Assembly (NCBI GenBank): GCA_001780985.1
Contig: MFJV01000001.1
Location: 629,466 to 693,465 of the forward strand
DNA: 64,000 nt
Origin: Candidatus Gottesmanbacteria bacterium RIFCSPLOWO2_01_FULL_43_11b
GTDB taxonomy: Bacteria > Patescibacteriota > Microgenomatia > UBA10105 > UBA927
Reading direction: 5' to 3'
In this document: positions 1 through 64,000 of the stretch, in pieces
Position numbering within the stretch: the stretch's first letter is position 1
Layout of the letters: every line of letters starts with the position of its first letter
Program-made: the position numbers and the translations under genes
Notes under the pieces: generated by a model
Told to the model about the DNA's origin: nothing
The model's input: the letters and a program-made list of their open reading frames with translations, nothing else
The model's database searches: none

Positions 1-290
1 GTGACGGCAATGATGGAAGGTTTGATTTTATCAACAACAGCAAAATATTCTTGGTCAGAATGCATTGGAGGAAGTGCAATAACTTCATTAATTATAGAGA
101 GTGATTCAAGCATTTCTTTGCGTTGACTCTGGGAATGAATCGGCCGTGCTTCACCTTTGGTTTTTCGCACGTTTTCATCCGACTCAAGAAGAACAATTAA
201 ATGATCACCGAGTTTTTTTGCTTCCCGAAGGAAGACAATATGACCGTAGTGAATAAAATCAAAACACCCGCCGACCAACACCTTTTTCAT
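1..290 (-). CDS. Cytidylyltransferase-fold nucleotidyltransferase (HxGH motif); partial, 3' end beyond window. Possibly NMN/NaMN adenylyltransferase given the NAPRTase neighbour.
   Basis: Minus-strand translation from ATG at 290: MKKVLVGGCFDFIHYGHIVFLREAKKLGDHLIVLLESDENV... GxFDxxHxGH nucleotidyltransferase signature. 9 nt downstream of the NAPRTase stop. Confidence 0.55.
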   Translation of the reverse strand, partial: MKKVLVGGCFDFIHYGHIVFLREAKKLGDHLIVLLESDENVRKTKGEARPIHSQSQRKEMLESLSIINEVIALPPMHSDQEYFAVVDKIKPSIIAV

Positions 291-299
291 AGAGTTTTA

Positions 300-1352
300 T
301 TATCGCATTTTTTTCAGTCTTTCGTTAGGCTTATATTCCCTTCCGACTTTTGCAATGGGTTTGAGCGAATTAAGATTTGCACCAACGCCGACAATATCCA
401 TCGTAGCCGCTCGTACGGAGAATAGTTCTCCAACTCCTACGGCGTCAAATAATTTCATTTTTAGTTTTTTTTCCGCATGCACAAATGCTTCGAGTTTTTG
501 TTTATTCCCAAACCCACTCGAAAGGACGATTTTAATTTGAGAGAATCCGGCTTTATTGAGTTCTTTTCTTAATGCAGTGATACCAGAGACACTAACACCT
601 CGACTAAACTTAGTTCCCTGCATGATATTTTCTCCGGCAGTATCGACGCGGACACCCCAAAGATTTTTTATGGCCTCGGCGCAGGCGAGAGAATCATCAA
701 TTTCTTTATTGCGAAAGTCGACAAGGGCAACTCGAGGTATTCGCTTATCTATCCATTTATCGAACGCACGCGTGCTCGAAACTACCGCCTGGTCCGGGCC
801 AAATTTCCATGCAAAAACGCACTCTAGTGAATGGGGAATAGTGCCGACTGGTTTTTGTCTGGCGACTGCCGCGCCAACTTGCGTGGATGCAGCAGCAGCC
901 CCTCCGCGGAACACCGCTTTCGAAATTTCCGCATCATTTCTATAGTGCCAATGACGAGCGCCGAAATAATAGAGAGGTCTTCCGGACAGAATATTCACAA
1001 GATTTCTCGTTCGTCTTGTTATATCTCTCAAAGATATATCACAATGATCATTTGCTTTTGTGGTTGCAGCACTTATGATTCCGAGGAGAACTGTTTCGAG
1101 CGGGATAATATCTTGAGCGCGGCCTTCCAGCAGAAGCACGGTTTCCATTGATCTGTATTTGTCACCGTCAGAAAGAGCAAATATTTTAAGATCAATAGAG
1201 GTTTCAATAATAGTTAAGGCTTCACGGACGCCAAATATTTTTCCTGGCCTCTTTCGCAAAAAAACTTGCGCGCGTACAAAAGGATTTAAACCTTCTTTTT
1301 CTAAAATATATTTTGACCGTTGGAAATAAATGTCTGTGAATGGTTCGATCAT
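300..1352 (-). CDS. Nicotinate phosphoribosyltransferase family protein
   Basis: ORF 300..1388; probable start MIEPFTDIYFQ, typical of the NAPRTase/quinolinate PRTase fold. Overlaps the VanW stop by 4 nt. Confidence 0.55.
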   Translation of the reverse strand: MIEPFTDIYFQRSKYILEKEGLNPFVRAQVFLRKRPGKIFGVREALTIIETSIDLKIFALSDGDKYRSMETVLLLEGRAQDIIPLETVLLGIISAATTKANDHCDISLRDITRRTRNLVNILSGRPLYYFGARHWHYRNDAEISKAVFRGGAAAASTQVGAAVARQKPVGTIPHSLECVFAWKFGPDQAVVSSTRAFDKWIDKRIPRVALVDFRNKEIDDSLACAEAIKNLWGVRVDTAGENIMQGTKFSRGVSVSGITALRKELNKAGFSQIKIVLSSGFGNKQKLEAFVHAEKKLKMKLFDAVGVGELFSVRAATMDIVGVGANLNSLKPIAKVGREYKPNERLKKMR

Positions 1353-2716
1353 TGCTGCACTGGACCACGCAAGTATACTGCCTGCCAAGGGCGAAAGTTG
1401 GAGAAAAACGTTTTTTTTGTGAGCGTTTCACCGTTTTTTGTAACTAAATAATCAAACGATGCTTTTGCTCCTTTCGCGGCCCAGTCGACTTGTTTCACCT
1501 CTCCAGGAGCAAGGGTGGGATCATCTTGGTAGAGATCGGGAGGAGCCGGGGTTATATCCCAAACTTTGTGGTTGAGAATTTGAGCGGTTCTCCCGTCACC
1601 CGTACCGTAGAGTTCAAACGTCAACGTTTGTTTTCTGGTATCAGTTTTTGCCTGTATAAGAATATAGTTATTTGTATTATTTGTAAATTTCAAATCATAG
1701 TTTGGTGAATAGACAGTTGCATCAAGACCCGGTTTAAACCCGCCATCTTCGTAAAAATGTACACGGTATGCGTGTGCGTATCGTTCAATAACGGGAAGAC
1801 CGGCAGCCAAAGCAGCACGAAAGAGTGTTGTCGAAACCTGACAAACTCCTCCTCCGTCTCCCAACACTGTTCTGCCGTCTTTAATAATATATGCCGATTG
1901 ATATCCCGTTGCAGCGGAAATATCTCCGACAGTGTCGTTAAATGAAAATACTTCTCCGGGTTTAATAAGGACACCATTAATCCGAGATGCAGCCAAAACT
2001 ATATTGTGGACTCTTCCGGCAATTGAACCGGCGAAGGTGGAATAGCCTTGTCCTATGAGTTCTTTGATGCCGAAGTCATTGACTTCGTCAGTTGTTATAG
2101 AAGGTGCAATTGTGTCAACGACAAGCGGGACGGAAAATATATGGTCTTTGGTTTGGGGTACGGTAGATAGAATTTTTTCAAATTGTTTTTTAGTTTCATC
2201 AATATTAAGACTTCGCCCTTCCCGCGATGGGCGAAACATCGTCACCCGCCCTTGATTAAATTGAAAAAGTGCGTCAGAAACGGGAATATTGATGTCGTCT
2301 TCAAGCAATTCGAGTGTTTCATCCAATACGTTTGAATTCCATCGAAATGAAAGAGAAAGATTGGTTGGTTGCAGGTATTTATGAAAGAGGTCGGAGAAAA
2401 AATATCCTGATCTTCCGACAAGATAGCTTTGGGTTGCCGAAAGAGTCGCATCATATCCTACGTCGAGAAGACTTCCCGAAAGTGATGCTACTTCATTTTC
2501 AAAACGCAATTCAAACACTGCCTTTTGAAATGGTTCATTCTGATTTTGCCAATAGGAGATAATTTCTTGTCGCGTTTTTCCTTCAAAAAGTTTTCCATTA
2601 ATCGAAACACCCGGATATGCCTTTCCCCTATAGTGAGTTTCGAAGGTTATTGACGCAAAAAGTACGACTGAAAAAATAAGAAGAGTTACTATAAGAACAT
2701 TTTTTTTATGCGTCAT
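1349..2716 (-). CDS. VanW domain membrane-anchored protein
   Basis: VanW-like block GVLIKPGEVFSFNDTVG...GYQSAYIIKDGRTVLGDGGGVCQVSTTLF. N-terminal TM VLIVTLLIFSVVLFA. Start set at MTHKK (2716); the longer ORF to 3085 is antisense to the Pro-rich region of the next gene. Confidence 0.6.
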   Translation of the reverse strand: MTHKKNVLIVTLLIFSVVLFASITFETHYRGKAYPGVSINGKLFEGKTRQEIISYWQNQNEPFQKAVFELRFENEVASLSGSLLDVGYDATLSATQSYLVGRSGYFFSDLFHKYLQPTNLSLSFRWNSNVLDETLELLEDDINIPVSDALFQFNQGRVTMFRPSREGRSLNIDETKKQFEKILSTVPQTKDHIFSVPLVVDTIAPSITTDEVNDFGIKELIGQGYSTFAGSIAGRVHNIVLAASRINGVLIKPGEVFSFNDTVGDISAATGYQSAYIIKDGRTVLGDGGGVCQVSTTLFRAALAAGLPVIERYAHAYRVHFYEDGGFKPGLDATVYSPNYDLKFTNNTNNYILIQAKTDTRKQTLTFELYGTGDGRTAQILNHKVWDITPAPPDLYQDDPTLAPGEVKQVDWAAKGAKASFDYLVTKNGETLTKKTFFSNFRPWQAVYLRGPVQQ

Positions 2717-2744
2717 GGTATGATAATTATATACGGAATAATCT

Positions 2745-4208
2745 ATGGAAACACCATCAACTACACCGACGGTAGATTTACCACCGACACCTCCACAACC
2801 GCCTCCCCCCCCTGTTGAAACAGTGGTTGTTCCTGCCTCACCACCACCTAATCCAACATTCCCGAATCCTACGCCTACCTCTCCTGCTCCTTCGGGCAAT
2901 CCATTCGGCAAGATTCTCAAACTTACCATCGTTTTAGTGGTTCTCACTGCACTTTTTTTCGGTGGAAAATTTGCCTGGGAGACATTTAGCGCAAGTAAAG
3001 AGGTAACAATAACATACTGGGGCCTTTGGGAAAATGACGCCAACGTCAGAAATTTAATTGCTGATTTTGAATCCAGTAATCCCAAAATAAAAGTTCAATA
3101 TACAAAACAATCTCCTAAGCAATATCGTGAACGACTTCAGGCAGCAATTGCCCGAGGTGAAGGACCTGATGTTTTCCGTTTTCACAACACCTGGGTAGTC
3201 ATGCTTGCGCGGGATCTTTCCCGAGTTCCGCCTACCATAATGACCGAGACTGAATTCTCGTCCTCTTTTTATCCCGTGGCAACAGGAGATCTTGTTTCCG
3301 GCAGCACCATTTATGGTATTCCGCTCATGTTCGACGGCTTGGCGCTTTATTATAACGAGGATTTACTCTCGACTGCCGGAGTCAGTGTTCCGACCACATG
3401 GAACGATGTTCTTGATATGGTCCCGAAACTTACGGTCAAAGGCGAAGAGGGAATCGTCACAAGCGCTATTGCATTGGGAACTACAGGTAACGTTGAGCAT
3501 TTTAGCGATATTTTAGCTACCATGATTATGCAAAACGGAGCAAAACTCACTAATCTCACGACTAAAGAAGCACAGGAAGCGCTTATTTTCTACCATAAAT
3601 TTGCTGATCCTTCCGACCCGGTCTATACATGGGATGAATCACTCGATAATTCTATTTCAGCATTCGCAAACGGAAGAGTAGCGATGATTCTGGCTCCTTC
3701 TTGGCGTGTTTTTGACATTAAACAAATAAACCCAAGTCTTCGGTTTCAGACTGCTCCAATTCCACAACTTCCGGGGAATACGATCACATGGGCCTCCTAC
3801 TGGGTTGAGGGTGTGTCGGCAAAGAGTAAATTCCAAGAACAAGCCTGGCAGTTCGTCAAATATTTGACAAGCCGTGAAACAGCAACAAAACTCTACACAG
3901 AAATATCAACAAGTCGGCTTTTTGGTGAACCATACGCCCGGGTTGATCTCGGAACAAGTCTTACAGCAGATCCGCTAGTCGGTGCATACATTAAACAAGC
4001 TGCGACAGCCAAATCATTCCCATTGGCATCCCGCACTTTTGACAATGGTATCAATGATAAATTAATCAAATACCTTGAAGATGCTGTCAACAGTGTGTTA
4101 TCCGGTAATTCTCCCCAAAAAGCACTCGAAACCGCTCAATCCGGATTTACACAAGTGTTGTCTAGCTACGGACTTTCTTCTGCCTCGACTGCTCCCTCAT
4201 CGCAATGA
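2745..4208 (+). CDS. Extracellular solute-binding protein (ABC family 1-like) with Pro-rich N-terminus and TM anchor
   Basis: 487 aa. PTPPQPPPPP low-complexity N-terminus, TM LTIVLVVLTALFF, then SBP-like domain (ITYWGLWENDANV..., YGIPLMFDGLALYYN). Confidence 0.55.
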   Translation: METPSTTPTVDLPPTPPQPPPPPVETVVVPASPPPNPTFPNPTPTSPAPSGNPFGKILKLTIVLVVLTALFFGGKFAWETFSASKEVTITYWGLWENDANVRNLIADFESSNPKIKVQYTKQSPKQYRERLQAAIARGEGPDVFRFHNTWVVMLARDLSRVPPTIMTETEFSSSFYPVATGDLVSGSTIYGIPLMFDGLALYYNEDLLSTAGVSVPTTWNDVLDMVPKLTVKGEEGIVTSAIALGTTGNVEHFSDILATMIMQNGAKLTNLTTKEAQEALIFYHKFADPSDPVYTWDESLDNSISAFANGRVAMILAPSWRVFDIKQINPSLRFQTAPIPQLPGNTITWASYWVEGVSAKSKFQEQAWQFVKYLTSRETATKLYTEISTSRLFGEPYARVDLGTSLTADPLVGAYIKQAATAKSFPLASRTFDNGINDKLIKYLEDAVNSVLSGNSPQKALETAQSGFTQVLSSYGLSSASTAPSSQ

Positions 4209-5041
4209 ATCTGACATTACTTTATGCGGATATTTTTGACTGGCCACTTTCAAAGGAAGAACTTTTTTTTTGGAAAATAAATTTTCCTGCACGGATTGCA
4301 AGCGTAATGGACAATGGTTTTTATGTGCTTCCTCGGAGACAGAAACTTGTGCAAATTCGTAAAAAAAAGGAATTCTACGCAGTGAAAAAATGGGAAATTG
4401 CACGCAGGGTGGCAGTATGGATGCGATGGATTCCTACGATTACTCTCGTGGGTGTGACCGGAGGGTTAGCAAGAAATAACGTGAATCAAAACGATGACAT
4501 CGACCTATTTTGTATAACCAAACCCGGGACACTATGGATAAGTAGACTTATGGCAATTATCATAGTTGAACTTCTCGGAATGCGAAGGCGACCTACCGAT
4601 ACAGATGTTACAAATAAAATTTGTCTCAATATGTTCATGAGTGAAGACGCATTATCAGTTAAGAAAAACGAACAAGATCTCTTTACGGCATATGAAGTTT
4701 TGCAAATGATACCGTTATGGGAAAAAGAAGGAGCGTATAAAAAATTTCTCGATGCAAATAGATGGTCCGCAGGATTTTTACCACATGCATGGAAGGGGCG
4801 AGTCAAAGATCAAGGGTCATGGGTAAAAAGTACTATGCAAGGGTCACTATTTACAGTTTTTGAACCTTTGGCAAAAACTATACAACTTTGGTATATGAGA
4901 AAGCGTAGGACAACAGAAGTCATTACTCCGGGAAATCTCCGTTTTCACCCCCATGATGCACGAATTTGGGTAAAAAGAGAGTTTGCTAAGCGACTTTCCC
5001 GCTATAATCTCCCCCTTGACAAGATTTTTTACGGCGGTTAA
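4205..5041 (+). CDS. Nucleotidyltransferase-fold protein (Pol-beta superfamily motif), unknown substrate
   Basis: GVTGGLARNNVNQNDDIDLFCI matches the hG[GS]-x9-13-DhD NTase motif. Start ATG overlaps the SBP stop (ATGA), indicating translational coupling. Confidence 0.45.
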   Translation: MNLTLLYADIFDWPLSKEELFFWKINFPARIASVMDNGFYVLPRRQKLVQIRKKKEFYAVKKWEIARRVAVWMRWIPTITLVGVTGGLARNNVNQNDDIDLFCITKPGTLWISRLMAIIIVELLGMRRRPTDTDVTNKICLNMFMSEDALSVKKNEQDLFTAYEVLQMIPLWEKEGAYKKFLDANRWSAGFLPHAWKGRVKDQGSWVKSTMQGSLFTVFEPLAKTIQLWYMRKRRTTEVITPGNLRFHPHDARIWVKREFAKRLSRYNLPLDKIFYGG

Positions 5042-5079
5042 AATAGCAGTCATTCCTTAAGACTGCCAAAATAGAATAT

Positions 5080-7018
<1,939 letters not shown>

Positions 7019-7036
7019 GGATGGTATAATGCGGTC

Positions 7037-7666
7037 ATGCCTGATGATCCGCTTAAGTCCTCGGCAATAGTCTATAACTCAATTGCGTTAACATACGCAC
7101 GACAGATAGAAGAATATGCTCCTGTGCCAGAACGAGATGAATTCATTTCTGTGCTTCCAAGCCAAGGGAAGATTTTAGACGTCGGGTGTGCGGCAGGCAG
7201 AGACAGCGGATATTTTTCCTCAAAAGGATTTTCAGTTGTAGGGGTAGATTTATCAGGAAAACTTCTTGAAATTGCACGAAAAAAATTTCCACATATAGAT
7301 TTTTTTAAACAGGATTTTCGCTCGCATGATTTTCCGAAAGAATCTTTTAACGGAATTTGGGCATGTGCATCACTTTTGCACCTTAAAAGAACAGAAATTC
7401 CGGCGGTTCTCCGTCAATTTTTCGCTCTTCTTAAACCCAAGGGCATTTTATATATCCAAGTAAAAGAAGGAAAAGGAGAAAAAGACGTTGTTGATATATT
7501 ATCATCCGGTCAATCCCGCCACTTTACCTTTTTTGAGATAGGTGAACTAAAACAGTTTTTAGAAGAAGCGGGATTTCGTGTTGAGAAAATCTATGTCTTT
7601 AATGAAAAGGAACGAACGAGAGGACACCGAGACCTGCTTTGGATCAGTAGCTTTTCAAAGAAATAA
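7037..7666 (+). CDS. Class I SAM-dependent methyltransferase
   Basis: Motif I LDVGCAAGRDSGYF; 209 aa. Confidence 0.6.
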   Translation: MPDDPLKSSAIVYNSIALTYARQIEEYAPVPERDEFISVLPSQGKILDVGCAAGRDSGYFSSKGFSVVGVDLSGKLLEIARKKFPHIDFFKQDFRSHDFPKESFNGIWACASLLHLKRTEIPAVLRQFFALLKPKGILYIQVKEGKGEKDVVDILSSGQSRHFTFFEIGELKQFLEEAGFRVEKIYVFNEKERTRGHRDLLWISSFSKK

Positions 7667-7717
7667 TTCTATTTTGCTAATATTAACATGGTAACTCGTT
7701 GATATGAAGCAAGGTCG

Positions 7718-8317
7718 TTATTTTATCGTGAGCGCGGGGAGGACTTCGAGGGGATTAATCGGGACATCGTCTTGGTAGATTTCAAGGTGGAGGTGGTAGC
7801 CGGTTGCCCAGCCAGTTGCGCCAACGGTTCCTAAAGACGTTGCCTTGGATACTTCCTGTCCTGGGGTTACGGCAATTTTTGATAGGTGAGCATAGAGCGA
7901 TTTAATTCCACGCTCATGGGTAACCAAGAGATGATTCCCGTATCCCACAGATTGGTTTTGCGTCCAGGAGACGGTTCCTGCGGCAACGGGGAACAGTGGA
8001 GCGCCTAGAGGGGCCGTCAAATCTATTCCCGGGTGCCCTAGAGAGAATCGTGACGTGAGGCCAAATTTACTCATCGGCCATTGAAAGAAAGCATCAGTTG
8101 CTGACATTTCTATGGTTGTTTCTTGGGTCGCGAGGGTTACTTCGAGAGTATAAGCTATATCATTTGCTTGAGGAATGATAATTGCAGAAAAGAAAGTAAA
8201 TCCGGCCAAATTCACTCCAATAATCTGCAGCACATTGAGCCGCTCAATTTTTTTGCGGATGGTGAGGCTGAATTTGTGGAAGTGATGAAGCATATTTGCC
8301 CTCAGACCAAAAACCAC
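7718..8317 (-). CDS. M23 family metallopeptidase (LytM-like)
   Basis: GYGNHLLVTHERGIKSLYAHLSKIAVTPGQEV...GATGWATGYHLHLEI (HxH plus HLH motifs). N-terminal TM. Confidence 0.7.
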   Translation of the reverse strand: MVFGLRANMLHHFHKFSLTIRKKIERLNVLQIIGVNLAGFTFFSAIIIPQANDIAYTLEVTLATQETTIEMSATDAFFQWPMSKFGLTSRFSLGHPGIDLTAPLGAPLFPVAAGTVSWTQNQSVGYGNHLLVTHERGIKSLYAHLSKIAVTPGQEVSKATSLGTVGATGWATGYHLHLEIYQDDVPINPLEVLPALTIK

Positions 8318-8404
8318 TCCGAAGACAGGAGTGGCAAGAGTTAGATCCTATCAAAAACTAAGGCGGTAGTCAAATTTGGAGCGTTATGTTATGATCGAAT
8401 TCCT

Positions 8405-9292
8405 ATGGGGCGCAAATTGGCTGTTCTAGCACTTCTCGTTGTCTTCGTGGCGCTTATTTTTGGTGCTATACGTTTTTTTATGAATCGATCCCCACGCCTT
8501 GGTGAACTTCGCGTTGACAGTTCTCCAACGGTAAGTATTTCACTGGATAATAATCATTTAGGGAGAAGTCCATTTCAAGACAAAGTACAGGCGGGTGAAT
8601 ACACTATAAAGCTAACACCTGAGTCTACAATAGACCAACTCGCAAGTTGGCAGGGGAAAATTTCCGTCGGGCAAAACCTCCTAACCTACGTTAATGCAAA
8701 TATTGCAGAATCGGAGTTAACAACAGCAGTGGACCTTCTTTGGCTTGAAAAAATATCAAGCAAAAATACGGAACTTTCTCTTACCACAAATCCTGATGGT
8801 GCGACGGTTCTGGTTGATAACGAGACAAGGGGGGTGTCGCCGCTCACCCTAAGCGACATTACCCCAGGCGACCACACGCTTTCGGTGACAAGTCCGGGTT
8901 TTGCGCCGCGTAATTTAAAAATTAAAACGACAGCAGGGTACAAACTCATCGTGTCGATGAAGCTTGCGTTAAGCTCCAATATCTCACCAACACCGGAGGC
9001 GACCAGTTCTCCGACACCATCGGTTAGTGTAACGCCGACATTAAAAATTACCCCAACAAAAGCCGCCACCTCATCTGCTGATCCTGCAAAACCTTTTGCC
9101 ATTATTAAAGATACGCCAACTGGATTTTTACGTGTTCGCATGGAGCCGTCAACAGCAGCAACTGAGGCGGCGCGGGTTAACCCCGGTGAAAAATATCACA
9201 TCTATGATGAAAAGAGCGGGTGGTACAAAATCCAATACGAAGGAACCAGTAAAGGTTGGATCTCCGGTCAATACGCTGAAAAAGTTGAGTAG
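8405..9292 (+). CDS. PEGA domain / SH3b domain surface protein
   Basis: N-terminal TM; PEGA-like GATVLVDNETRGVSPLTLSDITPGDHTLSVTSPGFAP; S/T/P-rich linker; C-terminal SH3b-like GEKYHIYDEKSGWYKIQYEGTSKGWISGQY. Confidence 0.5.
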   Translation: MGRKLAVLALLVVFVALIFGAIRFFMNRSPRLGELRVDSSPTVSISLDNNHLGRSPFQDKVQAGEYTIKLTPESTIDQLASWQGKISVGQNLLTYVNANIAESELTTAVDLLWLEKISSKNTELSLTTNPDGATVLVDNETRGVSPLTLSDITPGDHTLSVTSPGFAPRNLKIKTTAGYKLIVSMKLALSSNISPTPEATSSPTPSVSVTPTLKITPTKAATSSADPAKPFAIIKDTPTGFLRVRMEPSTAATEAARVNPGEKYHIYDEKSGWYKIQYEGTSKGWISGQYAEKVE

Positions 9293-9295
9293 AAG

Positions 9296-10234
9296 TTATC
9301 CTCCGATTCCGTAGACTACGACGAAGACACTAGCAACCCACAGAATAACGGTTGATAACAGAGGAAAGTCAGATGTGAGGATTTGTTCGGGCGATTCACC
9401 CTTTCCTTCATAGATAAGCTGCATGTAGCGCATGATCCCAAAAAGCACAAACGGAATCGTGATCATCATCCATTTGCGTTCAGGAAGTTCCGGTGCAAAA
9501 TCCATATAGTTGCGAAAGAAGAATCCCTCTGTGACCGGTCGGGCGAGAAACGTAAAGTAAGAATACGTAATGAAGGTTGAATTGGCAAACATAGCAGTAT
9601 AGGTATCGAGAAGTTTTTCCGAATAGTGAGTGAGGCTCGCGCGTGTATCTTTTGGTACAACTTCATTATAACTTTGGAGAAGTGTAAGTTCTGCCCGTCG
9701 TTTTCCGATCGCAAGAAAAAGCGCTAAAGAGAGGGCTGCCATCGCAAGCCAAATAGAAATATGGTATCCCGTTGCCGCTTCCCCTGCATAGACGCGTAAA
9801 AAATACGCTGTTGTTATGGTGAGAATATCAACAACTGAGACATGCTTAAGAATCAGCGAATAGGAGTATTGAATGAGTATAAAAACCACGGAAAGAATAA
9901 AAAACGATCTGCCGAGAGTAAAACTTATAGCCATTCCACCAAGTAAGAAGATAAACGCGAGTGAAAAAGCAAGCCATACAGGCACCTTTCTACTTGCTAT
10001 CGGGCGAAATTTTTTGAATGGATGTTTACGATCACGTGGTGCATCAAGAATATCATTAAAAAGATAGTTGCTCGAGGAAAGTAAACAAAACGCAATAAAA
10101 GCCCATGCGGTTGCGGTGAATGCGGGAAGGTAAAAAAATTGCCCGCTAAAAAGAAGGACAGTGAAGAGTGCAAGATTTTTTAACCACTGTCTGGGTCTTG
10201 CGGCTTTGATAATTGCGTAAAGAAGTTGACCCAT
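9296..10234 (-). CDS. UbiA family prenyltransferase (decaprenyl-phosphate phosphoribosyltransferase-like)
   Basis: IIKAARPRQWLKNLALF... NDILDAPRDRKHPFKKFRPIASRKV (NDxxDxxxD motif); multiple TM helices. ORF extends to 10369; start placed at MGQLLY to match the family N-terminus. Confidence 0.6.
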   Translation of the reverse strand: MGQLLYAIIKAARPRQWLKNLALFTVLLFSGQFFYLPAFTATAWAFIAFCLLSSSNYLFNDILDAPRDRKHPFKKFRPIASRKVPVWLAFSLAFIFLLGGMAISFTLGRSFFILSVVFILIQYSYSLILKHVSVVDILTITTAYFLRVYAGEAATGYHISIWLAMAALSLALFLAIGKRRAELTLLQSYNEVVPKDTRASLTHYSEKLLDTYTAMFANSTFITYSYFTFLARPVTEGFFFRNYMDFAPELPERKWMMITIPFVLFGIMRYMQLIYEGKGESPEQILTSDFPLLSTVILWVASVFVVVYGIGG

Positions 10235-11262
10235 ATGAGAAACATGCCAACAAGTACCGCCAACAGAAGTAGCGTAAATACTTTTTGTTGGCTGGTAACC
10301 GACAGAGCGATCCACCCCAGTATAGCCGACACCCCCCAGTAAAACAAGGCAATTCGTCGTTTTCCCCACCCCAGATTTAGAAGTCGATGGTGGAGATGTC
10401 CTCTGTCAGCAGCAACGAGAGAACGGCCTTTTCCCATACGACGAATCAGAGTATAGGCGGCATCCATCATGGGAACGCCAAGGACCAAAAGTGCGGTTCC
10501 AAGTTTTCCAAAAGACAGTATGCCCAAAAGTGCCAGTAAAAATCCTGCAAGAGTTTTTCCTCCATAGCCAGGCATTATTTTTTGCGGGTAGACATTCCAT
10601 GGGAGAAATCCTAAGAATGCACCACTTACGATGAACGCAAATGTCGTAACCCATACCTGATTTGGATCAATAGTACTGTAGCGAAGAGAGAGAAGTCCCA
10701 AAACAAACGCAGAAATTGCAACGAAGCCAGGCATCTGGCCATCAACCCCCGCAGACCATCCAATAATATTCATCGTCCACATAATCCAAAGGAAGGCAAA
10801 AAGATCTGCCCAGATAAGTACGGAGTGAGGACCAAAAAACATGAAGGTAACTCTCCACGTATCAAGATGAATAAGTGTTCCGGTGAAAGGATTTGTTAAA
10901 TACGGAATGCCAGCACCGGCACCGATGGCAACAATCGCTGCCAAAGCATTTGTTGCCAAACGAACCATCGGATTGACATCCTTTTTATCGTCAAAGAGAC
11001 CGACAACTATAAGGACAGTTGCTCCCGCAAGGATACCGATCATGAGTTTTGTCATTGGGATAAAGAAAAGAAGTGAAAGAGCAATGGCAATATAGAGCGC
11101 TAAGCCTCCGGCACGAGGGATGATGCCATGGTGCGTATGGGCAGGGTGGTAACGGGTTTTTGGGTCATCAACCAAACCAAATCGACGAGCCATGGGAATG
11201 ATAACAGGAGTGATAAGAAATGTGAGGAGCGAGGCTATGACAAGCGGGAAAGTTAAATTCAT
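10180..11262 (-). CDS. Glycosyltransferase family 4 (MraY/WecA-like polyprenyl-phosphate sugar-1-phosphate transferase)
   Basis: 360 aa polytopic membrane protein with MraY/WecA-like blocks (DDKKDVNP, ALLVLGVPMMDAAYTLIRRM, HLHHRLL). Confidence 0.6.
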   Translation of the reverse strand: MNLTFPLVIASLLTFLITPVIIPMARRFGLVDDPKTRYHPAHTHHGIIPRAGGLALYIAIALSLLFFIPMTKLMIGILAGATVLIVVGLFDDKKDVNPMVRLATNALAAIVAIGAGAGIPYLTNPFTGTLIHLDTWRVTFMFFGPHSVLIWADLFAFLWIMWTMNIIGWSAGVDGQMPGFVAISAFVLGLLSLRYSTIDPNQVWVTTFAFIVSGAFLGFLPWNVYPQKIMPGYGGKTLAGFLLALLGILSFGKLGTALLVLGVPMMDAAYTLIRRMGKGRSLVAADRGHLHHRLLNLGWGKRRIALFYWGVSAILGWIALSVTSQQKVFTLLLLAVLVGMFLIWVNFFTQLSKPQDPDSG

Positions 11263-11268
11263 ATAGGT

Positions 11269-11661
11269 TTAGCTCACCAAAAAAAGAATATTACAGAGTG
11301 TGATGAAAGAAAGGACGCTCACGACAAGCGAAGTGAGCGCAAGCGTTTGAGTGAAAATAAGATACTCCCTCGTAATTGAGGTTGCAATGACAACATTGAT
11401 GATATACCAGACTACGGATCCGAGAGGGAGTAAAAATAACCACAAAGGATTTCCGAGTTGATCAGCACCCCACGGACGTGAGTAAAAAATCGGTACCTCC
11501 GGCGGAAGGGTTCTCCACTTCACAAGAAGAATCGCAAGAGATGCAATGAAGAATACGAGAATCATTCTGTTGACCAAAGCAATAATCCAATTTGTAGAAA
11601 GGATTCGCCAGGTACGGTAGCTCGAAGAAGCTGCTTGCGATATGAGTATCGGTACGTTCAT
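11269..11661 (-). CDS. Small integral membrane protein, hypothetical
   Basis: 130 aa, 3-4 predicted TM helices. Its start overlaps the stop of the upstream GT39 gene. Confidence 0.4.
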   Translation of the reverse strand: MNVPILISQAASSSYRTWRILSTNWIIALVNRMILVFFIASLAILLVKWRTLPPEVPIFYSRPWGADQLGNPLWLFLLPLGSVVWYIINVVIATSITREYLIFTQTLALTSLVVSVLSFITLCNILFLVS

Positions 11662-12956
11662 GGTTGACGAGTTGCGAGCACAGTCGTCGTTTGATACGCC
11701 ATATCGTAGGAGCCGTTTTCATAGATAAGATATGCACGGATTGGATATGAAGGCAGATCGCGGGTTATTTGAGATTGTGACACGATTGCATCACCAACAT
11801 ACCAGGGGAATGGTGAATTGTCTGGATTGTAGAGAAAAACCCGGCTAGGATCTTTACTGTAGTAGATTGACTCAAAGAAAATAAGCGGACTTTGAGCTAG
11901 GATGACATCATCTTGGTCCATGAGGGTGTTTACTTCCATGATAGTTGCACGGATATTAAGCTTTTGGTGTTCTTTGGGATACCACGAATTGAATAAAAGC
12001 AACGCGAGTAAAAATAATGAGGTGATAGCAATTTGAAAAATCTTTGGTTTTATACGAGCAATCGCAAGTGCTACGAGAAATACTTCTGCAACTGTTACAG
12101 GGATAAGGTATCGGTTAACAAACAATGGTTTAAACAATGAAACACCGAGGACTATTGCAAGCGGGACAGTTGCCATAAGAATAAAGAAGAGATTGCGTGC
12201 CAAGAGAAACAGAGATACAAGAATGACGGAAAGAATTGCAGTGTAATTCCATAAATACCACGGTGTACCTTCGTATCCTATGAACATATTTCCAAGCACA
12301 GATTTAACCAAATGGAAATCAACGGGGGAATACCAGGAACTTTTGAGTCGACCCATTTCCATTGCGATTTTAATAAGCCATGGAGCTATCAGGAGAAATA
12401 TGGCAATAAATGACTTTGTTGGCTGTTGGCTAAAGAACTTTTTCCGTTTTTTTAATGTTATGAGGTAGTGGAGACCGGTAACTACTGAAACAAAAATAAA
12501 GTACGTGTGCGTATAGAACCCGAGTACTGATGCAACCGCAAACCCCGTCCACTTTTTTTCCATATACATATACATAGACAGAGTAGTAAAGAACGTAAAC
12601 CAGGCGTACGTTCTCACCTCAAAAGCATAATAGAGAAGCATGGGGTTGAGGAAAAAAAACAACGGGAGAACCCATGAAAGAAAGTGTTTCTTAAATAGCT
12701 TTTCCGCCCAAACAATTACTACACAGGTAGCTAAAGTAAATCCGAGAAGCGATAAACTGCGTATGGCAATTTCACTTGAGCCGAAAATCTTCATCCAGAA
12801 GTGAAGAAGGAGATAGTATACGGGTGGTTCAAAGGTTAATTTCGTAAATAAAAATTGAATAGGTTTCTGGGCAACAAGAACGGAGAATGCTTCATCCCGC
12901 CAAAGACTCTGAGTAAAGTAGAGGAGAGGGGTATGAGCAAGAAGCCAGTTAAACAT
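11658..12956 (-). CDS. GT-C glycosyltransferase family 39/83 (PMT/ArnT-like)
   Basis: N-terminal loop motif LWRDEAFSV (DE motif of PMT/ArnT) followed by about 10 TM helices; 432 aa. Confidence 0.55.
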   Translation of the reverse strand: MFNWLLAHTPLLYFTQSLWRDEAFSVLVAQKPIQFLFTKLTFEPPVYYLLLHFWMKIFGSSEIAIRSLSLLGFTLATCVVIVWAEKLFKKHFLSWVLPLFFFLNPMLLYYAFEVRTYAWFTFFTTLSMYMYMEKKWTGFAVASVLGFYTHTYFIFVSVVTGLHYLITLKKRKKFFSQQPTKSFIAIFLLIAPWLIKIAMEMGRLKSSWYSPVDFHLVKSVLGNMFIGYEGTPWYLWNYTAILSVILVSLFLLARNLFFILMATVPLAIVLGVSLFKPLFVNRYLIPVTVAEVFLVALAIARIKPKIFQIAITSLFLLALLLFNSWYPKEHQKLNIRATIMEVNTLMDQDDVILAQSPLIFFESIYYSKDPSRVFLYNPDNSPFPWYVGDAIVSQSQITRDLPSYPIRAYLIYENGSYDMAYQTTTVLATRQP

Positions 12957-12965
12957 ATATATGTA

Positions 12966-14447
12966 TTATATCTTTTCTGTCACCCGATATTCCAACCGTT
13001 TACCGAGCATAAGGCGGGTATGAGCGTCGAGTCCCGGGAGAGCTGACAGAACAAAGGAAATAAGAGGAAGAGTGATCCACTGGAGGTAGAGAAGGGGTAA
13101 TTTCCACGCTGGGTACTCTTTAGGCTTTGGCGGTTTAATCCGCCAGTCGATAATAAATACAGCAATAAGAAAAACTGTCGAAAGCGTGAGAATGCCGGAT
13201 GAAATACGAGAAAGGTTATGTCCAAGAACTGTGCGGGCAAACAAAGGATTAACAAGAGGCGGAATGGAACTTCCTATCGTGAGTAAAAACCAGTTTGCCG
13301 GCCAGAATATGTGGTGTTCGAGAAGTTGTAAAAGCCTTCTCATGCGGTCAAAAAATCGAATTTCTCCGTGGAGAATAACCTCCCGAATAACGTACGGTAA
13401 ATCAGAAATCCCCCACGCCCATCGCTTTGCCTGCTCATATTGGTTAACGAGGGTTGGAAAGAAACCATGACTTTCTGCGGCATCAACCAATACCGGAAGA
13501 AAAAGTGGCACGGTAGAAACACGCGTGCCGAAGGTAAAGTACACTTTAAAAAACATGTGGTAATCCTCAGGGATAACGTCAACGGACCAATGACCAACCT
13601 TGACTGCAGTAAGTAGCGCGAGGGAATACGTGGAGAAATTAATAAGTTTTCCCCGTTGAGACAGAAGTGCGAGATTCCATATGCTGTTGAGGGTGTTGAG
13701 AAATCTGTTTGGAAGCGGGATTCGCCATATGTTGTTGTAAAAAAGGATAGCGCCTTGGTAGAAGTGGTAGGCGCGATCGGTATCTTTGAGAAACGTCCAG
13801 GAAAGGTAGGAGAAGTACTTGGGGTGAAGAAAAGCATCGGCATCACAGCTTGTTACCGTGACGAAATCAAGAGGAATATGCTTTTTTTTAAGATATTCGA
13901 CGACCCGTTTACTCGCCCACGCCATATTGCTGGATTTTCCAGTGACCTCGCCGTTATGTAGGATATGTCGAGTAACGACAAAATGACCAAACACACTTTC
14001 AAACTCATGCTTCATAATAGCACCCACAGATGCTGCATTCGGGTCTTTGGCTTCTGTTGCCAGTACAATGATGAGCCGTTCTTTTGGGAAATCTTGACGA
14101 CTAAGATTTTCAAGAGTCCGCCTGATAATATGGGGCGGTTCACGGTATTCCGGAATGATGATAATATGCCAGAGTTTGTCGAAATTGGGTAGCTGTTTTA
14201 CTTGCCCTAGCCAATCAACAGTTTGGTGAGCGGACAGAGTGATAAACGACCTGGTTGCATAGTAAACAAGCGCAACTGATTTATAGAACCAATACACATC
14301 AAAGGTTATGATGAAATACGCAACGAGCGCCGGGTGCCAGAACGAAAGCCATAAGGGCATGGTTATGAGAAGCCATGAACTAATAGGCACAAAGATCTCG
14401 AGGATTCGTTGGGTTTTCCTTGGATAGCGCAAGAATATTTGGCGCAT
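12966..14447 (-). CDS. Membrane glycosyltransferase family 2 (processive, cellulose-synthase-like fold)
   Basis: D,D,D plus QxxRW signature: TSCDADAFL ... QAKRWAWG, flanked by TM helices. Confidence 0.6.
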   Translation of the reverse strand: MRQIFLRYPRKTQRILEIFVPISSWLLITMPLWLSFWHPALVAYFIITFDVYWFYKSVALVYYATRSFITLSAHQTVDWLGQVKQLPNFDKLWHIIIIPEYREPPHIIRRTLENLSRQDFPKERLIIVLATEAKDPNAASVGAIMKHEFESVFGHFVVTRHILHNGEVTGKSSNMAWASKRVVEYLKKKHIPLDFVTVTSCDADAFLHPKYFSYLSWTFLKDTDRAYHFYQGAILFYNNIWRIPLPNRFLNTLNSIWNLALLSQRGKLINFSTYSLALLTAVKVGHWSVDVIPEDYHMFFKVYFTFGTRVSTVPLFLPVLVDAAESHGFFPTLVNQYEQAKRWAWGISDLPYVIREVILHGEIRFFDRMRRLLQLLEHHIFWPANWFLLTIGSSIPPLVNPLFARTVLGHNLSRISSGILTLSTVFLIAVFIIDWRIKPPKPKEYPAWKLPLLYLQWITLPLISFVLSALPGLDAHTRLMLGKRLEYRVTEKI

Positions 14448-14478
14448 AGAATCAATCTAAATTATACCACGCGGACCC

Positions 14479-15180
14479 TTATCGGACATCGGGGAACCCA
14501 ACCTTATCAGCTTTGCGGAAGACAAAGTAATAGAAAAATGCCTTGAAAATCCTCTGGATGAGACGTCCAAAACCTTCATGCCCCCGTCGTCCGGATGCCC
14601 AGACATAAAAATCCTGACGGAATATAATTTTACCAATTCGCATAAGTCTGCGTGCAATCTCGATATCCTCTGCGATTCGAAATTCTTCGGGGAATCCTCC
14701 GACAGACAGCGCTTTTTCTTTATAAAACGCCATATTTTGTCCTGTTGCCATCGGAATGCGCAGAATTGAAAAATAAACCATGTTGAGAACCGGCTGAAGA
14801 ATATTTATATATATTTTATACCACCATGGTCCGTCGGGAACTCGAAATCCTCCAAATACACCAACTACTCCGGGTTTTTGGATATATGTTTCCATTCGTG
14901 TGAGCCAATCGGACGGGATATTCACATCAGCGTCAGTGAAAACAATGACTTCACTCTTTGCGGCCTTGAGTCCAACCTGACGACTATACCCAATCGTACT
15001 TTTCTTGACAGTTATGACTTTTGTACCGGAACGGAGTGCCACATCTTTTGTTGCATCTGTCGATGATGCATTGACGACGATAATCTCGTCAGGTGTTCTT
15101 GATAGTTTTTTGAGAGAGGCAAGTGTTTGAGGTAAATACTTTTCTTCGTTATAGGCGGGGATGACAACGGAGATGGTCAT
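14479..15180 (-). CDS. GT2 polyprenyl-phosphate sugar synthase (Dpm1/Ppm1-like)
   Basis: MTISVVIPAYNEEKYLPQTLASL ... VFTDADVNIP; 233 aa. Confidence 0.6.
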   Translation of the reverse strand: MTISVVIPAYNEEKYLPQTLASLKKLSRTPDEIIVVNASSTDATKDVALRSGTKVITVKKSTIGYSRQVGLKAAKSEVIVFTDADVNIPSDWLTRMETYIQKPGVVGVFGGFRVPDGPWWYKIYINILQPVLNMVYFSILRIPMATGQNMAFYKEKALSVGGFPEEFRIAEDIEIARRLMRIGKIIFRQDFYVWASGRRGHEGFGRLIQRIFKAFFYYFVFRKADKVGFPDVR

Positions 15181-15188
15181 ATGGTCAA

Positions 15189-16007
15189 TTATATCCCAAA
15201 TAGCTCTTGTGCGTTTTTCGTCGTTGCCTCTTCCACCTCACGTGGGGTGATTTTTTTAAGCTCGGCTATTTTTTTTGCAATAAGCGGAATATATTTGGGT
15301 TCGTTTCGGCTTCCGCGATGAGGAACTGGGGTGAGAAACGGAGCGTCCGTTTCCAAAAGAAGCATTGAAATCGGTATATGAGGAACAATCATCTCAAGAT
15401 GTTTTGAATACGTGACGTTTCCATCAATCCCAACAAAAAATTTATGTTTTTGAGCATCGCGTAAATCTTGTAATCCTCCGGAAAAACAATGAATTACTCC
15501 TCTTGGGGTGTTGGGTAAGTTGTCCAATACGCCAAAGAAATCCTCATATGCATCGCGGCAGTGCATGATGGCAGGTAAATTATGTTCTAGTGCAAGTTTT
15601 AATTGAAGTTTGAATAACTGCTTCTGATTTTCTTTTCGACCTAATGCGTCGTGGCCTTTATACTGATGGTAATCCAATCCGCATTCACCGATTGCTACTA
15701 TTGTTGTCATTCCGGGCTTGACCCGGAATCCATTGGGATCCCGGCTCGGTGGCCGGGATGACTTGACGAGTGACTCGAGCAGACTTACATCTTTAATCTC
15801 CTGCGCTTCATACGGGTGAAAACCAACGCTTGCAAAGATTACACCCGGGTGTTTTTTTGCAAGATCCACTACTAACCGGCAGGAAATCGGATCAACACCG
15901 GGATTAATAAATTTCTTGACCCCCGCTTTTTTTGCATTCCCAATCACCATCGCCTGATCTTCTTTATACTGCGGGAATGTGAGGTGACAGTGGGTGTCGA
16001 TATACAT
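15189..16007 (-). CDS. tatD: TatD family metal-dependent DNase/hydrolase carrying an in-frame insertion of about 18-20 aa
   Basis: MYIDTHCHLTF..., IVAIGECGLDY, MHCRDA, LLETDAPF. Segment SSRPPSRDPNGFRVKPGMTT just before AIGECGLDY has no counterpart in E. coli TatD and is encoded by a palindromic repeat. Confidence 0.75.
   Translation of the reverse strand: MYIDTHCHLTFPQYKEDQAMVIGNAKKAGVKKFINPGVDPISCRLVVDLAKKHPGVIFASVGFHPYEAQEIKDVSLLESLVKSSRPPSRDPNGFRVKPGMTTIVAIGECGLDYHQYKGHDALGRKENQKQLFKLQLKLALEHNLPAIMHCRDAYEDFFGVLDNLPNTPRGVIHCFSGGLQDLRDAQKHKFFVGIDGNVTYSKHLEMIVPHIPISMLLLETDAPFLTPVPHRGSRNEPKYIPLIAKKIAELKKITPREVEEATTKNAQELFGI
15705..15762. repeat. Short palindromic repeat element (two adjacent hairpins) inserted in-frame in tatD
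   Basis: TGTCATTCCGGGCTTGACCCGGAATCCAT (hairpin ATTCCGGG/CCCGGAAT) followed by ATCCCGGCtcggtgGCCGGGATGAC. The 29-mer is identical at 59964-59992. Confidence 0.6.
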
Positions 16008-16014
16008 AAGAATT

Positions 16015-16437
16015 CTACTTCGCTATCAAAAGATATAAGCCTACTATAGAAATTATAAATCCAAATAACTGTTTGAGTGAGAGTGTTTCTTTCAAAACAA
16101 ATATACCCAAAACAACAGCAAGTAATACAATTCCGATTCTTACAAAAGGTACTCCTATCGATAAATTTGTGCCAAGCGAGAACATTTTTATAAAAAAAAT
16201 CGACCCAAACCCAATCGAAATTCCTGCGATAGCGGGAAATATAAAACCTTCTCTTGAGGTTAGAATTTCTTTTCCAGACAACTTAGTTGAGATGAACCAA
16301 ATGAGAGGAGGTAATGTAGAGAAAATATTTATAAGAAATGCGCCAAAAGCGTCATCAACTTTTCCAGCGGATTTCTTAATAAAGAAATCCATTAACGCAT
16401 AGGAAAATATTGTCAGAATTGCAAAAAATATCCACAT
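16015..16437 (-). CDS. Small EamA/DMT-like 4-TM membrane protein
   Basis: 140 aa, four hydrophobic helices, half-size DMT topology. Confidence 0.4.
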   Translation of the reverse strand: MWIFFAILTIFSYALMDFFIKKSAGKVDDAFGAFLINIFSTLPPLIWFISTKLSGKEILTSREGFIFPAIAGISIGFGSIFFIKMFSLGTNLSIGVPFVRIGIVLLAVVLGIFVLKETLSLKQLFGFIISIVGLYLLIAK

Positions 16438-16460
16438 AGCGAGATTTTATCTCACTCTGT

Positions 16461-17879
16461 TTATGTAAGTCTCGGAAACAGAGCGGACTGTGTTTTGATC
16501 GTTGGGCCTTTGAATTGTGAAAGAATTTTTTGTGCTGTTTCGGGGAGAAAGGGCTGAAGCTCTATCGCGATGTTATTGATTTGATCAACAAGAAATATAA
16601 GTACCTCCTGCAATACCTTTCCAGTAAGATTCCATGGTTTTTCTTTTTCGATCCTATGATCAAGTGTTGTGATTTCAACCCAAATAAATTCTAGCGCCTT
16701 CTCAAATTGAAATTCTTTAAGATGCTCATCAATTTCAGTCGGTATCCTTTTATATTGTTTTACAGGAACAGTAATATTATTTGTTTCACATAATTTTGCT
16801 ACACGAGCTACCAAGTTTCCCAAGCCATTCGCTAAATCGGCATTGTATAATTCTTTAAATCTTCTTTCTGAAAAATCTCCGTCACTTGTTGACGGAATTT
16901 CGCGCAGGAAATAGTAACGCAATGGGTCTGCGCCGTATTTTTTAATAAGTTCAAATGGATCAATGACATTGCCAAGAGTTTTGCTCATTTTTTGACCATT
17001 TACGGTAAAGTAGCCGTGAACGAATAATGATTTCGGAAGAGATAATTTTGCCGACAGTAAGAATGCCGGCCAATAAACCGCGTGAAACCGGATAATCCCT
17101 TTGCCAATGACATGGACGTCAGCCGGCCACCATTTGGAATACTTTTCTTCATCCCATCCAAATCCCACACCGCTTTGATAAATGTTTAATGCATCAAACC
17201 AAACATACATACGCTGTGTATCATCGCCCGGGACCGGCACACCCCAGTTTTTTGCTCGGGCATTTGTTCGAGATATACTTATATCTTGGAGGGGCTGTTT
17301 AAGAAACGACAAAACTTCGTTTTTGCGAAAGTCGGGGATTATTTTAAGAGAATCTGATGAAATAAGATCAATAAGTTGTTTTTGAAAGTTCGATAATCGG
17401 AAAAAATAATTTTCTTCGGAAACTTTATCGAGTTTTTTCCCTGGATGTTCAACGCACTCACCATTTTCATTGAGTTCCTCTGTCGTATAAAAAGTTTCGC
17501 ATCCTACACAGTAAAGTCCTTCATATGATTTTTTATAAATATCATTTTTACAAAGATCCCATAATTTTTGACTGGATGGAAAATGATGGGTTTGGTCACT
17601 TCCTTTTTGCCAAATGTCGAATTGACATCCGAGTTCTTTGGTCAATTCGAAAAACTTTTGAGTATTCCCGTCGATAAATTGTTGAACAGCAACCCCTGCT
17701 TTTTGGGCCGCCTGCACATTTTTGACAGCATTCTCATCACCACCCGATAAAAGCAGCACCTCATCTCCTAAAAGCTTGTGATACCGGGCTATAACATCCC
17801 CCTGCACGAATTCAAGAGCGTGGCCTATGTGTGGTGGGGCGTTGACGTATGGAATGGCGCAAGTGATATAGAATTTCAT
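16461..17879 (-). CDS. metG: Methionyl-tRNA synthetase (short form)
   Basis: CAIPYVNAPPHIGHALEF (HIGH), KMSKTLGN (KMSKS), four-Cys knuckle CVGCETFY...CVEHPG; 472 aa. Confidence 0.85.
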   Translation of the reverse strand: MKFYITCAIPYVNAPPHIGHALEFVQGDVIARYHKLLGDEVLLLSGGDENAVKNVQAAQKAGVAVQQFIDGNTQKFFELTKELGCQFDIWQKGSDQTHHFPSSQKLWDLCKNDIYKKSYEGLYCVGCETFYTTEELNENGECVEHPGKKLDKVSEENYFFRLSNFQKQLIDLISSDSLKIIPDFRKNEVLSFLKQPLQDISISRTNARAKNWGVPVPGDDTQRMYVWFDALNIYQSGVGFGWDEEKYSKWWPADVHVIGKGIIRFHAVYWPAFLLSAKLSLPKSLFVHGYFTVNGQKMSKTLGNVIDPFELIKKYGADPLRYYFLREIPSTSDGDFSERRFKELYNADLANGLGNLVARVAKLCETNNITVPVKQYKRIPTEIDEHLKEFQFEKALEFIWVEITTLDHRIEKEKPWNLTGKVLQEVLIFLVDQINNIAIELQPFLPETAQKILSQFKGPTIKTQSALFPRLT

Positions 17880-17910
17880 GAATTGATTCTACCGTTTCCG
17901 TATGGAGAGC

Positions 17911-19542
17911 TCAAGGCGAAAAAACAAACGAGTCAAGTTCAAAGGTTCCGTAATGGTTCTGAATAGAAAATAACTGAGGCGTTGCACGATACGTATCTAG
18001 TTTGCTCTGAATTTCAGCAGGAAGTGTAATCTCCTCGTTGTCAACCAATTGAACAAATTGTCTAAATTGATCTTTCGCTAATACTTCTCCAACGCAGATG
18101 TATTTTTTGCTTATTCTAATCTCTTCGGGAAGTTCACCTATGACCTCAGGATCATTAATGATTGCCAGAACATCTCCTTCTCGCGAAGTTTCTTCTAGAA
18201 ATCCTTCAAGCAGCTTTAATGTTGCCTGATCATCCTCACCGTAGAAGCATGTTAGGCTTTTATTTCCGTCTTCGGCGGTTTTGTACCGTAGGGCAGATTT
18301 GTCGGGTTGTTTCTTTCCTTCCTCAGATAATTTTTCATTATAGTCATGGATTACTAAGTTAAAAGTATGTGTATATTCTTGTTGTCTATGGGGGTCAGTC
18401 ATGAGCTCTACTGGGAACCCACTTTTTTTTGATATCTGAGCAATGAGTCCCGTGACTATGCCATCTACATGCCTCGCATGCATGTGCCTGTTCTTCGCGT
18501 AAAGATCTCCTTCGTTTTTTGTTCCGTAGATAGCATCGGTTTCTCCTGCAACACTACCAGTTACAGCTCTTTTTATATTCGTAACAGCTACCAATGGAAT
18601 TGCACGTTTTATTCCTCTTTGGCTTAGAAGAAAATTGGCTTTTGTGTTGGCATTTCGGGATTCAGCGTCAGACATATCTTCATACAACCTGGAAAATGTT
18701 CCGCTTCTGCGTGAAAGAAACACATCAGACCCCTTCGATACTTCTGCAAACATACACAGAGCGTTTTCAAGACTGGCTTTATTGAGTACATCCGCACGGG
18801 TCCACATATTCTTTGTTTTCAGCCAAAAAGGATTTATTTTAGGGGAGATTGCTCTAGCCTCATCCCAAAAAGTAATTACCTCTATCCCAATGTCATGAAA
18901 CATTTTTATGAGCGTTTCGATGGAAGGATCAGATTTACCCACGAGTATATGCACGTTTGGTCCAATAAGGTAATTTAAATTAGCTTCTCCCGCCTCTATT
19001 GCATTGCGCGCCGCATTAACCCTGTTTACTCGATTTATAAGCTGCTCAGTGCGTCTTTCTGTTATTTTAGTGACTGTCGAAACTGCTAACGTTGGAATTG
19101 CAAGGACTATTGCAGCTGTCGCGGCAGTCGAGAGAGTAGCTAAAGGATCAGTACCCTTCTCAACATCGGCAAATGACCACGCGATTGCATTGTTGTACAA
19201 AATTCGAAACGAATCCCAATTCAGAGCTGCTTCGCGAATAATACCCAACCCGGTGCCAATGGCAACGGATATCGTGCTTACTTTCCCCCAAAAACTTCCC
19301 CACGTTATGTCACCTACATTTTTCAAAAATGTTTTTACAGACCATGGTTTTTTTATTCCGTCTTGGGACAAATTTTCGTACAGTGCTTTCACAGGATCGC
19401 CGTCTTCTATGCCTAACCCCGCGAGTGCTTTATTGAGGCCAGTTTCGGCTCTGTGCTCCATTATATTGAGCGTTCTGAGCAACGAGCTTCGACTATCGGG
19501 AGTAATAGGTAATTCTCTATGTTCTTTCCTTGCGTCAGCCAT
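17911..19542 (-). CDS. Hypothetical membrane-associated protein (two TM helices); possible TIR-like Rossmannoid region
   Basis: 543 aa, no confident family. TM-like VSTISVAIGTGLGII and AATAAIVLAIPTLAVSTV. Segment HILVGKSDPSIETLIKMFHDIGIEVITFWDEARAISPKI weakly resembles the TIR betaA-alphaA-betaB pattern; a second patch reads SDVFLSRRSGTFSRLYED. Confidence 0.35.
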   Translation of the reverse strand: MADARKEHRELPITPDSRSSLLRTLNIMEHRAETGLNKALAGLGIEDGDPVKALYENLSQDGIKKPWSVKTFLKNVGDITWGSFWGKVSTISVAIGTGLGIIREAALNWDSFRILYNNAIAWSFADVEKGTDPLATLSTAATAAIVLAIPTLAVSTVTKITERRTEQLINRVNRVNAARNAIEAGEANLNYLIGPNVHILVGKSDPSIETLIKMFHDIGIEVITFWDEARAISPKINPFWLKTKNMWTRADVLNKASLENALCMFAEVSKGSDVFLSRRSGTFSRLYEDMSDAESRNANTKANFLLSQRGIKRAIPLVAVTNIKRAVTGSVAGETDAIYGTKNEGDLYAKNRHMHARHVDGIVTGLIAQISKKSGFPVELMTDPHRQQEYTHTFNLVIHDYNEKLSEEGKKQPDKSALRYKTAEDGNKSLTCFYGEDDQATLKLLEGFLEETSREGDVLAIINDPEVIGELPEEIRISKKYICVGEVLAKDQFRQFVQLVDNEEITLPAEIQSKLDTYRATPQLFSIQNHYGTFELDSFVFSP

Positions 19543-19545
19543 AGC

Positions 19546-19821
19546 TTATTGTGTTTTTTGTAATTCAAGCGAGAGCTGTCTGATTTCTGAATGAATTTTA
19601 TCTGCAAGGTGAGGAATTCTTTTATATGCAAAATCAAAGAAGAGTTTTGGATCATTTTTTTTGACAACCTCTTTGAACGCAAAAACATCTTCTTTTCCCA
19701 GGTTTTTGAGGATCATAGTTTTTATGCGAAGCAAGACAACTCTATTGATGGTTTCAAAAATTTTGTCTTCACTTACATCTGTGACCTTCGCGCTCCCATA
19801 CAAAACGGTGTTAATTTTCAT
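19546..19821 (-). CDS. Hypothetical small protein (91 aa)
   Basis: ORF lies 4 nt upstream of the 543-aa gene and downstream of the XRE regulator, same strand. No recognisable motif. Confidence 0.35.
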   Translation of the reverse strand: MKINTVLYGSAKVTDVSEDKIFETINRVVLLRIKTMILKNLGKEDVFAFKEVVKKNDPKLFFDFAYKRIPHLADKIHSEIRQLSLELQKTQ

Positions 19822-19912
19822 GTTTTTAACCTCTTAAACAGGACATGAAAAGATAATACCATATTTTGTTAGGTTTGTAACTATAGGCTATCTATCTTTC
19901 GGAAGTGAGAGC

Positions 19913-20191
19913 TCAAGGGAGTGGTGACAAGGATATGGATACTTTGGTACCGAAAACTTTTGCCAAGCGTTTGAGAAATGAGAGGGATGGAACTGTTTTG
20001 GCGTTCTCCAGCCGAGAAATGACCGACTGGCGGGTTTTTAGCCGTTGCGCAAGTTGTTTTTGGGTAAGTTTATGTTTGATGCGCTTTGTGATTACTTCGC
20101 GGGCAATACGATATTCCAGCGCAGAGTCACGAAGTGCGGCGCGGAATGCGGAATCTTTAAGAAGTTGTTTTTTGTGTGTTGCCCAGTTCAT
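19913..20191 (-). CDS. XRE-family helix-turn-helix transcriptional regulator
   Basis: LTQKQLAQRLKTRQSVISRLENAKTVPSLSFLKRLAKVFG is a canonical HTH_XRE. Start chosen at MNWATHKK. Confidence 0.65.
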   Translation of the reverse strand: MNWATHKKQLLKDSAFRAALRDSALEYRIAREVITKRIKHKLTQKQLAQRLKTRQSVISRLENAKTVPSLSFLKRLAKVFGTKVSISLSPLP

Positions 20192-20284
20192 AAAAACTCC
20201 TTTTGGTTTTAAAATATCACAATATTGCGATATCGTCAAGACTCCGTTTTATAGTATTCAATTTTCCAATTTTGAGCCATATTA

Positions 20285-20593
20285 TTATCGCTTCCTTAAA
20301 GACAGCTCAAGAGAAATGAGGGAGGCGAGAAGAAGGACGATATAGATCGGATGATGAAGGTCGAGGTATCGGAGAATGAGAAAGATGGTAAGAGTGAAAG
20401 ATAGTAAGAGAGAAAGACGGGTGTTGTTTAAAATAAAAAAAGACAGGAAGAGAGAAGACAGGAAGACGGTAAGATAAAAGACGATAAGATACACTAATTT
20501 GTCAGGGGGAAATGAATTTATAAACCAGGCAAGCGTGACGAAACCAAAAACTCCGAGAATAAGATGCGTAATGTTTCGATCTTTCCGTCTCAT
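20285..20593 (-). CDS. Small integral membrane protein, hypothetical
   Basis: About 102 aa, 3 TM helices. Start overlaps the stop of the DUF2207 gene. Confidence 0.35.
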   Translation of the reverse strand: MRRKDRNITHLILGVFGFVTLAWFINSFPPDKLVYLIVFYLTVFLSSLFLSFFILNNTRLSLLLSFTLTIFLILRYLDLHHPIYIVLLLASLISLELSLRKR

Positions 20594-20594
20594 A

Positions 20595-22226
20595 TTACCA
20601 ACTTCCCCCTCCGCCGCCACCCCCACCTCCACCGGAAGATCCGCCAGAAAAACCCGATGAAAAGCCAGACGAAGATCGGGTCGGAGTGGCAGCTGATCGA
20701 ACAGCAGAAAGTGAGGAGTTGAGAGAATTCACAAATACAGAACTATTGAATGTTCCGTAACTGGTTGAAGAATACCAATCGATAGGCTGCATTGCGATAT
20801 CTTCGAATCGTTTTGCCCAAATTCGTTCGACATTGAATGCAATTGCATAGGGGAGTAGTTTTTCAAACATGAGTTGATTTTTTGCCTGATGAGTTAGTTT
20901 CTTTTCCTGGCTAACCAGAAAGTTTCGCAAGGACCGGGCGACAGCAGCCTGTTGACTTCCGTATGGAGTTTTAACCGGCATCCCCGTTCCGAAAATAAGA
21001 CTACTCAAAAAGAGAGGAACATTAAATGTCATGAGAGACAGGACGCGGATAATTTCGTAAAACGAACGGATTTTTTGCGGATTTTTCGGGAAAAATCCTT
21101 CAGTAACAAAACTTTCATACAAACTCTCTTTTATTTTTTCTATATCTGAAGCAAGTTTTAATTCTTTGACATGAACAATATCGGTGGTAAATATTTTTTC
21201 CAGAAGAAGTGACTCAAAAGGCATTAAAGATGAATCATTTTTAAATTCTTTTTGTTTTGAAAGAGTGAAATCATTCTTTTTATTTTCAATAATCTTGAGA
21301 TACTCCCGTCGGGCAAGGTCGACAATAGTTGCACAGATGTCATCAAGATCGACGCGCTCGTCGATCAATGCACCGGTTTCTCCTGGGGTAAGCGACCGCA
21401 AAGACCGGGTTTTAGGTGCGTCAAACCAGGCTTTGGTTTCTCCTATTGCCGGTCGTGGATCACGGCCATACTTCCACCATTTGATAGGAAGAGAGATGGG
21501 GTAGACGATGTACCACAATGACGCTACGAGAATGCCCAATCCGGTAAGTAATGGTGAGGGGCCGTATGGTTTTGGTTCGAGGACTGCTACAATTCCTTTT
21601 GGAAAACCAACGACAATCGTTAACCCTTCATCGGGAGATAATGCGGCATTGGTAGATACGTGAACTTGCGCATCACGTGTCGTGACATCGCAGTTTTGTG
21701 CTGTATTTCCGATAGGACCAGTGAAGCATTCTGCTCGGATATCTTGTTTTAGTATATCTTCCGGTAGATTAATAGTTACACCTGCAGCATTTATTGATAC
21801 AGGCCAGTCATTGCCCGTAACGTTCCAATAGAGTTCATCGTGGTCAGAAAAATAGGTTAGAGCTCCGATAACCGTATAGCCAATTGTGTACGAATGAGTT
21901 CCCGTAATAGTTTTATTCGGATCGCCAATTTTGAGTGTCATTGATGAGTCTTCAAACGATTTCGAAAATTGATCGGATACTGAAATATTTGTAAAATCGA
22001 GTTTAAATTTCTTGTTGTCTTGATTTGTTTTTACAAACGGAATGGTTCGGAATATTCCATGCCGACTTTCTTGTCCAAAATCGTAATCAATTGTTTCAGA
22101 AACATCGATTAATCCGTTGGCCTCTATTGTTATGTTGGTATCAAACGACTGAATCTCTTCAGCAAGACTAATGCGAGGATAGAAAAAGGGGAAGAGGAGA
22201 AGCATGATGACGAAATACCATTTCAT
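20595..22226 (-). CDS. DUF2207-family membrane protein with signal peptide and C-terminal Gly-rich tail
   Basis: Signal-like MKWYFVIMLLLFPFFYPRISLA; DUF2207-like TIDYDFGQESRHGIFRTIP; TM helices mid-protein; C-terminal GGSSGGGGGGGGGGSW. Confidence 0.5.
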   Translation of the reverse strand: MKWYFVIMLLLFPFFYPRISLAEEIQSFDTNITIEANGLIDVSETIDYDFGQESRHGIFRTIPFVKTNQDNKKFKLDFTNISVSDQFSKSFEDSSMTLKIGDPNKTITGTHSYTIGYTVIGALTYFSDHDELYWNVTGNDWPVSINAAGVTINLPEDILKQDIRAECFTGPIGNTAQNCDVTTRDAQVHVSTNAALSPDEGLTIVVGFPKGIVAVLEPKPYGPSPLLTGLGILVASLWYIVYPISLPIKWWKYGRDPRPAIGETKAWFDAPKTRSLRSLTPGETGALIDERVDLDDICATIVDLARREYLKIIENKKNDFTLSKQKEFKNDSSLMPFESLLLEKIFTTDIVHVKELKLASDIEKIKESLYESFVTEGFFPKNPQKIRSFYEIIRVLSLMTFNVPLFLSSLIFGTGMPVKTPYGSQQAAVARSLRNFLVSQEKKLTHQAKNQLMFEKLLPYAIAFNVERIWAKRFEDIAMQPIDWYSSTSYGTFNSSVFVNSLNSSLSAVRSAATPTRSSSGFSSGFSGGSSGGGGGGGGGGSW

Positions 22227-23207
22227 TTACTGCAAGTATCGAGCGATATTTTCGTTGTGTTCTTCAATCGTTGCCGCATAGTGAACATTGCCGTCGTTAT
22301 CATGAAGGTAAAACCAAAAGGCTGATTCCTGCGGGTATATGACTGCCTTCAATGAAGCCAACCCGGGACTACTTATGGGTCTGGGCGGCAATCCGGGGTT
22401 GAGGTAGGTATTAAATGCTGATCGGATTTTTTTGTCTTCCGTTGTCAGACTTTTTTTCCACCAACTTTTTTCTGTAGCCTGATACCCAAGGGCGTACTGA
22501 AGTGTTGCATCAGCTTGGAGCGGCCAGTCAGCGTTGAGACGTTTGAGAAGTATGCCTGCAATCACCGGTCTATCTTCACTTGTCCGACCCTCCCTTTCAA
22601 CAATGGAGGCTAAAATTATTACCTCTTCAACCGTTAATCCCTGTTTTTGCGCATCTACCTTCATTTGTTCAGTTATTTTTTGATCAAAGGTACTGCGGAA
22701 TATGTTGGCAATTGCAGCGGCTGATGCGTCGCGCGGGATAAGGTACGTATCCGGGAACATGTATCCTTCTTGTGCGACTTTGAGAAATTCTCCTTCCGGA
22801 ATATCGAGATCTTTTGCCAGTTGATTGGCAATCTCCTCATTGCGCCATCCCTCAAGAGTCGTTACCCATACATCAAGGTAGCCGTGCGTCAACTCAGATG
22901 CGATTTCGTCTGCACCCAAAGCACGGTTGAGACGGAAATCACCTGCCTGAAGGGATTTTTCCAACCCCATGATTTTAACGAGTACGAAAAATGCAGTAGA
23001 ACTTCGGATGAGATTTTGGTTTGCTAAATTTGCTGCAATAGTACGAACACCATCCCCCTGTCGCACGACAAACATTATGGGTTTCGGATCAAGTGGTGCA
23101 ACAGGAGACGTTCCGTCAATCCACCACAACCACGAACCAAGGAGAAGAAGAATCAGGACCACAAAAAAAATAATGACTCTTTTTGGAACGGTATTATTTG
23201 ATTTCAT
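22227..23207 (-). CDS. mltG: Endolytic murein transglycosylase MltG (YceG-like)
   Basis: YceG fold blocks: N-terminal TM, KVMGLE..LQAGDFRLNR, YMFPDTYLIP, SIVEREG, GLPPRPISSPG. ORF extends to 23330; start set at MKSNNTVPK. Confidence 0.7.
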   Translation of the reverse strand: MKSNNTVPKRVIIFFVVLILLLLGSWLWWIDGTSPVAPLDPKPIMFVVRQGDGVRTIAANLANQNLIRSSTAFFVLVKIMGLEKSLQAGDFRLNRALGADEIASELTHGYLDVWVTTLEGWRNEEIANQLAKDLDIPEGEFLKVAQEGYMFPDTYLIPRDASAAAIANIFRSTFDQKITEQMKVDAQKQGLTVEEVIILASIVEREGRTSEDRPVIAGILLKRLNADWPLQADATLQYALGYQATEKSWWKKSLTTEDKKIRSAFNTYLNPGLPPRPISSPGLASLKAVIYPQESAFWFYLHDNDGNVHYAATIEEHNENIARYLQ

Positions 23208-23385
23208 TAAGACTTGCCCTTCGGTATGTATTCGAAGCGGCATCATACATGTAAATGCGATTACATTGACAGTCAACTCGCACCAATCCCTTGCCCTTTT
23301 TTTGCGGAAGCTCCCTTCCGCAACCGACACAACGGCCTTGAGACAGTAGCCATGCTTGAACTGGTGAAATAATATTTTTAAACAT
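23194..23385 (-). CDS. Putative small zinc-ribbon protein (63 aa)
   Basis: CVGCGREL...VDCQCNRIY gives CxxC...CxC. Overlaps the mltG start by 14 nt. No clear SD. Confidence 0.3.
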   Translation of the reverse strand: MFKNIISPVQAWLLSQGRCVGCGRELPQKKGKGLVRVDCQCNRIYMYDAASNTYRRASLNEIK

Positions 23386-23386
23386 A

Positions 23387-23526
23387 CCAGGGAGTGAAAT
23401 TTCGACCTTTGCTTTTTACGCTTTCGAAATTTCAGTATCCTTTCTGTTAAGTAATTATCTTTATACTTCCAGGTAGACTTGAATTTCGAGCAAAGAATAA
23501 AAGCGTGTCGAAATTCTACTCCCTGG
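23387..23526. repeat. 140-bp intergenic element bounded by 20-bp inverted repeats, with internal TTTCGAAATT-type palindromic cores
   Basis: CCAGGGAGTGAAATTTCGAC (23387-23406) is the reverse complement, with 2 mismatches, of GTCGAAATTCTACTCCCTGG (23507-23526). The aaatttcga core recurs 4 times inside. Confidence 0.55.
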
Positions 23527-23530
23527 CATA

Positions 23531-24832
23531 TTATTCTATTGTGTACACCGGTATATTTTTAAGTGTTTCTACAGCTTCTTTTAGTCTCCACTTGTCTGAA
23601 CTATAAAGCGAGGTAAGTATATCACCTTTGTCCACAGACTCTTCAAGTTTTCGATTAAGGTACATCCCGGCTTTTTTATCCGTCGGGCATCCTAAAATGC
23701 GACAAATGACAGTTATCTGTTTATTGTTGATTGAAATGACTCTCCCGCGACGATGCGATTTAAGTTCGTAACGTTCTTTTCCGGGTAAGAGTTGACCACT
23801 TTGAACATGACTGTCTCCTCCCTGCGCTTTTATAATTTCCTGCATTTTCTTAAGAGCACTACCTGAAGTAAGCATTTCTTTTGCCACATCTTCAGCATTA
23901 ATAGCTTTCTTTTTCTTTGACTGGGAATAGCATAATTCCAAAAGTTTTCCGGCAAGCCGCAGTGCTTTTGCCTCGAGTCCAAGCGGGCGGTCAGGGGACT
24001 GTTCAAGAACCTGGAATACATCGCGTGCTTCAAGAATAGGACCCACCCCGCGTCCTGCTGATTGCCGCGATTCATTAACGTCAAAAACGACTTTGATGCC
24101 GAATTTCTTTGCAAGGAATGTGAATTTTTTTACGATGACATCGGCATCTTTAAAGTGCTGAATTTTCATAGTCGGTCCGACCGGAATATCGAGGACAAGA
24201 TGCGTTGCTCCCGAAGCAACCTTTTTGGCCATGATAGATACGATAATTTTGTCAAATGATTCGAAGGCAAGTGGCTGTTCAACCTGGATGAGAATATCAT
24301 CAGCAGGAGCAAGTCCTAAATGTCCCCCCCAAACAATACACCCGCCCGTCCTTCCGACGAGTCGTTCAATTTGTTTCGGCGTAAACGTTACAGGAGCGAC
24401 AACTTCCATCGTATCAGCAGTTCCGGCAGGTGAAGTAATTGCCCGCGAGGAGGTTTTCGGGATTTGAAAGCCGGCAGCCGCAACAATAGGGACGAGTATC
24501 ATGGTCGTTCGGGTACCGGCAACTCCACCAGTTGAATGCTTGTCTGCAACTATGCCGCGTAAATGAAGTCGGGGTCCGGTTGCAACCATAGCACGAGTCA
24601 GGTGATAGAGTTCTTCATTGCTAAATCCTTCCTTAAATCCTGCAGCGGCAAAGTACGTGGTGAGTACAGGGGAGAGCTTTCTATTGGCAATTTCATCCAT
24701 AATGGAAAAAATTTCATTGTAGGAGAGAGATTTCCCTACAAGCTTCTTTTTGATTGCTTCTATAGCAGCCTGTTGGCGGGTATCTTGAGTCATATTTTTT
24801 TGAGTTTTGCTTTCACATTTAGGCGTTGCCAA
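23531..24832 (-). CDS. Thymidine/pyrimidine-nucleoside phosphorylase family protein (possible AMP phosphorylase role)
   Basis: Glycosyl transferase family 3 fold: HSTGGVAGTRTTMILVPIVAAAGF, TSPAGTADTME, C-terminal PYNP domain. 433 aa. Confidence 0.7.
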   Translation of the reverse strand: MATPKCESKTQKNMTQDTRQQAAIEAIKKKLVGKSLSYNEIFSIMDEIANRKLSPVLTTYFAAAGFKEGFSNEELYHLTRAMVATGPRLHLRGIVADKHSTGGVAGTRTTMILVPIVAAAGFQIPKTSSRAITSPAGTADTMEVVAPVTFTPKQIERLVGRTGGCIVWGGHLGLAPADDILIQVEQPLAFESFDKIIVSIMAKKVASGATHLVLDIPVGPTMKIQHFKDADVIVKKFTFLAKKFGIKVVFDVNESRQSAGRGVGPILEARDVFQVLEQSPDRPLGLEAKALRLAGKLLELCYSQSKKKKAINAEDVAKEMLTSGSALKKMQEIIKAQGGDSHVQSGQLLPGKERYELKSHRRGRVISINNKQITVICRILGCPTDKKAGMYLNRKLEESVDKGDILTSLYSSDKWRLKEAVETLKNIPVYTIE

Positions 24833-25476
24833 TATGTGCCGGGGGGGACACAGGTAATGAGGGTAATGTAGGAGTCATCGAATCGCTGTTCCAAAGGAGA
24901 AAGATCATTTGGTTTTGTAATAGTCATGTCAAAGATAACATATCGGTACGTAATGCCGTCGTAGGTGACAAGTATTTCATCATCAATCTCGAGTGTGGGA
25001 AGAGTTGAGAATATAGTTGCGTAGTCTTTAGGATTGAAAAATTGGGGAAGTGTCGAGTGCCCAAAAATAACAGCAGTGCCGTACTGTCCGGGGAGCCCTG
25101 TTCCTCCGTAATGAATGAGACTCTTTTTAAGATCATCACCGGCGATAATTACGGTAGCATTAACAATGTTTAATTTAGGAATGCTAATCTGGTAGCTATT
25201 GACCGGAGCGACCATTTTTTTTTGGGGTTTTGTAGGAAACCATGTGTTGGGATCAGTGTAGTCGAGCGATTCGCCTAAAACGACACTGCTTTTCTGAGAG
25301 AGAGGTGAAATGGTGACCCCTAAGAGTGGTTGTTGGAGGAAAACAAATGATGCGATAGGCCAGATAGTCCAGAGAATGATGAAACTTCCTGCAGCCATAA
25401 GCGACCACGGGAGTAGCCCGAGTTTTTTCACTCGTCGCTTCTTGGGTTCTGCCTTAACATATTGGTACTGTGGCAT
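24790..25476 (-). CDS. Sortase family transpeptidase
   Basis: N-terminal TM; AVIFGHS (His motif); TLITC (catalytic Cys motif); conserved Arg downstream. Confidence 0.65.
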   Translation of the reverse strand: MPQYQYVKAEPKKRRVKKLGLLPWSLMAAGSFIILWTIWPIASFVFLQQPLLGVTISPLSQKSSVVLGESLDYTDPNTWFPTKPQKKMVAPVNSYQISIPKLNIVNATVIIAGDDLKKSLIHYGGTGLPGQYGTAVIFGHSTLPQFFNPKDYATIFSTLPTLEIDDEILVTYDGITYRYVIFDMTITKPNDLSPLEQRFDDSYITLITCVPPGTYWQRLNVKAKLKKI

Positions 25477-25486
25477 GGTTACTTCT

Positions 25487-27565
25487 CTAAATTTTTTGTG
25501 CAGAGATAGTGACAGATATATTGTTTCGATTTATAGGGAGTCGATTGGGGAATACTGCCCACCGAAAACGAAATTCGGCTCCTGCAACACCTCCTGTTGT
25601 CTTTAAGTATTCCTGCGCTTTCGTGACGCTTTTACCGGCAACTCCCTTTCGAATAGCATCACTATCTAAAGAGGGGAGCGCTGATCCGCGGACATGAGTT
25701 GTCACAGTAGTAGTTCCGTCCTTTTTTACCTGTACTCCCTTCACCTCTATGTCCGTACTGTTATTATCAAAAGCATACCCCGGCATAAGTTGTGATGAGA
25801 CCCGATCGGTAAATAACGCTACAACATCCGTTTCGCTGTAGGAAATTCCTGAAACGGTAATTGTAATTTTGCCGGCTAACTCTTTTGCCTCCTGATCCAA
25901 CTCCTGTGTAAATGTTTTTTCTGTCACCGATGTTTTGAGAGTCGCATCAATCAGTTTTTCACCTCCTGAAATACTTGTTGCCAATTTTTCTTTTGTTTGT
26001 TGAAGTAACTCCTCGGTAAGTTGGGTAACGAGTGCATCGTAGTCACTTCGTGTGACGACTGTTACTTCACGGCTTGTACCTCCGGCAAACTTCTCGTCGT
26101 TTCGTGCAATCGCAATACTTGTTCCAATTTCCGAAAATGTGAAATCAGTTCCGGCAGGAAGATTTCCTTCCGGACCAATTTCTTTCGCCGTAACGCTACC
26201 CGTTGCTTTTCCAAAAGTAATGGATCCTATACTTTCAGCAGCTTCGACAACCTCGACGTCTGCATCAAGTGTAAATTGTATTCCTGAAGCAGCAAGGATA
26301 GAGCCTTTTTTAAATGTTCTGCTGTTTAAACTTTTGTTATAAATCGTTATACCACCTTTAGCCGGATCACCGATTTTCTTTGTTCCGGAAACCGGAATTG
26401 TTTTTTCTCCCGACAATGAATCTTCACGAGTATGTCCCGGAATAATACTTGTTTGACTGTCTGCGACCGTCGATTTTGGATCAACCGTCATTGGCAATGT
26501 TGTTTCAAGTGTTTGGGGGAGAACAAGAACGGTAACCGTTGCTTTAGGCAGTATCCAAACGAACAAACCTAAAATAATTAAAAGAAGAATTCCCGTGAGC
26601 CCAATATACATTCCGTTACCTTGGATAGGGAATGAGGGAAGGGATGGAAGTTTTGGCAATGAAAATTTTTGCTTTGGTTTTTCTTCTGGCTGCGTTCTTT
26701 CCAGAACGTCTTCATTTGCAAACCCAAGAGTTTCCGGTTCAACAATCTCAATGTTTTGCTGCGACTCCCGCGGTTCGGGTTTAGTTTCGACCGGCTCCTC
26801 CCGGAGAGCTGTTGTCATTTCACTTGCACCCGCAAGAGATACGGATTCTACGATGGAACTAATTGGTATATGGTCGAACTTCGGAAAGTGAAGGAAATTT
26901 GCTTTTGTCGGCCAGGGGTGACGCATTAAATCAGCTTTATTTTCTTCAATAAGATCATCGGAGGCACCATAGAGGATTATACGAGAAGGCAATACCTCAA
27001 GTTCTTTAAATTGTTTCAACACGTGTTCAATTGAGGTTGGAAGATTATCACCGCGATCAATAGTCTCTTGTCCTATAAGCAGGCCGACCTTATACACAGA
27101 AATAACGACACGATGATCACTAAATCCTAAAAGAATAACACTTGGCGGGACTCCTTCCGTTTTTTTCAACGAATACACAATTGCCGCCGGTACAGAGACA
27201 AATCCCATGGGTGTAAGATCCAGGACCTGTGTGAGTTGTTTCATCTGGGTTCGAACGTCGGGGTTAATATCGCCGTCATTGGTTAAATATTCAATAGGTA
27301 AACCCAGCACGACTTTCCGGATTTGTGCATTTTCATCAAGTTTTTCCTCAAGCGCTGCAATGGTACGATCAGCAGCTTTTGTTCTGTCTTCCCAATTGTC
27401 GTTCTCTAAGGTTTCGCGTGAGAATCCAATCGCAATAGGATTATTTGAAGCGTCCATATGCCAGCCGGCAGCGATAACACCGTCCGGCAAGAGAATGAGG
27501 GAGAGAAAGACTTCAGTCACCTGTTTTGGTCGAAAGAGACTCTGGATTGGGTTTGGAAGTTTCAT
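25487..27565 (-). CDS. Hypothetical bitopic membrane protein: about 300-aa cytoplasmic N-domain, one TM, about 350-aa T/S-rich extracellular C-domain
   Basis: 692 aa; TM IGLTGILLLIILGLFVWILP; no LPXTG. The N-domain may be actin-like/FtsA-PilM-like (very weak). Directly upstream of the sortase gene. Confidence 0.35.
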   Translation of the reverse strand: MKLPNPIQSLFRPKQVTEVFLSLILLPDGVIAAGWHMDASNNPIAIGFSRETLENDNWEDRTKAADRTIAALEEKLDENAQIRKVVLGLPIEYLTNDGDINPDVRTQMKQLTQVLDLTPMGFVSVPAAIVYSLKKTEGVPPSVILLGFSDHRVVISVYKVGLLIGQETIDRGDNLPTSIEHVLKQFKELEVLPSRIILYGASDDLIEENKADLMRHPWPTKANFLHFPKFDHIPISSIVESVSLAGASEMTTALREEPVETKPEPRESQQNIEIVEPETLGFANEDVLERTQPEEKPKQKFSLPKLPSLPSFPIQGNGMYIGLTGILLLIILGLFVWILPKATVTVLVLPQTLETTLPMTVDPKSTVADSQTSIIPGHTREDSLSGEKTIPVSGTKKIGDPAKGGITIYNKSLNSRTFKKGSILAASGIQFTLDADVEVVEAAESIGSITFGKATGSVTAKEIGPEGNLPAGTDFTFSEIGTSIAIARNDEKFAGGTSREVTVVTRSDYDALVTQLTEELLQQTKEKLATSISGGEKLIDATLKTSVTEKTFTQELDQEAKELAGKITITVSGISYSETDVVALFTDRVSSQLMPGYAFDNNSTDIEVKGVQVKKDGTTTVTTHVRGSALPSLDSDAIRKGVAGKSVTKAQEYLKTTGGVAGAEFRFRWAVFPNRLPINRNNISVTISAQKI

Positions 27566-29273
27566 CGGTGGATATCCCGGCGTAGATCCGTCGAATACCT
27601 GCGCCAGCAGATTCCTCTTTCATTATTGTAAAGCGCCCTATGGCACCTGTAAAGGAAACGTGAGGACCCCCGCAGAATTCCGCAGAAAAATACTCCTCCT
27701 TCGGCCCGCCTGCCGGCGAGGCAGGTCCGACAAAGTAGACACTAACCCGATCCGGGTACTTATGGCCAAACTCCATTTGTGCGCCTATTTTTTCTGCTTC
27801 TTCACGTGTCATTTCCACTCGGCTTACTTTTAAATTTTCTTTTATTTTTTCATTGACTAATGTTTCAATTTTCTTTATTTCTTCTGGAGTGAGTTTTCTT
27901 TCAAAATTGAAATCCATACGCAGACGTTCTGCAGTGATATTGCTTCCGCGCTGTTTTATGCTCGGATCGACGATCTTTTGAAGGGAAGCAAGAAGGAGGT
28001 GATGGGTGGTGTGAAGTTTTACTGTCTGTTCACTTTGGTCAGCAAGCCCGCCCTTAAACATTCCAGCAGCCGCCGTTCGCGAAAGATTTTGATGGGTTTT
28101 GAATTTTTCTTCAAAGTCATACTTATCAAAATTCAATCCTTTTTGTTTAAAAAGCTCTTGAATGATTTCAGGTGGAAATCCATACGTTTGAAAAAGGTCA
28201 AACGGGGGAACGTTTCCGACCATTTTCATTCCTTTTTCAAGAACGGCATCAAACCTAGTCAGTTCATCTGAAAATATTTTTGAGATCTGCTCTGATGAAG
28301 GCAAACCGTAAAACTGAATGAACTCGTTTAGCACTTGTAATGTAGCCTTGGAATGAACTGCTGCACGTCGAATTAACCTCCGTAAAATATATCCCTGCGT
28401 TTTGTTTGAGGGGAGGACGCCTGCGTCGATGATAAACATCGCAGCCCGAACATGATCCAAAACTACCCGAACGTTTTTCTTGTCTTCTTTCAGAAGTTTC
28501 TTTGCGCCGAAAAAAATATCAATATTAAATACATCCGGATCATTGTTTGTTGCTGCTGTTAATCGTTCCAATCCGCCGCCGAAATCCACATTTTTATTCG
28601 GTAATTCAACAATACTTCCGTCCTTCTGTTTCTGATATTGCATGAAAACGGAATTTGCGATTTCCAAAAATCTTCCGCAATTACAGTTTGGGTGACACCC
28701 ATCATGTATCGGTTTTTCGAAATCAAAAAATACTTCACTATCCGGTCCTCCGGGTTCACCCGCCGGCATCTTGTCAGGCTCTCCGGACCTACTCCACCAG
28801 TTCTTATCGACTCCGTAATAAAATAATCGACTATCCGGAATGCCTAATTTTTTCCAAATACCCGCAGACTCTTCATCTTTAGGAACGTCTTTATTTCCCT
28901 CAAAAACAGATACATATAGTTTTTCTTTTGGAAGATGTAATTCTTTTGTCAGAAATTCCCAAATCCATGGAAGCTGTTCTTTTTTGAAATAATCACCGAA
29001 CGACCAATTTCCAAGCATTTCAAAAAACGTGGTGTGTCGATTGTCACCGACTTCTTCAATATCACCTGCTCGAAATGATTTTTGACTGTTCACCAGCCGT
29101 TTTCCTAATGGATGCGACTCTCCCAGGAGGTAGGGGACGAGCGGCTGCATACCGGAACTCGTAAAAAGGGTAGTAGAGTCATTCTCAGGAACCAGTGGAG
29201 CAGACGGAATCTCCACATGCCCCCTTGCCTTAAAAAACTCAATGTATTTTCGTCGGACATCAGAAGATTTCAT
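27513..29273 (-). CDS. alaS: Alanyl-tRNA synthetase (short form lacking the C-terminal C-Ala domain)
   Basis: MKSSDVRRKYIEFFKARGHVEIPSAPLVPENDSTTLFTSSGMQ (class II AlaRS N-terminus); editing-domain Zn motif FCGGPHV near the C-terminus; 586 aa. Confidence 0.8.
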   Translation of the reverse strand: MKSSDVRRKYIEFFKARGHVEIPSAPLVPENDSTTLFTSSGMQPLVPYLLGESHPLGKRLVNSQKSFRAGDIEEVGDNRHTTFFEMLGNWSFGDYFKKEQLPWIWEFLTKELHLPKEKLYVSVFEGNKDVPKDEESAGIWKKLGIPDSRLFYYGVDKNWWSRSGEPDKMPAGEPGGPDSEVFFDFEKPIHDGCHPNCNCGRFLEIANSVFMQYQKQKDGSIVELPNKNVDFGGGLERLTAATNNDPDVFNIDIFFGAKKLLKEDKKNVRVVLDHVRAAMFIIDAGVLPSNKTQGYILRRLIRRAAVHSKATLQVLNEFIQFYGLPSSEQISKIFSDELTRFDAVLEKGMKMVGNVPPFDLFQTYGFPPEIIQELFKQKGLNFDKYDFEEKFKTHQNLSRTAAAGMFKGGLADQSEQTVKLHTTHHLLLASLQKIVDPSIKQRGSNITAERLRMDFNFERKLTPEEIKKIETLVNEKIKENLKVSRVEMTREEAEKIGAQMEFGHKYPDRVSVYFVGPASPAGGPKEEYFSAEFCGGPHVSFTGAIGRFTIMKEESAGAGIRRIYAGISTDETSKPNPESLSTKTGD

Positions 29274-29313
29274 GATTACGTATTATAAACGAGATAGAGG
29301 AAAGAAGTAATAG

Positions 29314-29343
29314 ATGTTACCATGTTTCGAAACATGGTAACAT
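29314..29343. promoter_or_regulatory. Perfect 30-bp palindrome, candidate operator for the adjacent TrpR-like regulator (or bidirectional terminator)
   Basis: ATGTTACCATGTTTCGAAACATGGTAACAT is its own reverse complement. Located between the regulator stop (29357) and the alaS start (29273). Confidence 0.5.
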
Positions 29344-29356
29344 ATTTCTAGCTATG

Positions 29357-29800
29357 CTAGAAAGGTTTTTGATTTGCGATTCTTGCTTCCCAACGACGTT
29401 TTCTCCAACCCCGTAAATCTCGTCCAAACTGAGGAAGCATATTTGCTAATGCGGCGTCGATTTTTTCAATGAGAGCTTTTAGTTCCTCTTTTCGTAAGAT
29501 CGATCCGATGACAGACTGATAGCCTCCGTGACCTTTTTGCAATACGAGACTGATTTTACTCACTGTCCCTAGGCTTACTTTAAGCCATCGAGAAATAGTT
29601 CTCTGATCATATTTTTTGAGAAGAAGAAGGGCAATCGACAATCGTTTAGCAATCATCAGTCGTTCGGTTGGAGAAAGGAGATCATCAAGGAGTCTTGATA
29701 CAGTGCTTTTTGATGTTGCCGCCGCCACACTTTCCATCAACACTTCGTATACTCGTTGTTCTACCTCTTTTCGTAGTGGAATTCTCGATACTTGTGTCAT
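29357..29800 (-). CDS. TrpR-like (YerC/YecD family) DNA-binding protein
   Basis: LSPTERLMIAKRLSIALLLLKKYDQRTISRWLKVSLGTVSKI is a TrpR/YerC-type HTH; 147 aa. Confidence 0.55.
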   Translation of the reverse strand: MTQVSRIPLRKEVEQRVYEVLMESVAAATSKSTVSRLLDDLLSPTERLMIAKRLSIALLLLKKYDQRTISRWLKVSLGTVSKISLVLQKGHGGYQSVIGSILRKEELKALIEKIDAALANMLPQFGRDLRGWRKRRWEARIANQKPF

Positions 29801-29806
29801 ACTTCT

Positions 29807-29836
29807 ATGTTACCATGTTTCGAAACAAGATAACAT
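29807..29836. promoter_or_regulatory. Imperfect copy (28/30) of the 30-bp palindrome in the divergent promoter region
   Basis: ATGTTACCATGTTTCGAAACAAGATAACAT. Sits 7 nt upstream of the TrpR-like start codon and upstream of the divergent plus-strand operon. Confidence 0.5.
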
Positions 29837-29876
29837 AATCTTTTTTGCGCATTTTAAGTCATCTTTAAGTATAATG

Positions 29877-30086
29877 AGGGATATGAATTGGTGCTTTGCA
29901 ATTATTAACAATAAACTGGCTGAGGTTTATTTCAAAAGAAAAGGAACAAACGTAACGTTCATTGGACATTGCTATGTTGATGCAGCGGAATATAAAACTC
30001 AGAGTGAACAAAAGGCAATAAAGGAAGATATCACAAAAGTAAGATTAAGGTATAGTAAAGGAAAGTATAATCCAATAAAACATTAA
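29877..30086 (+). CDS. Hypothetical small protein (about 69 aa), first gene of plus-strand operon
   Basis: MRDMNWCFAIINNKLAEVYFKRKGTNVTFIGHCYVDAAEYK...; stop lies 2 nt before the cupin start. The upstream part of the long ORF 29616..30086 is antisense to the regulator and rejected. Confidence 0.3.
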   Translation, partial: RDMNWCFAIINNKLAEVYFKRKGTNVTFIGHCYVDAAEYKTQSEQKAIKEDITKVRLRYSKGKYNPIKH

Positions 30087-30088
30087 AT

Positions 30089-30427
30089 ATGCAAATCGTA
30101 AAGAAGAATCAAGCAAATCAAGTCAATGCCTCTTTCTCTACAGCAATTTATGAATATCTCATGGACAATGAGGACATAAGTGGTGCTATTGCAGATATAA
30201 ACGGGAGATATCCGGAAAAAGGATTTGTGAGAAACGAAGTGTTTAAAGAGTTGGTGTATGTGCTTTCTGGAACAGGGAAAGTAGAAGTAGACGGAAAAGA
30301 ATTTCGATTCTCTCAAGGAGATACTCTCCTTATCCTTCCGGGCGAAAAGTACTTCTGGGAAGGAAATTTTCGTATATTTATGGCCACCGCACCCAAATTT
30401 GATCCAAATCGCCATAAAATAATATGA
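30089..30427 (+). CDS. Cupin-2 domain protein
   Basis: GTGKVEVDGKEFRFSQGDTLLILPGEKYFWEG is a cupin beta-barrel motif; 112 aa. Confidence 0.55.
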   Translation: MQIVKKNQANQVNASFSTAIYEYLMDNEDISGAIADINGRYPEKGFVRNEVFKELVYVLSGTGKVEVDGKEFRFSQGDTLLILPGEKYFWEGNFRIFMATAPKFDPNRHKII

Positions 30428-31386
30428 AATTATGGCTTGATAGACCGGATATCAAAGGGTCATTAAAAGACTTTCTTCGATTGGTTACAGAAGAATTTCA
30501 ACTAGGAACAATTCAAAAGTTTTCGAGATTCCCGATTGGTTATCAAGAGTTAAACATCAAACTGCATACATCGCAGGGAATCTTCGTCGTCAAAATTTTC
30601 TCCAGGGAAAAATCTTTATCCCGCGTGAAGGAAAATGTCGAAGGCTATATTGAATTTGCAAAACTTGGTGTTCCGACACCGAAACTTCGAGTGACTAAAG
30701 ATAATGAATATATTTTCCTTACAAAAGGAAAAACTCAAGAAGTCTACACCTGTGTCATGGAATTTTTTAAGGGTAAATCATTCCTTAAACTTCCGATTAA
30801 AAATCAAGATATTATGACAATTAGCCGCTTTATGGCACTCATGCATCGATCAGCACTTAAGCCTGCGCATTATAACGACACGTTGGGGATTGTAAATTTT
30901 AAAGACGTGTTCGATAAACAAGAAAATATATTGCCACAAGATGAAAGAAAAGAAATGAGACAAATTCTTGAAGAGTTCCAGGTAATTAATTTTTCAAAAT
31001 TTCATCACAGCGTTATTCATGGAACACTCGAACGAGAGAATGTTTTGAAGGATATGCATGGAAATTACTGTGTTCTCGATTTGGGGTGCATGGACTATAA
31101 TGCTTCTGTTATTGATACAGCGACATTTCTGGCAAATTTTACGATTGACATGGGTTTAGAAGAAACTGTGTTAGCTATTAAGGATGTAGTTGAAGAATAT
31201 AAAAAGTTTCATTATTTTTCTAGAGAGGAACAAAGAGTGTTGCCTGTTTTAGTCAAAACACAATACGCTATTCTGGTTATCGGAATGACGCATGCCATCA
31301 AAGCCGAGAATGATACGAGCAGGCAAACAAGAAATTGGTTAGAATTTGGTAAAGCCGGGTTAAAAAAATTTCAAAAGATACGTTAA
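30424..31386 (+). CDS. Aminoglycoside phosphotransferase / choline kinase-like (protein-kinase-like fold) protein with atypical catalytic loop
   Basis: VVKIF (beta3 Lys), HGTLERENVL in place of HGDxxxxN, and DLG metal-binding motif VLDLGCMDY. Overlaps neighbours by 4 nt. Confidence 0.5.
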   Translation: MKLWLDRPDIKGSLKDFLRLVTEEFQLGTIQKFSRFPIGYQELNIKLHTSQGIFVVKIFSREKSLSRVKENVEGYIEFAKLGVPTPKLRVTKDNEYIFLTKGKTQEVYTCVMEFFKGKSFLKLPIKNQDIMTISRFMALMHRSALKPAHYNDTLGIVNFKDVFDKQENILPQDERKEMRQILEEFQVINFSKFHHSVIHGTLERENVLKDMHGNYCVLDLGCMDYNASVIDTATFLANFTIDMGLEETVLAIKDVVEEYKKFHYFSREEQRVLPVLVKTQYAILVIGMTHAIKAENDTSRQTRNWLEFGKAGLKKFQKIR

Positions 31387-31389
31387 TTT

Positions 31390-31998
31390 TTGATATACTC
31401 TCAAACCATGTTGCCCTCATATTTCGTAATTGCTGCAGTTATTATTGGATCGGTAGGCGGCTTGTGGTATCTCATTAGTACGATCAGAGGGAATGTCAAA
31501 CCGAATCGCGTTTCGTTTCTTCTCTGGTCAATTCCTCCGCTCATTGCCTTTGCAGCTGAAATTCAAAAGGGAGTAGGGATACAGTCGCTTATGACATTCA
31601 TTGTCGGATTTATTCCACTCATGATATTTTTAGCATCCTTTGTAAATAAAAAAGCAGAATGGAAATTAACGAAATTTGATTTTTTGTGCGGCGCATTTTC
31701 CTTACTTGGTCTTATTCTTTGGTTTGTAACAAAAGAAGGAAATATCGCAATTTTACTAAGCATAGCAGCAGATGGCTTGGCTGCGGTGCCCACGATAGTG
31801 AAAGCCTATCGTTATCCCGAAACAGAAATTGCCTGGCCGTGGCTCGCTGACTCAATAAATGGCTTGCTCACCCTTCTAACAGTTACAGATTGGACACTCG
31901 CGTATTACGGTTTTCCTTTATATGTTTTCTTCGCCAATCTTATTATTTATGTCTTTTCTCAGTTTAACATTGGGAAAAAGTTTGCTGCTTATGTCTAA
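31390..31998 (+). CDS. Hypothetical integral membrane protein (about 6 TM)
   Basis: 202 aa, hydrophobic throughout, no motif recognised. Confidence 0.4.
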   Translation: MIYSQTMLPSYFVIAAVIIGSVGGLWYLISTIRGNVKPNRVSFLLWSIPPLIAFAAEIQKGVGIQSLMTFIVGFIPLMIFLASFVNKKAEWKLTKFDFLCGAFSLLGLILWFVTKEGNIAILLSIAADGLAAVPTIVKAYRYPETEIAWPWLADSINGLLTLLTVTDWTLAYYGFPLYVFFANLIIYVFSQFNIGKKFAAYV

Positions 31999-32317
31999 TA
32001 TAATTCTCGTTTATATAACCTGCGAAGACAGAGAGGAGGCGGAGAGGATTGGGAGAGAGCTTCTCAAAAAGCGACTGGTGGCATGTGTCAACATTATTAA
32101 TAATGTTCACTCGATGTATCTATGGCCGCCTAAGAAGGGAAGAATTGAAGAAGCAAATGAGGTAATACTCCTTTGTAAGACGCTTGAGTCAAAATGGAAG
32201 AAAGTCGAAAAAGAAGTTACTAAAATTCACTCCTACTCAACCCCCGAAATCGCTGCAATTCCTTTTATACACATGAATAAAAAATATTCCGATTGGCTCA
32301 AAGAAGAACTTATTTAA
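31994..32317 (+). CDS. cutA: CutA1 divalent-cation tolerance protein
   Basis: ILVYITCEDREEAERIGRELLKKRLVACVNIINNVHSMYLWPPKKGRIEEANEVILLCKT is the CutA1 family core. Confidence 0.65.
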   Translation, partial: SNIILVYITCEDREEAERIGRELLKKRLVACVNIINNVHSMYLWPPKKGRIEEANEVILLCKTLESKWKKVEKEVTKIHSYSTPEIAAIPFIHMNKKYSDWLKEELI

Positions 32318-32578
32318 TCCCCCTCGTAACGACAAATCTGCCTCCATTTGCTACAATAAGCCTCCGTTATGCCAGAATCACCTGAAAGCAGACCGATGAC
32401 ATTTGGCGGAAAGACTATAGAAGTTAAGAAAGGTACGCGATTACACATTTTGGCTCACGGAGTATGTATATGAACAATAGGAAAAGTTACAACAATAAAT
32501 CCACTAAGTCTTATTTGTGAAATATGCAACAACAAGAGAGTCATTTATGATCCGAATCTTGCTCCTCCGGAACCACCC

Positions 32579-32606
32579 TTGACAAGGGGTAAAAGCGCGG
32601 TATAAT
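32579..32606 (+). promoter_or_regulatory. Sigma70-like promoter for the rpoB operon
   Basis: TTGACA (32579-84), 16-nt spacer, TATAAT (32601-06). Confidence 0.45.
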
Positions 32607-32632
32607 GGGTAGTAATTGAATAGCCAACAAAG

Positions 32633-32663
32633 GCGAACGTTCATTGTTCGCTTGTTTTTGTTG
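32633..32663 (+). terminator. Hairpin plus T-rich tract in rpoB 5' leader (possible attenuator)
   Basis: GCGAAC gttcatt GTTCGC followed by TTGTTTTTGTTG, between the predicted TSS and the rpoB ATG (32687). Confidence 0.3.
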
Positions 32664-32686
32664 TTCACTAATTGAACTAATATCTG

Positions 32687-35600
32687 ATGGCAAAAGACGA
32701 TATCTCTCCCAAACGGCAGTACTGGGGTAAGGAGTATACGAATCTTCCACCCCTCGATCTTACCCTGGTACAGCGGGAATCGTACCAGTGGTTTTTGGAA
32801 ACCGGCATTCGTGAGCTTCTCAATGAAGTTTCTCCTATTTCAGACTTTACGGGCAAAAACTGGGAACTGTCATTTTTTGACTACTACTTCAGTCGTCCAA
32901 GATTGACACCTGCTCTTGCCAAGGAAAAAGGTTTGACCTACGACATGCCTCTTAAGGTGACAACCACGCTTACCAATAAACAGTCCGGTCACCGCATGAC
33001 ACAAGAGGTATTTTTAGGTGACATTCCGGCACAGACCCAGAACGGAACGTTTATTATTAACGGCATTGAGCGATGCGTCGTCAATCAAATTGTCCGCTCG
33101 CCAGGTATCTACTTTACAGGTTCTGTCGATCCTGTAACAGGAAGAACGCTGTATGGCGCTGAAATTCGACCAATGCACGGAAGTTGGCTGGAATTTATTG
33201 CCACACGAAATGATGTTTTGATGGTGCGGATTGACAGACGACGCAAGTTTGTTGCCTCAACACTCCTTCGTGCATTGGGCATAAGTACTAACGAAGAAAT
33301 TAAAAAGCAGTTTGCTGACGTTGAAACTCCAGACCACCGCTACATTGACGCAACCCTCGAAAAAGACCCTACCACAAATCAAACAGAAGCTGTCCTCGAA
33401 CTTTACAGAAAGCTTAGACCAGGAGAACCGATTGTTCTTGATAATGCTCAGGAACTTTTACGAACGATGTTTTTTGACTACAGACGGTACAGCATTGAGC
33501 GAGTCGGTCGGTATAAAATGAATAAAAAACTCGGACTTAACGTTGCCAATAATAGAGAGCACTGGGTATTGACGAAAGACGACGTTATAGGAGCGATAAA
33601 ATACCTTATCAGTTTAGGTAACGGAAAAGGTGATCTTGATGACATTGATCATCTAGGAAACCGTAGGGTTCGAAGAGTGGGCGAGTTGGTTGCAACGAGT
33701 GCATTTCGTGTCGGTCTTCTCCGACTCGAGCGATCAGTCCGTGAAAAAATGAGTCTTGCAGGTCCAGCGGCTGAAGATTTGACGCCGACACAGCTGGTTA
33801 ATGCCCGACCAATCATTGCAGCAATCAATGATTTTTTCCGAACAAGCCAACTTTCAACTATATTGGATCAAACCAATCCTTTGGCAGAAACAGATAATCT
33901 TAGAAGGCTCACTGTCATGGGTGTCGGCGGCATTTCCCGTGAGCGCGCGAGCTTTTCCATTCGTGACATTAACTCCAGTCAATACGGGAGAATTTGTCCT
34001 GTTCGAAGCCCGGAAGGACCTAATATAGGACTCGTTACCTACATGTCACTCTATGCTCGGGTCAATCAATATGGTTTTTTGGAAACACCATACCGAAAAG
34101 TGGAAAAAACAAGTCGTGGCGGAAAACCCGTCATGCGGGTTACCAATGAAATCGTATATCTGGATGCAAGCGACGAACAGCACCACTATATTACAGAGGC
34201 AGGGATAAATCTTGATGAAGCAGGAAATATTACAAGCGAGCGCGTACCGGTTCGATTTAAAGGTGACTTTCTCGAGACAGATGCGACGAATGTTGAGTAT
34301 ATAGACATGGTGCCGCGGCAAGTTGTGGGGGTTCCGGCAAGTCTTATTCCCTTTATTGCTCACGATGAGGCAAACCGTGCACTGATGGGTACACACATGC
34401 AGTGTCAAGCTGTACCTCTCTTGAGTCCCGAATCTCCCATTGTTGGGACAGGCATGGAGTCTTCCATTGCATCGACGATGGGAAGAGTCATACGCGTAAA
34501 AGAAGACGGAGTGGTTCAATTTGCAGATGCATCGACGGTTGTTTTCAAGGGAGAGAGCGGTGATGAAGATTCGTATGAAGTGGATAAATTTGAACGCACA
34601 GCACAGTCGACCTGTTATAACCAACGCGTGGTGGTATCGACCGGCCAGAAAGTTAGTAAAGGATCAATTCTCATTGATGGACCGGCAAGTTTGGATGGAG
34701 AGTTAGCTCTTGGAGCAAACCTCGTCATTGCGTACATGAGCTTTGACGGTTTGGGATACGAGGACGCCATTGTTATCTCCGATCGGTTGGTCAAAGAAGA
34801 TGTTTTGAGTTCCATTCACATCGAGGAATATGAGTGTAGTGTTGTTGATACAAAATTAGGCCCCGAAGAAACCACCCGGGATATTCCTAATGTTGGAGAA
34901 GAGGCGCTTCGTAACCTCGATGAAAACGGTATTGTTGTCGTCGGTGCACAGGTGCGTCAAAACGATATTTTAGTTGGAAAAATTGCTCCGAAAGGAGAAA
35001 CAGAACTCACTGCAGAAGAGCGACTTCTTCGGGCAATATTCGGTGAAAAAGCAAGAGAAGTACGTGATACGAGTTTACGCGTCCCTCATGGCGAGCGCGG
35101 GACGGTTATTGACGTAAAAATTCTTGATAAAGAAAAAGGCGATGAACTTGAACCGGGAACGAATAGAAAAATAGTAGTCAAAGTTGCGCAAATGCGTAAA
35201 GTTGTTGCGGGTGATAAACTCGCCGGCCGTCATGGCAACAAAGGAGTCATCAGTAAAATAGTTCCTGCTGCTGACATGCCGTATCTTTCTGACGGGACGA
35301 TTGTTGATATTATTATTTCTCCGCTTTCCGTACTTTCCCGTATGAATCTTGGGCAACTTCTGGAATCGCTTCTTGGGTTAGCGTCGAAAAATCTCAAAGT
35401 TAAAACAGCGCTCCCGGTATTTGAGCACGTTCCCGAAAAAAGAATTGTTTCCCTCCTCTCAGACGCTCATCTTCCCGCAGACGGAAAAGCAATGCTCTTT
35501 GATGGACGATCGGGAAGTCCATATGAGGAACCAGTTGTTGTAGGTATTGGGTACATTATGAAGCTTATCCACATGGTGGAAGACAAAACACACGCTCGTT

Positions 35601-36013
35601 CTACCGGACCATACTCACTCGTTACACAGCAACCGCTTGGAGGAAAAGCACAAATGGGAGGACAACGTTTGGGAGAAATGGAAGTGTGGGCGTTGGAAGC
35701 GCATCGGGCTGCTCATATTTTGCAGGAAATGTTGACGATTAAATCAGACGACGTTGTCGGACGCGCAAAAGCATTCGAGGCAATCGTAAAGGGCACTGAT
35801 ATTCCTCAGTCAACGGTTCCTGAATCATTTAAAGTGCTGGTCAAGGAACTCCAGGCATTGGGACTTTCCGTTGTTCCCACAGGAGTTGTTACTGTCGCTC
35901 CCCCTCCCCCAAGCGCACAGGTTGTACAAGGGGAAGATGACATTAAAAAGAAAGCTGAAGAACTCGCAGCAGCAAGTGGTCAAGTAGTGAAATCGGAAGA
36001 AAAAGCCAATTAA
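32687..36013 (+). CDS. rpoB: DNA-directed RNA polymerase subunit beta
   Basis: 1108 aa with conserved rpoB blocks throughout, for example [40 protein letters not shown]. Confidence 0.95.
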
Positions 36014-36024
36014 TATATATTTAT

Positions 36025-39000
36025 ATGGATAAAAAAGGAAATTTTGCAAACATAGTCGATTTTTCAGGTCTTAAAATTACCCTCGCTTCGCCCGAAGAGG
36101 TTAAGGTGTGGTCGTTTGGTGAGGTAACCAAGCCGGAAACGATTAATTACAGAACGCTTAAACCGGAAAAAGACGGGCTTTTCGATGAACGGATTTTTGG
36201 ACCGACGAAGGATTGGGAGTGTTACTGCGGAAAATACAAAAGGATCAGATATCGTGGTATCGTCTGTGATAAATGTGGCGTAGAAGTGACACAAAGCAAA
36301 GTTCGCCGTGAGCGGATGGGACATATTTCCCTTGCAACCCCCGTTGCTCATGTGTGGTTTTTCAAGGGTGCGCCGTCGAAGATTTCTCTCATGCTCGATA
36401 TGAGTCCACGCTCTCTTGAGGAAGTAATTTACTTTTCTCAATACCTTGTCACCAATGTCGATGAAGTGAAAAAGAAAGCAGTGTTAGCTGAGATTGCCAA
36501 CGAGGGAAAGCGAAGAGTCGGGGAACTTGAAGAGCGGACCAAGGGAGAGAAAGAAACGAGACAGAAGCAAACGAAAGACGAGGTTGCCGATGTCAGAAGT
36601 CGTGTGAAAGGGCCGGAAGCACAGGAGCTTGCTATTTCAGAAATTACTCTCAAAGAGCGACAACAACTTCGCGAGATCGATAAAGAAACAGATCAAGAGA
36701 GAGAAAAAATTACTGAAATTATTGACTCTCTCCTCACCATTGTCAAAGGGATTCGACCTCTTTCGACCATTACCGAAGATGAGTACCTTAGGCTTCTTGA
36801 TTACAACGCCACCTCATGTTTCTCCGTGGGTATGGGAGCAGAGGCTTTGGTTGACGTCATTAAAAATATTGACCTTGATAAAGTTGCCGCAACTCTTCGG
36901 GAAGAAATTCAAAACTCTACGGGACAGCGACACATCAAAGCAACGAAACGACTTCGTGTGGTCGACGGAATGCGAAAAGCAGGTATCAACCCTTCATGGA
37001 TGATATTGAAAATGTTACCGGTAATACCTCCGGATTTGCGTCCAATGGTGCAGCTCACCGGCGGCCGGTTTGCAACCAGCGACTTAAATGATCTCTATCG
37101 AAGAGTCATAAATCGCAACAACAGATTAAAGCATCTCATGGACTTGGGTGCTCCGGAGATAATTCTGCGGAACGAAAAGAGGATGCTTCAAGAAGCAGTC
37201 GACAGTCTCATTGATGCAACGCAACGTCCCAGCTCTCGGGCAGTCATTGCACCACTTCGTTCACTTTCAGACATGCTTCGCGGCAAACAAGGCCGATTCC
37301 GTCAAAACTTATTGGGGAAGCGTGTTGACTACTCGGGTCGATCCGTTATTGTTGTCGGTCCGGAGCTCAAACTTACTCAATGCGGACTGCCGAAAGAAAT
37401 GGCCTTGGAAATGTTTAAACCGTTTGTGCTTCGTGAGCTCATTGTTCGTGGCATTGCTCCCAACGTGAAGAATGCCAAAAATGTTTTGGAGCGGAGAACG
37501 CCGGAGGTATTCGACATTCTTGAGGAAATTACGAAAAACCATCCGGTTCTTCTCAATCGTGCTCCCACACTTCATAAGTTAGGTATTCAAGCATTTTTCC
37601 CGATACTTATTGAAGGGTCTGCGATCCGTATTCATCCGTGTGTCTGTGCCGGATACAACGCTGATTTTGATGGAGATCAGATGGCAGTCCATATTCCGCT
37701 TTCAGAAAAAGCACAGCAAGAAGCGATACACTTGATGCTACCGACACACAATCTTCTTAAACCTGCTGACGCATCGCCGATTACAGTGCCAAACAAGGAA
37801 ATGGTTCTTGGTTGCTACTATCTCACTACCATTGAAAAAGAAACAAGCAAGTCTCCACGTAAATTAATATTTAGTGATAACCATGAAGCAATCTATGCAT
37901 ATCAGGTGGGACAACTATCTCTTCGAGTGCCCATCGAGGTTTCAATTGATGGCAAGCGCATAACGACATCAGTCGGAAGAATTCTCTTTAATGAAATTCT
38001 TCCTGCCGAGCTTCAGTTCATGAATACCTCAGTAAACGCCGCAATGGTCAAATCGATTATCACCAAAGCTCTTTCTCACTACAGCAAAGAAGAGGTAACA
38101 AGATTGATTGACGCGATAAAAGATATTGGATTTTTCGGGGCAACTATTTCAGGAGGATTGTCTGTTTCTGTATTTGACTGTGAAATGATTCCTCAAAAAG
38201 CGAGCATCATTAACGAAGCGAGCGATAAAGTTAAAGAGGTGGATAGAAACTATCAACAAGGACTTATCACACTGGAAGAGAAGAAACGATTGTCCAATGA
38301 AATTTGGATTGAGGTAACAGAACGAATTGCTGATTTAACCTGGCAGCACATGCCGGAAGATAATCCAGTCAAAATGATTATTGACTCCGGTGGGGCGCGG
38401 GCATCAAAAGATCAACTGAAACAGCTTTCTGCAATAAAAGGTTTGGTTGTTGACCCGTTGGGTAAGATCGTTGAGCTTCCGACCAAGAGCAATTATAGAG
38501 AAGGACTTTCTATTTTTGAATACGTTACGTCTACCCGAGGGTCACGTAAAGGGCTTACTGACTCTGCTCTCAAAACTGCCGATGCAGGGTACCTTACCCG
38601 AAGGTTAGTTGATGTTGCTCATGATGCCATTATCCGCATCAGTGATTGCGGAACGAGTGAGGGGTGGGAAATTCGAAAGAGCGAGAAGAGGCAAGCCCAG
38701 TTTGCCATCCGTATCATCGGTCGCTTTGCTGCATCTGACATTGTGGCACCGCAAAGTTCGAAGGTTTTAATTAAGAAAGGTGAGGAAATTACCCGCGAAA
38801 ACGTCAAACTTATTGAAGAGCACGGTGTTGAAAGTGCCGTGGTTCGATCGCCGCTTACCTGTGGCGCAAAAGTTGGGATCTGTGCTACCTGCTACGGAAG
38901 AGACTTTGCGACAAGTGAGCTTGTTGAAATTGGCACACCCGTTGGTGTGATCGCAGCGCAATCCATAGGGGAGCCCGGAACGCAGCTTACCATGCGGGTA

Positions 39001-39741
39001 CGCCACGCAGGAGGTATTGTTGGATTAGACGTTACTCAAGGACTTCCGCGCGTAGAAGAACTCTTCGAGGCGCGAACCCCCCGGATTCTTTCGCCTATTT
39101 CGGAAGTAGCGGGAAAAGTAGAAATCATTGAAACGGAGCAAGGACATAAAGTGCGTGTCAGAAATACAGCACTCAAACCGCCAGAAGAACGAGAATATAT
39201 CATTCCGATAACCAGTGAAGTGCGCGTGAAAGAGGGAGGTCTTGTTGCAGCCGGAGATCAGCTTGCCACCGGCTATTTAGACCTCAAAGAAGTACTCCAA
39301 GTCAAGGGATTATCCGGTGCACAGCAATATTTGATTGCAGAGATTCAGCGCGTTTATGAATCGCAGGGTATTCAGATTTCTGATAAGCATTTTGAAGTTA
39401 TCGTACGCAAAATGAGTGACAAAGCCCGTGTGGATACAAGTGGTGATACGATGCTTCTTCCCGGGGAACTGGTCAGTCACAGCCGATTCCAGGAAGAAAA
39501 TGCACGGGTACTTTCAGAGGGTGGAGAACCGGCGACAGGACAAATTATTGTGCTTGGTATTACCCGGGCAGCGCTTTATACAGAAAGCTGGCTCTCTGCC
39601 GCATCTTTCCAGGAGACAACGAATGTATTAACAGATGCAGCGCTTGCTGGCAAGGAAGATCATTTGCTGGGGCTTAAAGAAAACGTTATAATTGGCCGAC
39701 TTATTCCAGTTTCTGCTGAAAGAGCGCAGATTGCAAGTTAA
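36025..39741 (+). CDS. rpoC: DNA-directed RNA polymerase subunit beta'
   Basis: 1238 aa; Zn finger [20 protein letters not shown]; [12 protein letters not shown] catalytic motif. Confidence 0.95.
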
Positions 39742-39747
39742 GTATAT

Positions 39748-40185
39748 ATGCCTACTATTAATCAATTGATCCGAAGGGGTCGAAGATCAAAAAGCAAAAA
39801 AATAAAAGCCACTGCACTGAGGAAATTTTTTAATGCAAAAGACAGGCAAATGAAACAGTTGCCAGCCCCGTTTAAACGGGGAGTTGTTACGCTCGTTAAA
39901 ACAATGACACCCAAAAAACCAAACTCGGCACTCCGTAAAGTTGCCCGTGTTAGGTTATCCAATAAACAAGAAGTGACAGCCTACATTCCCGGTATCGGGC
40001 ATGAACTTACCGAACACGCAATTGTACTTGTACGTGGCGGAAGAGTACCGGATTTACCTGGAGTCAAATACCATATTGTTCGGGGTAAATACGATATGTC
40101 CGGAGTTGCCAACAGGAAACAGGGAAGAAGCCGCTATGGAAGTAAAGCAGGAGCTTCAGGTCCTGCTGTTGCCGCCGCAAGTTAA
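39748..40185 (+). CDS. rpsL: 30S ribosomal protein S12
   Basis: [13 protein letters not shown]...[11 protein letters not shown]. Confidence 0.9.
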
Positions 40186-40192
40186 TACACCT

Positions 40193-40666
40193 ATGAGAGC
40201 AAAACGCGTTACTAAAAAAATTCTTGCCCCCGACCCGGTACATGGGAACCGGCTTGTGACAAGACTGGTTAATCGGGTTATGCAGCGCGGTAAAAAGAGT
40301 ACGGCAGAAAAAATAATATATAAAGCATTAGACATCGTAAAGGCAAAAGGTGAAGATCCGATAAAAGTATTTGAAACTGCCGTTGCCAATGTCGGACCGA
40401 AAATGGAAGTACGCCCAAGACGTGTGGGAGGAGCTTCGTATCAAGTTCCTTCAGAAGTTCGGGGAGACAGACGCATTTCACTGGCACTTCGTTGGATTGT
40501 TCAATACGCTCAAAAACGCTCCAGTAAAGAGTACAAAGGATATGCTGAAAAATTGGCAGCAGAACTTACCGATGCTGCAGCAGGAGCGGGGGAATCAATT
40601 AAAAAACGCGATACAGTTCATCGTATGGCAGAAGCCAACCGCGCCTTCGCCCACTTCAAGTGGTAA
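40193..40666 (+). CDS. rpsG: 30S ribosomal protein S7
   Basis: MRAKRVTKKILAPDPVHGNRLVTRLVNRVMQRGKKSTAEKI...; start chosen at MRAK after the rpsL stop. Confidence 0.9.
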   Translation: MRAKRVTKKILAPDPVHGNRLVTRLVNRVMQRGKKSTAEKIIYKALDIVKAKGEDPIKVFETAVANVGPKMEVRPRRVGGASYQVPSEVRGDRRISLALRWIVQYAQKRSSKEYKGYAEKLAAELTDAAAGAGESIKKRDTVHRMAEANRAFAHFKW

Positions 40667-40668
40667 AT

Positions 40669-40836
40669 ATGGTTGCAGCTCAAGAAAAGAAAGTGCATTT
40701 AATTTCCTGTCCATATGGCTGCGGCGCTCAATTTCCAATAGATAAAAAAAGTTTAGATGATCACATTAAAATTTGCCCCAAAGCTCCAAAAACCGGAGAA
40801 ACGCGTTCACCTCAAGTTTCCAAACGAAAGACCTAA
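40669..40836 (+). CDS. Putative small zinc-finger protein (55 aa) immediately downstream of rpsG
   Basis: MVAAQEKKVHLISCPYGCGAQFPIDKKSLDDHIKICPKAPKTGETRSPQVSKRKT: CxxxC...HxxxC spacing. ATG lies 2 nt after the rpsG stop. Below the 60-aa cutoff of the ORF track. Confidence 0.3.
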   Translation: MVAAQEKKVHLISCPYGCGAQFPIDKKSLDDHIKICPKAPKTGETRSPQVSKRKT

Positions 40837-40897
40837 ACGGCATGGGAAATGCGCGGGTTTTCCCAAAACGCTTATATCAGCATGTTACCATGTTAAT

Positions 40898-41974
40898 ATG
40901 AAGTTAAAGCTTTTCTTGATCGTATTTTTTGGAATTTTGGTTGTTCTGGGTTGGCGGTTTTGGTATCAGAATCTTCGCGGCGTGAAACCTGCGGTTGGTC
41001 CTGTGTTGCAAAATTCAACAGGATTACCATTAACAATTCTGGAAGGATATTCAATTTCGGTATTTGCCCAAAATATTCCCAATGCACGGGTGCTTACTTG
41101 GGACCCTACGAGGAGACTCCTCGTAAGTAGCCCTGCAACAGGGAAAGTATTTCGTATTGCAGATGACGGATCTTCATCGGTTGTTATTGAGGGATTAAAT
41201 AAGCCTCACGGGTTAGCATTCAAAGACGGAAAATTATACATTGCGGAAACAGATGCGGTCGCCGTATACGATTACGACGGAAAAGCATCGAACAGAAAAA
41301 AGATTACAGATTTACCTAGCGGGGGTAATCATTTTTCAAGAACTATTGGTTTCGGTCCTGATGGCAAATTAAATATATCCATTGGGTCGTCATGTAATGT
41401 CTGTGTAGAAAAAGATACAAGACGAGCAAGCATTATGGTGTATGATGGTGAACTCAAACCGTTTGCAACAGGCCTTCGAAATTCCGTATTTTTTACATGG
41501 AGAAACGGAGAAATGTGGGCAACCGATATGGGTCGCGATTTAATCGGTGATAATACTCCCCCTGAGGAGGTTAATATTGTTAAAAGCGGAAAAAATTACG
41601 GATGGCCGTATTGTTATGGAAATCGAATTGCCGATACGACATTTGGCGGGACTGATGATTTTTGCAAAACTACGGAGCCACCGATCATAGAATATCAAGC
41701 ACACTCAGCGCCGTTAGGTTTGGCATTTGATAAAGACTATCTTTATGTTTCCTATCACGGTTCATGGAATAGAACCGAGCCTACAGGATATAAAATCGTA
41801 CGCTTTGATTTAAACAACAATTACAAAGCATCAGATTTTATTACCGGTTGGTTGCAGAGTCCGTCAGCTGACGGAGCCCTCGGCCGCCCAGTAGATTTAC
41901 TCTTCGACGACAAAGGAAATTTATTTGTATCCGATGACAAAGCAGGGGTAATTTATAAAGTTACGAGGAATTAA
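40898..41974 (+). CDS. PQQ-dependent sugar (glucose/sorbosone) dehydrogenase-like beta-propeller protein
   Basis: N-terminal TM/signal; KPHGLAFKDGKLYIAETDAV, GGNHFSRTIGFGPDGKLNISIGSSCNVC, GVIYKV. Confidence 0.6.
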   Translation: MKLKLFLIVFFGILVVLGWRFWYQNLRGVKPAVGPVLQNSTGLPLTILEGYSISVFAQNIPNARVLTWDPTRRLLVSSPATGKVFRIADDGSSSVVIEGLNKPHGLAFKDGKLYIAETDAVAVYDYDGKASNRKKITDLPSGGNHFSRTIGFGPDGKLNISIGSSCNVCVEKDTRRASIMVYDGELKPFATGLRNSVFFTWRNGEMWATDMGRDLIGDNTPPEEVNIVKSGKNYGWPYCYGNRIADTTFGGTDDFCKTTEPPIIEYQAHSAPLGLAFDKDYLYVSYHGSWNRTEPTGYKIVRFDLNNNYKASDFITGWLQSPSADGALGRPVDLLFDDKGNLFVSDDKAGVIYKVTRN

Positions 41975-42228
41975 GATTTCACTCTCGGTTTGAACAAGTT
42001 GATAAACGCCTTCCCTGTTATTACACTTTTAGCAATCTCTCGTGTTTCTTTTCTTGCAAATACTGTGCCCATTCCGATAACCTCGTCAAACCCGGCAGCG
42101 GGTAAATTGTTTTGTGTCAGATGTAGGATCGTGCTAACAACAACGCCGATTAGAATACCTTCTTGATAAACCTAAAGGAGGAATCTTTTGCATCTCCAAT
42201 TTATTCACGGAGGTAGTATAATACGAAA

Positions 42229-42267
42229 TTATCCAAATGTAAAGGCGTACAGTTCGACGTTATCGTT
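42229..42267 (-). pseudogene. Duplicated 3'-terminal fragment (last 12 codons plus stop) of the downstream DsbD/TlpA-like gene
   Basis: Minus-strand translation gives NDNVELYAFTFG*, matching the C-terminus DDNVELYAFTFG* of the 42657..44144 gene. About 85 percent nucleotide identity with 42657-42695. Confidence 0.55.
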
Positions 42268-42289
42268 TTAATTTTTGTAATGATCAAAT

Positions 42290-42670
42290 ATGACAATCGA
42301 GAATCTTGAGAAAGCACTGTTGAATAGATTCGTTACAGGTGAGGTTCACTTACGGGAGGGGCCAATTACGTGGAAAGAGATTAACGCATGGGAACCAGAG
42401 AATCGGGCATGGCAAGTAGCAAATATGTTACTGCAGGTGTTTATTCATCCAGAAGATGCGCCAGTCATTCCTGAATCAGTGAACGAAGTATTACAAATGC
42501 TTCAAGAGGGAGGTTGGGATGGAAAAACGCTCCACGATTTTCACAAGGACAGTAGAGATTTAATGCTCTCGCTTAAAGGAAGATTGTCCGAAAAAGATTG
42601 GGGCATCTTTTTTAAAGGAAGCATAAAACGATTTTTAAAACAGTCTGGAAGTGATACTACCCAAACGTAA
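42290..42670 (+). CDS. Hypothetical protein (126 aa), orphan
   Basis: ORF flanked by the direct repeat described above. No motif recognised. Confidence 0.4.
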   Translation: MTIENLEKALLNRFVTGEVHLREGPITWKEINAWEPENRAWQVANMLLQVFIHPEDAPVIPESVNEVLQMLQEGGWDGKTLHDFHKDSRDLMLSLKGRLSEKDWGIFFKGSIKRFLKQSGSDTTQT

Positions 42671-44144
42671 ATGCGTACAGTTCCACGTTGTCATCGGGGA
42701 ATTCCAGTTTTAAAATATGGTCGCCGGGTTGGGGGAGATTGATGAGTTCATATAGTCTATCGGAATCTACAGATACCTCTTTAACAAACTCATCATCGAG
42801 ATAAATATTTACTTTTCCGTTCCCCCGCATAACTAAAAATACCTTCGCTGCATTAAAACGAAATGTAAGCGTTGCTCCCACTCCTGGCATGGCAAATTCC
42901 GGTGATTTTGTCCAAGTGCCTGAGGTAGAAATTCGTGAGTAGTCTCCACGAGCCGCGCCCAGATATGTTTCCGGCGTACGGGATTGGATTTCATATGTGG
43001 GATTATCAATCGGCATATCTAAGAGAAGCAATTCCTGAATTTTTTTCTCTGTTTGATCATATTCACCTTCACCAAAATGTGTGTAGCGAATATTCCCCTC
43101 TTTATCAATCAAATATTTTGCTGGCCAGTAGCGGTTGCTGAATGCTGTCCAGGTAGCATAGTCGTTATCCTGCATCACAAGGTACTCTAACCCAAAATCT
43201 TTTATGGCTTTTGCAACGTTATTTGGATTCTTTTCAAATTCAAATTCCGGTGTGTGAACGCCGATAATTACCAATCCCTTGTCCTTATACTTCGTATGCC
43301 AATTTTTGAGGTATGGAAGTGTTCGAATACAATTTATGCACGTATATGTCCAAAAGTCTAGTAATACCACCTTTCCTCGCAAACTCGCGATCGTCGTTGG
43401 ATTTCCATTAAACCATTGTCCGCCGACAACAGGCTCCGGTGCTTTACCGAGATTGGGAGGATCCTTCATTTTAACTAACTGCTTTCTAACCAAATCATTG
43501 TCTTCAAGCTTTGTTAACCCAACACCGTAGTTAGGGAATTTCGTCAGTATATACGTCTGAAACTGTCGATCCCAACTAAAGTAAATTGCTACGGCTGTTA
43601 AAATCATCAAAACCCCAAATATTTTTTGGATGTTTGGAGAAGTTTTTATAAACTTTCGTCCGCCGTAAAGAATTATCAGCATCGGAAGACTAGTTCCGGC
43701 GGAGTACGAAAGTGTGATCAAAACTGCATCAAGCCCCACAGTTGATGTTGCAGCAAGCGCGATGATTGCTGCTAGGATTGGACCGACGCACGGAGTCCAG
43801 ACAAGTCCAAGACTCATGCCGAGCAGAAATCCATTTGTCGTTTTTGGCATGAATGAAATTTTAAAAATTTCTTTCCCCAAAACCATACTTATGCCAAAAA
43901 ATGTAATAACAAAAACTGCAACCAGTCGGAGAGCGTCGGAAGAAATCCCTGTTAATCTGACAATTGCATTCAAGAATAGAGTAAAGAATGTAAAGCTTAC
44001 AATAAATCCAAGAATGATACCCAGAGGTCTCTGTTTTCCTCCGGCAATTCCTCCCGACAGAACGATTGGCAATATCGGCAAAATACAAGGGGAGAGAATC
44101 GTAACGATTCCGCCTAAGAATGCAAAAAGAATAAGGAGTGACAT
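42657..44144 (-). CDS. Thiol:disulfide interchange fusion protein: CcdA/DsbD-type membrane domain plus periplasmic thioredoxin (TlpA/ResA-like) plus C-terminal domain
   Basis: CILPILP motif in TM1; second Cys in LVWTPCVGPILAAI; redoxin VVLLDFWTYTCINCIRTLPYL (CxxC). Confidence 0.65.
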   Translation of the reverse strand: MSLLILFAFLGGIVTILSPCILPILPIVLSGGIAGGKQRPLGIILGFIVSFTFFTLFLNAIVRLTGISSDALRLVAVFVITFFGISMVLGKEIFKISFMPKTTNGFLLGMSLGLVWTPCVGPILAAIIALAATSTVGLDAVLITLSYSAGTSLPMLIILYGGRKFIKTSPNIQKIFGVLMILTAVAIYFSWDRQFQTYILTKFPNYGVGLTKLEDNDLVRKQLVKMKDPPNLGKAPEPVVGGQWFNGNPTTIASLRGKVVLLDFWTYTCINCIRTLPYLKNWHTKYKDKGLVIIGVHTPEFEFEKNPNNVAKAIKDFGLEYLVMQDNDYATWTAFSNRYWPAKYLIDKEGNIRYTHFGEGEYDQTEKKIQELLLLDMPIDNPTYEIQSRTPETYLGAARGDYSRISTSGTWTKSPEFAMPGVGATLTFRFNAAKVFLVMRGNGKVNIYLDDEFVKEVSVDSDRLYELINLPQPGDHILKLEFPDDNVELYAFTFG

Positions 44145-44176
44145 GTAGATGTAGTATAGCTTACAATAGGAAAATC

Positions 44177-45145
44177 ATGAATTTCAATTGGATTGACTGG
44201 ACTATTGTTGCAGTTGTCTTCTACTATTTGATTTCCGGTTGGCAAACCGGACTTATTTATTTATCCCTCAACCTCTTTTCATTCTTAGGATCGCTCTGGT
44301 TTGCAGTAAAATTTCATGCACCGGTTGGAGGATTCCTTACAGAAAAGTTTGGAATTCCCGAAATATGGACAACAGTCTTAGGGTACGTCGTTGTTGCAAT
44401 TATTGCCGAGGCGTTACTTTCTGAAATCGGCAATTGGTTCATTGTAAAAATTCCTAAAAAATATTTTACATCCAAGGCGAATCAGTGGTTAGGAGCACTC
44501 CTTGCAACGCTTAACGGTATTGTCATTGTCACGTTTATCCTTTTAGTTATTCTTGCTTTACCACTTCGCGGAAGTATTAAGAAAGATATTAGCACGTCAA
44601 TTATTGGGAAGACTTTGGTTAAATACGCAGAAAGCTATGGGGGAGGAGTTAAGTCGCTTCTTGAAGAAGTTTCTGCAGAAGCCCGGAAGTTTTTAACCAT
44701 CCAGCCGAGATCTACAGAGCGTATTGAACTTGATGTTGCGCCCGAAAAATCAGAGCTTACCATTGACGAAATATCAGAGAACAGAATGGTTGAGTTAGTC
44801 AACAGTGAGCGGGCAAAAGTAGGAGCTCCCGCTCTCATAATTGATATGAAAATTACTGCCGTTGCACGCGCACATAGTCGTGATATGTTTGAGAGGGCGT
44901 ATTTTTCCCACATAAGCCCTGAAGGAACTGACGTTGGAGATAGACTTTCTGCAGGCGGTGTTTCGTTTACCTATGCAGGAGAAAATTTAGCATATGCTCC
45001 GGATCTTCCTACAGCGCATCAAGGACTCATGGATAGCGAAGAGCATCGTCGAAACATTCTTGATCCGGAATTTAGACGTATCGGCATCGGTGTTATTGAC
45101 GGAGGTATCTATGGCAAAATATTCACCCAAAACTTTACAAACTAA
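44177..45145 (+). CDS. CvpA-family membrane domain fused to CAP/SCP (PR-1-like, YkwD-type) extracellular domain
   Basis: N-terminal 4-TM CvpA-like region; C-terminal MVELVNSERAKVGAPAL...AHSRDMFERAYFSHISPEG...GENLAYA...MDSEEHRRNILDPEFRRIGIGV. ORF opens at 44138; start taken at MNFNWIDW. Confidence 0.55.
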   Translation: MNFNWIDWTIVAVVFYYLISGWQTGLIYLSLNLFSFLGSLWFAVKFHAPVGGFLTEKFGIPEIWTTVLGYVVVAIIAEALLSEIGNWFIVKIPKKYFTSKANQWLGALLATLNGIVIVTFILLVILALPLRGSIKKDISTSIIGKTLVKYAESYGGGVKSLLEEVSAEARKFLTIQPRSTERIELDVAPEKSELTIDEISENRMVELVNSERAKVGAPALIIDMKITAVARAHSRDMFERAYFSHISPEGTDVGDRLSAGGVSFTYAGENLAYAPDLPTAHQGLMDSEEHRRNILDPEFRRIGIGVIDGGIYGKIFTQNFTN

Positions 45146-45422
45146 CATATATCGTATTGTTTCCCGGATTCCAAAAGGCAAAGTGCTGACGTATGGTTTG
45201 GTGGCAAAACTTGTGGGCATTAAAAATCCCCGCCTCGTCGGCAGCGTCTTGCACAAAAATATTAATCCGAAAAAAATTCCTTGCCACCGGGTCGTCAACG
45301 CCCGGGGCAAAGTCGCCTCCTCCTACGCCTTCGGTGGTGCCGCGGGACAGCGGAAAAAACTTCTCTCAGAAGGTATCCAGTTTACCAATGGGAAGGTTGA
45401 TTTGAAGCGCTTCACTGGCTGA
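45111..45422 (+). CDS. ogt: Methylated-DNA-protein-cysteine methyltransferase (Ogt/MGMT C-terminal DNA-binding domain protein)
   Basis: IPCHRVVNARG active-site motif; about 103 aa; start at MAKYSP, overlapping the upstream gene end. Confidence 0.6.
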   Translation: MAKYSPKTLQTNIYRIVSRIPKGKVLTYGLVAKLVGIKNPRLVGSVLHKNINPKKIPCHRVVNARGKVASSYAFGGAAGQRKKLLSEGIQFTNGKVDLKRFTG

Positions 45423-45485
45423 CAATTAGTCTCTAAGTTTTCTCCTTTAACTATCCTCGCAAAATAAGAGATTTGGGATGATACA

Positions 45486-45938
45486 ATGGGCATAATGATT
45501 CTTCCAAAAAAAGCTTCGTGGGCACTACTCACCCTCTACTTCATTTTTGACAATGTCGCTTCGTATTGGGCGATAACGCGAATGGGTGGGAGAGAATTAA
45601 ATTTGGTAATCGCGCCGCTGGTGGAAACCTATCCATTTCTGTATTTCCTTTGTATTCCAGCCCAAATAATCGCCATATATCTTATCGCTTTATTTTTACG
45701 GGAGGTAGTGGTCGCGATGACGCGGCATTGGAAATTTTTTGACAAAACCATCATTGAACGGATTATCCTTGCTTCCATTGCCATCTACTGGCCGATAGCG
45801 AACTCATCTCTCAACGTCATGTTCATCTTTGGCTTCCGCGGCCAGGGGTATTTGTGGGGAACATCGACGTCCATTGGTATAACGGTGGCTCTAGGCTACG
45901 GTCTCCTATCTCTTTACCTCTTTAGCAGAAAAAAATAG
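45486..45938 (+). CDS. Hypothetical integral membrane protein (4 TM)
   Basis: 150 aa, hydrophobic segments, no motif. Confidence 0.4.
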   Translation: MGIMILPKKASWALLTLYFIFDNVASYWAITRMGGRELNLVIAPLVETYPFLYFLCIPAQIIAIYLIALFLREVVVAMTRHWKFFDKTIIERIILASIAIYWPIANSSLNVMFIFGFRGQGYLWGTSTSIGITVALGYGLLSLYLFSRKK

Positions 45939-46103
45939 CTCGGTAGCGCAAGACGAGAAACTCTAGCGATCGTTTTCTTCCTCTTGATCGATAATCAGTT
46001 CTTTGGAATTATGTACTTTTTTGGAAAATATGATATAACTCATTAAGTATGCATAAAGTTCACAGAAACAACTACATAGTCGTAGAAAACCAGCTGGAAG
46101 TGC

Positions 46104-46131
46104 TTGACAAGAAAATATTTTCTATTATAAT
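46104..46131 (+). promoter_or_regulatory. Sigma70-like promoter giving a leaderless or near-leaderless transcript for the 46138 gene
   Basis: TTGACA (46104-09), 16-nt spacer, TATAAT (46126-31); ATG at 46138. Confidence 0.4.
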
Positions 46132-46137
46132 GGAAAT

Positions 46138-46596
46138 ATGAGCACAGATTGGATAAAGTTTGAAGATGCAGGAAAACGCATGGTGGATCGAATAACGATC
46201 ACTAAAGGCGGTACTATCGGATTCCCGACACTATTCTACAAGAGGAATGGCGTAAACGGGTTTAAATACGTGATTTTATATTATTCTCCTACAGAAAAAG
46301 CTATAGGTTTAGAGCTTTCTAACGATGAAAACGAAAAAGGAAAATTAAGAATATCGCATAGTGCCCAGGGTTACGGTGCAAGCGTGAATGCACGCTTGTT
46401 TTTTCGTATAAACGAAATAGACTACATTTCTTACAGCCACAAATACAAGTGGACAAAAGAATCTTTTAGCGGTAAGGATCTTTTTGTTATTAAACTTTCA
46501 GAGAAAGACACAGAAGTTAAAACGGGTGATGTTGTTGATCCTGGGAACGATGAGGTTAAAAAAGAGCCTGACGTTTCCCCGGGTTCTGGTGAATAA
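46138..46596 (+). CDS. Hypothetical protein (152 aa)
   Basis: Own promoter; no recognisable domain; acidic C-terminal tail. Confidence 0.4.
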   Translation: MSTDWIKFEDAGKRMVDRITITKGGTIGFPTLFYKRNGVNGFKYVILYYSPTEKAIGLELSNDENEKGKLRISHSAQGYGASVNARLFFRINEIDYISYSHKYKWTKESFSGKDLFVIKLSEKDTEVKTGDVVDPGNDEVKKEPDVSPGSGE

Positions 46597-46856
46597 ACCA
46601 CGCGTCTATTCCATTAGGGCGATTCAACGTGGTGAACGAGGTCCGATCCCTCGCGGGGAGCCATCAGGCTCTTTTTCTACTATTTCTACTATATCAAATT
46701 ATATCAAATTTCTCCACAAACTTCACCTATTACTATACCAATTTACTTAATTATAGTTAAATCACGCTAGACAGCAAGAAGATTTTTTAGTACAATAATA
46801 ATGTTAAAACACAGCTGCGCGCATGTGGGCGTAGCTTATTTTTGTTTTTACTTACT

Positions 46857-48959
46857 ATGGCAAGTCCACAGACAAAACTAACGCAGGAGCGCGACGTACC
46901 GCTTGAGAAGGTGCGGAATATCGGCATTATTGCCCATATTGACGCGGGAAAAACAACGACAACCGAGCGGATTCTCTACTACACAGGTCGCACCTATAAG
47001 ATCGGAGATATTGACGAGGGTACGACACAGATGGACTGGATGGAACAGGAGAAAGAGCGAGGTATTACCATTGTATCAGCCGCAACTACCACATTTTGGA
47101 AAGATTACCGCTTTAATATTATTGATACCCCGGGACACGTTGATTTTACAGCAGAAGTAGAACGAAGTTTACGCGTTTTAGACGGCGGCATTACCGTTTT
47201 GGATGCTGAAGAAGGAGTTCAATCTCAGTCAGAAACTGTTTGGCACCAGGCAGATAAATATAACGTTCCCAGACTTTGCTTTATCAATAAAATGGATAAA
47301 GTCGGCGCTGATTTTCGCGCAACAATTAAATCCATCGAAGAGCGATTGGGAGCCCGTACTGCCGTTATGGTCGTTCCCATAGGCAGAGAAGCTACGTTTA
47401 AGGGAATTATCGACTTGCTCACAAGAAAAGCGTATGTATGGAATACCGACGATCTTGGCGCTCACCCTGATGAGGTGGAAATTCCAGCAGACTTAAAAGA
47501 CGATGTTGAAAAATCCCGACATGCTCTCATTGAGAAAATTTCAGAAACCGATGATGTGCTTTTGGAAAAGTATCTGGCAGGTACAGAGCCGACAATTGAT
47601 GAGCTAAAAGCGGCGTTGCGCCGCGCAGTTATCTCCTATACACTCGTTCCCATTTATTGCGGAACGAGTTTGCGGAATAAAGGAGTGCAGCCGCTTCTTG
47701 ACGCAGTTGTTGATTATCTTCCTTCACCCCTGGATCTTCCACCGGTTGAAGGGACGCATCCCAAAACGAATGAAAAAGAAACGCGAAAGCGTACTAATGA
47801 TGAATCATTTTCGGGATTGGCATTCAAAATTCAAGTTGACCCCCACGTCGGGAAACTTACCTATGTTCGTATTTATTCCGGAAAACTCGTTTCCGGCTCC
47901 TATACGTATAACTCGAGTAAAGGAGCTCAAGAACGTGTGGGGCGATTGCTTCTCATGCATGCAAATCAACGGGAAGAAATTAAAGAGGCATATGCCGGAG
48001 AAATAGTTGCCGTCGTTGGTTTTAAAGACACGATTACAGGAGATACGATTTGTGACGGTGATAAACCAATAATTTTAGAAAAAATTACGTTCCCCGAGCC
48101 TGTTATATCTCTTGCAATTGAGCCCAAAACGAAAAATGATCAGGAAAAAATGGGGTATGCACTCCAACGTCTTGCAGAGGAAGATCCGACGTTTAAAATT
48201 AAAAGCAATCTTGAAACAAATCAAACAATTATTTGGGGAATGGGAGAGCTCCATCTTGAAATCCTCGTTGACCGCATGAAGCGGGAGTTTAAGGTAGAGG
48301 CAAACGTCGGCGCTCCTCAAGTTGCGTATAAAGAAACAGTCACGAAGTTAGCAGAGGGTGAGGGAAAGTACATTCGGCAATCGGGTGGTCGAGGACAATA
48401 CGGGCATGCATTCCTTCGAATTGAACCAAAAGGAAGAGGAGAAGGGTTTGAGTTTGTCGATGCAATTAAAGGCGGAGCAATCCCCAATGAGTTTATTCCT
48501 GCGGTAGAAAAAGGAGTGAAAGAAGCATTAGATAACGGAGTTCTTGCCGGCTATCCGATGGTAGATATGACGGTAACCCTGTACGACGGAACCTACCATG
48601 AGGTTGACAGTTCCGAAATTGCATTTAAGATTGCAGGATCCATGGCGCTCCAAAGCGCAGTAAAACAGGCAGGACCAATTCTCCTTGAGCCAATTATGAA
48701 GGTAGAAGTTACTACTCCGGATGAGTTTATGGGAGATGTTATCGGAGATCTGTCTGCAAAGCGGGCGCAGATTCTGGGAACAACAAAACGAGGCGCAGTG
48801 ACGATTATTTTGGCCATGGTTCCGCTTGCAGAACTATCAGGATACGCAACCACACTTCGAAGTATGAGCAAAGGGCGCGCTACGTATTACATGGAGCCTA
48901 GCCACTACGAACCTGTACCGAAAAACATTCAGGAAAAACTTGTTGCAAAGAGTGTCTAA
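46857..48959 (+). CDS. fusA: Elongation factor G
   Basis: [31 protein letters not shown], and domain IV/V blocks. Start taken at MASPQ. Confidence 0.95.
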
Positions 48960-49028
48960 TGTGTGTTACAATCTGTTACGCACGACATACTGATCGTGAG
49001 ATTATTTGTTTAGAAAAAAGGAGGATGT

Positions 49029-50216
49029 ATGGCAGACCAGCAAAAATTTATTCGAAATAAGCCGCATTTAAACATAGGAACCATCGGTCACGTTGACCAT
49101 GGTAAAACGACCTTAACGAGTGCCATTACGCACGTACTTGCAAAGGCTGGTTTGGCAAAGGCCTTAAAATACGAAGAAATTGATAATGCCCCTGAAGAGA
49201 AAGCCCGCGGAGTCACAATAAACATTCACCACTCTGAATACGAAACAGCAAAACGACACTATGCCCACATTGATGCACCCGGTCATGCTGACTATGTCAA
49301 AAACATGATCACAGGAGCAGCTCAAATGGATGGAGCGATCCTTGTTGTTTCTGCTCCGGACGGCCCTATGCCGCAAACCCGTGAGCATATTCTCCTTGCA
49401 GGGCAAGTAAACGTCCCGGCAATTGTCGTATTTATGAATAAATGCGACATGGTTCAAGATAAGGAACTTCTTGACTTGGTTGAAATGGAAGTTCGGGAAT
49501 TGCTCACAAAGTACAAATTCCCGGGAGATAAAGTTCCGGTTATCCGAGGTTCTGCTCTCAAAGCGCTCCAGGGCGAGGCAGAGGCTGAAAAATCAATTGA
49601 AGAGCTTATGAAAGCGGTTGATGAGTATGTTCCGGAACCCAAGCGTGACCTTGAGAAGCCGTTCCTTATGCCTATTGAGGACGTGTTTTCCATCAAAGGT
49701 CGGGGAACAGTGGTTACCGGACGAGTCGAGCGTGGAAAAGTCAAGATTAACGACACTATTGAGATTGTCGGAATCAAAGCAACACAGTCGACAGTGGTCA
49801 CGGGCGTTGAGATGTTCCGAAAGCTCCTTGACGAAGGGCAGGCAGGAGACAATATTGGAGTACTGCTTCGGGGAGTTGAAAAGGATCAGGTAGAGCGTGG
49901 ACAGGTTCTTGCCGCACCGGGTTCAGTCAAGCCCCACACGGAGTTTGAGGCTGAAACATATGTTTTAGCCAAAGAAGAAGGTGGACGCCACACACCATTT
50001 TTCACCGGTTACAGACCACAGTTTTACATTCGGACAACCGATGTGACTGGTGAGGTAACACTCCCAAAGGGCGTAGAAATGGTTATGCCCGGAGATAGCA
50101 CAAAGATGACCGCAAAACTGATTGTTCCGGTTGCCTTGGAAGAAGGACTTCGGTTTGCAGTTCGTGAAGGTGGACACACAGTTGGAGCAGGGGTTATTAC
50201 AAAAATTATTGCCTAA
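49029..50216 (+). CDS. tuf: Elongation factor Tu
   Basis: [34 protein letters not shown]. Confidence 0.95.
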
Positions 50217-50231
50217 GTACCTTAACAAACG

Positions 50232-50540
50232 ATGCCAAAAGGTCGCATACGAGTACGCCTAAAAGCGTACGACAGTAGAATCATTGACGATTGTTGCCAA
50301 AAAATTCTCGACACCGCAATTCGTACGGGTGCTCGGGTCGTTGGCCCGGTACCACTCCCAACAGATCGAGAACACTTTAACGTGGCAAGAGGTCCGTTTA
50401 TTGATCGGAATAGTCGGGAAGATTTTTTGATTAAAACGCACAAAAGACTCATTGACATCGTTGAACCAACAGATAAAACTATAGATCAACTCATGCATAT
50501 CGATTTGCCCGCAGGAGTAGATGTAGAGTTGAAGATGTAA
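50232..50540 (+). CDS. rpsJ: 30S ribosomal protein S10
   Basis: IRVRLKAYDSRIIDDCCQKILDTAIRTGARVVGPVPLPT. Confidence 0.9.
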   Translation: MPKGRIRVRLKAYDSRIIDDCCQKILDTAIRTGARVVGPVPLPTDREHFNVARGPFIDRNSREDFLIKTHKRLIDIVEPTDKTIDQLMHIDLPAGVDVELKM

Positions 50541-50548
50541 GGGATACT

Positions 50549-50615
50549 TTGTCCCGCTAAGCGGGACAAAAGTCTCAAGTGAGGCCCAGTTCCTCGTGAG
50601 AGGCTGGGTTTTTTT
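50549..50615 (+). terminator. Two hairpins between rpsJ and rplC; the second is an intrinsic-terminator-like stem with a GNRA loop and U7 that sequesters the rplC SD
   Basis: TTGTCCCGC taa GCGGGACAA (50549-69); CCCAG tt CCTC gtga GAGG CTGGG TTTTTTT (50585-615). rplC ATG at 50616; the only SD-like GAGAGG lies inside the stem. Confidence 0.5.
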
Positions 50616-51233
50616 ATGATGAACGCATTATTGGGTTATAAAATAAGTCAGTCACAGCAGTTTACTGATGACGGGAAGAGAATTCCCGTCACCATGATTA
50701 CTGCAGGTCCATGCTGGGTAACCCAGGTAAAAGATATGGGTACCTATCGAAGTATTCAGCTTGGATTTGGAACAGTTAAGAATATTTCAAAACCACTCCA
50801 GGGTCATATAAAAAAAGCGGGGTTAGAACAAAAGCCCCGTTTTTTACGGGAAATTCGTGCAGCATCCGACGAAACTGTTACTGCGGGAGCACAAATTCAA
50901 GTATCTGACGTATTCCAGGTTGGAGATAACATTCAAGTAACGGGAATTAGCAAGGGAAAAGGGTTTGCAGGAGTTGTCAAACGTCATCACTTTAAAGGAG
51001 GGCCGCGTACCCATGGTCAATCAGATCGTGAACGAGCACCCGGTTCTATCGGCCAAACCACAACCCCAGGTCGTGTTTATAAGGGTAAACGTATGGCAGG
51101 TCGAATGGGAGGGGATACGGTGACAGTGAAAGGACTACAGGTTGTTTCGATTGATCCGACGACTAATACACTTACCGTAAAAGGGGTTGTTCCAGGAGGC
51201 ACACATGGCCTCCTTCTTGTTACAAAAGTATGA
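50616..51233 (+). CDS. rplC: 50S ribosomal protein L3
   Basis: IPVTMITAGPCWVTQVK...GFGTVKNISKPLQGH. Confidence 0.9.
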   Translation: MMNALLGYKISQSQQFTDDGKRIPVTMITAGPCWVTQVKDMGTYRSIQLGFGTVKNISKPLQGHIKKAGLEQKPRFLREIRAASDETVTAGAQIQVSDVFQVGDNIQVTGISKGKGFAGVVKRHHFKGGPRTHGQSDRERAPGSIGQTTTPGRVYKGKRMAGRMGGDTVTVKGLQVVSIDPTTNTLTVKGVVPGGTHGLLLVTKV

Positions 51234-51874
51234 AAAAAACACCAGCTACAAAAACAATACAGGCAACGGTTATGGGTACGGATGGGAAAAGTTCCGGCAA
51301 AGTAACTCTTCCTTCTCAACTTTTTGCGGTGAAGGTGAATAAAGAGTTACTCGTGCAATCGATTCGGGTATACGAAGCCAACCAGAGGGCAGGTGCGGCT
51401 TCAACCAAAACCCGGGGAGAAGTTGAGGGATCAACGCGTAAAATATATCGACAAAAAGGGTCTGGTCGTGCACGGCACGGATCTATTCGCGCTCCAATTT
51501 TCGTTGGAGGAGGAATAGTTTTCGGTCCCAAACCGCGCGATTACAGTTTACATTTGCCGAAAAAAATGAAAAGCATGGCTTTGGCAAGTGCGTTGACTAC
51601 CCGATATCAAGACGGAAGTATTCATATTGTTGACGGACTCGATAAGTTGAAGCCAAAAACAAAACTTATGGCAAAAACACTAAAAACCTTGGGTATCCCC
51701 AGCCCGGTGTTACTTGTCACTTCAAAAGAACAAAATACGGTTATCCAAGGTGCACGTAATATTTCCGGAGTCACACATATATTTGTTAACCAGCTCCATC
51801 CGTATGCAATTTTTGCACCAAAGTCACTTCTTTTTACTAAACAAGCAATACTTTCTTTGAAGGATAAACCATGA
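51230..51874 (+). CDS. rplD: 50S ribosomal protein L4
   Basis: [22 protein letters not shown]. Confidence 0.9.
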
Positions 51875-52176
51875 AACACGTTGTATTTAAACCGCGCATA
51901 TCAGAAAAGTCTTTAGATCTTGCATCAACAGGGTGGTACACATTCGTTGTGGGAAATAATGCGCGTAAAGAGGAAATTACAAAAGCAGTTAATGATCTCT
52001 ATGGCGTTACGGTTACCGATGTCCGTACAGCAAATGTTGTCGGGAAAGAAAGGCGCGTGGGAAAGAATCGTAAAGTATTGCGAAAATCAGATTGGAAAAA
52101 AGCATTCGTTCGTCTTTCCAAAGGCCAAAAAATAGACGCATTTGAGGTAACTTCAGAAGGCGAGAAAAAAACATGA
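51871..52176 (+). CDS. rplW: 50S ribosomal protein L23
   Basis: Position and sequence fit (KPRISEKS...YTFVV). Confidence 0.85.
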   Translation: MKHVVFKPRISEKSLDLASTGWYTFVVGNNARKEEITKAVNDLYGVTVTDVRTANVVGKERRVGKNRKVLRKSDWKKAFVRLSKGQKIDAFEVTSEGEKKT

Positions 52177-52913
52177 AACATTTACGCGAAATTCTTCAAA
52201 AAAATTCCGGAAGAGACAGTTTGGGTCACGTATCATCACGCCACCAAGGAGGCAGACACAAACGATTCTACCGAAAAATAGACTGGCTGAGAGATAAAAA
52301 TGGTGTCGCTGCAGTGGTAGAGGGGATCGAATATGATCCAAACCGATCGGCAAGTATTGCGCTTTTGCAGTATGCAGACGGTGAAAAGCGCTACATACTT
52401 GCCCCAAGAGGGTTAAATGTTGGCGCAAAAATTGTTAGCGGATCTGATATTGAGGCGAAAGTTGGCAACAGTCTTCCTTTAGGCAATATGCCGCTCGGTA
52501 CCGTGGTGCATGCTATCGAGGTAAAACCGGGAAGCGGTGCTCAAATAATAAGAAGTGCAGGAGTGGGAGCGACGGTGTTATCAAAAGATGAGAGCGGAGT
52601 GCAAATAAAACTTCCTTCAGGAGAAACCCGCCTCTTCAATCTCCTAAGTCGTGCAACAGTGGGTTCTGTAGGAAATGAAGAATGGAAAAATAGAGTTATT
52701 GGGAAAGCAGGTCGGAGCAGACATTTAGGAATACGCCCGCAGGTGCGCGGAGTAGCCCAAAATCCTCGCAGCCACCCGCATGGAGGCGGAGAAGGACGAA
52801 GTGGTATAGGGCTCCCTTCACCAAAAAGCAGATGGGGAAAACGTACATTAGGAAAAAAGACGAGAAAAAACAAAAAATACAGCAATAGATTTATTATTGC
52901 AAGGAGACCATAA
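52173..52913 (+). CDS. rplB: 50S ribosomal protein L2
   Basis: [32 protein letters not shown]. Confidence 0.92.
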
Positions 52914-52914
52914 T

Positions 52915-53199
52915 ATGGCACGTTCAAACAAAAAAGGACCATATATAGACAAAAAATTATTGGAGAAAGTGAATAAACAAAAAGCAGGCGGTGACCGTTC
53001 TCCCATAAAAACTTGGGCAAGAGCCAGTCAAATTCCACCTGATTTTGTCGGTCATCGTATTGGCGTGCATAACGGAAAAACATTTATTGAAGTATTTGTT
53101 TCGGAAGCGATGGTTGGTCACCGTCTGGGAGAATTTTCGCCGACACGGACATTTCGTGGTCACGGACAAGTAACAAAGAGAGTTCTTGAGAAAACTTAA
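52915..53199 (+). CDS. rpsS: 30S ribosomal protein S19
   Basis: [19 protein letters not shown]...[32 protein letters not shown]. Confidence 0.9.
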
Positions 53200-53204
53200 A
53201 AACT

Positions 53205-53552
53205 ATGGAGTACGTAACAACGGCAAAATACATAAGAATGAGTCCAAGAAAAGTCAGGCTTCTGGCTGATTCCATTCGCGGAAGAGAATCAAACACAGTT
53301 CTTTCTCAACTTGAGTCGATACATCAACCGGTTGCGAAACTTTTTATTACGACACTAACATCAGCTGTTGCCAATGCAAAACTAAAAAATGCTGATATTC
53401 AATCATTATGGGTAAAAAGTATTGATGTTATGGAAGGGCCGGTTTTTAAACGATGGCATGCAGTAAGCAGGGGAATGGCACACTCCTATAAAAAAAGAAT
53501 GGCGCATATACGGTTAATACTCAGTGATGAAAAGAAAGGGGAGAAAAAGTAA
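53205..53552 (+). CDS. rplV: 50S ribosomal protein L22
   Basis: MEYVTTAKYIRMSPRKVRLLADSIRG. Confidence 0.88.
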   Translation: MEYVTTAKYIRMSPRKVRLLADSIRGRESNTVLSQLESIHQPVAKLFITTLTSAVANAKLKNADIQSLWVKSIDVMEGPVFKRWHAVSRGMAHSYKKRMAHIRLILSDEKKGEKK

Positions 53553-54184
53553 TGGGACAAAAGATTAATCCAAGAGGATTTCGACTCGGTCAGGTTTTCA
53601 CCTGGTCTTCACGCTGGTTTGCAGACAGCCGTCGCTATAGGCATCTCCTTTTAGAAGACGTTACAATCAGGCGATTGCTCTTTCAAAAAATAAAGAATGC
53701 CGGACTTGAAACAGTGGAGATTGAACGGTCGATTAATAAAGTCAAAATTACACTCCACGTATCTCGGCCCGGTGTTGTGATCGGTCGTGGGGGGGCTGGG
53801 CTTGAAGATCTCAAAAAATATCTGGAAATATTTCTAGCAAAAAAAGGTCAGACAAAACTTGAAGTTGTGGTAGAGCCAGTTAAGGAACCAAACCTTTCTG
53901 CTCAACTTGTTGCTCAGACAATTTCGGATCAATTAGTGAAGCGACTCCCACATAAGCGAGTCGGACTGCAAGCGGTTGAACGGGTCATGGCAGCAGGAGC
54001 CAAAGGCGTACGTATTGTTTTTGCCGGCCGAATCGGGGGAGCGGAAATTGCACGAAGAGAAAAATTTCAAGCCGGGACCGTACCGCTTTCAACAATAAGA
54101 GAACACGTTGACTATGCATCAGTTCCGGCGTTGACTAAATCTGGATATGTGGGGGTAAAAGTGTGGATATGTAAAAAAACTTAA
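53552..54184 (+). CDS. rpsC: 30S ribosomal protein S3
   Basis: [13 protein letters not shown]... KH domain [12 protein letters not shown]. Confidence 0.92.
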
Positions 54185-54186
54185 CT

Positions 54187-54594
54187 ATGTTAGTTCCTAA
54201 ACGGGCAAAACACAGAAAATCATTTCGAGGAAAGATGGGGGGAAAATCCCTTCGGGCGTCTGTGATTAATTTTGGGGAGTACGGGCTCAAAGCGATGACA
54301 GCAGGATGGGTAACAAGTAGACAAATTGAGGCTGCCCGAAAAGCCATCATGCATTCGATTCGGCGGGGCGGAAGGCTTTGGATTCGTATATTTCCGGATA
54401 AACCCATTACAAAAAAGCCGCCGGAAACACGCATGGGAAGCGGAAAGGGTGATGTATACGAGTATGTTGCAGTCGTTAAACCAGGAAGAGTGATGTTTGA
54501 AATGGGAGGAGTAACCAAAGAACAAGCAACAACTGCACTCCGACTTGCGGCAAATAAAATTCCGGTGCGGACAAGAATGGTAGAAAAAGGATAA
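54187..54594 (+). CDS. rplP: 50S ribosomal protein L16
   Basis: [19 protein letters not shown]...[28 protein letters not shown]. Confidence 0.92.
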
Positions 54595-54598
54595 TCGT

Positions 54599-54805
54599 AT
54601 GAAAAAGAAAGAAAAAAGCGAATTACGGGGAGCGACTCTGGAAGAACTAATAAAACAAATAAGTGGCGTTGAGAAAACAGCCGCCGAGAAAATGCGTGAT
54701 AGGGCGACTAAGTCAGTAAAGAACGTCCGTGAAATAAAAATGTTACGGAAAAAAATAGCAGTACTTAAAACGGTGGTTCGTCAAAAGGAGTTTACTCATG
54801 AATAA
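54599..54805 (+). CDS. rpmC: 50S ribosomal protein L29
   Basis: 68 aa, LRGATLEELIKQI..., operon position. Confidence 0.8.
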   Translation: MKKKEKSELRGATLEELIKQISGVEKTAAEKMRDRATKSVKNVREIKMLRKKIAVLKTVVRQKEFTHE

Positions 54806-55046
54806 ACCTGTACAAAAACAAAAAGAAATCATAGGGAAAGTTGTTTCTCTTTCGTCAAAAAACACGGTTATTGTCGAGGTAAGTAGAGAGTGGCGACACC
54901 CTATATATAAGAAAGCCGTGCGAAGGACCAGGAGAATTCCTGCACATCTTGAAGGGATGGAAGTATCTCTTGGGAGTAAGGTACGACTTGTAGCGACACG
55001 GCCGATAAGTAAAACGAAACACTATAAAGTCATAGGAGCATTATGA
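54798..55046 (+). CDS. rpsQ: 30S ribosomal protein S17
   Basis: GKVVSLSSKNTVIVEVSREWRHPIYKKAVRRTRRIPAH. Confidence 0.88.
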   Translation: MNKPVQKQKEIIGKVVSLSSKNTVIVEVSREWRHPIYKKAVRRTRRIPAHLEGMEVSLGSKVRLVATRPISKTKHYKVIGAL

Positions 55047-55417
55047 TACAAAGACGAACACATCTTATTGTTGCCGATAATTCAGGACCCACGCGTATGG
55101 TGGTTATCCATATTTACGGATCTTCCAAACGGTTTTTTGCAGGACTCGGGGATGTCGTGCAGTGTGTTGTTAAAAAAGCAGATCCAACTGGAATAGTAAA
55201 GGAAGACGAATTAGTGAAAGTTGTCATCGTTCGAACGCACAAAGAGCACCGTCGACCTGACGGATCATACATTCGATTTGACGATAATGCCGGAGTGCTC
55301 ATCGATAGTCCAAAAGATAAAAACATGAGAGGGACTCGGGTATTTGGACCGATAGCACGAGAGGTGAAAGAAAAAGGGTTTGATAAAATTGCAAGTCTTG
55401 CCGTCGAAGTATATTGA
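55043..55417 (+). CDS. rplN: 50S ribosomal protein L14
   Basis: MIQRRTHLIVADNSGPTRM...GDVVQCVVKKA. Confidence 0.92.
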   Translation: MIQRRTHLIVADNSGPTRMVVIHIYGSSKRFFAGLGDVVQCVVKKADPTGIVKEDELVKVVIVRTHKEHRRPDGSYIRFDDNAGVLIDSPKDKNMRGTRVFGPIAREVKEKGFDKIASLAVEVY

Positions 55418-55436
55418 ATTTGAAAAAAGTAAAACT

Positions 55437-55742
55437 ATGAGATTTAAAAAAGGCGACACAATTATCATAACGATCGGAAAAGATAAAGGCCATAAAGGGA
55501 AGATTGAAAAAATTTTCCCCAAAGAAGGTCTTGTGTTAGTGCCTGGCGTTAACATGTATAAACGGCACATGAAAAAGAGAGATGAGAAACATCAAGGGGG
55601 GATCATTGATTTCCCAAGAGCACTTCAGTTGGGTAATATTGCGCTCATTTGCCCGAAATGCGGAAAACCAACGCGCATAGGCTACCTCGTTTCAAAAGGC
55701 GAAAAAACACGAATTTGCAGAAAATGCAATCAAAAAATATGA
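55437..55742 (+). CDS. rplX: 50S ribosomal protein L24 (Cys4 zinc-ribbon C-terminal variant)
   Basis: KOW motif MRFKKGDTIIITIGKDKGHKGKI; C-terminus CPKCGKPTRIGYLVSKGEKTRICRKCNQ. Confidence 0.85.
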   Translation: MRFKKGDTIIITIGKDKGHKGKIEKIFPKEGLVLVPGVNMYKRHMKKRDEKHQGGIIDFPRALQLGNIALICPKCGKPTRIGYLVSKGEKTRICRKCNQKI

Positions 55743-56296
55743 CACTTTTAGAAAAATACAAGAAAGAAGTTGTACCGAGCCTTATGAAGGAATTGAAAAT
55801 TTCAAATCCTATGGCTGTGCCAAAACTCGTCAAAATTGTTGTCAATTGTGGACTTGGAGAAGCGCTTCGGGATAAAAAGGCACTGGAAGGAATGTCAACA
55901 CAGCTGACGATTATAACAGGTCAAAAACCAAAAGTGACGCGGGCAAAGCGGGCTATTTCCACTTTTAAGCTTCGCGCGGGAGATCCGATTGGATTGAAAG
56001 TAACTATTCGAGGGCATCGAATGTACGACTTTCTTACGAAGCTTGTTGCAATTGTTCTTCCTCGTGTACGAGATTTCCGGGGCGTACCGTTAAAAAGTTT
56101 CGATGGAAAAGGAAATTACACGATCGGATTTTCGGAATCGACAATATTCCCGGAGCTTGAATACAAAAACATCGATAAATCTCGTGGATTTGAAATCGTC
56201 TGTGTTACATCAAGTAACGACGATAAAGGCGCGAAGAGACTTTTGGAACTGCTAGGGATGCCGTTTGAAAAGGGGGACCATGGCAAAAACATCTGA
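55739..56296 (+). CDS. rplE: 50S ribosomal protein L5
   Basis: [19 protein letters not shown]...[20 protein letters not shown]; ATGA overlap with rplX. Confidence 0.9.
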
Positions 56297-56465
56297 CATA
56301 GTAAAGTTTAAAAGGAAACAGAAATACACAGTGAGAGGGCATAATCGGTGTTCGCTGTGCGGCAGAAGCCGGGGCTACATGCGGAAATTTGGCATCTGTC
56401 GTATTTGTTTTCGGGAACGCGCCCACCGGGGGGAACTGCCAGGTGTAGTGAAAGGATCGTGGTAA
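56280..56465 (+). CDS. rpsZ: 30S ribosomal protein S14 type Z (zinc-binding)
   Basis: 61 aa: [46 protein letters not shown]. Confidence 0.88.
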
Positions 56466-56469
56466 CTAT

Positions 56470-56862
56470 ATGGTAAATGACCCAATTGGAGATTTATTAG
56501 CACAAATAAAAAACGCAATGCTGTCAGGCAAAAAGACGGTTGAGCTACCTTATTCAAAAATGAAGATAGCAATTGCCAATATATTGGTTAGCGAGGGGTA
56601 TCTTTCGTCAGCAAAACAAAAGGGAACTGTTCCAAATGCCAGTCTAACCCTCGAGCTTGCCTACCAAGGAAAAACACCGGTTTTGACTGATCTTAAGAGG
56701 ATAAGTAAGCCGGGCATGCGATGGTATGTTCGTTCAAATCAAATCCCGTTGGTTGTGGGTGGCATGGGAATTTCAATACTTTCAACTCCAAGCGGTGTTA
56801 TGACGGGAAGCAATGCAAAGCAAAAAGGTATTGGTGGAGAATTACTTTGTAAAGTTTGGTAA
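56470..56862 (+). CDS. rpsH: 30S ribosomal protein S8
   Basis: MVNDPIGDLLAQIKNAMLSGKKTVELPYSKMK. Confidence 0.9.
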   Translation: MVNDPIGDLLAQIKNAMLSGKKTVELPYSKMKIAIANILVSEGYLSSAKQKGTVPNASLTLELAYQGKTPVLTDLKRISKPGMRWYVRSNQIPLVVGGMGISILSTPSGVMTGSNAKQKGIGGELLCKVW

Positions 56863-56869
56863 AAAACAT

Positions 56870-57439
56870 ATGTCACGAATCGGCAATACACCCATTCAAA
56901 TACCTTCCACTGTTACCGTAACAAAGGACGGAAAAATAACGACGGTAAAAGGACCAAAGGGAGAGCTTTCAATAACTGTTCCTATTGGGGTAACGGTTAT
57001 AATCGGTGAGAAAGAAGTTAAAATTGAAAGCAAAGGAGCGGATAAAAAAAGTCGTGCAATTCACGGATTCGTGAGATCAAAAATCAACAATGATGTCGTG
57101 GGTGTAACTAAGGAATGGTCAAAAACACTGGAGTTGTCAGGGGTTGGTTATCGGGCAAATATAACCGGAAGTGATTTGGTATTAACGATCGGATTTTCTC
57201 ATCCCGTCACGATTCATCCTCCGCAAGGGATCACGTTTAGTGTTGTTGAAGGAAAAATAGTTGTTTCTGGAATAGATAAACATCTTGTGGGTCAGATTGC
57301 CGCAAATGTGAGAGCGATGAAAAAACCCGAGCCGTATAAAGGAAAAGGAATTTTATACTCTGGAGAGCATATACGCAAAAAAGCAGGAAAAGCGGCAAAG
57401 GCTGTTGGAGGCGCGCTGGGGACGGCAGGAGGAAAATAA
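56870..57439 (+). CDS. rplF: 50S ribosomal protein L6
   Basis: MSRIGNTPIQIPSTVTV...GYRANITGSDLVLTIGFSHPV. Confidence 0.9.
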   Translation: MSRIGNTPIQIPSTVTVTKDGKITTVKGPKGELSITVPIGVTVIIGEKEVKIESKGADKKSRAIHGFVRSKINNDVVGVTKEWSKTLELSGVGYRANITGSDLVLTIGFSHPVTIHPPQGITFSVVEGKIVVSGIDKHLVGQIAANVRAMKKPEPYKGKGILYSGEHIRKKAGKAAKAVGGALGTAGGK

Positions 57440-57442
57440 TGT

Positions 57443-57769
57443 ATGGATAAAAATCTCTTACACAAGAGGCGAAAAGCGAGAATCAGAGCCGGTATTGTGG
57501 GTAATTCCAGTCGACCAAGGCTTGCGGTTCATCGATCAAATACAGCATTATCAGCTCAGGTGATCGACGACGCAAAAAAAACAACACTCATTTCAAAAAC
57601 AGTCAAAGGAACGACAATACCTGCGGCAGCATCACTAGGAGCAGAAATTGCGAAAGCCTGTAAAGCAAAAAAAATTACACACGTGGTATTTGACCGCGGG
57701 GGTTACCGTTACCATGGGGCGGTTCGAAGCCTTGCTGATGCTGTTCGTGAAGGAGGAGTAATTATATGA
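57443..57769 (+). CDS. rplR: 50S ribosomal protein L18
   Basis: [24 protein letters not shown]...[25 protein letters not shown]. Confidence 0.9.
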
Positions 57770-58236
57770 GATTTCAACACAGGTCACAGACACCGAGCGA
57801 ATTTGATGAGAAAATTGTTCAGGTCAACCGTGTTTCGAAAAAAACAAAGGGTGGAAATAAAATCGGGTTTTCTGTTTTGGTTGTGGTAGGTGATAAAAAA
57901 GGGAGAGTTGGCGTGGGATTAGGAGGTGCTCCGGACGTTTCCTCAGCAGTTCGAAAAGCGGTTGCGTACGCGAAACGTCGTTTGTTTACGGTTCCCATGA
58001 AGGGAACAACAATTCCTCATGAAGTTCGGGTTAAGCGGGGTGCAGCCTTCGTACTTCTTAAACCCGCACCCCCAGGAACCGGAGTTATTGCCGGGGGTGC
58101 AGTACGGGCTGTGGTTGAAGCTGCAGGAATTCGGGATATCGTATCAAAAATTTTAGGAAGTAAAAATCAAGCATCAAATGTCTATGCGACTATGGAAGCA
58201 TTAAAAAAGTTTAAAGTACAAAGGACCAGAACATGA
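57766..58236 (+). CDS. rpsE: 30S ribosomal protein S5
   Basis: [36 protein letters not shown]...[13 protein letters not shown]. Confidence 0.92.
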
Positions 58237-58667
58237 AATTAAACGAGTTACCAAAAAGCACGACAAAATCAAAAAAAAGGATCGGTCGGGGTCATGGGTC
58301 GGGTAAAGTGAAGACATCCGGGCGGGGAACCAAAGGGCAAAAATCCAGAGGAACCATTCGATCGGAATTTGAAGGAGGACAATTACCCCTCATCAAAAGG
58401 CTTCCGCTTCTTCGTGGAAAAACGAGAAATAAAAGCAGGAAGGAACATGCAACCGCAGTGTCAGTTTCAAAATTAACCGTATTTCCATCCAAAAGCGACG
58501 TTACATTGGATACACTTCAAAAATATCATATCATTAAAGATGATACGAAGAGAGTAAAAATTGTCGGAAATGGAACCTTAACAGTTTCACTTACCGTGAA
58601 TGTTCCATGTTCGCACTCTGCTAAAAAAATTATTGAAAAAGCGGGCGGAAAAGTAGTACATCTATGA
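58233..58667 (+). CDS. rplO: 50S ribosomal protein L15
   Basis: [39 protein letters not shown]. Directly follows rpsE with no L30 gene between. Confidence 0.9.
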
Positions 58668-59953
58668 ATCAACTGCTCTCTCCAATCATAAACAGCTGGA
58701 AAACTCCGGAGCTTCGTCGCAAAATCCTCATTACAGCACTTATCTTCATCATTTTTAGAATATTTGCACATATTCCAATTCCTGGTGTTGACGGCGAGAG
58801 ACTTCGGGCACTATTTTCCCAAAATCAGTTTTTGGGACTTCTCGACATATTCTCGGGTGGAACACTCGTTAATTTTTCCGTTATGGCTTTAGGGCTTAAC
58901 CCGTACATAAACGCATCGATTATTTTGCAACTCCTGACCATAGTATTCCCAAAACTGGAGGAATTATCCAAAGAGGGTGAATACGGCAGAGAAAAAATTA
59001 ATCAGTACACGCGATTTCTCACAGTTCCCCTTGCAGCACTCCAGGCAATTGGTATGTTTGCACTTCTTAAAAATCAGGGAATCATTGCATCGGTCGATCC
59101 CATGACGCTTATCTCGATTATCGTGACTATGACTTGCGGAACCATTCTTGTGATGTGGTTTGGTGAGTTAATCACAGAATATGGTATCGGTAATGGAATT
59201 TCTCTCCTTATTTTTGCGGGTATTGTCGGCAGGCTTCCCGTTGTATTCGGACAAACAGCAACAACTGTAACCGCTGAAACAGTGACAAATGTTGGAATTT
59301 TCATGCTTCTTGCTATTATCGTCATTGCCGCAACCGTGTTTATTAATGAGGCAGTCCGGCGAATAAGTGTTCACTATGCCCGACGAATTCGCGGGAATAA
59401 ACTCTACGGAGGGCAAACCTCGTACCTGCCGCTCCGCGTTAACCAAGCCGGGGTAATTCCAATCATATTTGCCGTGTCAATGGTGCTTTTGCCGTCGCTT
59501 GTTGGTGGATTTTTAGGACAGGTGAGTAATCCCGTTGTTGTTAATTTCGGTAGGTTTCTCACAAACGTATTCAACCCAAACAACATTTCCTATAATGTTA
59601 TTTATTTTCTCCTTGTCATAGGATTTACATTTTTCTATACAGCGATTACGTTTAACCCGACAAAAATTGCCGGAGAAATTCAAAAATACGGCGGCTTTAT
59701 TCCCGGTATCCGCCCCGGTGCACCAACAGCGAGTTATTTAAATTATATTTTAACGAGAATTACACTCGCTGGTGCGTTGTTTTTAGGATCGATTGCTGTT
59801 TTCCCGTCACTTGCTCGTGGCGTTACGGGTGTTTCGACACTTCTTGTCGGAGGGACAAGCGTTCTTATTGTCGTATCTGTTGTACTTGAGACTGTGAAAG
59901 CATTAGAAGCCCAGCTTGTTATGCGAAATTACGAAGGATTTCTGAAGGAATAA
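58664..59953 (+). CDS. secY: Preprotein translocase subunit SecY
   Basis: 429 aa, 10 TM, conserved SecY blocks ([22 protein letters not shown]). Confidence 0.92.
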
Positions 59954-59963
59954 TTTGTTCAAG

Positions 59964-59992
59964 TGTCATTCCGGGCTTGACCCGGAATCCAT
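59964..59992. repeat. Second copy of the 29-nt palindromic repeat (partial element), 7 nt upstream of the GIY-YIG gene
   Basis: TGTCATTCCGGGCTTGACCCGGAATCCAT is identical to 15705-15733. Confidence 0.6.
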
Positions 59993-59998
59993 CTTGGT

Positions 59999-60289
59999 AT
60001 GGTAAGGCATTATTTTGTTTATATTCTTGCCAGTAAGCCGAATGGAACATTGTATATTGGCGTTACGAATAATCTTGGTAGGCGAACTATTGAGCATAAA
60101 TATGGTTTGATTGATGGTTTTACTAAAACATATAGCGTTCATCGACTTGTGTATTATGAAATATTTACTGATATTAAATTGGCGATATATCGGGAAAAAC
60201 AGTTAAAATGGTGGAAAAGAGATTGGAAAATAGATTTAATCAACAATAAGAACCCAGAGTGGAAAGATTTGTATAAAGCAATATTTTAA
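59999..60289 (+). CDS. GIY-YIG domain nuclease (UPF0213/YhbQ-like small stand-alone form)
   Basis: HYFVYILASKPNGTLYIGVTNNLGRRTIEHKYG...EKQLKWWKRDWKI carries GIY...YIG, R and E/N catalytic positions. Confidence 0.7.
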   Translation: MVRHYFVYILASKPNGTLYIGVTNNLGRRTIEHKYGLIDGFTKTYSVHRLVYYEIFTDIKLAIYREKQLKWWKRDWKIDLINNKNPEWKDLYKAIF

Positions 60290-60292
60290 CTT

Positions 60293-60643
60293 ATGCAATT
60301 CTTAGTAATAGGGAAAGATGGTAAAGATGAAAAGGCCGCGGAAAGAAGATTAGCAGTTCGTGAAGCTCATCTTTTATTAGGCGATCAGATGGAAGCTTCA
60401 GGTAAAAGATGGTATGGGTGCGTACTAAAGGATGATAAGGGAAAAATGATTGGATCCATGGCTATATTAGATTTTCTATCAGAAGAAGAACTCAAAAAAT
60501 ATCTTAACAAAGAACCATATATTGTTGGAAAAGTCTGGAAAACGGTTGAAATATATAAATGTGAGGTTAAAAATCCTTGGAAATTTAATCGTCCAGAATC
60601 ATTTTTTAATACAAAAACTGGATCCCAGCGTTCGCTGGGATGA
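60293..60643 (+). CDS. YciI-like (Dabb-fold) protein
   Basis: MQFLVIGKDGKDEKAAERRLAVREAHLLLGDQMEASGK fits the YciI family N-terminus (YFLVIGKD...RLAVRPAHLAYL). Confidence 0.55.
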   Translation: MQFLVIGKDGKDEKAAERRLAVREAHLLLGDQMEASGKRWYGCVLKDDKGKMIGSMAILDFLSEEELKKYLNKEPYIVGKVWKTVEIYKCEVKNPWKFNRPESFFNTKTGSQRSLG

Positions 60644-61230
60644 CAAAAAACACTATGCATATAGTTTTTTTCGGACCGGAAGGATCGGGGAAGGGAACGC
60701 AAGCCAAACTTTTAAGCGAAAAGCTGAACGTTCCGATTTTAACGTCAGGCGATCTTGTTCGTGACGCAGCAGCCAATGACAAGGGAATTATTGGTGAGGT
60801 TTGTCGTCAGGCACTTTCAGAAGGAAAGTATGTTGCCGACAGCGAAATGTTCGTTCTTTGGAAATGGAGACTAAAAGATGAGGATGCAAAGGGCGGATGG
60901 ATCATGGATGGATTTCCGCGTAACGTCGAACAGGCGCAATTCTTAGATGACAAAATTGACAAATACGGTTATAAAATTGAAAAAGTATTTTATCTTGATC
61001 TTAATGAAGAAGAATCCTACAAGAGACTCATTGCACGCGGGAGGCCACTTCACCCCGGAAGTACGGAACTCCATGATTCTCCCGAACGGATAAAACAGAG
61101 ACTAACAATTTACAAAGAGGGAGAAAAGAATGTTCTTGACTATTACAATAATAAAGGCGTGCTATTTACCATTGATGCAAATCAATCCATCGAAAAAGTA
61201 CACGAAGACATTCTAAAACATACACAATGA
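60640..61230 (+). CDS. adk: Adenylate kinase (short, no Zn lid)
   Basis: IVFFGPEGSGKGTQAKLLSEKLNVPILTSGDLVR. Confidence 0.88.
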   Translation: MTKNTMHIVFFGPEGSGKGTQAKLLSEKLNVPILTSGDLVRDAAANDKGIIGEVCRQALSEGKYVADSEMFVLWKWRLKDEDAKGGWIMDGFPRNVEQAQFLDDKIDKYGYKIEKVFYLDLNEEESYKRLIARGRPLHPGSTELHDSPERIKQRLTIYKEGEKNVLDYYNNKGVLFTIDANQSIEKVHEDILKHTQ

Positions 61231-61778
61231 AGCAGTCGCAGATAGTCGCTATCGTCGGCATGCCTGGAGCCGGGAAAAGCGTCGCCGCTTCATACTTCAA
61301 AGAGAAAGGAATCCCCGTATTACGTTTCGGAGATGAAACAGAGAGGGGATTGCGTGAACTGGGCATGGAGGTTAATGAAAAAAATGAACGGTGGTACAGA
61401 GAAAAGATAAGAAAAGAACTCGGCATGGCTGCAATGGCATTAAAAATTGAAACCAGAATAGTAGAAGCAAAACACAGCAATCCTTTTATTATTCTTGATG
61501 GGCTATATTCTTGGGAAGAATACGTCTACCTCAAAGAAAAATTTCCCGATCTTATTCTCTTATGTATTTTTGCACCACCGGAAATTCGGTATAAGAGACT
61601 CGAAACAAGATCGGTCAGACCATTAACTCAACAGGAAGCGGAGAGTCGTGATAAAAGCGAAATTGAACAATTGCATAAAGGGGGTCCTATTGCGCGAGCA
61701 GATTACCTCATTAAAAACGAATCAACGCCTCAAGCACTCCGGGAGGGATTAGAAAAATTTTACCTCCAGCTTCTATGA
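61227..61778 (+). CDS. Archaeal-type UPF0200/AAA_18 P-loop nucleotide kinase (dephospho-CoA-kinase-like)
   Basis: IVAIVGMPGAGKSVA (Walker A), ILDGLYSWEEYVYL, ARADYLIKNESTPQAL match the UPF0200 pattern. Inserted between adk and map. Confidence 0.5.
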   Translation: MKQSQIVAIVGMPGAGKSVAASYFKEKGIPVLRFGDETERGLRELGMEVNEKNERWYREKIRKELGMAAMALKIETRIVEAKHSNPFIILDGLYSWEEYVYLKEKFPDLILLCIFAPPEIRYKRLETRSVRPLTQQEAESRDKSEIEQLHKGGPIARADYLIKNESTPQALREGLEKFYLQLL

Positions 61779-62536
61779 CCATTGTTCCGAAAATAAAAAC
61801 AGAACTTCAAAGAATGGAAGAGGGCGGTAAAATGCTCGGACGCATATTATCGCAACTTCTTAAAGATGCGAAACCAGGCGTCGTGTTACAAGATCTTGAA
61901 ACTATGGCGCAAGATCTCATTGCCAAAACCGGCGGTACGCCCTCTTTTCAAACGGTCAAAGGATACCGATGGGCAACCTGTCTATGCATTAATGACGTGG
62001 TTGTGCATGGTGTTCCTTCAGGATACAAACTTAACCGAGGGGACGTGTTAACGATTGATATCGGACTTATATATAAAGGCTTGCATACGGATATGGCATG
62101 GACAAAAGTAGTCGGAGGGGATAAGGAAAAAGAGAAATTTTTGAAAACCGGCATTTATGCTCTTGAGAATGCAATTAAAGTAGCTACAGCCGGAAATCGA
62201 ATCGGTCATATCTCCAAGGCTATTGAGGAAACGATTGAAGGAGCCGGCTATAGTATCGTAAAATCGCTTGTAGGTCACGGTGTGGGGGCAGAGCTCCACG
62301 AACCGCCGCAGGTACCTGGATTTGTGCGGGGATCACTCAACCGAACAGAATTACTTATTGCTGGAATGACTATTGCCATTGAAGTAATTTATGCAAAGGG
62401 CAAAGGAGCGGTTGTATACGCCAATGACGACGGGTGGTCTATAGCTACCGCCGATGGCTCCCTTTCGGCAGTTTTTGAATATACTATAGCGGTGAGGGAC
62501 GGTTCGCCCCTGATATTGACCAAATTCGGGAAATAG
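61775..62536 (+). CDS. map: Methionine aminopeptidase type I
   Basis: Pita-bread fold metal ligands: VVHGVP, DIG, HGVGAELHEPP, EYT. Confidence 0.9.
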   Translation: MTIVPKIKTELQRMEEGGKMLGRILSQLLKDAKPGVVLQDLETMAQDLIAKTGGTPSFQTVKGYRWATCLCINDVVVHGVPSGYKLNRGDVLTIDIGLIYKGLHTDMAWTKVVGGDKEKEKFLKTGIYALENAIKVATAGNRIGHISKAIEETIEGAGYSIVKSLVGHGVGAELHEPPQVPGFVRGSLNRTELLIAGMTIAIEVIYAKGKGAVVYANDDGWSIATADGSLSAVFEYTIAVRDGSPLILTKFGK

Positions 62537-62587
62537 GGTAGAATAAACTCTTATTAACGAACCCCATGGTCGTGATGGGGATTTTTC

Positions 62588-62815
62588 GTGTCATATATGG
62601 CGCATCAGGGGAATATTGAAATTGAAGGAGAGGTTGTTGAGTGTTTGCCAAATACTCTCTTTCGGGTTAAGTTATCGAATGGTCATATTGTGCTTTGTCA
62701 TCTTTCCGGTAAGATGCGGTTAAATTTTATCCGCATAATGCCCGGGGATAGAGTGAGATTAGAAATGACACCATATGATGCAACGAAAGGCAGAATTACG
62801 TATAGGATGAAATGA
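62588..62815 (+). CDS. infA: Translation initiation factor IF-1
   Basis: [60 protein letters not shown]. True start may be MAHQG at 62597. Confidence 0.88.
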
Positions 62816-62837
62816 TCCCGCAGAGCGGGACAAGCTT

Positions 62838-62951
62838 ATGAAAGTACGAGCGAGTGTTAAACCAATGTGCAGAAAATGTAAAATAGTCCGTCGTCGGGGA
62901 CGGGTGTATATTATCTGCGATATTCCTAAACATAAACAAAGACAAGGGTAA
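62838..62951 (+). CDS. rpmJ: 50S ribosomal protein L36
   Basis: 37 aa, [37 protein letters not shown], translated manually (below the ORF-track cutoff). Preceded by hairpin TCCCGC aga GCGGGA (62816-30). Confidence 0.85.
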
Positions 62952-62955
62952 AAAT

Positions 62956-63369
62956 ATGATAAGAATTGCAGGCGTTGATTTACCGGATGAAAAGCGTGTA
63001 GATATTGCTCTCACGTATCTTTACGGGGTCGGGAGAAGCAACGTTGTACCCATTTTAAAAGAGGCAAAAATTGATGCCGGAAGACGTCTTAAAACGCTCA
63101 ATGAAGAGGAAGTGAATCGCTTAGCAAAAATAGTAGAGAAAAATTATTCGGTCGAAGGAGATCTCCGAAGATCTGTTTCTGAAAGCATAAAACGGTTGAT
63201 TGACATTCGAAGTTACAGAGGCACCCGTCATACAAAAAAGCTCCCGGCCCGCGGTCAACGTACAAGAACCAACGCCCGAACTAAAAGAGGGAAACGCATG
63301 ACCGTTGGAGCTCTCAAGAAAGAAGACCGGGCACGGACAGAAGAGACAAAAGCAGAACCTGCTAAATAA
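62956..63369 (+). CDS. rpsM: 30S ribosomal protein S13
   Basis: MIRIAGVDLPDEKRVDIALTYLYGVGRS. Confidence 0.9.
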   Translation: MIRIAGVDLPDEKRVDIALTYLYGVGRSNVVPILKEAKIDAGRRLKTLNEEEVNRLAKIVEKNYSVEGDLRRSVSESIKRLIDIRSYRGTRHTKKLPARGQRTRTNARTKRGKRMTVGALKKEDRARTEETKAEPAK

Positions 63370-63377
63370 AATATTCT

Positions 63378-63749
63378 ATGGCAGTCACAAAAACAAAACA
63401 CGTCGCTGAAAAAGGAAAAGTATTTATCACTGCAACGTTTAATAACACGTTGGTGACTGTAACGGATATGGAAGGGAATACTATCGGATGGGGATCATCG
63501 GGTTTAGTCGGATTTAAAGGCGCACGAAAATCTACGCCGTATGCAGCAACGACTGCGGTAGAGGCTGTTGCAAGGAAAGTCCAGACACAGGGACTTCGGG
63601 AAGTAGAGGTATACATTAAAGGACCAGGGGCGGGGCGTGATGCCGCGCTGCGTGCTCTTAAATCTGTCGGATTACGTATAAGTTTGATTGCTGATGTAAC
63701 CCCCCTTCCGCATAACGGAGTGAGGGCAAAGAAAAAGAGAAGGGTATAA
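63378..63749 (+). CDS. rpsK: 30S ribosomal protein S11
   Basis: [30 protein letters not shown]...TPYAA. Confidence 0.9.
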
Positions 63750-63751
63750 TA

Positions 63752-64000
63752 TGGCACGATATACTGGACCAAAAAACAGATTAGCACGGCGAGAAGGGCT
63801 TGATTTAGGGCTCAAAACGATAGGCTCTAAATCGCATGCGTCCCTCCTTCGAAGGCTAAACATTCCTCCGGGCCAACATGGCGCTCGGGGAAAAAGAAAA
63901 CAGTCTGATTACGGGTTGCAACTGAGGGAGAAACAGAAGGTTAAGCGCATATACGGAGTGCTTGAGCGACAGTTCCGCCGATACTTTGAACACGCGCGCA
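63752..64000 (+). CDS. rpsD: 30S ribosomal protein S4 (partial, 3' end beyond window; no N-terminal Cys cluster)
   Basis: [23 protein letters not shown]...[22 protein letters not shown]. Confidence 0.85.

Follow-up and report, generated by a model that had tools for sequence, protein, structure and literature searches.

A putative Ssn-type nuclease gene bracketed by inverted hairpin repeats, and a related hairpin pair within tatD, in a Candidatus Gottesmanbacteria genome

CGTC-tagged REPs, which include dRS3 of Neisseria and RPE-4 and RPE-6 of Rickettsia, have been defined by an unpaired (C/T)GTC tag, an 8–9 bp stem starting from A-T pairs, a 4–5 nt loop, and a 3-nt tail (Di Nocera, De Gregorio and Rocco, 2013, BMC Genomics, PMC3733652). 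In that survey, these repeats occur mostly as inverted dimers, and intragenic dimers encode 20–30 amino acids, often in genes of DNA metabolism. [quoted passage not shown] In Neisseria, Ssn restricts incoming ssDNA in natural transformation, NTS are rarely intragenic (2% in N. meningitidis), and the IS-like nature of NTS-ssn has only been hypothesized (PMC11893778). With the repeats published in 2013 and the partner nuclease in 2025, the locus described below reveals no new system; it is a clean example of one already described.

The stretch of Gottesmanbacteria DNA analyzed here, referred to as the window, is 64 kb long. It contains four hairpin copies, two as a doublet within tatD and two bracketing a nuclease gene, as follows.

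15189–16007, minus strand: tatD, the doublet host, encoding a TatD/YchF-family hydrolase of 272 aa (Pfam PF01026, TatD_DNase, 6.3e-72, full profile).
15706–15762, no strand assigned: 57-nt doublet with outward GTCAT/ATGAC ends and the 4-nt spacer ATTG, in frame, TatD residues 83–101.
15706–15731, plus strand: hairpin copy 1, left half of the doublet, GTCA-TTCCGGG-cttga-CCCGGAA-TCC, within tatD (R1 match 15702–15734(+), 38.0 bits, E=8.9e-8; for R1, see below).
15736–15762, minus strand: hairpin copy 2, the inverted partner, GTCA-TCCCGGC-caccga-GCCGGGA-TCC (R1 match 15733–15766(-), 22.0 bits, E=0.0018).
59965–60644, plus strand: whole cassette of 680 nt between secY and adk, consisting of hairpin, ssn, yciI-like ORF, and inverted hairpin.
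59965–59990, plus strand: cassette left hairpin, equal to copy 1, 11 nt past the secY stop and ending 8 nt short of the ssn ATG (R1 match 59961–59993(+), 35.8 bits).
59999–60289, plus strand: ssn-type gene for a putative single-domain GIY-YIG nuclease of 96 aa (Pfam GIY-YIG, 2.6e-14, residues 5–78).
60293–60643, plus strand: YciI-like ORF of 116 aa inside the hairpin bracket (Pfam YCII, 1.9e-7).
60620–60644, minus strand: cassette right hairpin, inverted relative to the left, GTCA-TCCCAGC-gaac-GCTGGGA-TCC (R1 match 60617–60648(-), 38.7 bits, E=5.7e-8).

The 29-mer TGTCATTCCGGGCTTGACCCGGAATCCAT was found in exact copies at 15705–15733 and 59964–59992, both on the plus strand, in agreement with a preliminary description of this DNA, which had noted an identical 29-mer in tatD and near the GIY-YIG gene. 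No third match occurs in the window even with up to three mismatches allowed, and the chance expectation from 100 dinucleotide-preserving shuffles is 0, versus the 2 copies observed. The distance from the 29-mer to the ATG of the nuclease gene, previously given as 7 nt, is 6 nt (59993–59998). What had been regarded as a separate second hairpin in tatD turned out to belong to the same family, in inverted orientation and with stem changes that compensate each other, the minus strand reading GTCAT-CCCGGC-caccga-GCCGGG-ATCC. The copy at 60620–60644(-) had been overlooked, and with it the nuclease gene is seen to be bracketed by inverted copies.

For family assignment, a covariance model (R1) trained on 124 hairpins that flank relatives of ssn in other metagenomes, the window sequence being excluded, was searched against the 64 kb. 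Four significant matches were obtained, at exactly the four sites listed above (38.7, 38.0, 35.8, and 22.0 bits; E 6e-8 to 2e-3), the next-best match having E=0.25. The R1 consensus, TTGTCATTCCCGCGnAAGCGGGAATCCAG, is identical to the published NTS, with the GTC tag and perfect stem present in the model by construction, as the hairpin detector demanded them. R1 replaced the strict published SRM motif, HGTCWYN(0-2)YYVSBRHN(0-5)WNVSBRGN(0-2)RNCYNB, which caught only the right cassette hairpin (0.17 matches expected by chance) and missed the other three copies. A permissive scan for GTCA followed by any 6-bp stem with one mismatch was dropped as noise, with 121 matches versus 137 in shuffled sequence. 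At gathering thresholds, Rfam detected no known RNA family and no intron anywhere in the window.

Three copies have a TGTC tag and the fourth has AGTC; the stems ATTCCGGG, ATCCCGGC, and ATCCCAGC are 8 bp each, the loops are 5, 6, and 4 nt, and the tails are CCA or CCC; folded as ssDNA, the hairpins have z-scores of about −4 relative to shuffles. The copies fit the tag, stem (8–9 bp), and tail of CGTC-tagged REPs as set out in the 2013 survey, and likewise the opening of the stem with A-T and T-A and the inverted-dimer and intragenic arrangement, whereas one loop, at 6 nt, lies 1 nt above the 4–5 nt range stated there (PMC3733652). The survey also differs in having found no dedicated enzyme, where here the repeats bracket ssn, and CPR genomes apparently lay outside its scope. 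Judged by sequence, the 29-mer and its variants belong to the CGTC/TGTC-tagged REP class of hairpin repeats, also called NTS/SRM, and the REP/MITE-type reading first proposed for them thus holds. Confinement of the 29-mer to its two sites in the window, which would have spoken against that reading, was not borne out: exact copies of the repeat core were found in related and unrelated genomes. Given these copies, the chance expectation of 0, and the recurrence of the same allele in independent assemblies, the probability of a chance palindrome or of an assembly artefact is negligible. The insert-bearing tatD allele is present on six contigs from at least three assemblies, which rules out the latter.

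Pfam detected no domain besides GIY-YIG in the 96-aa protein, which has 7998 homologues, the top named ones coming from Gottesmanbacteria and other Patescibacteria. Among 121 homologues, residues Y8, Y19, and E66 each reach at least 98% conservation, and their spacing (11 and 47 residues) equals that of Y6, Y17, and E64 in N. meningitidis SsnA, a correspondence based on spacing only. The best solved structure, 1zg2 (UPF0213 protein BH0048), was matched with an E-value of only 0.004. Taken together, the protein is predicted to be an Ssn-type single-domain GIY-YIG nuclease. A GIY-YIG homing endonuclease, which would have a C-terminal DNA-binding domain attached and would reside in an intron or intein or beside a target gene resistant to cleavage, was considered and rejected: the protein is a single domain of 96 aa, no intron was detected in the window by Rfam, and TIGR01453, the profile of group I intron endonucleases, aligned with residues 6–35 only, at 23 bits versus its cut-off of 56 bits. 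PADLOC gave no match, and PHROGs gave only weak matches to families of unknown function, so that readings of the locus as a defense system or a phage are unsupported.

The YciI-like ORF inside the bracket runs into the right hairpin, which supplies its final residues, KTGSQRSLG, and the TGA stop; the ORF is missing from the otherwise collinear cassette of L003 and L004, two related loci. In these, the same 29-mer lies upstream of ssn and the right cassette hairpin is identical; in a further locus, L212, the 26-mer core lies upstream of the gene. Donation of the adk start codon by the ATGAC of the hairpin was also considered and is unlikely, as the start of the collinear gene in L003 is the second ATG (MHIVFFG), corresponding to window position 60655.

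A tie between the repeat and the nuclease had been suspected from the two positions of the 29-mer, and it was substantiated among related loci whose nucleases are 60–69% identical to the window protein. An outward-facing hairpin was found upstream of the nuclease in 59 of 79 loci, an inverted one downstream in 63 of 80, and hairpins on both sides in 52 of 79, against a background rate of 0.02 per equivalent stretch; L003, L211, and L212 also carry bracketed nuclease genes. When genomic hairpin matches were taken at random, a nuclease gene adjoined only 2 of 120, which is the wrong direction in which to look for the association of a dispersed repeat, and the comparison was therefore reversed to start from the nucleases. 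Between the window and L003, the ssn DNA is 83.5% identical (243/291), yet the flanking hairpins are identical at 56 of 56 nt, with a probability of about 4e-5 at the rate of the gene; this argues for constraint on the hairpins beside ssn. Nuclease identity is also higher within hairpin loop classes (64.7%) than between them (60.9%), a difference reached in 0 of 2000 permutations, and as this figure is uncorrected for shared ancestry, it was not counted as evidence of co-evolution.

The arrangement resembles the Ssn/NTS system in its single-domain GIY-YIG protein of about 95 aa, in the inverted, oriented hairpins that bracket the gene, with GTCAT at the head and ATCC at the tail, in the dispersed extra copies, and in the NTS consensus of the hairpins around relatives of the window protein. 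It differs in its host, a CPR bacterium of the Gottesmanbacteria, a group unmentioned in PMC11893778, and in its local stems (CCGGG or CCCAGC) and CTTGA loop, three of the four copies missing the strict published motif. It further differs in the extra YciI-like ORF inside the bracket, in the doublet lying in frame within a gene, and in the deleted second copy and filled and empty sites observed.

The product of tatD, the host gene of the doublet, scores 240 bits against TIGR00010 (cut-off 206). The tatD genes of L001 and L002, with 90% DNA identity to that of the window, lack exactly 15706–15762, and because the closest orthologue is without precisely those 57 nt, the segment is an insertion. 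Removing it restores LVK|TIVA, compared with LAKFSVA in L001 and L002. Thus, of the unit of roughly 58 nt proposed to add some 18–20 residues, the insertion into coding sequence with the frame preserved stands, while its borders were corrected to run from GTCAT to ATGAC, giving 57 nt and exactly 19 residues. The encoded peptide, SSRPPSRDPNGFRVKPGMT, is extra relative to the nearest orthologue, and no orthologue encoding this segment by unrelated DNA was found in the TatD comparison. An AlphaFold2 (AF2) model of the protein is confident (pLDDT 90.7) and places the insert in a coil between helix 75–83 and strand 103–112; TatD is therefore predicted to keep its fold, in line with the tolerance of the insertion that had been suggested.

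Among 121 TatD homologues, the loop that bears the insert is 5–41 residues long, in keeping with this tolerance. Such inserts have been gained by the loop repeatedly. A second filled/empty pair, L213 and L214 (95.5% identity), differs by a 102-nt insert whose ends are again exactly GTCAT...ATGAC. The tatD genes of the window, L205, and L206 share the left and right hairpin types, the orientation, the reading phase, and nearly the same codon, with different spacers, whereas that of L207 has the same core in a different phase, so that at least one tatD event is independent. A TatD protein with a single-copy insert, P0177, was also observed.

The features common to the window, L205, and L206 could point to an insert that is ancestral in this group of Patescibacteria and was precisely lost in many lineages, including the closest relative of the window. 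However, insert-bearing TatDs are scattered on a neighbor-joining tree, the window protein being nested among insert-free proteins with an empty sister at 94% identity, and P0135, another insert-bearing TatD, having empty sisters at 96–97%; this would demand precise losses, in frame, on many occasions. That the orientation is shared can be attributed to selection, because the opposite orientation, read in that phase, gives a TGA stop, and the 29-nt identity that copy 1 still has with the ssn-adjacent copy argues for a recent origin. Ancestry of the insert is accordingly regarded as very improbable.

In-frame palindromic inserts in conserved genes, leaving the gene intact and adding a peptide at tolerated positions, are also known as RPE in Rickettsia genes, which the tatD doublet resembles in these respects. 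The classical RPE-1 is longer, at about 100–150 bp. In the CGTC survey, only RPE-4 and RPE-6 are placed in that class (PMC3733652).

Evidence that the cassette itself has occupied more than one site comes from the infA-rpmJ spacer of L003 and L004, which contains the 29-mer, 17 of the 18 first ssn nucleotides, the ssn 3′ end, and GGATCCCGGCTCGGAGGCCGGGATGAC. This element pairs the same left and right hairpins as are seen in the tatD doublet, tatD copy 2 differing from its right hairpin by 1 nt, in the loop; by its composition it is an internally deleted nuclease cassette. The corresponding spacer of the window is empty and 22 nt long. As with IS-derived MITEs, internal deletion has here left both ends of a longer coding element. 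In contrast to MITEs, each end is a hairpin of its own instead of a plain terminal inverted repeat, no target-site duplication is seen, and a DDE transposase plays no part. L211 and L212 have complete bracketed cassettes among unrelated genes, the hairpin-ssn-hairpin architecture also occurs in unrelated contexts in metagenome loci, and secY, adk, and map are near the nuclease in none of the 80 related loci. The deleted second copy, the unrelated contexts in different Gottesmanbacteria, and the repeated TatD inserts, which go beyond the cited literature, support present or past mobility of the cassette, with the doublets as its miniature derivatives.

Alternatively, the hairpins may be REP-type elements serving the host, either as signals for transcript ends or stability or as Ssn sites for restricting incoming ssDNA in transformation, and not now mobile; the tatD doublet would then have passed from lineage to lineage as a filled allele, by homologous recombination, and the presence/absence patterns would reflect recombination and deletion. 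Modulation of transformation is the sole role of Ssn/NTS demonstrated in vivo (PMC11893778), and the far better conservation of the ssn-adjacent hairpins than of the gene suggests that they are functional and not junk. Neither filled/empty pair (window/L001 and L213/L214) shows a target-site duplication, the codons flanking both inserts are diverged above the gene average, as at the edge of an imported tract, and the window, L205, and L206 share hairpin types with different spacers. Against this, the second-locus cassette with ssn remnants in L003 and L004 requires duplication to a new site, complete cassettes occur in unrelated contexts, both tatD inserts end exactly at GTCAT...ATGAC, and the phase of the L207 core points to an independent event. 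We regard a purely host-serving, immobile origin as rather unlikely; it is partly compatible with a mobile cassette, as a function acquired by domestication does not preclude past mobility. The diverged codons could likewise mean that the filled tatD allele was imported by homologous recombination and not inserted in place.

We consider it probable that a known hairpin class, an Ssn-type nuclease, and a mobile cassette together account for these observations, with the tatD pair as a non-autonomous derivative. The basic unit would be an unpaired GTC tag, an 8-bp stem opening A-T, T-A, a loop of 4–6 nt, and a CC(A) tail. By analogy with the described enzymes, the 96-aa protein would bind the folded hairpin on one ssDNA strand and cut a few nucleotides 5′ of its GTCAT side; we likewise infer that the nuclease may be the mobilizer of the repeats. 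The hairpin(+)-ssn-hairpin(-) unit would then move as a cassette between sites in Gottesmanbacteria genomes, internal deletion would leave an inverted hairpin pair, and the 57-nt tatD pair would be the minimal product of such a deletion, non-autonomous in itself. It may have survived within the gene because its length is a multiple of three, because it is stop-free in that phase and orientation, and because it lies in a coil N-terminal to a barrel strand.

With no target-site duplication in view, nothing points to classical transposition, whether cut-and-paste or replicative. GIY-YIG enzymes act by hydrolysis, and to our knowledge they have no strand-transfer activity. Since the published enzyme leaves the complementary strand uncut, a doublet would receive just one cut per strand, and the scheme of mobility is to that extent incomplete. 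It is tentatively suggested that the cassette is an autonomous mobile element, its mechanistic class not yet demonstrated, in which a hydrolytic, hairpin-guided, single-strand GIY-YIG nuclease would act together with host repair or replication, the doublets, including that of tatD, being its miniatures.

The lack of known strand-transfer chemistry in Ssn also leads to the alternative that the repeats are mobilized by another enzyme with its gene elsewhere, for instance a tyrosine transposase of the IS200/IS605 type or a RAYT, with the GIY-YIG gene as a frequent neighbor or passenger. GTAG-tagged REPs are mobilized in this manner, and the 2013 survey leaves other transposases for CGTC REPs open, but no CGTC-flanked transposase gene was found in it (PMC3733652). 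Moreover, hairpins flank ssn on both sides in 52 of the 79 relatives and bracket it in 42–71% of homologues in a published survey, and the Ssn enzyme specifically binds these hairpins (PMC11893778). Mobilization by such an enzyme is thus deemed improbable. The REPIN-RAYT system is similar in that a single-copy nuclease gene is flanked by hairpins it recognizes, inverted doublets being the dispersed non-autonomous unit, recognized as ssDNA. The present repeats nevertheless fall outside it, with a GTC instead of a GTAG tag and a bracketed GIY-YIG gene. RAYT is an HUH/Y1 transposase of the IS200/IS605 type, which forms covalent intermediates and can rejoin strands, whereas Ssn is hydrolytic, and the two enzymes are non-homologous.

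Within small CPR genomes, the locus amounts to a compact natural experiment comprising an intact cassette, a gene-less cassette that retains the gene ends, and a minimal, exactly bordered doublet in an essential-looking gene, each with a matching empty site, here or in close relatives. With these three forms and their empty sites, mobilization by Ssn of its own hairpins becomes directly testable, and the tatD insert indicates that such repeats are able to remodel protein loops outside Proteobacteria. If the cassette is indeed an autonomous element, it would fill the place of the "missing transposase" in the CGTC-tagged REP superfamily, including Neisseria dRS3 and Rickettsia RPE-4/6, and would explain how such repeats come to lie in coding sequence, bordered exactly by GTCAT...ATGAC and without duplication of the target. 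The inverted-dimer arrangement extends beyond the tatD doublet to intergenic doublets in L003, L205, and L206 and to several doublets among the genome matches, and related 20-kb loci contain two to four hairpin copies each.

The 29-mer TGTCATTCCGGGCTTGACCCGGAATCCAT occurs as exact matches at 15705–15733, within tatD, and at 59964–59992, upstream of the Ssn-type GIY-YIG nuclease gene ssn, as stated in the preliminary description, with no additional match in the window at up to 3 mismatches (0 expected from shuffled sequence). The second hairpin earlier described in tatD is indeed present, but is not a separate element, having the same architecture in inverted orientation, and a fourth hairpin lies beyond ssn. 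The features concerned are as follows.

15189–16007, minus strand: tatD, a 272-aa ORF with a full TatD_DNase profile (6e-72), hosting the first 29-mer
Hairpin 2, within tatD, on the strand opposite to the 29-mer: GTCAT-CCCGGC-caccga-GCCGGG-ATCC, with the 29-mer architecture and compensatory stem changes
59999–60289, plus strand: ssn, a 96-aa ORF with a GIY-YIG catalytic domain (2.6e-14), before which the 29-mer ends six nt upstream, rather than the 7 nt first described
60293–60643, plus strand: YciI-like ORF (Pfam YCII, 1.9e-7), between ssn and the right hairpin
60620–60644, minus strand: fourth (right) hairpin, GTCAT-CCCAGC-gaac-GCTGGG-ATCC

Read along the plus strand, the tatD pair (the doublet) and the nuclease region (the cassette) each give GTCAT...ATCC / GGAT...ATGAC, that is, with the tagged ends outward. 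All four copies fold into the expected hairpins as single-stranded DNA, with z-scores near −4, and show TGTC or AGTC tags, 8-bp stems starting with A-T and then T-A, loops of 4–6 nt, and CCA or CCC tails.

Very probably, these hairpins represent a known repeat class paired with an Ssn-type nuclease. "CGTC-tagged REPs" were defined as having an unpaired CGTC tag, often TGTC, 8–9 bp stems with A-T pairs first, 4–5 nt loops, and a 3-nt tail, with inverted dimers predominating (Di Nocera et al., 2013; PMC3733652). They include Neisseria dRS3 and Rickettsia RPE-4 and RPE-6, intragenic dimers encoding 20–30 residues have been reported, and the class was concluded to be one that "apparently lacks a dedicated transposase" (PMC3733652). 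The local tags and 8-bp stems fit this definition, whereas the local loops reach 6 nt rather than 4–5. NTS (CGTCATTCCCGCGMAVGCGGGAATCYRG) was described as the oriented version of dRS3, with relatives designated SRM (Chenal et al., 2025; PMC11893778); among the four copies, the strict degenerate SRM motif matches only that at 60620–60644 (minus strand).

An independent model was built from 80 metagenomic loci encoding nucleases 60–69% identical to that of the window: tagged hairpins lying up to 150 nt from the nuclease genes were gathered, and 124 distinct ones were aligned to give a covariance model, the window sequence being excluded from training. The consensus, TTGTCATTCCCGCGnAAGCGGGAATCCAG, is NTS; a GTC tag and perfect pairing of the stem were preset in hairpin detection, but not the initial 5′ T, the T following GTCA, or the ATCCAG/T tail. 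An unfiltered search of all 64 kb with this model recovered the four hairpins, scoring 38.7, 38.0, 35.8, and 22.0 bits, followed by a match with an E-value of 0.25. This weak match (6806–6829, minus strand; 14 bits; GTCATTG....GAATCCA), with the stem almost absent, may be a decayed hairpin copy or a chance occurrence. No Rfam family, tRNA included, reached the gathering score in the entire 64 kb.

The ssn protein is a lone GIY-YIG domain, with no second domain detected by profile search; across 121 homologues, conservation is at least 98% at each of its residues Y8, Y19, and E66. SsnA of N. meningitidis is a 94-aa single-domain GIY-YIG nuclease that binds NTS/SRM solely as single-stranded DNA and cuts a few nucleotides upstream of it, with mutation of Y6, Y17, or E64 abolishing cutting (PMC11893778); compared by spacing only, these residues correspond to Y8, Y19, and E66. 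Its score against the intron endonuclease family falls under the cut-off; a defence-system search with the protein gave no match, and comparison with solved structures gave a weak match to a UPF0213 structure. For both the ssn protein and TatD, the names of the nearest homologues assign the window to Candidatus Gottesmanbacteria (Patescibacteria).

The pairing of repeat and nuclease proposed from the window extends to relatives of the nuclease: among the 80 loci, an outward hairpin was found upstream of the nuclease gene in 59/79, an inverted hairpin downstream in 63/80, and hairpins on both sides in 52/79, against a background of 0.02 per equivalent stretch of the same loci. In the published survey of SsnA homologues, an SRM was nearby in 71% and on both sides in 42%, and the resemblance of NTS-ssnA-NTS to an insertion sequence was noted (PMC11893778). 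Of the 52 two-sided metagenome loci (from L125–L204), only 10 have the same stem and loop in the left and right hairpins; heterodimeric brackets like that of the window are the rule among them.

In the related cassettes of L003 (GCA_016194575.1) and L004 (GCA_964642005.1), an 86% identical nuclease gene lies directly before adk, with an identical 29-mer upstream and an identical right hairpin downstream. Relative to the window, ssn is 83.5% identical in DNA and the flanking hairpins are unchanged at 56/56 nt, a pattern that points to hairpin constraint or homogenisation among copies. The YciI-like ORF, whose C-terminal KTGSQRSLG and TGA stop are encoded by the right hairpin, is missing from this otherwise collinear cassette; short ATTTT(TT)AA stretches are present at both its junctions, so the difference could reflect a deletion through microhomology or else an insertion. 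The first adk ATG (60640) lies inside the ATGAC end of the right hairpin and overlaps the YciI-like stop; judging from L003 (MHIVFFG...), adk probably starts at the second ATG, at 60655. Both contigs start ~60–100 nt upstream of the left cassette hairpin (L003:1–130, L004:1–90), without secY, and assemblies may break near these repeats; a different hairpin, CCACGGGCtttaGCCCGTGG, lies just upstream of that left hairpin. Complete bracketed cassettes with more distant orthologues and unrelated gene neighbours are found in other Gottesmanbacteria (L211, L212), and none of secY, adk, and map is near the nuclease in the 80 metagenomic loci.

The closest TatD homologue (P0121) is 88% identical and has 253 aa, versus 272 in the window, and the DNA encoding it (L001/L002) is 90% identical over the gene and lacks exactly 15706–15762, confirming the proposed in-frame insertion but setting its size at 57 nt instead of about 58. 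Removing these 57 nt leaves LVK|TIVA, versus LAKFSVA in the relative. A still closer tatD pair, L213 and L214, shares 95.5% identity, one member having a 102-nt insert that is likewise bounded exactly by GTCAT...ATGAC. In N. meningitidis, NTS is seldom intragenic (PMC11893778). Six contigs, drawn from several assemblies, carry the filled allele seen in the window.

In the AlphaFold model of TatD, which is of high confidence (55 homologues; pLDDT 90.7), residues 83–101, encoded by the doublet, form a predicted coil leading from helix 75–83 to the strand with the conserved AIGECGLDY block. The catalytic face of TIM-barrel enzymes is formed by the C-terminal ends of strands, so the insert, placed before a strand, would be on the tolerant side of TatD. 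This loop is the sole large internal variable region, ranging from 5 to 41 residues among 121 homologues, 10 of which carry peptides typical of these hairpins. In the DNA of L205 and L206, doublets occupy this loop of the syntenic tatD, and L207 carries the same 26-nt core in a different reading phase. Because insert-bearing TatDs are scattered on a neighbour-joining tree and the sister of the window protein is empty, several independent gains are more likely than a single ancestral one. The shared doublet orientation needs no special explanation, since the reverse gives a TGA stop in that phase.

Other peptides recur at this loop in other Patescibacteria: GSRPVKKQGETPS in P0133, P0137, P0146, P0183, P0222, and P0223; PPSRSSLDFARDKL...PPGRWPKDSFQV in P0136, P0156, P0161, P0184, P0198, and P0203; and S-x-S-P/L-[VI]-T/S-H-x-SP in P0138, P0153, P0172, P0176, P0194, and P0201. 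They resemble translated members of other repeat families, so small repeats of more than one kind may accumulate at this position. A 140-aa EamA-like membrane protein gene (16015–16437, minus strand) separates metG from tatD in the window and is missing from the closest relative, L001, and from L205–L207, where metG abuts tatD.

The window and its relatives provide unusually clear comparative evidence on whether the cassette is mobile. Most tellingly, the infA–rpmJ spacer of L003 and L004 (L003:2827–2983) contains a ~145-nt gutted nuclease cassette plus an extra hairpin: the left part consists of the 29-mer, a spacer as long as its counterpart in the full cassette, and 17 of the 18 initial ssn nucleotides, and the right part of the last ssn nucleotides and the sequence preceding the right hairpin, followed by GGATCCCGGCTCGGAGGCCGGGATGAC and the additional hairpin. 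The window spacer (62816–62837) has 22 nt, with a small GC hairpin, CCCGCagaGCGGG, and no gutted-cassette parts. Thus, a cassette appears to have been copied to a second site. The left/right pair of the gutted cassette is that of the tatD doublet except for one loop nucleotide, and these comparisons support the idea that doublets derive from cassettes via internal deletion.

By analogy with the published enzymes, the ssn protein would act on a single strand, recognising the folded hairpin and nicking just outside its GTCAT end; an outward-facing pair would then receive one nick per outer border, on opposite strands, in agreement with the exact GTCAT...ATGAC borders observed. Strand rejoining is beyond a hydrolytic GIY-YIG enzyme, so copying after the nicks would have to be completed by host replication or repair. 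No target-site duplication is visible at the filled/empty pairs (window and L001/L002; L213/L214), and flanks beside inserts are locally diverged, leaving room for filled alleles having been imported by recombination rather than inserted in place. Filled/empty differences among close relatives run both ways. Active, nuclease-driven mobility is proposed tentatively, its chances being put somewhat below even.

The preliminary interpretation is essentially right, the repeat–nuclease system itself having already been published (PMC3733652, PMC11893778). The latter paper makes no mention of CPR bacteria or in-frame insertions, and the literature yielded no later paper on Ssn mobility and no earlier description of the system in the phylum of the window. 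A degenerate pattern for the hairpin subfamily matched at least 120 loci in species-representative genomes, with Proteobacteria, Chloroflexota, Bacteroidota, Planctomycetota, Clostridia, and CPR among the loci listed, often as outward-facing doublets. The suggested search for further copies located the exact 26-nt core, GTCATTCCGGGCTTGACCCGGAATCC, in related and unrelated genomes: three contexts are in Gottesmanbacteria, and others lie in Bacteroidota, Gallionella, and Binatia. Its presence in unrelated phyla suggests that the hairpin–nuclease pair either is under very strong constraint or has spread horizontally. The loci outside the phylum are L029, L035, L049, and L081 (Cyclobacteriaceae, Bacteroidales, Gallionella, and Binatia).

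Follow-up and report, generated by a model that had tools for sequence, protein, structure and literature searches.

Bracketing palindromes of a long-form TrpR/YerC-like regulator in Patescibacteria: a predicted operator pair and a candidate dispersed regulon

Known repressors of the TrpR fold and the regulator of this locus

The Trp repressor of E. coli (1TRR), which acts at the trpEDCBA, aroH and trpR operators, autoregulates via an operator over its own promoter, and its dimers can bind DNA in tandem at an offset of 8 bp. At trpR there is one operator, upstream, and no second one past the gene. The HisR or YerC/YecD proteins (3frw, 3kor, 3g1c) have palindromic, lineage-specific operators that often lie before the regulator's own gene, and for HisR the operator spans 20 bp with the half-site consensus cacTTTA-N6-TAAAgtg (PMC9413887). 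Our survey of the literature on YerC/TrpR proteins in CPR returned only HisR work in Firmicutes, and nothing on the regulator family or the bracketed layout described here. Gene regulation in Patescibacteria (CPR), whose tiny genomes encode few transcription factors and for which there is no genetic system, is to our knowledge almost uncharted.

The regulator gene that we discuss lies in a 64-kb window, meaning the whole stretch of DNA that was analysed, from an uncultured groundwater bacterium (Table 1). The first-pass annotation of this DNA called the protein TrpR-like, which is borne out by a match to Pfam PF01371 (Trp_repressor) over residues 19–98 (49 bits, cut-off 27) and by its AF2 model (pLDDT 81.5), an all-helical TrpR-like fold with an HTH. 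The top 41 PDB matches of this model in Foldseek, led by 3kor, 3frw, 3g1c and E. coli TrpR, are all YerC-type or TrpR (target-normalised TM-score 0.7–0.84). The HisR/YerC-YecD proteins are nearest both by fold and by profile (E = 1e-10 to 7e-8, with 1e-10 for 3frw), and they share with the regulator a conserved GxxGY motif after the HTH. However, the protein scores below the NCBIfam cut-offs of both families, far below for the TrpR equivalog (TIGR01321, 24.1 bits against 67.25) and with 23.6 bits against 42.2 for YerC/YecD (TIGR02531), and there are no trp genes nearby. It is also longer than the YerC/YecD family (147 aa vs about 100 aa), with about 45 extra C-terminal residues, and the model has two extra C-terminal helices (residues 106–121 and 129–143).

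Pfam, AF2 and Foldseek agree that the regulator is an HTH protein only, without a catalytic domain. The invariant residues K52/R53 and T79 fall in segments that line the pocket of TrpR, a placement that hints at an amino-acid corepressor, such as TrpR-family proteins need to bind DNA, but is only suggestive. Searched at E<=1e-10, a profile of the regulator retrieved 907 clusters (50% identity), most of whose proteins have 140–152 aa, and as a search of viral contigs found no relative, a phage origin was dropped.

We think it probable, on the comparisons set out below, that the regulator represents a branch of long-form TrpR/YerC(HisR) proteins spread across the Patescibacteria, which would recognise a 30-bp operator, repress its own gene through an upstream copy, make use in cis of a second copy past its stop codon and govern a small dispersed regulon. 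Together with its bracketing palindromes it appears to be a variant of the TrpR/HisR kind that was not previously described.

Table 1. Features of the window locus. U is the palindrome over the regulator promoter and D the palindrome just past the regulator stop codon.
Feature	Coordinates	Strand	Evidence or remark
alaS, short-form alanine--tRNA ligase	27513..29273	-	NCBIfam NF002436, 600 bits
Predicted operator D, perfect 30-bp palindrome	29314..29343	.	Exact match, uniqueness, PWM 47
Inverted repeat, 8-bp stem, spans regulator stop codon	29345..29363	.	Seen in window locus only
Regulator gene, 147 aa, TrpR/YerC-fold, long form	29357..29800	-	Pfam PF01371, AF2, Foldseek, profile match
Predicted operator U, 28/30 palindrome copy	29807..29836	.	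2 mismatches, PWM 45
TAACAT, putative -10-like hexamer of regulator promoter	29807..29812	-	Outer arm of U
TATAAT box, putative plus-strand operon promoter	29870..29875	+	7 nt before small-ORF ATG
Small ORF, 67 aa (ATG 29883) or 70 aa (ATG 29874)	29883..30086	+	Conserved; no Pfam match
Cupin-domain protein, 112 aa	30089..30427	+	Pfam Cupin_2/Cupin_3
APH/homoserine-kinase-fold protein, 320 aa	30424..31386	+	Pfam APH, AF2, Foldseek, 2ppq profile alignment
Polytopic membrane protein, 202 aa (TTG 31390) or 196 aa (ATG 31408)	31390..31998	+	No Pfam match
CutA1 protein, 108 aa	31991..32317	+	Pfam CutA1, 113.6 bits

The bracketing palindromes as predicted operators

Exact-match and mismatch searches of the 64 kb confirmed that a perfect palindrome, D (ATGTTACCATGTTTCGAAACATGGTAACAT), and a 28/30 copy, U, enclose the regulator gene. 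The neighbourhood is as first described, but the gap to D is 13 nt from the stop codon (not 14), and the gap between U and the ATG is 6 nt (not 7). No third copy with three or fewer mismatches occurs in the window (0 expected by chance), where the next-best match to a PWM built from 115 related sites scores -20, against the values given for U and D in Table 1. A common genome-wide repeat, which the first-pass annotation had considered, is thereby ruled out in the window, with its two copies and no weaker sites. Half-site-like matches at 20380–20407 fall within an ORF and are no better than chance.

Matching U and D palindromes were found at 43 of 79 related genome loci, whatever the neighbouring genes, whereas only 21 of 1362 control windows held a palindrome of this quality; some of the 36 loci that fall outside the strict matching criterion are cut by contig ends. 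In the metagenome loci the pair is seen at nearly every regulator. Judged from these loci, the layout is common to hundreds of relatives of the regulator throughout the Patescibacteria, and the second copy is a hallmark of the family and not an alaS oddity. In short-form relatives, in which the C-terminal helices are missing, the only palindrome, of about 22 bp, is the upstream one (a D copy in 0 of 11), and this difference between short and long forms counts as one phylogenetic contrast.

Inside one locus U and D are identical at 25.4 of 30 positions, against 16.9 of 30 between loci. The palindrome varies with lineage and paralogue, to the point that paralogues within one genome have different palindromes, and the operator type follows the recognition helix. 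Because the palindrome changes together with the protein in this way, and because it overlaps the regulator promoter, we agree with the earlier proposal that it is very probably the cognate operator of the regulator.

The palindromes are 28–30 bp long, compared with about 18–20 bp for TrpR-family operators, which take one dimer or tandem dimers, and within each half a motif of about 7 bp is directly repeated once, at an offset of 8 bp. Self-identity is 0.51 at the 8-bp offset and 0.22–0.38 at other offsets, and in a permutation test of the outer 7-mer against the copy 8 bp inward, the observed value was reached in 0 of 2000 permutations. With two such motifs in each half a palindrome would contain four half-sites, unlike the shorter HisR operator, and would probably be bound by two overlapping dimers. 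The 8-bp register matches the offset of tandem TrpR dimers (PMC9413887). In one Patescibacteria type the outer arms, CACTTTA...TAAAGTG, equal the HisR half-site consensus.

A TTGACA hexamer (at most one mismatch) is found 0–4 nt upstream of 17 of 63 U sites, and at these the start codon lies mostly -2 to +7 nt past the palindrome; the hexamer precedes just 1 of 51 D sites, which rules out D as a promoter. For the regulator of the window, TAACAT is followed after 6 nt by the ATG, a leaderless geometry that recurs in relatives, and TATAAT-N6-8-ATG is found at other genes of the window, so that leaderless geometry is common there. U thus appears to overlap a leaderless-type promoter of the regulator, from which we infer that the regulator represses its own gene through U, as the E. 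coli Trp repressor does through the operator at trpR.

Dispersed sites and the copy past the stop codon

The palindrome was matched in at least 119 metagenome stretches, and at least 93 sites lie away from any regulator. In related loci there is about one extra site per 80 kb, and loci of 14 kb have few extra copies. The regulator-free sites adjoin Ham1, NTPase_I-T, NUDIX, HIT, HAD, DHH, GNAT, MFS and EamA genes, among others, and at several of them an ATG follows 0–15 nt past the palindrome. One site has a PRA-CH (HisI) gene beside it, and a second neighbour, which has no Pfam match, is MazG/HisE-like by eye only; unlike the situation for HisR, none of the loci showed a his operon. Seventeen regulator-free sites are near stop codons, against 10.1 expected, with no enrichment near starts, and about a quarter are between convergent genes. 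A pure promoter-operator model does not explain this distribution.

The first-pass annotation regarded the regulator as a local repressor dedicated to the divergent cupin/kinase-like/membrane/CutA operon, the whole forming a self-contained module for modification or export of a small molecule. This could explain the divergent arrangement in the window and the cupin gene that adjoins the regulator in L002, L083 and L187. Among the operon genes it is moreover the cupin gene that in relatives has the palindrome before it most consistently: directly in L092 and L096, which have no adjacent regulator, at a separate site in L187, and also in L083. Nevertheless, we consider a dedicated repressor unlikely. 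The synteny that comparative genomics of the operon might have brought out is not found in most loci, since the operon is next to the regulator in few close relatives only and is absent from its neighbourhood even in L001 and L004, which are relatives of 77–80% identity. Its gene content and order vary (cupin, small ORF and cutA in L096), and the regulator-free sites lie beside unrelated genes. In the window itself the edge of U is about 33 bp upstream of the -10 box of the operon, and thus outside its core promoter. What remains plausible is that the cupin operon is a target. Accordingly worded, our preferred reading is that the regulator would control a small dispersed regulon via single palindrome copies, with the cupin-containing operon as a recurrent target, rather than one private module.

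For the 907-cluster family, the predicted operator could be read from both ends of each gene. This yields predicted leaderless-type promoters and a first list of candidate targets (nucleotide house-cleaning enzymes, phosphatases, transporters and the cupin operon), and it makes regulon reconstruction in CPR testable with recombinant protein.

The D copy lies in the spacer between the regulator and alaS, which is downstream and co-directional, and it was first described as unexpected. One explanation is that D is the operator of alaS, and that the regulator controls the expression of alanyl-tRNA synthetase. The order of regulator then alaS does recur (the window locus, L002, L077, L187 and L196), and in the window locus and L077 the palindrome is about 40 nt before alaS. 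However, in L002 and L187 an inserted gene separates the regulator from alaS, and here D remains at the regulator stop, at the conserved 13–30 bp, while alaS is left without a site. Across the loci the distance from the stop codon to the centre of D is mostly 11–30 bp and that from D to the next gene 3–231 nt; about 20 loci have a convergent gene next, and dozens have unrelated genes downstream. In the window, D occupies roughly positions -70 to -41 of alaS, counted from its start. The alaS TATAAT box (29288–29283, minus strand) precedes the ATG by 8 nt and is 26 nt away from the D edge; D itself ends 3 nt upstream of the putative -35 and is thus outside the core promoter. Both palindromes of the window are positioned upstream of where the alaS and operon promoters have their -35 regions. 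Since the position of D is fixed by the stop codon and the next gene is often convergent, we reject, as a general rule, that D would be an operator for the gene that follows, and control of alaS seems to us improbable. By its placement across loci, D is part of the transcription unit of the regulator and not of alaS, a conserved feature of the regulator gene, and a palindrome beside alaS should not be annotated as alaS regulation.

D most likely functions as a second cis-acting operator, which neither E. coli trpR nor HisR/YerC-YecD has past the stop codon, and a conserved operator at this position would be an unusual autoregulatory layout. D might cooperate with U via a loop or clamp that the extra C-terminal helices would form; alternatively, protein bound to D might act as a roadblock that closes and insulates the regulator unit. 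In phage lambda, the cI gene lies between OR and OL, which are joined by looping, and LacI tetramers are held together by a C-terminal helix. The regulator gene similarly lies between two predicted sites for its own product, and by analogy its additional helices could join dimers. Unlike in these systems, which belong to unrelated families, the distance from U to D is set by the 444-bp gene, and no helical phasing is seen in it (Rayleigh p about 0.6), which lends a loop no support, although loops of 480 bp are not strongly phase-sensitive.

The roadblock could be extended to a more general function, in which the bound protein would serve as punctuation, marking and closing transcription units where genes end, as a terminator or insulator, and gating the next promoter. 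We regard this as quite unlikely. If true, such punctuation would serve a genome of leaderless, mostly monocistronic transcripts, with the bracketed regulator as its founding example. In a variant of the idea, a site abutting the stop codon would stall RNA polymerase before the stop is transcribed, which would give a non-stop mRNA and feedback after initiation.

That the palindromes instead function as RNA hairpins, either as an intrinsic terminator or as a 3′ stabiliser after the regulator and other genes, with protein binding being secondary, is in our view very unlikely. The palindrome can form a 13-bp RNA stem, which with the hairpin beside it has a dG of -24 kcal/mol (z = -8), a consensus scan calls it terminator-like, and both D and the regulator-free sites tend to be near stop codons, some of them between convergent genes. 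Against an intrinsic terminator, only 4 of the 13 pairs of the stem are G-C, no T-run follows D in related loci, and 29000–30200 gave no Rfam match. A terminator would also have no reason to be the same at U and D within a locus and to change with the protein. Furthermore, of the 115 sites, 113 have a self-complementary dinucleotide at their centre, something a loop would not need, and mismatches at D on the sense strand show no excess of the G.U type over the A.C type (20 vs 22, p = 0.88). The symmetric centre and the lack of wobble bias therefore argue for a site on double-stranded DNA and not on RNA.

The layout also resembles that of REP elements, which flank RAYT genes (Y1 transposase, IS200/IS605-like) and occur in hundreds of copies per genome, in that a single-copy gene is flanked by a palindrome also dispersed in intergenic DNA, often at gene ends; here, in contrast, the palindrome has few copies per genome and covaries with an HTH recognition helix, and the protein lacks a Y1 transposase domain. 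A mobile or recombining cassette with REP-like or attC-like boundaries and the HTH protein as partner could, by this analogy, account for the differing genomic context even among close relatives, for other bracketed genes (a HAD pair in L093/L176, a kinase gene in L012, and four consecutive sites in L016) and for the resemblance of L092/L096 to a single-palindrome site where the window locus has the bracketed regulator, but it is hardly credible for an all-helical protein with no catalytic domain, linked recombinase or relatives in viral contigs, and for a palindrome that overlaps promoter elements and has a low apparent copy number, as given above for the window and related loci.

Proteins of the divergent operon

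The identities first assigned to the operon products hold by Pfam for the cupin, APH and CutA1 proteins, and the Pfam search gave no match for the membrane protein and the small ORF. CutA1 is well above its Pfam cut-off of 22.4 bits and below the NCBIfam equivalog cut-off (109 vs 120). The small ORF, initially given as 69 aa, has instead one of the two lengths in Table 1, and it has a tblastn match of 57% identity in L096, between cupin and cutA. The overlaps of 4 nt that were ascribed to all successive genes of the operon exist at the cupin/APH junction only (30424–30427); the membrane/CutA junction overlaps by 8 nt, and the two remaining junctions are short gaps.

The kinase-fold protein scores 34.4 bits against Pfam APH (cut-off 23.2). 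Its AF2 model (pLDDT 90) matches 2ppq (E = 1.5e-13, TM-score 0.74) and AmiN in Foldseek, and thus has the fold of homoserine kinase type II and APH, but the protein is far below the equivalog cut-offs (58 vs 271). The replacement of HGD by HGT, noted at first pass, is upheld by the profile alignment, in which HGT aligns with HAD of the homoserine kinase 2ppq. The ATP-site Lys, the catalytic-loop Asn and the metal-binding Asp of the DLG motif are retained, whereas the catalytic Asp of the HxD(x)4N loop is replaced by Thr, Ser or Ala in 15 of the 17 aligned clade members.

The regulator gene and its two palindromes

The product of the gene at the centre of this locus was described in the first-pass annotation as TrpR-like, and this is borne out by its match to Pfam Trp_repressor (score 49 bits, cut-off 27) and by its AF2 model (pLDDT 81.5), in which a TrpR fold over residues 1-103 is followed by two further helices (106-121 and 129-143). 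The nearest structures found by Foldseek and profile search are of the YerC/HisR type (3frw, 3kor and 3g1c), with E. coli TrpR next, and the protein falls under both NCBIfam cut-offs, TrpR and YerC/YecD. A profile search at E<=1e-10 gave 907 clusters (50% identity) of proteins mostly 140-152 aa long. A deposited protein of 'uncultured bacterium ACD_36' is 100% the same as the regulator, and the relatives are labelled Gottesmanbacteria or Patescibacteria.

The perfect 30-bp palindrome after the regulator stop codon (copy D) and the 28/30 copy upstream of the start (copy U) are confirmed with minor corrections of coordinates: the gap between stop codon and D is 13 nt rather than 14 nt, the first small protein of the divergent cupin operon has 67 aa rather than 69, and the 4-nt overlap reported between successive genes of that operon occurs at one junction only among the five plus-strand genes. 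As alaS is co-directional with the regulator and downstream of it, D sits between the regulator stop and the alaS start. No third copy of ATGTTACCATGTTTCGAAACATGGTAACAT with three or fewer mismatches is present in the 64-kb window, where chance expectation is also none; with a weight matrix derived from 115 related sites the two palindromes score 47 and 45, and the rest of the window -20 or less.

Features of the window around the regulator gene and elsewhere
Feature	Position	Strand	Remark
Palindrome D, ATGTTACCATGTTTCGAAACATGGTAACAT	29314-29343		30-mer, perfect palindrome
Palindrome U	29807-29836		copy of ATGTTACCATGTTTCGAAACATGGTAACAT with two mismatches
Regulator ORF	29357-29800	minus	147 aa, between the two copies
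alaS	27513-29273	minus	same strand as regulator, downstream; short 586-aa AlaRS form, NCBIfam NF002436
ORF after alaS	25487-27565		692 aa as called
Small ORF	29883-30086	plus	67 aa
Cupin gene	30089-30427	plus	
APH-fold gene	30424-31386	plus	
Membrane-protein gene	31390-31998	plus	no Pfam match
CutA1 gene	31991-32317	plus	
Inverted repeat, TTTCTAGC-TAT-GCTAGAAA	29345-29363		8-bp stem, across regulator stop codon, adjoining D
Gap between two 543-aa genes	19546-20632		1 kb, with small ORFs
Xre-type HTH ORF	19913-20239	minus	within the gap
Starts preceded by TATAAT or TAGAAT	7037(+), 12956(-), 15180(-), 16007(-), 17879(-), 29273(-), 29883(+), 46138(+)		eight genes

The short inverted repeat next to D is followed on the plus strand by GGTTTTTGA; on the regulator mRNA, the repeat and D would make tandem hairpins (dG -24 kcal/mol, z = -8). 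The 3′ end of alaS extends 53 nt past the called start of the following ORF, which therefore probably begins further downstream.

A bracketed gene as a trait of the regulator family

A regulator profile scan with one genome per species gave 80 loci from Microgenomates, Parcubacteria and Saccharibacteria-like genomes, in 79 of which the gene was callable. U and a matching D, each of about 28-30 bp, are found in 43 of these 79, with the centre of U mostly 11-37 bp before the start codon and that of D mostly 11-30 bp after the stop codon. Of 1362 control windows taken from these loci, just 21 contain a palindrome of equal quality. A relaxed matrix scan of further metagenome loci found the pair at nearly every regulator. 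The two copies are equally good (12.5/14 arm pairs each), and their spacing tracks gene length (466-534 bp in 42 of the 43 loci, 573 bp in one) with no helical phasing detected in the 43 loci. The neighbouring genes are not conserved and stand in every orientation on both sides. Judged from this comparison, a gene bracketed by two palindromes is a family trait of the regulator. The second copy beside alaS had been called unexpected, but D recurs with the regulator whatever the neighbours. A comparison of the cupin operon across genomes, which the first-pass annotation had proposed, placed the cupin, APH and CutA genes beside the regulator in a few close relatives only. A literature search found no paper on this long-form branch or on the bracketed layout.

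By its placement, D is the regulator's site and not that of alaS. Its distance from the stop codon is tight, that to the next gene varies from 3 to 231 nt, and in the window 26 bp separate its edge from the alaS TATAAT, which places it outside and upstream of the -35 region. An alaS operator is improbable because the gene after D is convergent in about 20 loci, and because in two related loci (L002 and L187), where a gene is inserted between regulator and alaS, D is still at the regulator stop and no palindrome is left at alaS.

In relatives of a shorter form (104-109 aa), which lack both C-terminal helices, the palindrome is found only upstream and measures about 22 bp; D is absent from all 11 examined. 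C-terminal extension, longer operator and D copy thus come as a set, in what is one evolutionary contrast. The short-form loci L200-L205, L070, L072 and L078 carry TrpR-like genes of WWE3/Saccharibacteria-like genomes, with the upstream palindrome ATGAATT-N8-AATTCAT and, directly after the gene, a conserved gene for 352-375 aa with a weak LytR_C match in the five loci covered by Pfam data. The short-form regulators seem to form an orthologous group apart, with a fixed target of their own.

The palindrome as probable operator and its dispersed copies

Several observations fit the palindrome being the regulator's cognate operator, acting on double-stranded DNA. Within one locus U and D are identical at 25.4/30 positions on average, compared with 16.9/30 across loci, and where one genome has two paralogues (e.g. 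L032 and L038, on the same contig), the palindrome type differs between them but is shared by the two ends of each gene. The type also tracks the recognition helix: for instance, SLGTVSKVS is paired with TGTTACCATGTTT, TPPTIASVS with CACTTAAATGATAT, and CTAG-centred operators accompany GLETVNKVNR. Alternatively, the palindrome could be selected as an RNA hairpin. This is disfavoured, as 113 of 115 distinct sites have a self-complementary central dinucleotide, even though the metagenome search pattern asked for no more than Y-R there. In imperfect sites, mismatches that G.U pairing could tolerate on the sense strand are no commoner than A.C ones (20 vs 22 at D), and no T-run follows D in the related loci. 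The palindrome region matches no Rfam family either, and on all these counts we favor a dyad-symmetric protein site on DNA.

Within each half of this putative operator, bases repeat at an 8-bp offset (identity 0.51 vs 0.22-0.38 at other offsets), as in the ATGTTAC-C-ATGTTTC of the window; in a separate permutation test of the outer 7-mer against the copy 8 bp inward, not one of 2000 permutations gave a value as high as that observed. The half-site register of tandem TrpR dimers is known, and the four half-sites of each operator are in that register. 1TRR is among the fold matches of the regulator, and two overlapping dimers would occupy each 30-bp site. HisR of Firmicutes has 20-bp sites, cacTTTA-N6-TAAAgtg, with frequent autoregulation (PMC9413887). 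The outer arms of one Patescibacteria operator type are the same as those of HisR, but lie 8 bp further apart.

Many lineages have an exact TTGACA 1-3 bp before U, together with a -10-like hexamer within the palindrome and the start codon -2 to +7 nt past it. In the window's lineage the outer U arms themselves resemble -35 and -10 boxes: (A/T)TGTTA, 18 bp, TAACAT, then 6 nt to ATG. Protein bound at U would thus cover the promoter of the regulator gene itself, and our confidence in U as the predicted cognate and autoregulatory operator is high. TTGACA with at most one mismatch precedes 17 of 63 U sites vs 1 of 51 D sites, by which measure D itself is no promoter. Eight window genes, alaS and the small ORF included, have TATAAT or TAGAAT ending 5-8 nt before ATG without a Shine-Dalgarno motif; at 46138 the pattern is complete (TTGACA-17-TATAAT-6-ATG), and a clear AGGAGG precedes few window genes only (49029, 57766). 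With -10-like boxes right before ATG, leaderless transcripts are a reasonable reading, which suggests that such mRNAs are common in this genome.

A metagenome scan with GTTAYNNTGTTTYRAAACANNRTAAC matched at least 119 stretches. Among the matches listed, roughly one site in four lies beside a regulator homologue and at least 93 lie away from any; when dereplicated, these regulator-free sites among the matches listed lie between tandem (32), convergent (12) or divergent (6) genes, or inside a called ORF (13). At several metagenome sites ATG follows 0-15 nt past the palindrome, or TATAAT 11-12 nt past it, which fits promoter control. The adjoining genes, among the matches listed, encode Ham1, NTPase_I-T, NUDIX, HIT, PRA-CH, HAD, DHH/DHHA1 and 5-FTHF cyclo-ligase, GNAT, serine hydrolases, AAA_33 kinase and LMW phosphatase, a CsoR-cupredoxin pair, and MFS and EamA transporters. 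In a Paceibacteria locus (L017, at 8674), a third copy of that regulator's palindrome type lies between glyA-like and folD-like genes, annotated by eye from translations.

The first-pass annotation had placed the cupin operon under the regulator as a self-contained module. In loci L092 and L096, where no regulator gene is close by, a palindrome precedes a cupin gene by 27 nt, and the cupin gene of L187 has its own, which makes the operon a recurrent predicted target, one of many; the regulator-free sites speak against its being the sole target. In the window, U ends 33 bp short of the operon's TATAAT, outside and upstream of the -35 region. On the whole, the earlier interpretation is partly supported and the observation behind it is confirmed.

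Among the matches listed, regulator-free sites adjoin only a 3′ end in 17 cases vs 10.1 expected from uniform placement in the same spacers, and only a 5′ end in 4 vs 6.0 in the same test; at least four regulator-free sites are wedged between two convergent stop codons. This 3′-end excess, together with the anchoring of D to the stop codon, suggests that the sites may have a role at gene ends, as roadblock or insulator, besides promoter control; D may act either as such a roadblock or by looping to U, and on its exact role our confidence is low. Bracketing is not strictly confined to the regulator gene, since palindromes also enclose a HAD pair in L093 (5932-7618) and L176 and an AAA_33 kinase gene in L012 (6414-7459), and four consecutive sites surround membrane protein, Nudix, regulator and MFS genes in L016 (5456-7536). 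Taken as a whole, the reading we hold to be reasonably probable is that of a long-form, autoregulated repressor of the TrpR/HisR kind, its gene bracketed by two four-half-site operators, which would control a small dispersed regulon.

The kinase-like protein of the cupin operon

Structure prediction, also proposed earlier, was run on the APH-fold protein, and the AF2 model (pLDDT 90) resembles homoserine kinase 2ppq, the amicoumacin kinase AmiN and aminopropanol kinase. The reported replacement of HGD by HGT with DLG kept holds in the profile alignment, where HGT stands opposite HAD of 2ppq, so that the catalytic Asp is missing, and in the alignment of its Patescibacteria clade (30424-31386 and related proteins P0122-P0144), in which this Asp is lost for T, S or A. 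The position is T, S or A in 15 of 17 members, HGD being retained in the two most distant; the clade shows no variation at the ATP-site Lys, the loop Asn or the DLG Asp. Whether another catalytic base exists had been asked; a Glu two residues past the lost Asp is nearly invariant in the clade, and we name it as a candidate by way of speculation. Elsewhere in the window, the gap between two genes of equal length (543 aa) holds, besides the Xre-type HTH protein, an ORF for a 115-aa membrane protein.

Follow-up and report, generated by a model that had tools for sequence, protein, structure and literature searches.

A relic DipZ gene end in a Gottesmanbacteria genome, a probable scar of recombination between two versions of one locus

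Related systems and the layout of the locus

Integrative elements can target the 3' ends of genes and carry a replacement end with them, the two copies of the terminus then lying in direct repeat as attL and attR. The locus described here is similar in that a repeated terminus brackets what looks like inserted DNA, the gene affected is intact, and the differences between the two termini are mostly silent. It is different in that no integrase is encoded in the surrounding block, the bracketed DNA is a single gene of 381 nt that is found elsewhere as a neighbor of the same gene without repeats, and the distal copy of the terminus is continuous with a pseudogene of an alternative arrangement of the locus.

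Homology-facilitated illegitimate recombination (HFIR) is a route by which linear DNA is integrated, one of its ends being recombined by homology and the other joined illegitimately; it is known from Acinetobacter baylyi, Streptococcus pneumoniae, Pseudomonas stutzeri, and conjugation in E. coli (PMC3240628). The present locus shares with the scars of HFIR the variant DNA beside a homologous gene, with a non-homologous join at the end of that DNA, and a truncated remnant, from the gene that was replaced or that came in, next to an intact copy. It differs in that no anchor or mosaic boundary is visible, and the partners here would be two versions of one locus, not unrelated DNA. Among CPR bacteria, natural competence has been demonstrated in Saccharibacteria, not in Gottesmanbacteria (PMC10633639).

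The gene with the repeated end is comparable to Rv2874, the DipZ of Mycobacterium tuberculosis, in having the same three parts, namely a CcdA/DsbD-type membrane domain, a thioredoxin-like domain, and a C-terminal Thioredoxin_10 domain. Compared with Rv2874, it is a short form of 495 aa, which is common to the two closest relatives of the genome under study (L101 and L102). The window referred to below is the whole stretch of 64,000 nucleotides that was analyzed; its source is a CPR/Patescibacteria genome from groundwater. The features concerned are as follows.

40757-41974, plus strand: GSDH-like gene (glucose/sorbosone dehydrogenase fold, beta-propeller), the conserved convergent partner of DipZ
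41971-42208, minus strand: orf78-like pseudogene, from tblastn and DNA alignment against orf78 of the related locus L106
42215-42243, minus strand: promoter-like site of the orf78-like gene, by consensus matches only (-35 TTTACA, 17-nt spacer, -10 TATACT)
42225-42267, minus strand: distal repeat copy, the relic 3' end of a second DipZ (NDNVELYAFTFG and stop, with an in-frame TAA before it)
42268-42289, no strand: junction, a presumed illegitimate join, where similarity to DipZ stops, 22 nt before the ATG of ORF126
42290-42670, plus strand: ORF126, of an uncharacterized family of small helical proteins with GWDG and W..YF motifs
42653-42695, minus strand: proximal repeat copy, the working 3' end of DipZ (the last 12 codons, DDNVELYAFTFG, the stop, and 4 nt beyond)
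42657-44144, minus strand: DipZ-type thiol:disulfide oxidoreductase, short 495-aa form, with CcdA/DsbD membrane domain, redoxin, and Thioredoxin_10

The membrane domain of DipZ matches Pfam DsbD_TM (E 1.7e-8) and, over residues 1-204, the CcdA structure in PDB 5vkv (E 5.6e-14); in the alignment, neither C20 nor C119 varies. The redoxin domain (E 1.3e-13) carries an invariant CxxC at C269-x-x-C272, and Thioredoxin_10 (E 1.3e-19) occupies residues 387-495. The closest solved relative is the M. tuberculosis DipZ (PDB 2hyx and 5cyy, E 7e-50 over the redoxin part). The gene at 42657-44144 thus has the DipZ architecture, with a CcdA/DsbD transmembrane domain, a CxxC thioredoxin fold, and Thioredoxin_10. 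Its terminus, [YF][AST]FTFG before the stop, is kept in almost every one of some 100 homologous loci, which represent many phyla. A thioredoxin gene lies upstream of DipZ in six relatives and is missing in the window. The true start of the GSDH gene is probably near 40898.

Related loci were collected from species-representative genomes, JGI metagenomes, and contigs encoding the closest DipZ proteins. All recovered Gottesmanbacteria loci that span the region have the order rpsL-rpsG, variable genes, GSDH and DipZ in convergent orientation, variable genes, and fusA-tuf. Therefore, while the block at 40.7-46.8 kb does interrupt the rpsL-rpsG-fusA-tuf series, as a preliminary description of this DNA had noted, the interruption of the str operon is not local but a lineage-wide variable island, in which GSDH and DipZ are present in every spanning locus. 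Of the relatives, L101 is consistently the nearest to the window, with protein identities of 81% for rpoC, 74% for GSDH, 78% for DipZ, 70% for CvpA-CAP, and 90% for fusA.

The junction between GSDH and DipZ holds at least five different contents across the relatives. The two genes overlap tail to tail by 14 nt in L101 and L102, and likewise in L008, which is more distant, and these loci have a single terminus copy and neither of the two small genes of the window; these are the empty sites whose existence the preliminary description had anticipated. Other loci have small ORFs at the junction that are mutually unrelated: orf100 in L103, orf78 in L106, and orf120 in L010, a frameshifted copy of the last being present in L014. 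Two arrangements are of particular concern below. Type A, found in L106, has GSDH followed by orf78 and DipZ, both of the latter on the opposite strand. Type B, found in L110 and L113, has a gene of the ORF126 family convergent with DipZ.

Two DipZ termini and a relic block

The duplication of the DipZ terminus around 42290-42670 that had been reported is real. The direct repeat comprises 42225-42264 and 42653-42692, at an offset of 428 nt, and 33 of its 40 bases (83%) are equal. The coding parts, NDNVELYAFTFG with its stop at 42229-42267 and DDNVELYAFTFG with its stop at 42657-42695, are both on the minus strand and encode (N/D)DNVELYAFTFG and a stop; here the identity is 31/39 (79%), slightly less than the 85 percent or so given previously. 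When the 40-mer was compared with the whole 64 kb on both strands, the runner-up match was below 24/40, and none of 3000 random 40-mers had as many as 33/40 matching bases with any other segment within 1 kb. The repeat is therefore not due to chance. An extended tandem duplication with a period of 428 nt was considered, and is absent.

Both copies are kept in six other assemblies (L001-L006), made from different samples with different assemblers, with 0-2 mismatches in the region. The repeat is thereby confirmed to be real and not an artefact of assembly. A related possibility is that the window is a chimera created in assembly from a type A and a type B strain that co-existed, as might be suspected of a sequence that comes from metagenome-assembled genomes and combines arrangements found separately elsewhere. 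Against this, the sequence across the join is the same to the base in seven assemblies, which differ in their samples and assembly programs. No shared repeat coincides with the join at 42268-42289, and with 8 differences in 39 positions the two copies would not be collapsed in an assembly graph. Moreover, among the contigs with an identical GSDH there is neither an alternative arrangement nor a strain variant without ORF126. An assembly chimera is thus extremely improbable.

The distal copy does not stand alone. On the minus strand, the block 41971-42267 is composed of the DipZ tail, the promoter-like site, and a frameshifted gene similar to orf78 of L106, where this small gene comes next after DipZ. 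The homology to orf78 extends from 42165 to 41974; in tblastn, the L106 protein matches the window with 32% identity over 63-64 aa, E being 3e-11 when the search is local and 6e-7 with a wider sequence set. At the DNA level, the stretch 42275-41965 aligns in colinear fashion to the DipZ end and orf78 of L106. The GTG start of the window gene at 42208 is aligned to the ATG of L106 orf78; compared with the latter, the window gene has a gap of 14 nt, by which the frame is shifted. Its stop and that of GSDH overlap by 4 nt in both loci. The promoter-like layout is also the same: the -35 TTTACA lies within the Phe-Thr codons of the relic, and in L106 a TTTACA in the Phe-Thr codons is followed after 16 nt by TATAAT. 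From this colinearity it follows that the distal copy is the tail of a DipZ-orf78 arrangement (type A) in which orf78 is now a pseudogene. Beside the proximal copy, there is no counterpart of the orf78 relic.

Two minor points concern the same block. The small frame orf58 (41990-42166, plus strand) is simply antisense to the orf78-like pseudogene. A decayed 3' end of GSDH at about 42142-42245 seemed plausible on visual inspection and when aligned, with gaps, to L101, and was rejected: a protein profile of GSDH C-termini scores below zero there, and DNA Smith-Waterman scores against eight GSDH ends fall inside the shuffle distribution.

The differences between the two termini are informative as to their history. 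The 39 coding bases differ at 8 positions; 7 of these are silent third-codon changes, and a single codon alters the amino acid. If the copies had been identical at the time of an insertion, as expected of a target-site duplication, the differences would be spread over the codon positions, and this expectation fails. In a simulation of in-situ duplication followed by neutral decay, in which the working copy takes silent changes only and the relic takes all, at most one changed codon was obtained with P = 0.0009, and at least seven third-position differences with P = 0.005. In addition, the 31/39 identity of the relic and the working terminus is comparable to that between the termini of other species and either copy (28-33/39). 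Divergence at the between-species level, together with the silent pattern, indicates that both copies ended working DipZ genes for most of their divergence. The two termini must therefore, as far as sequence can tell, be either orthologs from different lineages or long-standing paralogs. It may be borne in mind that the argument from the termini concerns 39 nt in all.

The repeat is not a target-site duplication, nor is it the footprint of an insertion that the preliminary description had supposed. The corresponding explanation, that ORF126 was inserted with duplication in situ, by a long target-site or microhomology duplication, and that the non-functional copy then drifted, agrees with the geometry, which resembles a flanking direct repeat around a single ORF. 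It is nevertheless highly improbable in view of the 7/8 silent differences with one changed codon (simulated P of about 0.001), the divergence equal to that between species, the continuation of the distal copy into an orf78 relic that has no equal at the proximal copy, and the lack of an extended tandem duplication. The comparison of silent and replacement difference counts used here is a simple test that separates once-functional relics from insertion footprints.

ORF126 and its relatives

ORF126 (381 nt, 126 aa) overlaps the 3' end of DipZ by 14 nt. A word-indexed search with its sequence returned only ORF126 itself, and it had been regarded as an orphan. An exhaustive HMMER search of 1.84 billion representatives, however, found 11 relatives of 110-125 aa, with E values of 2e-16 to 6e-4 and 31-44% identity over residues 1-110. 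Five residues are invariant in the family (G75, W76, G78, W104, and F108), and these form the motifs GWDG and W..YF. Beyond its relatives, ORF126 has a C-terminal extension of about 16 aa, which is the part that enters the DipZ end.

The family has no match in Pfam, NCBIfam, PHROG, or PDB. An AlphaFold (AF2) model of ORF126 from five sequences is all-helical (pLDDT 77), while the model from the single sequence is poor (pLDDT 47); a Foldseek search of the ORF126 model against PDB gave nothing at E below 1. No homology to ORF126 was found for the small ORFs that L010, L103, and L106 have in its place.

The genomic contexts of the relatives bear on the origin of the repeat. The closest relative, P0122, is in another Gottesmanbacterium (L110), between rpsG and fusA, where GSDH and P0122 run in one direction and DipZ against them; the spacer between P0122 and DipZ is 117 nt, with no second DipZ terminus and no relic. 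In L113, P0123 is convergent with the DipZ end at a distance of 22 nt, again with no repeat, and the upstream gene there is not GSDH. A third relative, P0127 (L109), lies elsewhere in its genome. The tail-to-tail pairing with DipZ in L110 and L113 without a repeat comes close to what the preliminary description itself had named as speaking against its insertion reading.

ORF126 might also have been an antisense artefact of a decayed C-terminal duplicate of DipZ. This candidate was rejected, because the minus-strand frames of 42268-42656 have no similarity to DipZ and ORF126 has real homologs. From these homologs and from the tail-to-tail contexts without a repeat, it is concluded that ORF126 is a real gene of a small uncharacterized family and a recurrent convergent neighbor of DipZ, not a freshly inserted cassette. 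The repeated tail-to-tail association may suggest a functional link between the family and DipZ.

Origin of the arrangement

It is directly observed that the window is colinear with both types, that orf78 is a pseudogene, and that two termini coding for the same peptide have diverged. Since the relic block matches type A, and ORF126 with the working DipZ matches type B, the window is probably a chimera of the two types, joined about 22 nt upstream of ORF126, and the relic a scar of that recombination. Because the relic is continuous with the orf78-like gene, the repeat would flank the junction of two locus versions, not a cassette. The sharp loss of similarity at 42268 is as expected for a join without homology. 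The earlier proposal of a recombination footprint thus holds to the extent that a past non-homologous join is indicated and illegitimate recombination fits, while its cassette insertion and site-specific event are not supported.

Under this explanation, type A would have been kept from GSDH up to codon -12/-13 of its DipZ, and joined at 42268-42289 to type B. We infer one illegitimate join of two diverged locus versions, which would reproduce the whole structure. The simplest route may be HFIR following uptake of DNA from a related Gottesmanbacterium, with the homology anchor in DipZ or GSDH at one end and the non-homologous join at the other. No donor lineage was identified; between the window orf78 and the L106 protein, the identity is just 32%. 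GSDH and DipZ are both closest to L101 along their whole length, 3' ends included, and no mosaic boundary is visible in either gene against available relatives that are at most 78% identical; the homologous anchor that HFIR requires is consequently not visible. As the closest relatives have neither type A nor type B, this explanation needs at least two gains in the lineage of the window, or losses elsewhere.

In an alternative route that would fit the data equally well, a second DipZ module arrived first and the redundant copy was deleted later. A similar history is at the base of an explanation by paralog loss, in which two complete DipZ modules stood side by side in the ancestor, orf78 and DipZ_A being followed by ORF126 convergent with DipZ_B, and DipZ_A was deleted except for its last 12 codons. 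Paralog loss would account for the silent-site divergence, both copies having long been functional, for the decay of orf78 by the loss of its upstream gene, and for the absence of mosaicism in the surviving genes. On the other hand, apart from the two cases with relics, two DipZ genes or termini occur in none of the screened loci, within the flanks fetched, and the tandem state would still need an earlier insertion, which makes this largely a two-step version of the chimera. We consider it unlikely on the whole.

If the window is a chimera of types A and B, the relic would be an ordinary recombination scar, mostly of modest value, and a clean example of one at a gene end in an uncultivated CPR bacterium. 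The locus may further be taken as evidence at the sequence level that Gottesmanbacteria exchange or reshuffle DNA at the variable island between rpsG and fusA.

The second relic case is in another Gottesmanbacterium (L016/L111/L112), in which an unrelated ORF of 273 aa lies between the DipZ end (7660-7689) and a second terminus copy (8538-8567). The second copy in L016 covers the last 9-10 codons, is 27/30 identical, and has its stop mutated to CAA. Both available contigs of this type end about 150 nt beyond the distal copy. A convergent gene over the L016 distal copy was considered as the cause of its conservation and found unconvincing, there being only an open stretch of 29 codons.

That the duplicated stretch is almost equal in the two cases, with 10-12 final codons, the stop, and 3-4 nt more, hints at a preferred breakpoint or an att-like site. 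It may accordingly be asked whether the DipZ terminus (..GARCTNTAYGCNTTYACNTTYGGNTAA) is an att site at which cassettes with replacement gene ends are exchanged by a recombinase acting in trans. Such site-specific exchange is favored by the independence of the second case and by the at least five contents of the GSDH/DipZ junction, and a replacement end borne by an element would likewise differ mainly at silent sites. It appears quite unlikely all the same. The genes in the 40.7-46.8 kb block are GSDH, ORF126, DipZ, CvpA-CAP, an MGMT-like DNA-binding protein, and two without a family match, with no recombinase among them, and no att-like structure was seen at the window locus. A second copy is present in only 2 of about 100 distinct DipZ loci, whereas L103, L106, L010, L110, and L113 hold other small genes without one, and the relatives of ORF126 pair with DipZ without any repeat. 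Furthermore, the relic runs into the orf78 pseudogene as in L106, which fits a gene fragment and not an att site.

In a broader form, to which we assign only a slight probability, the last 30-40 nt of DipZ, which are highly conserved, would be a recurrent recombination hot spot in Gottesmanbacteria, at which small genes are swapped and the gene end is regenerated. Either a recombinase acting in trans or the capture of circular DNA by short homology might be the mechanism, and, if this were true, the window and L016 would represent a cassette system without an integron, caught in the act.

The variable island between rpsG and fusA

Across the Gottesmanbacteria, rpsG and fusA are separated by an island of variable content (window 40667-46856, with equivalents in the related loci L101, L102, L103, L106, L110 and L111). 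Besides the glucose/sorbosone dehydrogenase-like gene (GSDH) and the thiol:disulfide oxidoreductase gene (DipZ), it holds, differing by genome, an HhH-GPD glycosylase, LigT, a pterin-4a dehydratase, a cupredoxin, a flavodoxin, a Bro-N protein and a copper ATPase/CsoR block. Searches of Pfam, NCBIfam and PHROGs gave no match for two further island genes of the window, and none of the related loci retrieved contains a homolog of either:

45486-45938, island gene, 150 aa
46138-46596, island gene, 152 aa

DipZ and GSDH in the window and in relatives

The window DipZ (42657-44144; 495 aa) is of a short form shared with L101 and L102, and in alignment A1 it has, compared with the proteins of 520-570 aa of the other relatives, approximately 70 residues fewer, in four stretches, with all the conserved cysteines retained. 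In the locus comparison, six relatives have a thioredoxin gene directly 5' of DipZ and in the same orientation, at positions that include the following:

L101 7586-7996, same strand as DipZ
L102 182-625, same strand as DipZ
L106 7542-7994, same strand as DipZ
L110 10100-10570, same strand as DipZ

In the window, the thioredoxin gene is absent upstream of DipZ, and no thioredoxin homolog was found elsewhere in the 64 kb; only 32 nt separate the start of DipZ from that of the divergent CvpA-CAP gene (44144-44177). At the other end of the pair, approximately 45 N-terminal residues of the 405-aa GSDH frame (40757-40897) have no counterpart in the relatives; translation of GSDH probably begins at the Met near 40898 (MKLKLFLIVFF...).

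The junction of GSDH and DipZ

In three relatives the convergent genes GSDH and DipZ share 14 nt at their 3' ends, and the GSDH stop lies on the strand opposite the Phe-Thr codons conserved in the DipZ end (..AFTFG*):

L101 9475-9488, tail-to-tail overlap
L102 2106-2119, tail-to-tail overlap
L008 about 7678-7692, tail-to-tail overlap

In the window the same antisense stop, opposite the Phe-Thr codons, serves ORF126, the 126-aa gene between GSDH and DipZ. A 120-aa ORF occupies the junction in L010 (7716-8078), and its frameshifted copy in L014 (7707-8099) is another small gene in decay at this site.

The Phe-Thr codons of DipZ also contain the -35 element (TTTACA) of a promoter-like site that would serve the gene 3' of DipZ; this site matches at 10 of 12 positions in the window relic (the second DipZ 3' end) and at 11 of 12 in L106:

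window 42215-42243, minus strand, -35 within the DipZ Phe-Thr codons
L106 9549-9576, -35 at the same position

Such an element inside the DipZ tail could be the reason that the tail travels with orf78, the small gene 3' of DipZ in L106.

A second, independent duplicated DipZ terminus, besides that in the window, is present in L016 (the same as L111 and L112):

L016 7660-7689 and 8538-8567 (L111 9660-10567; also L112), DipZ terminus copies

The two copies bracket an unrelated 273-aa ORF with a weak YtkA-like match, and the stop of the distal copy is changed to CAA. Both contigs available for this case end approximately 150 nt past the distal copy.
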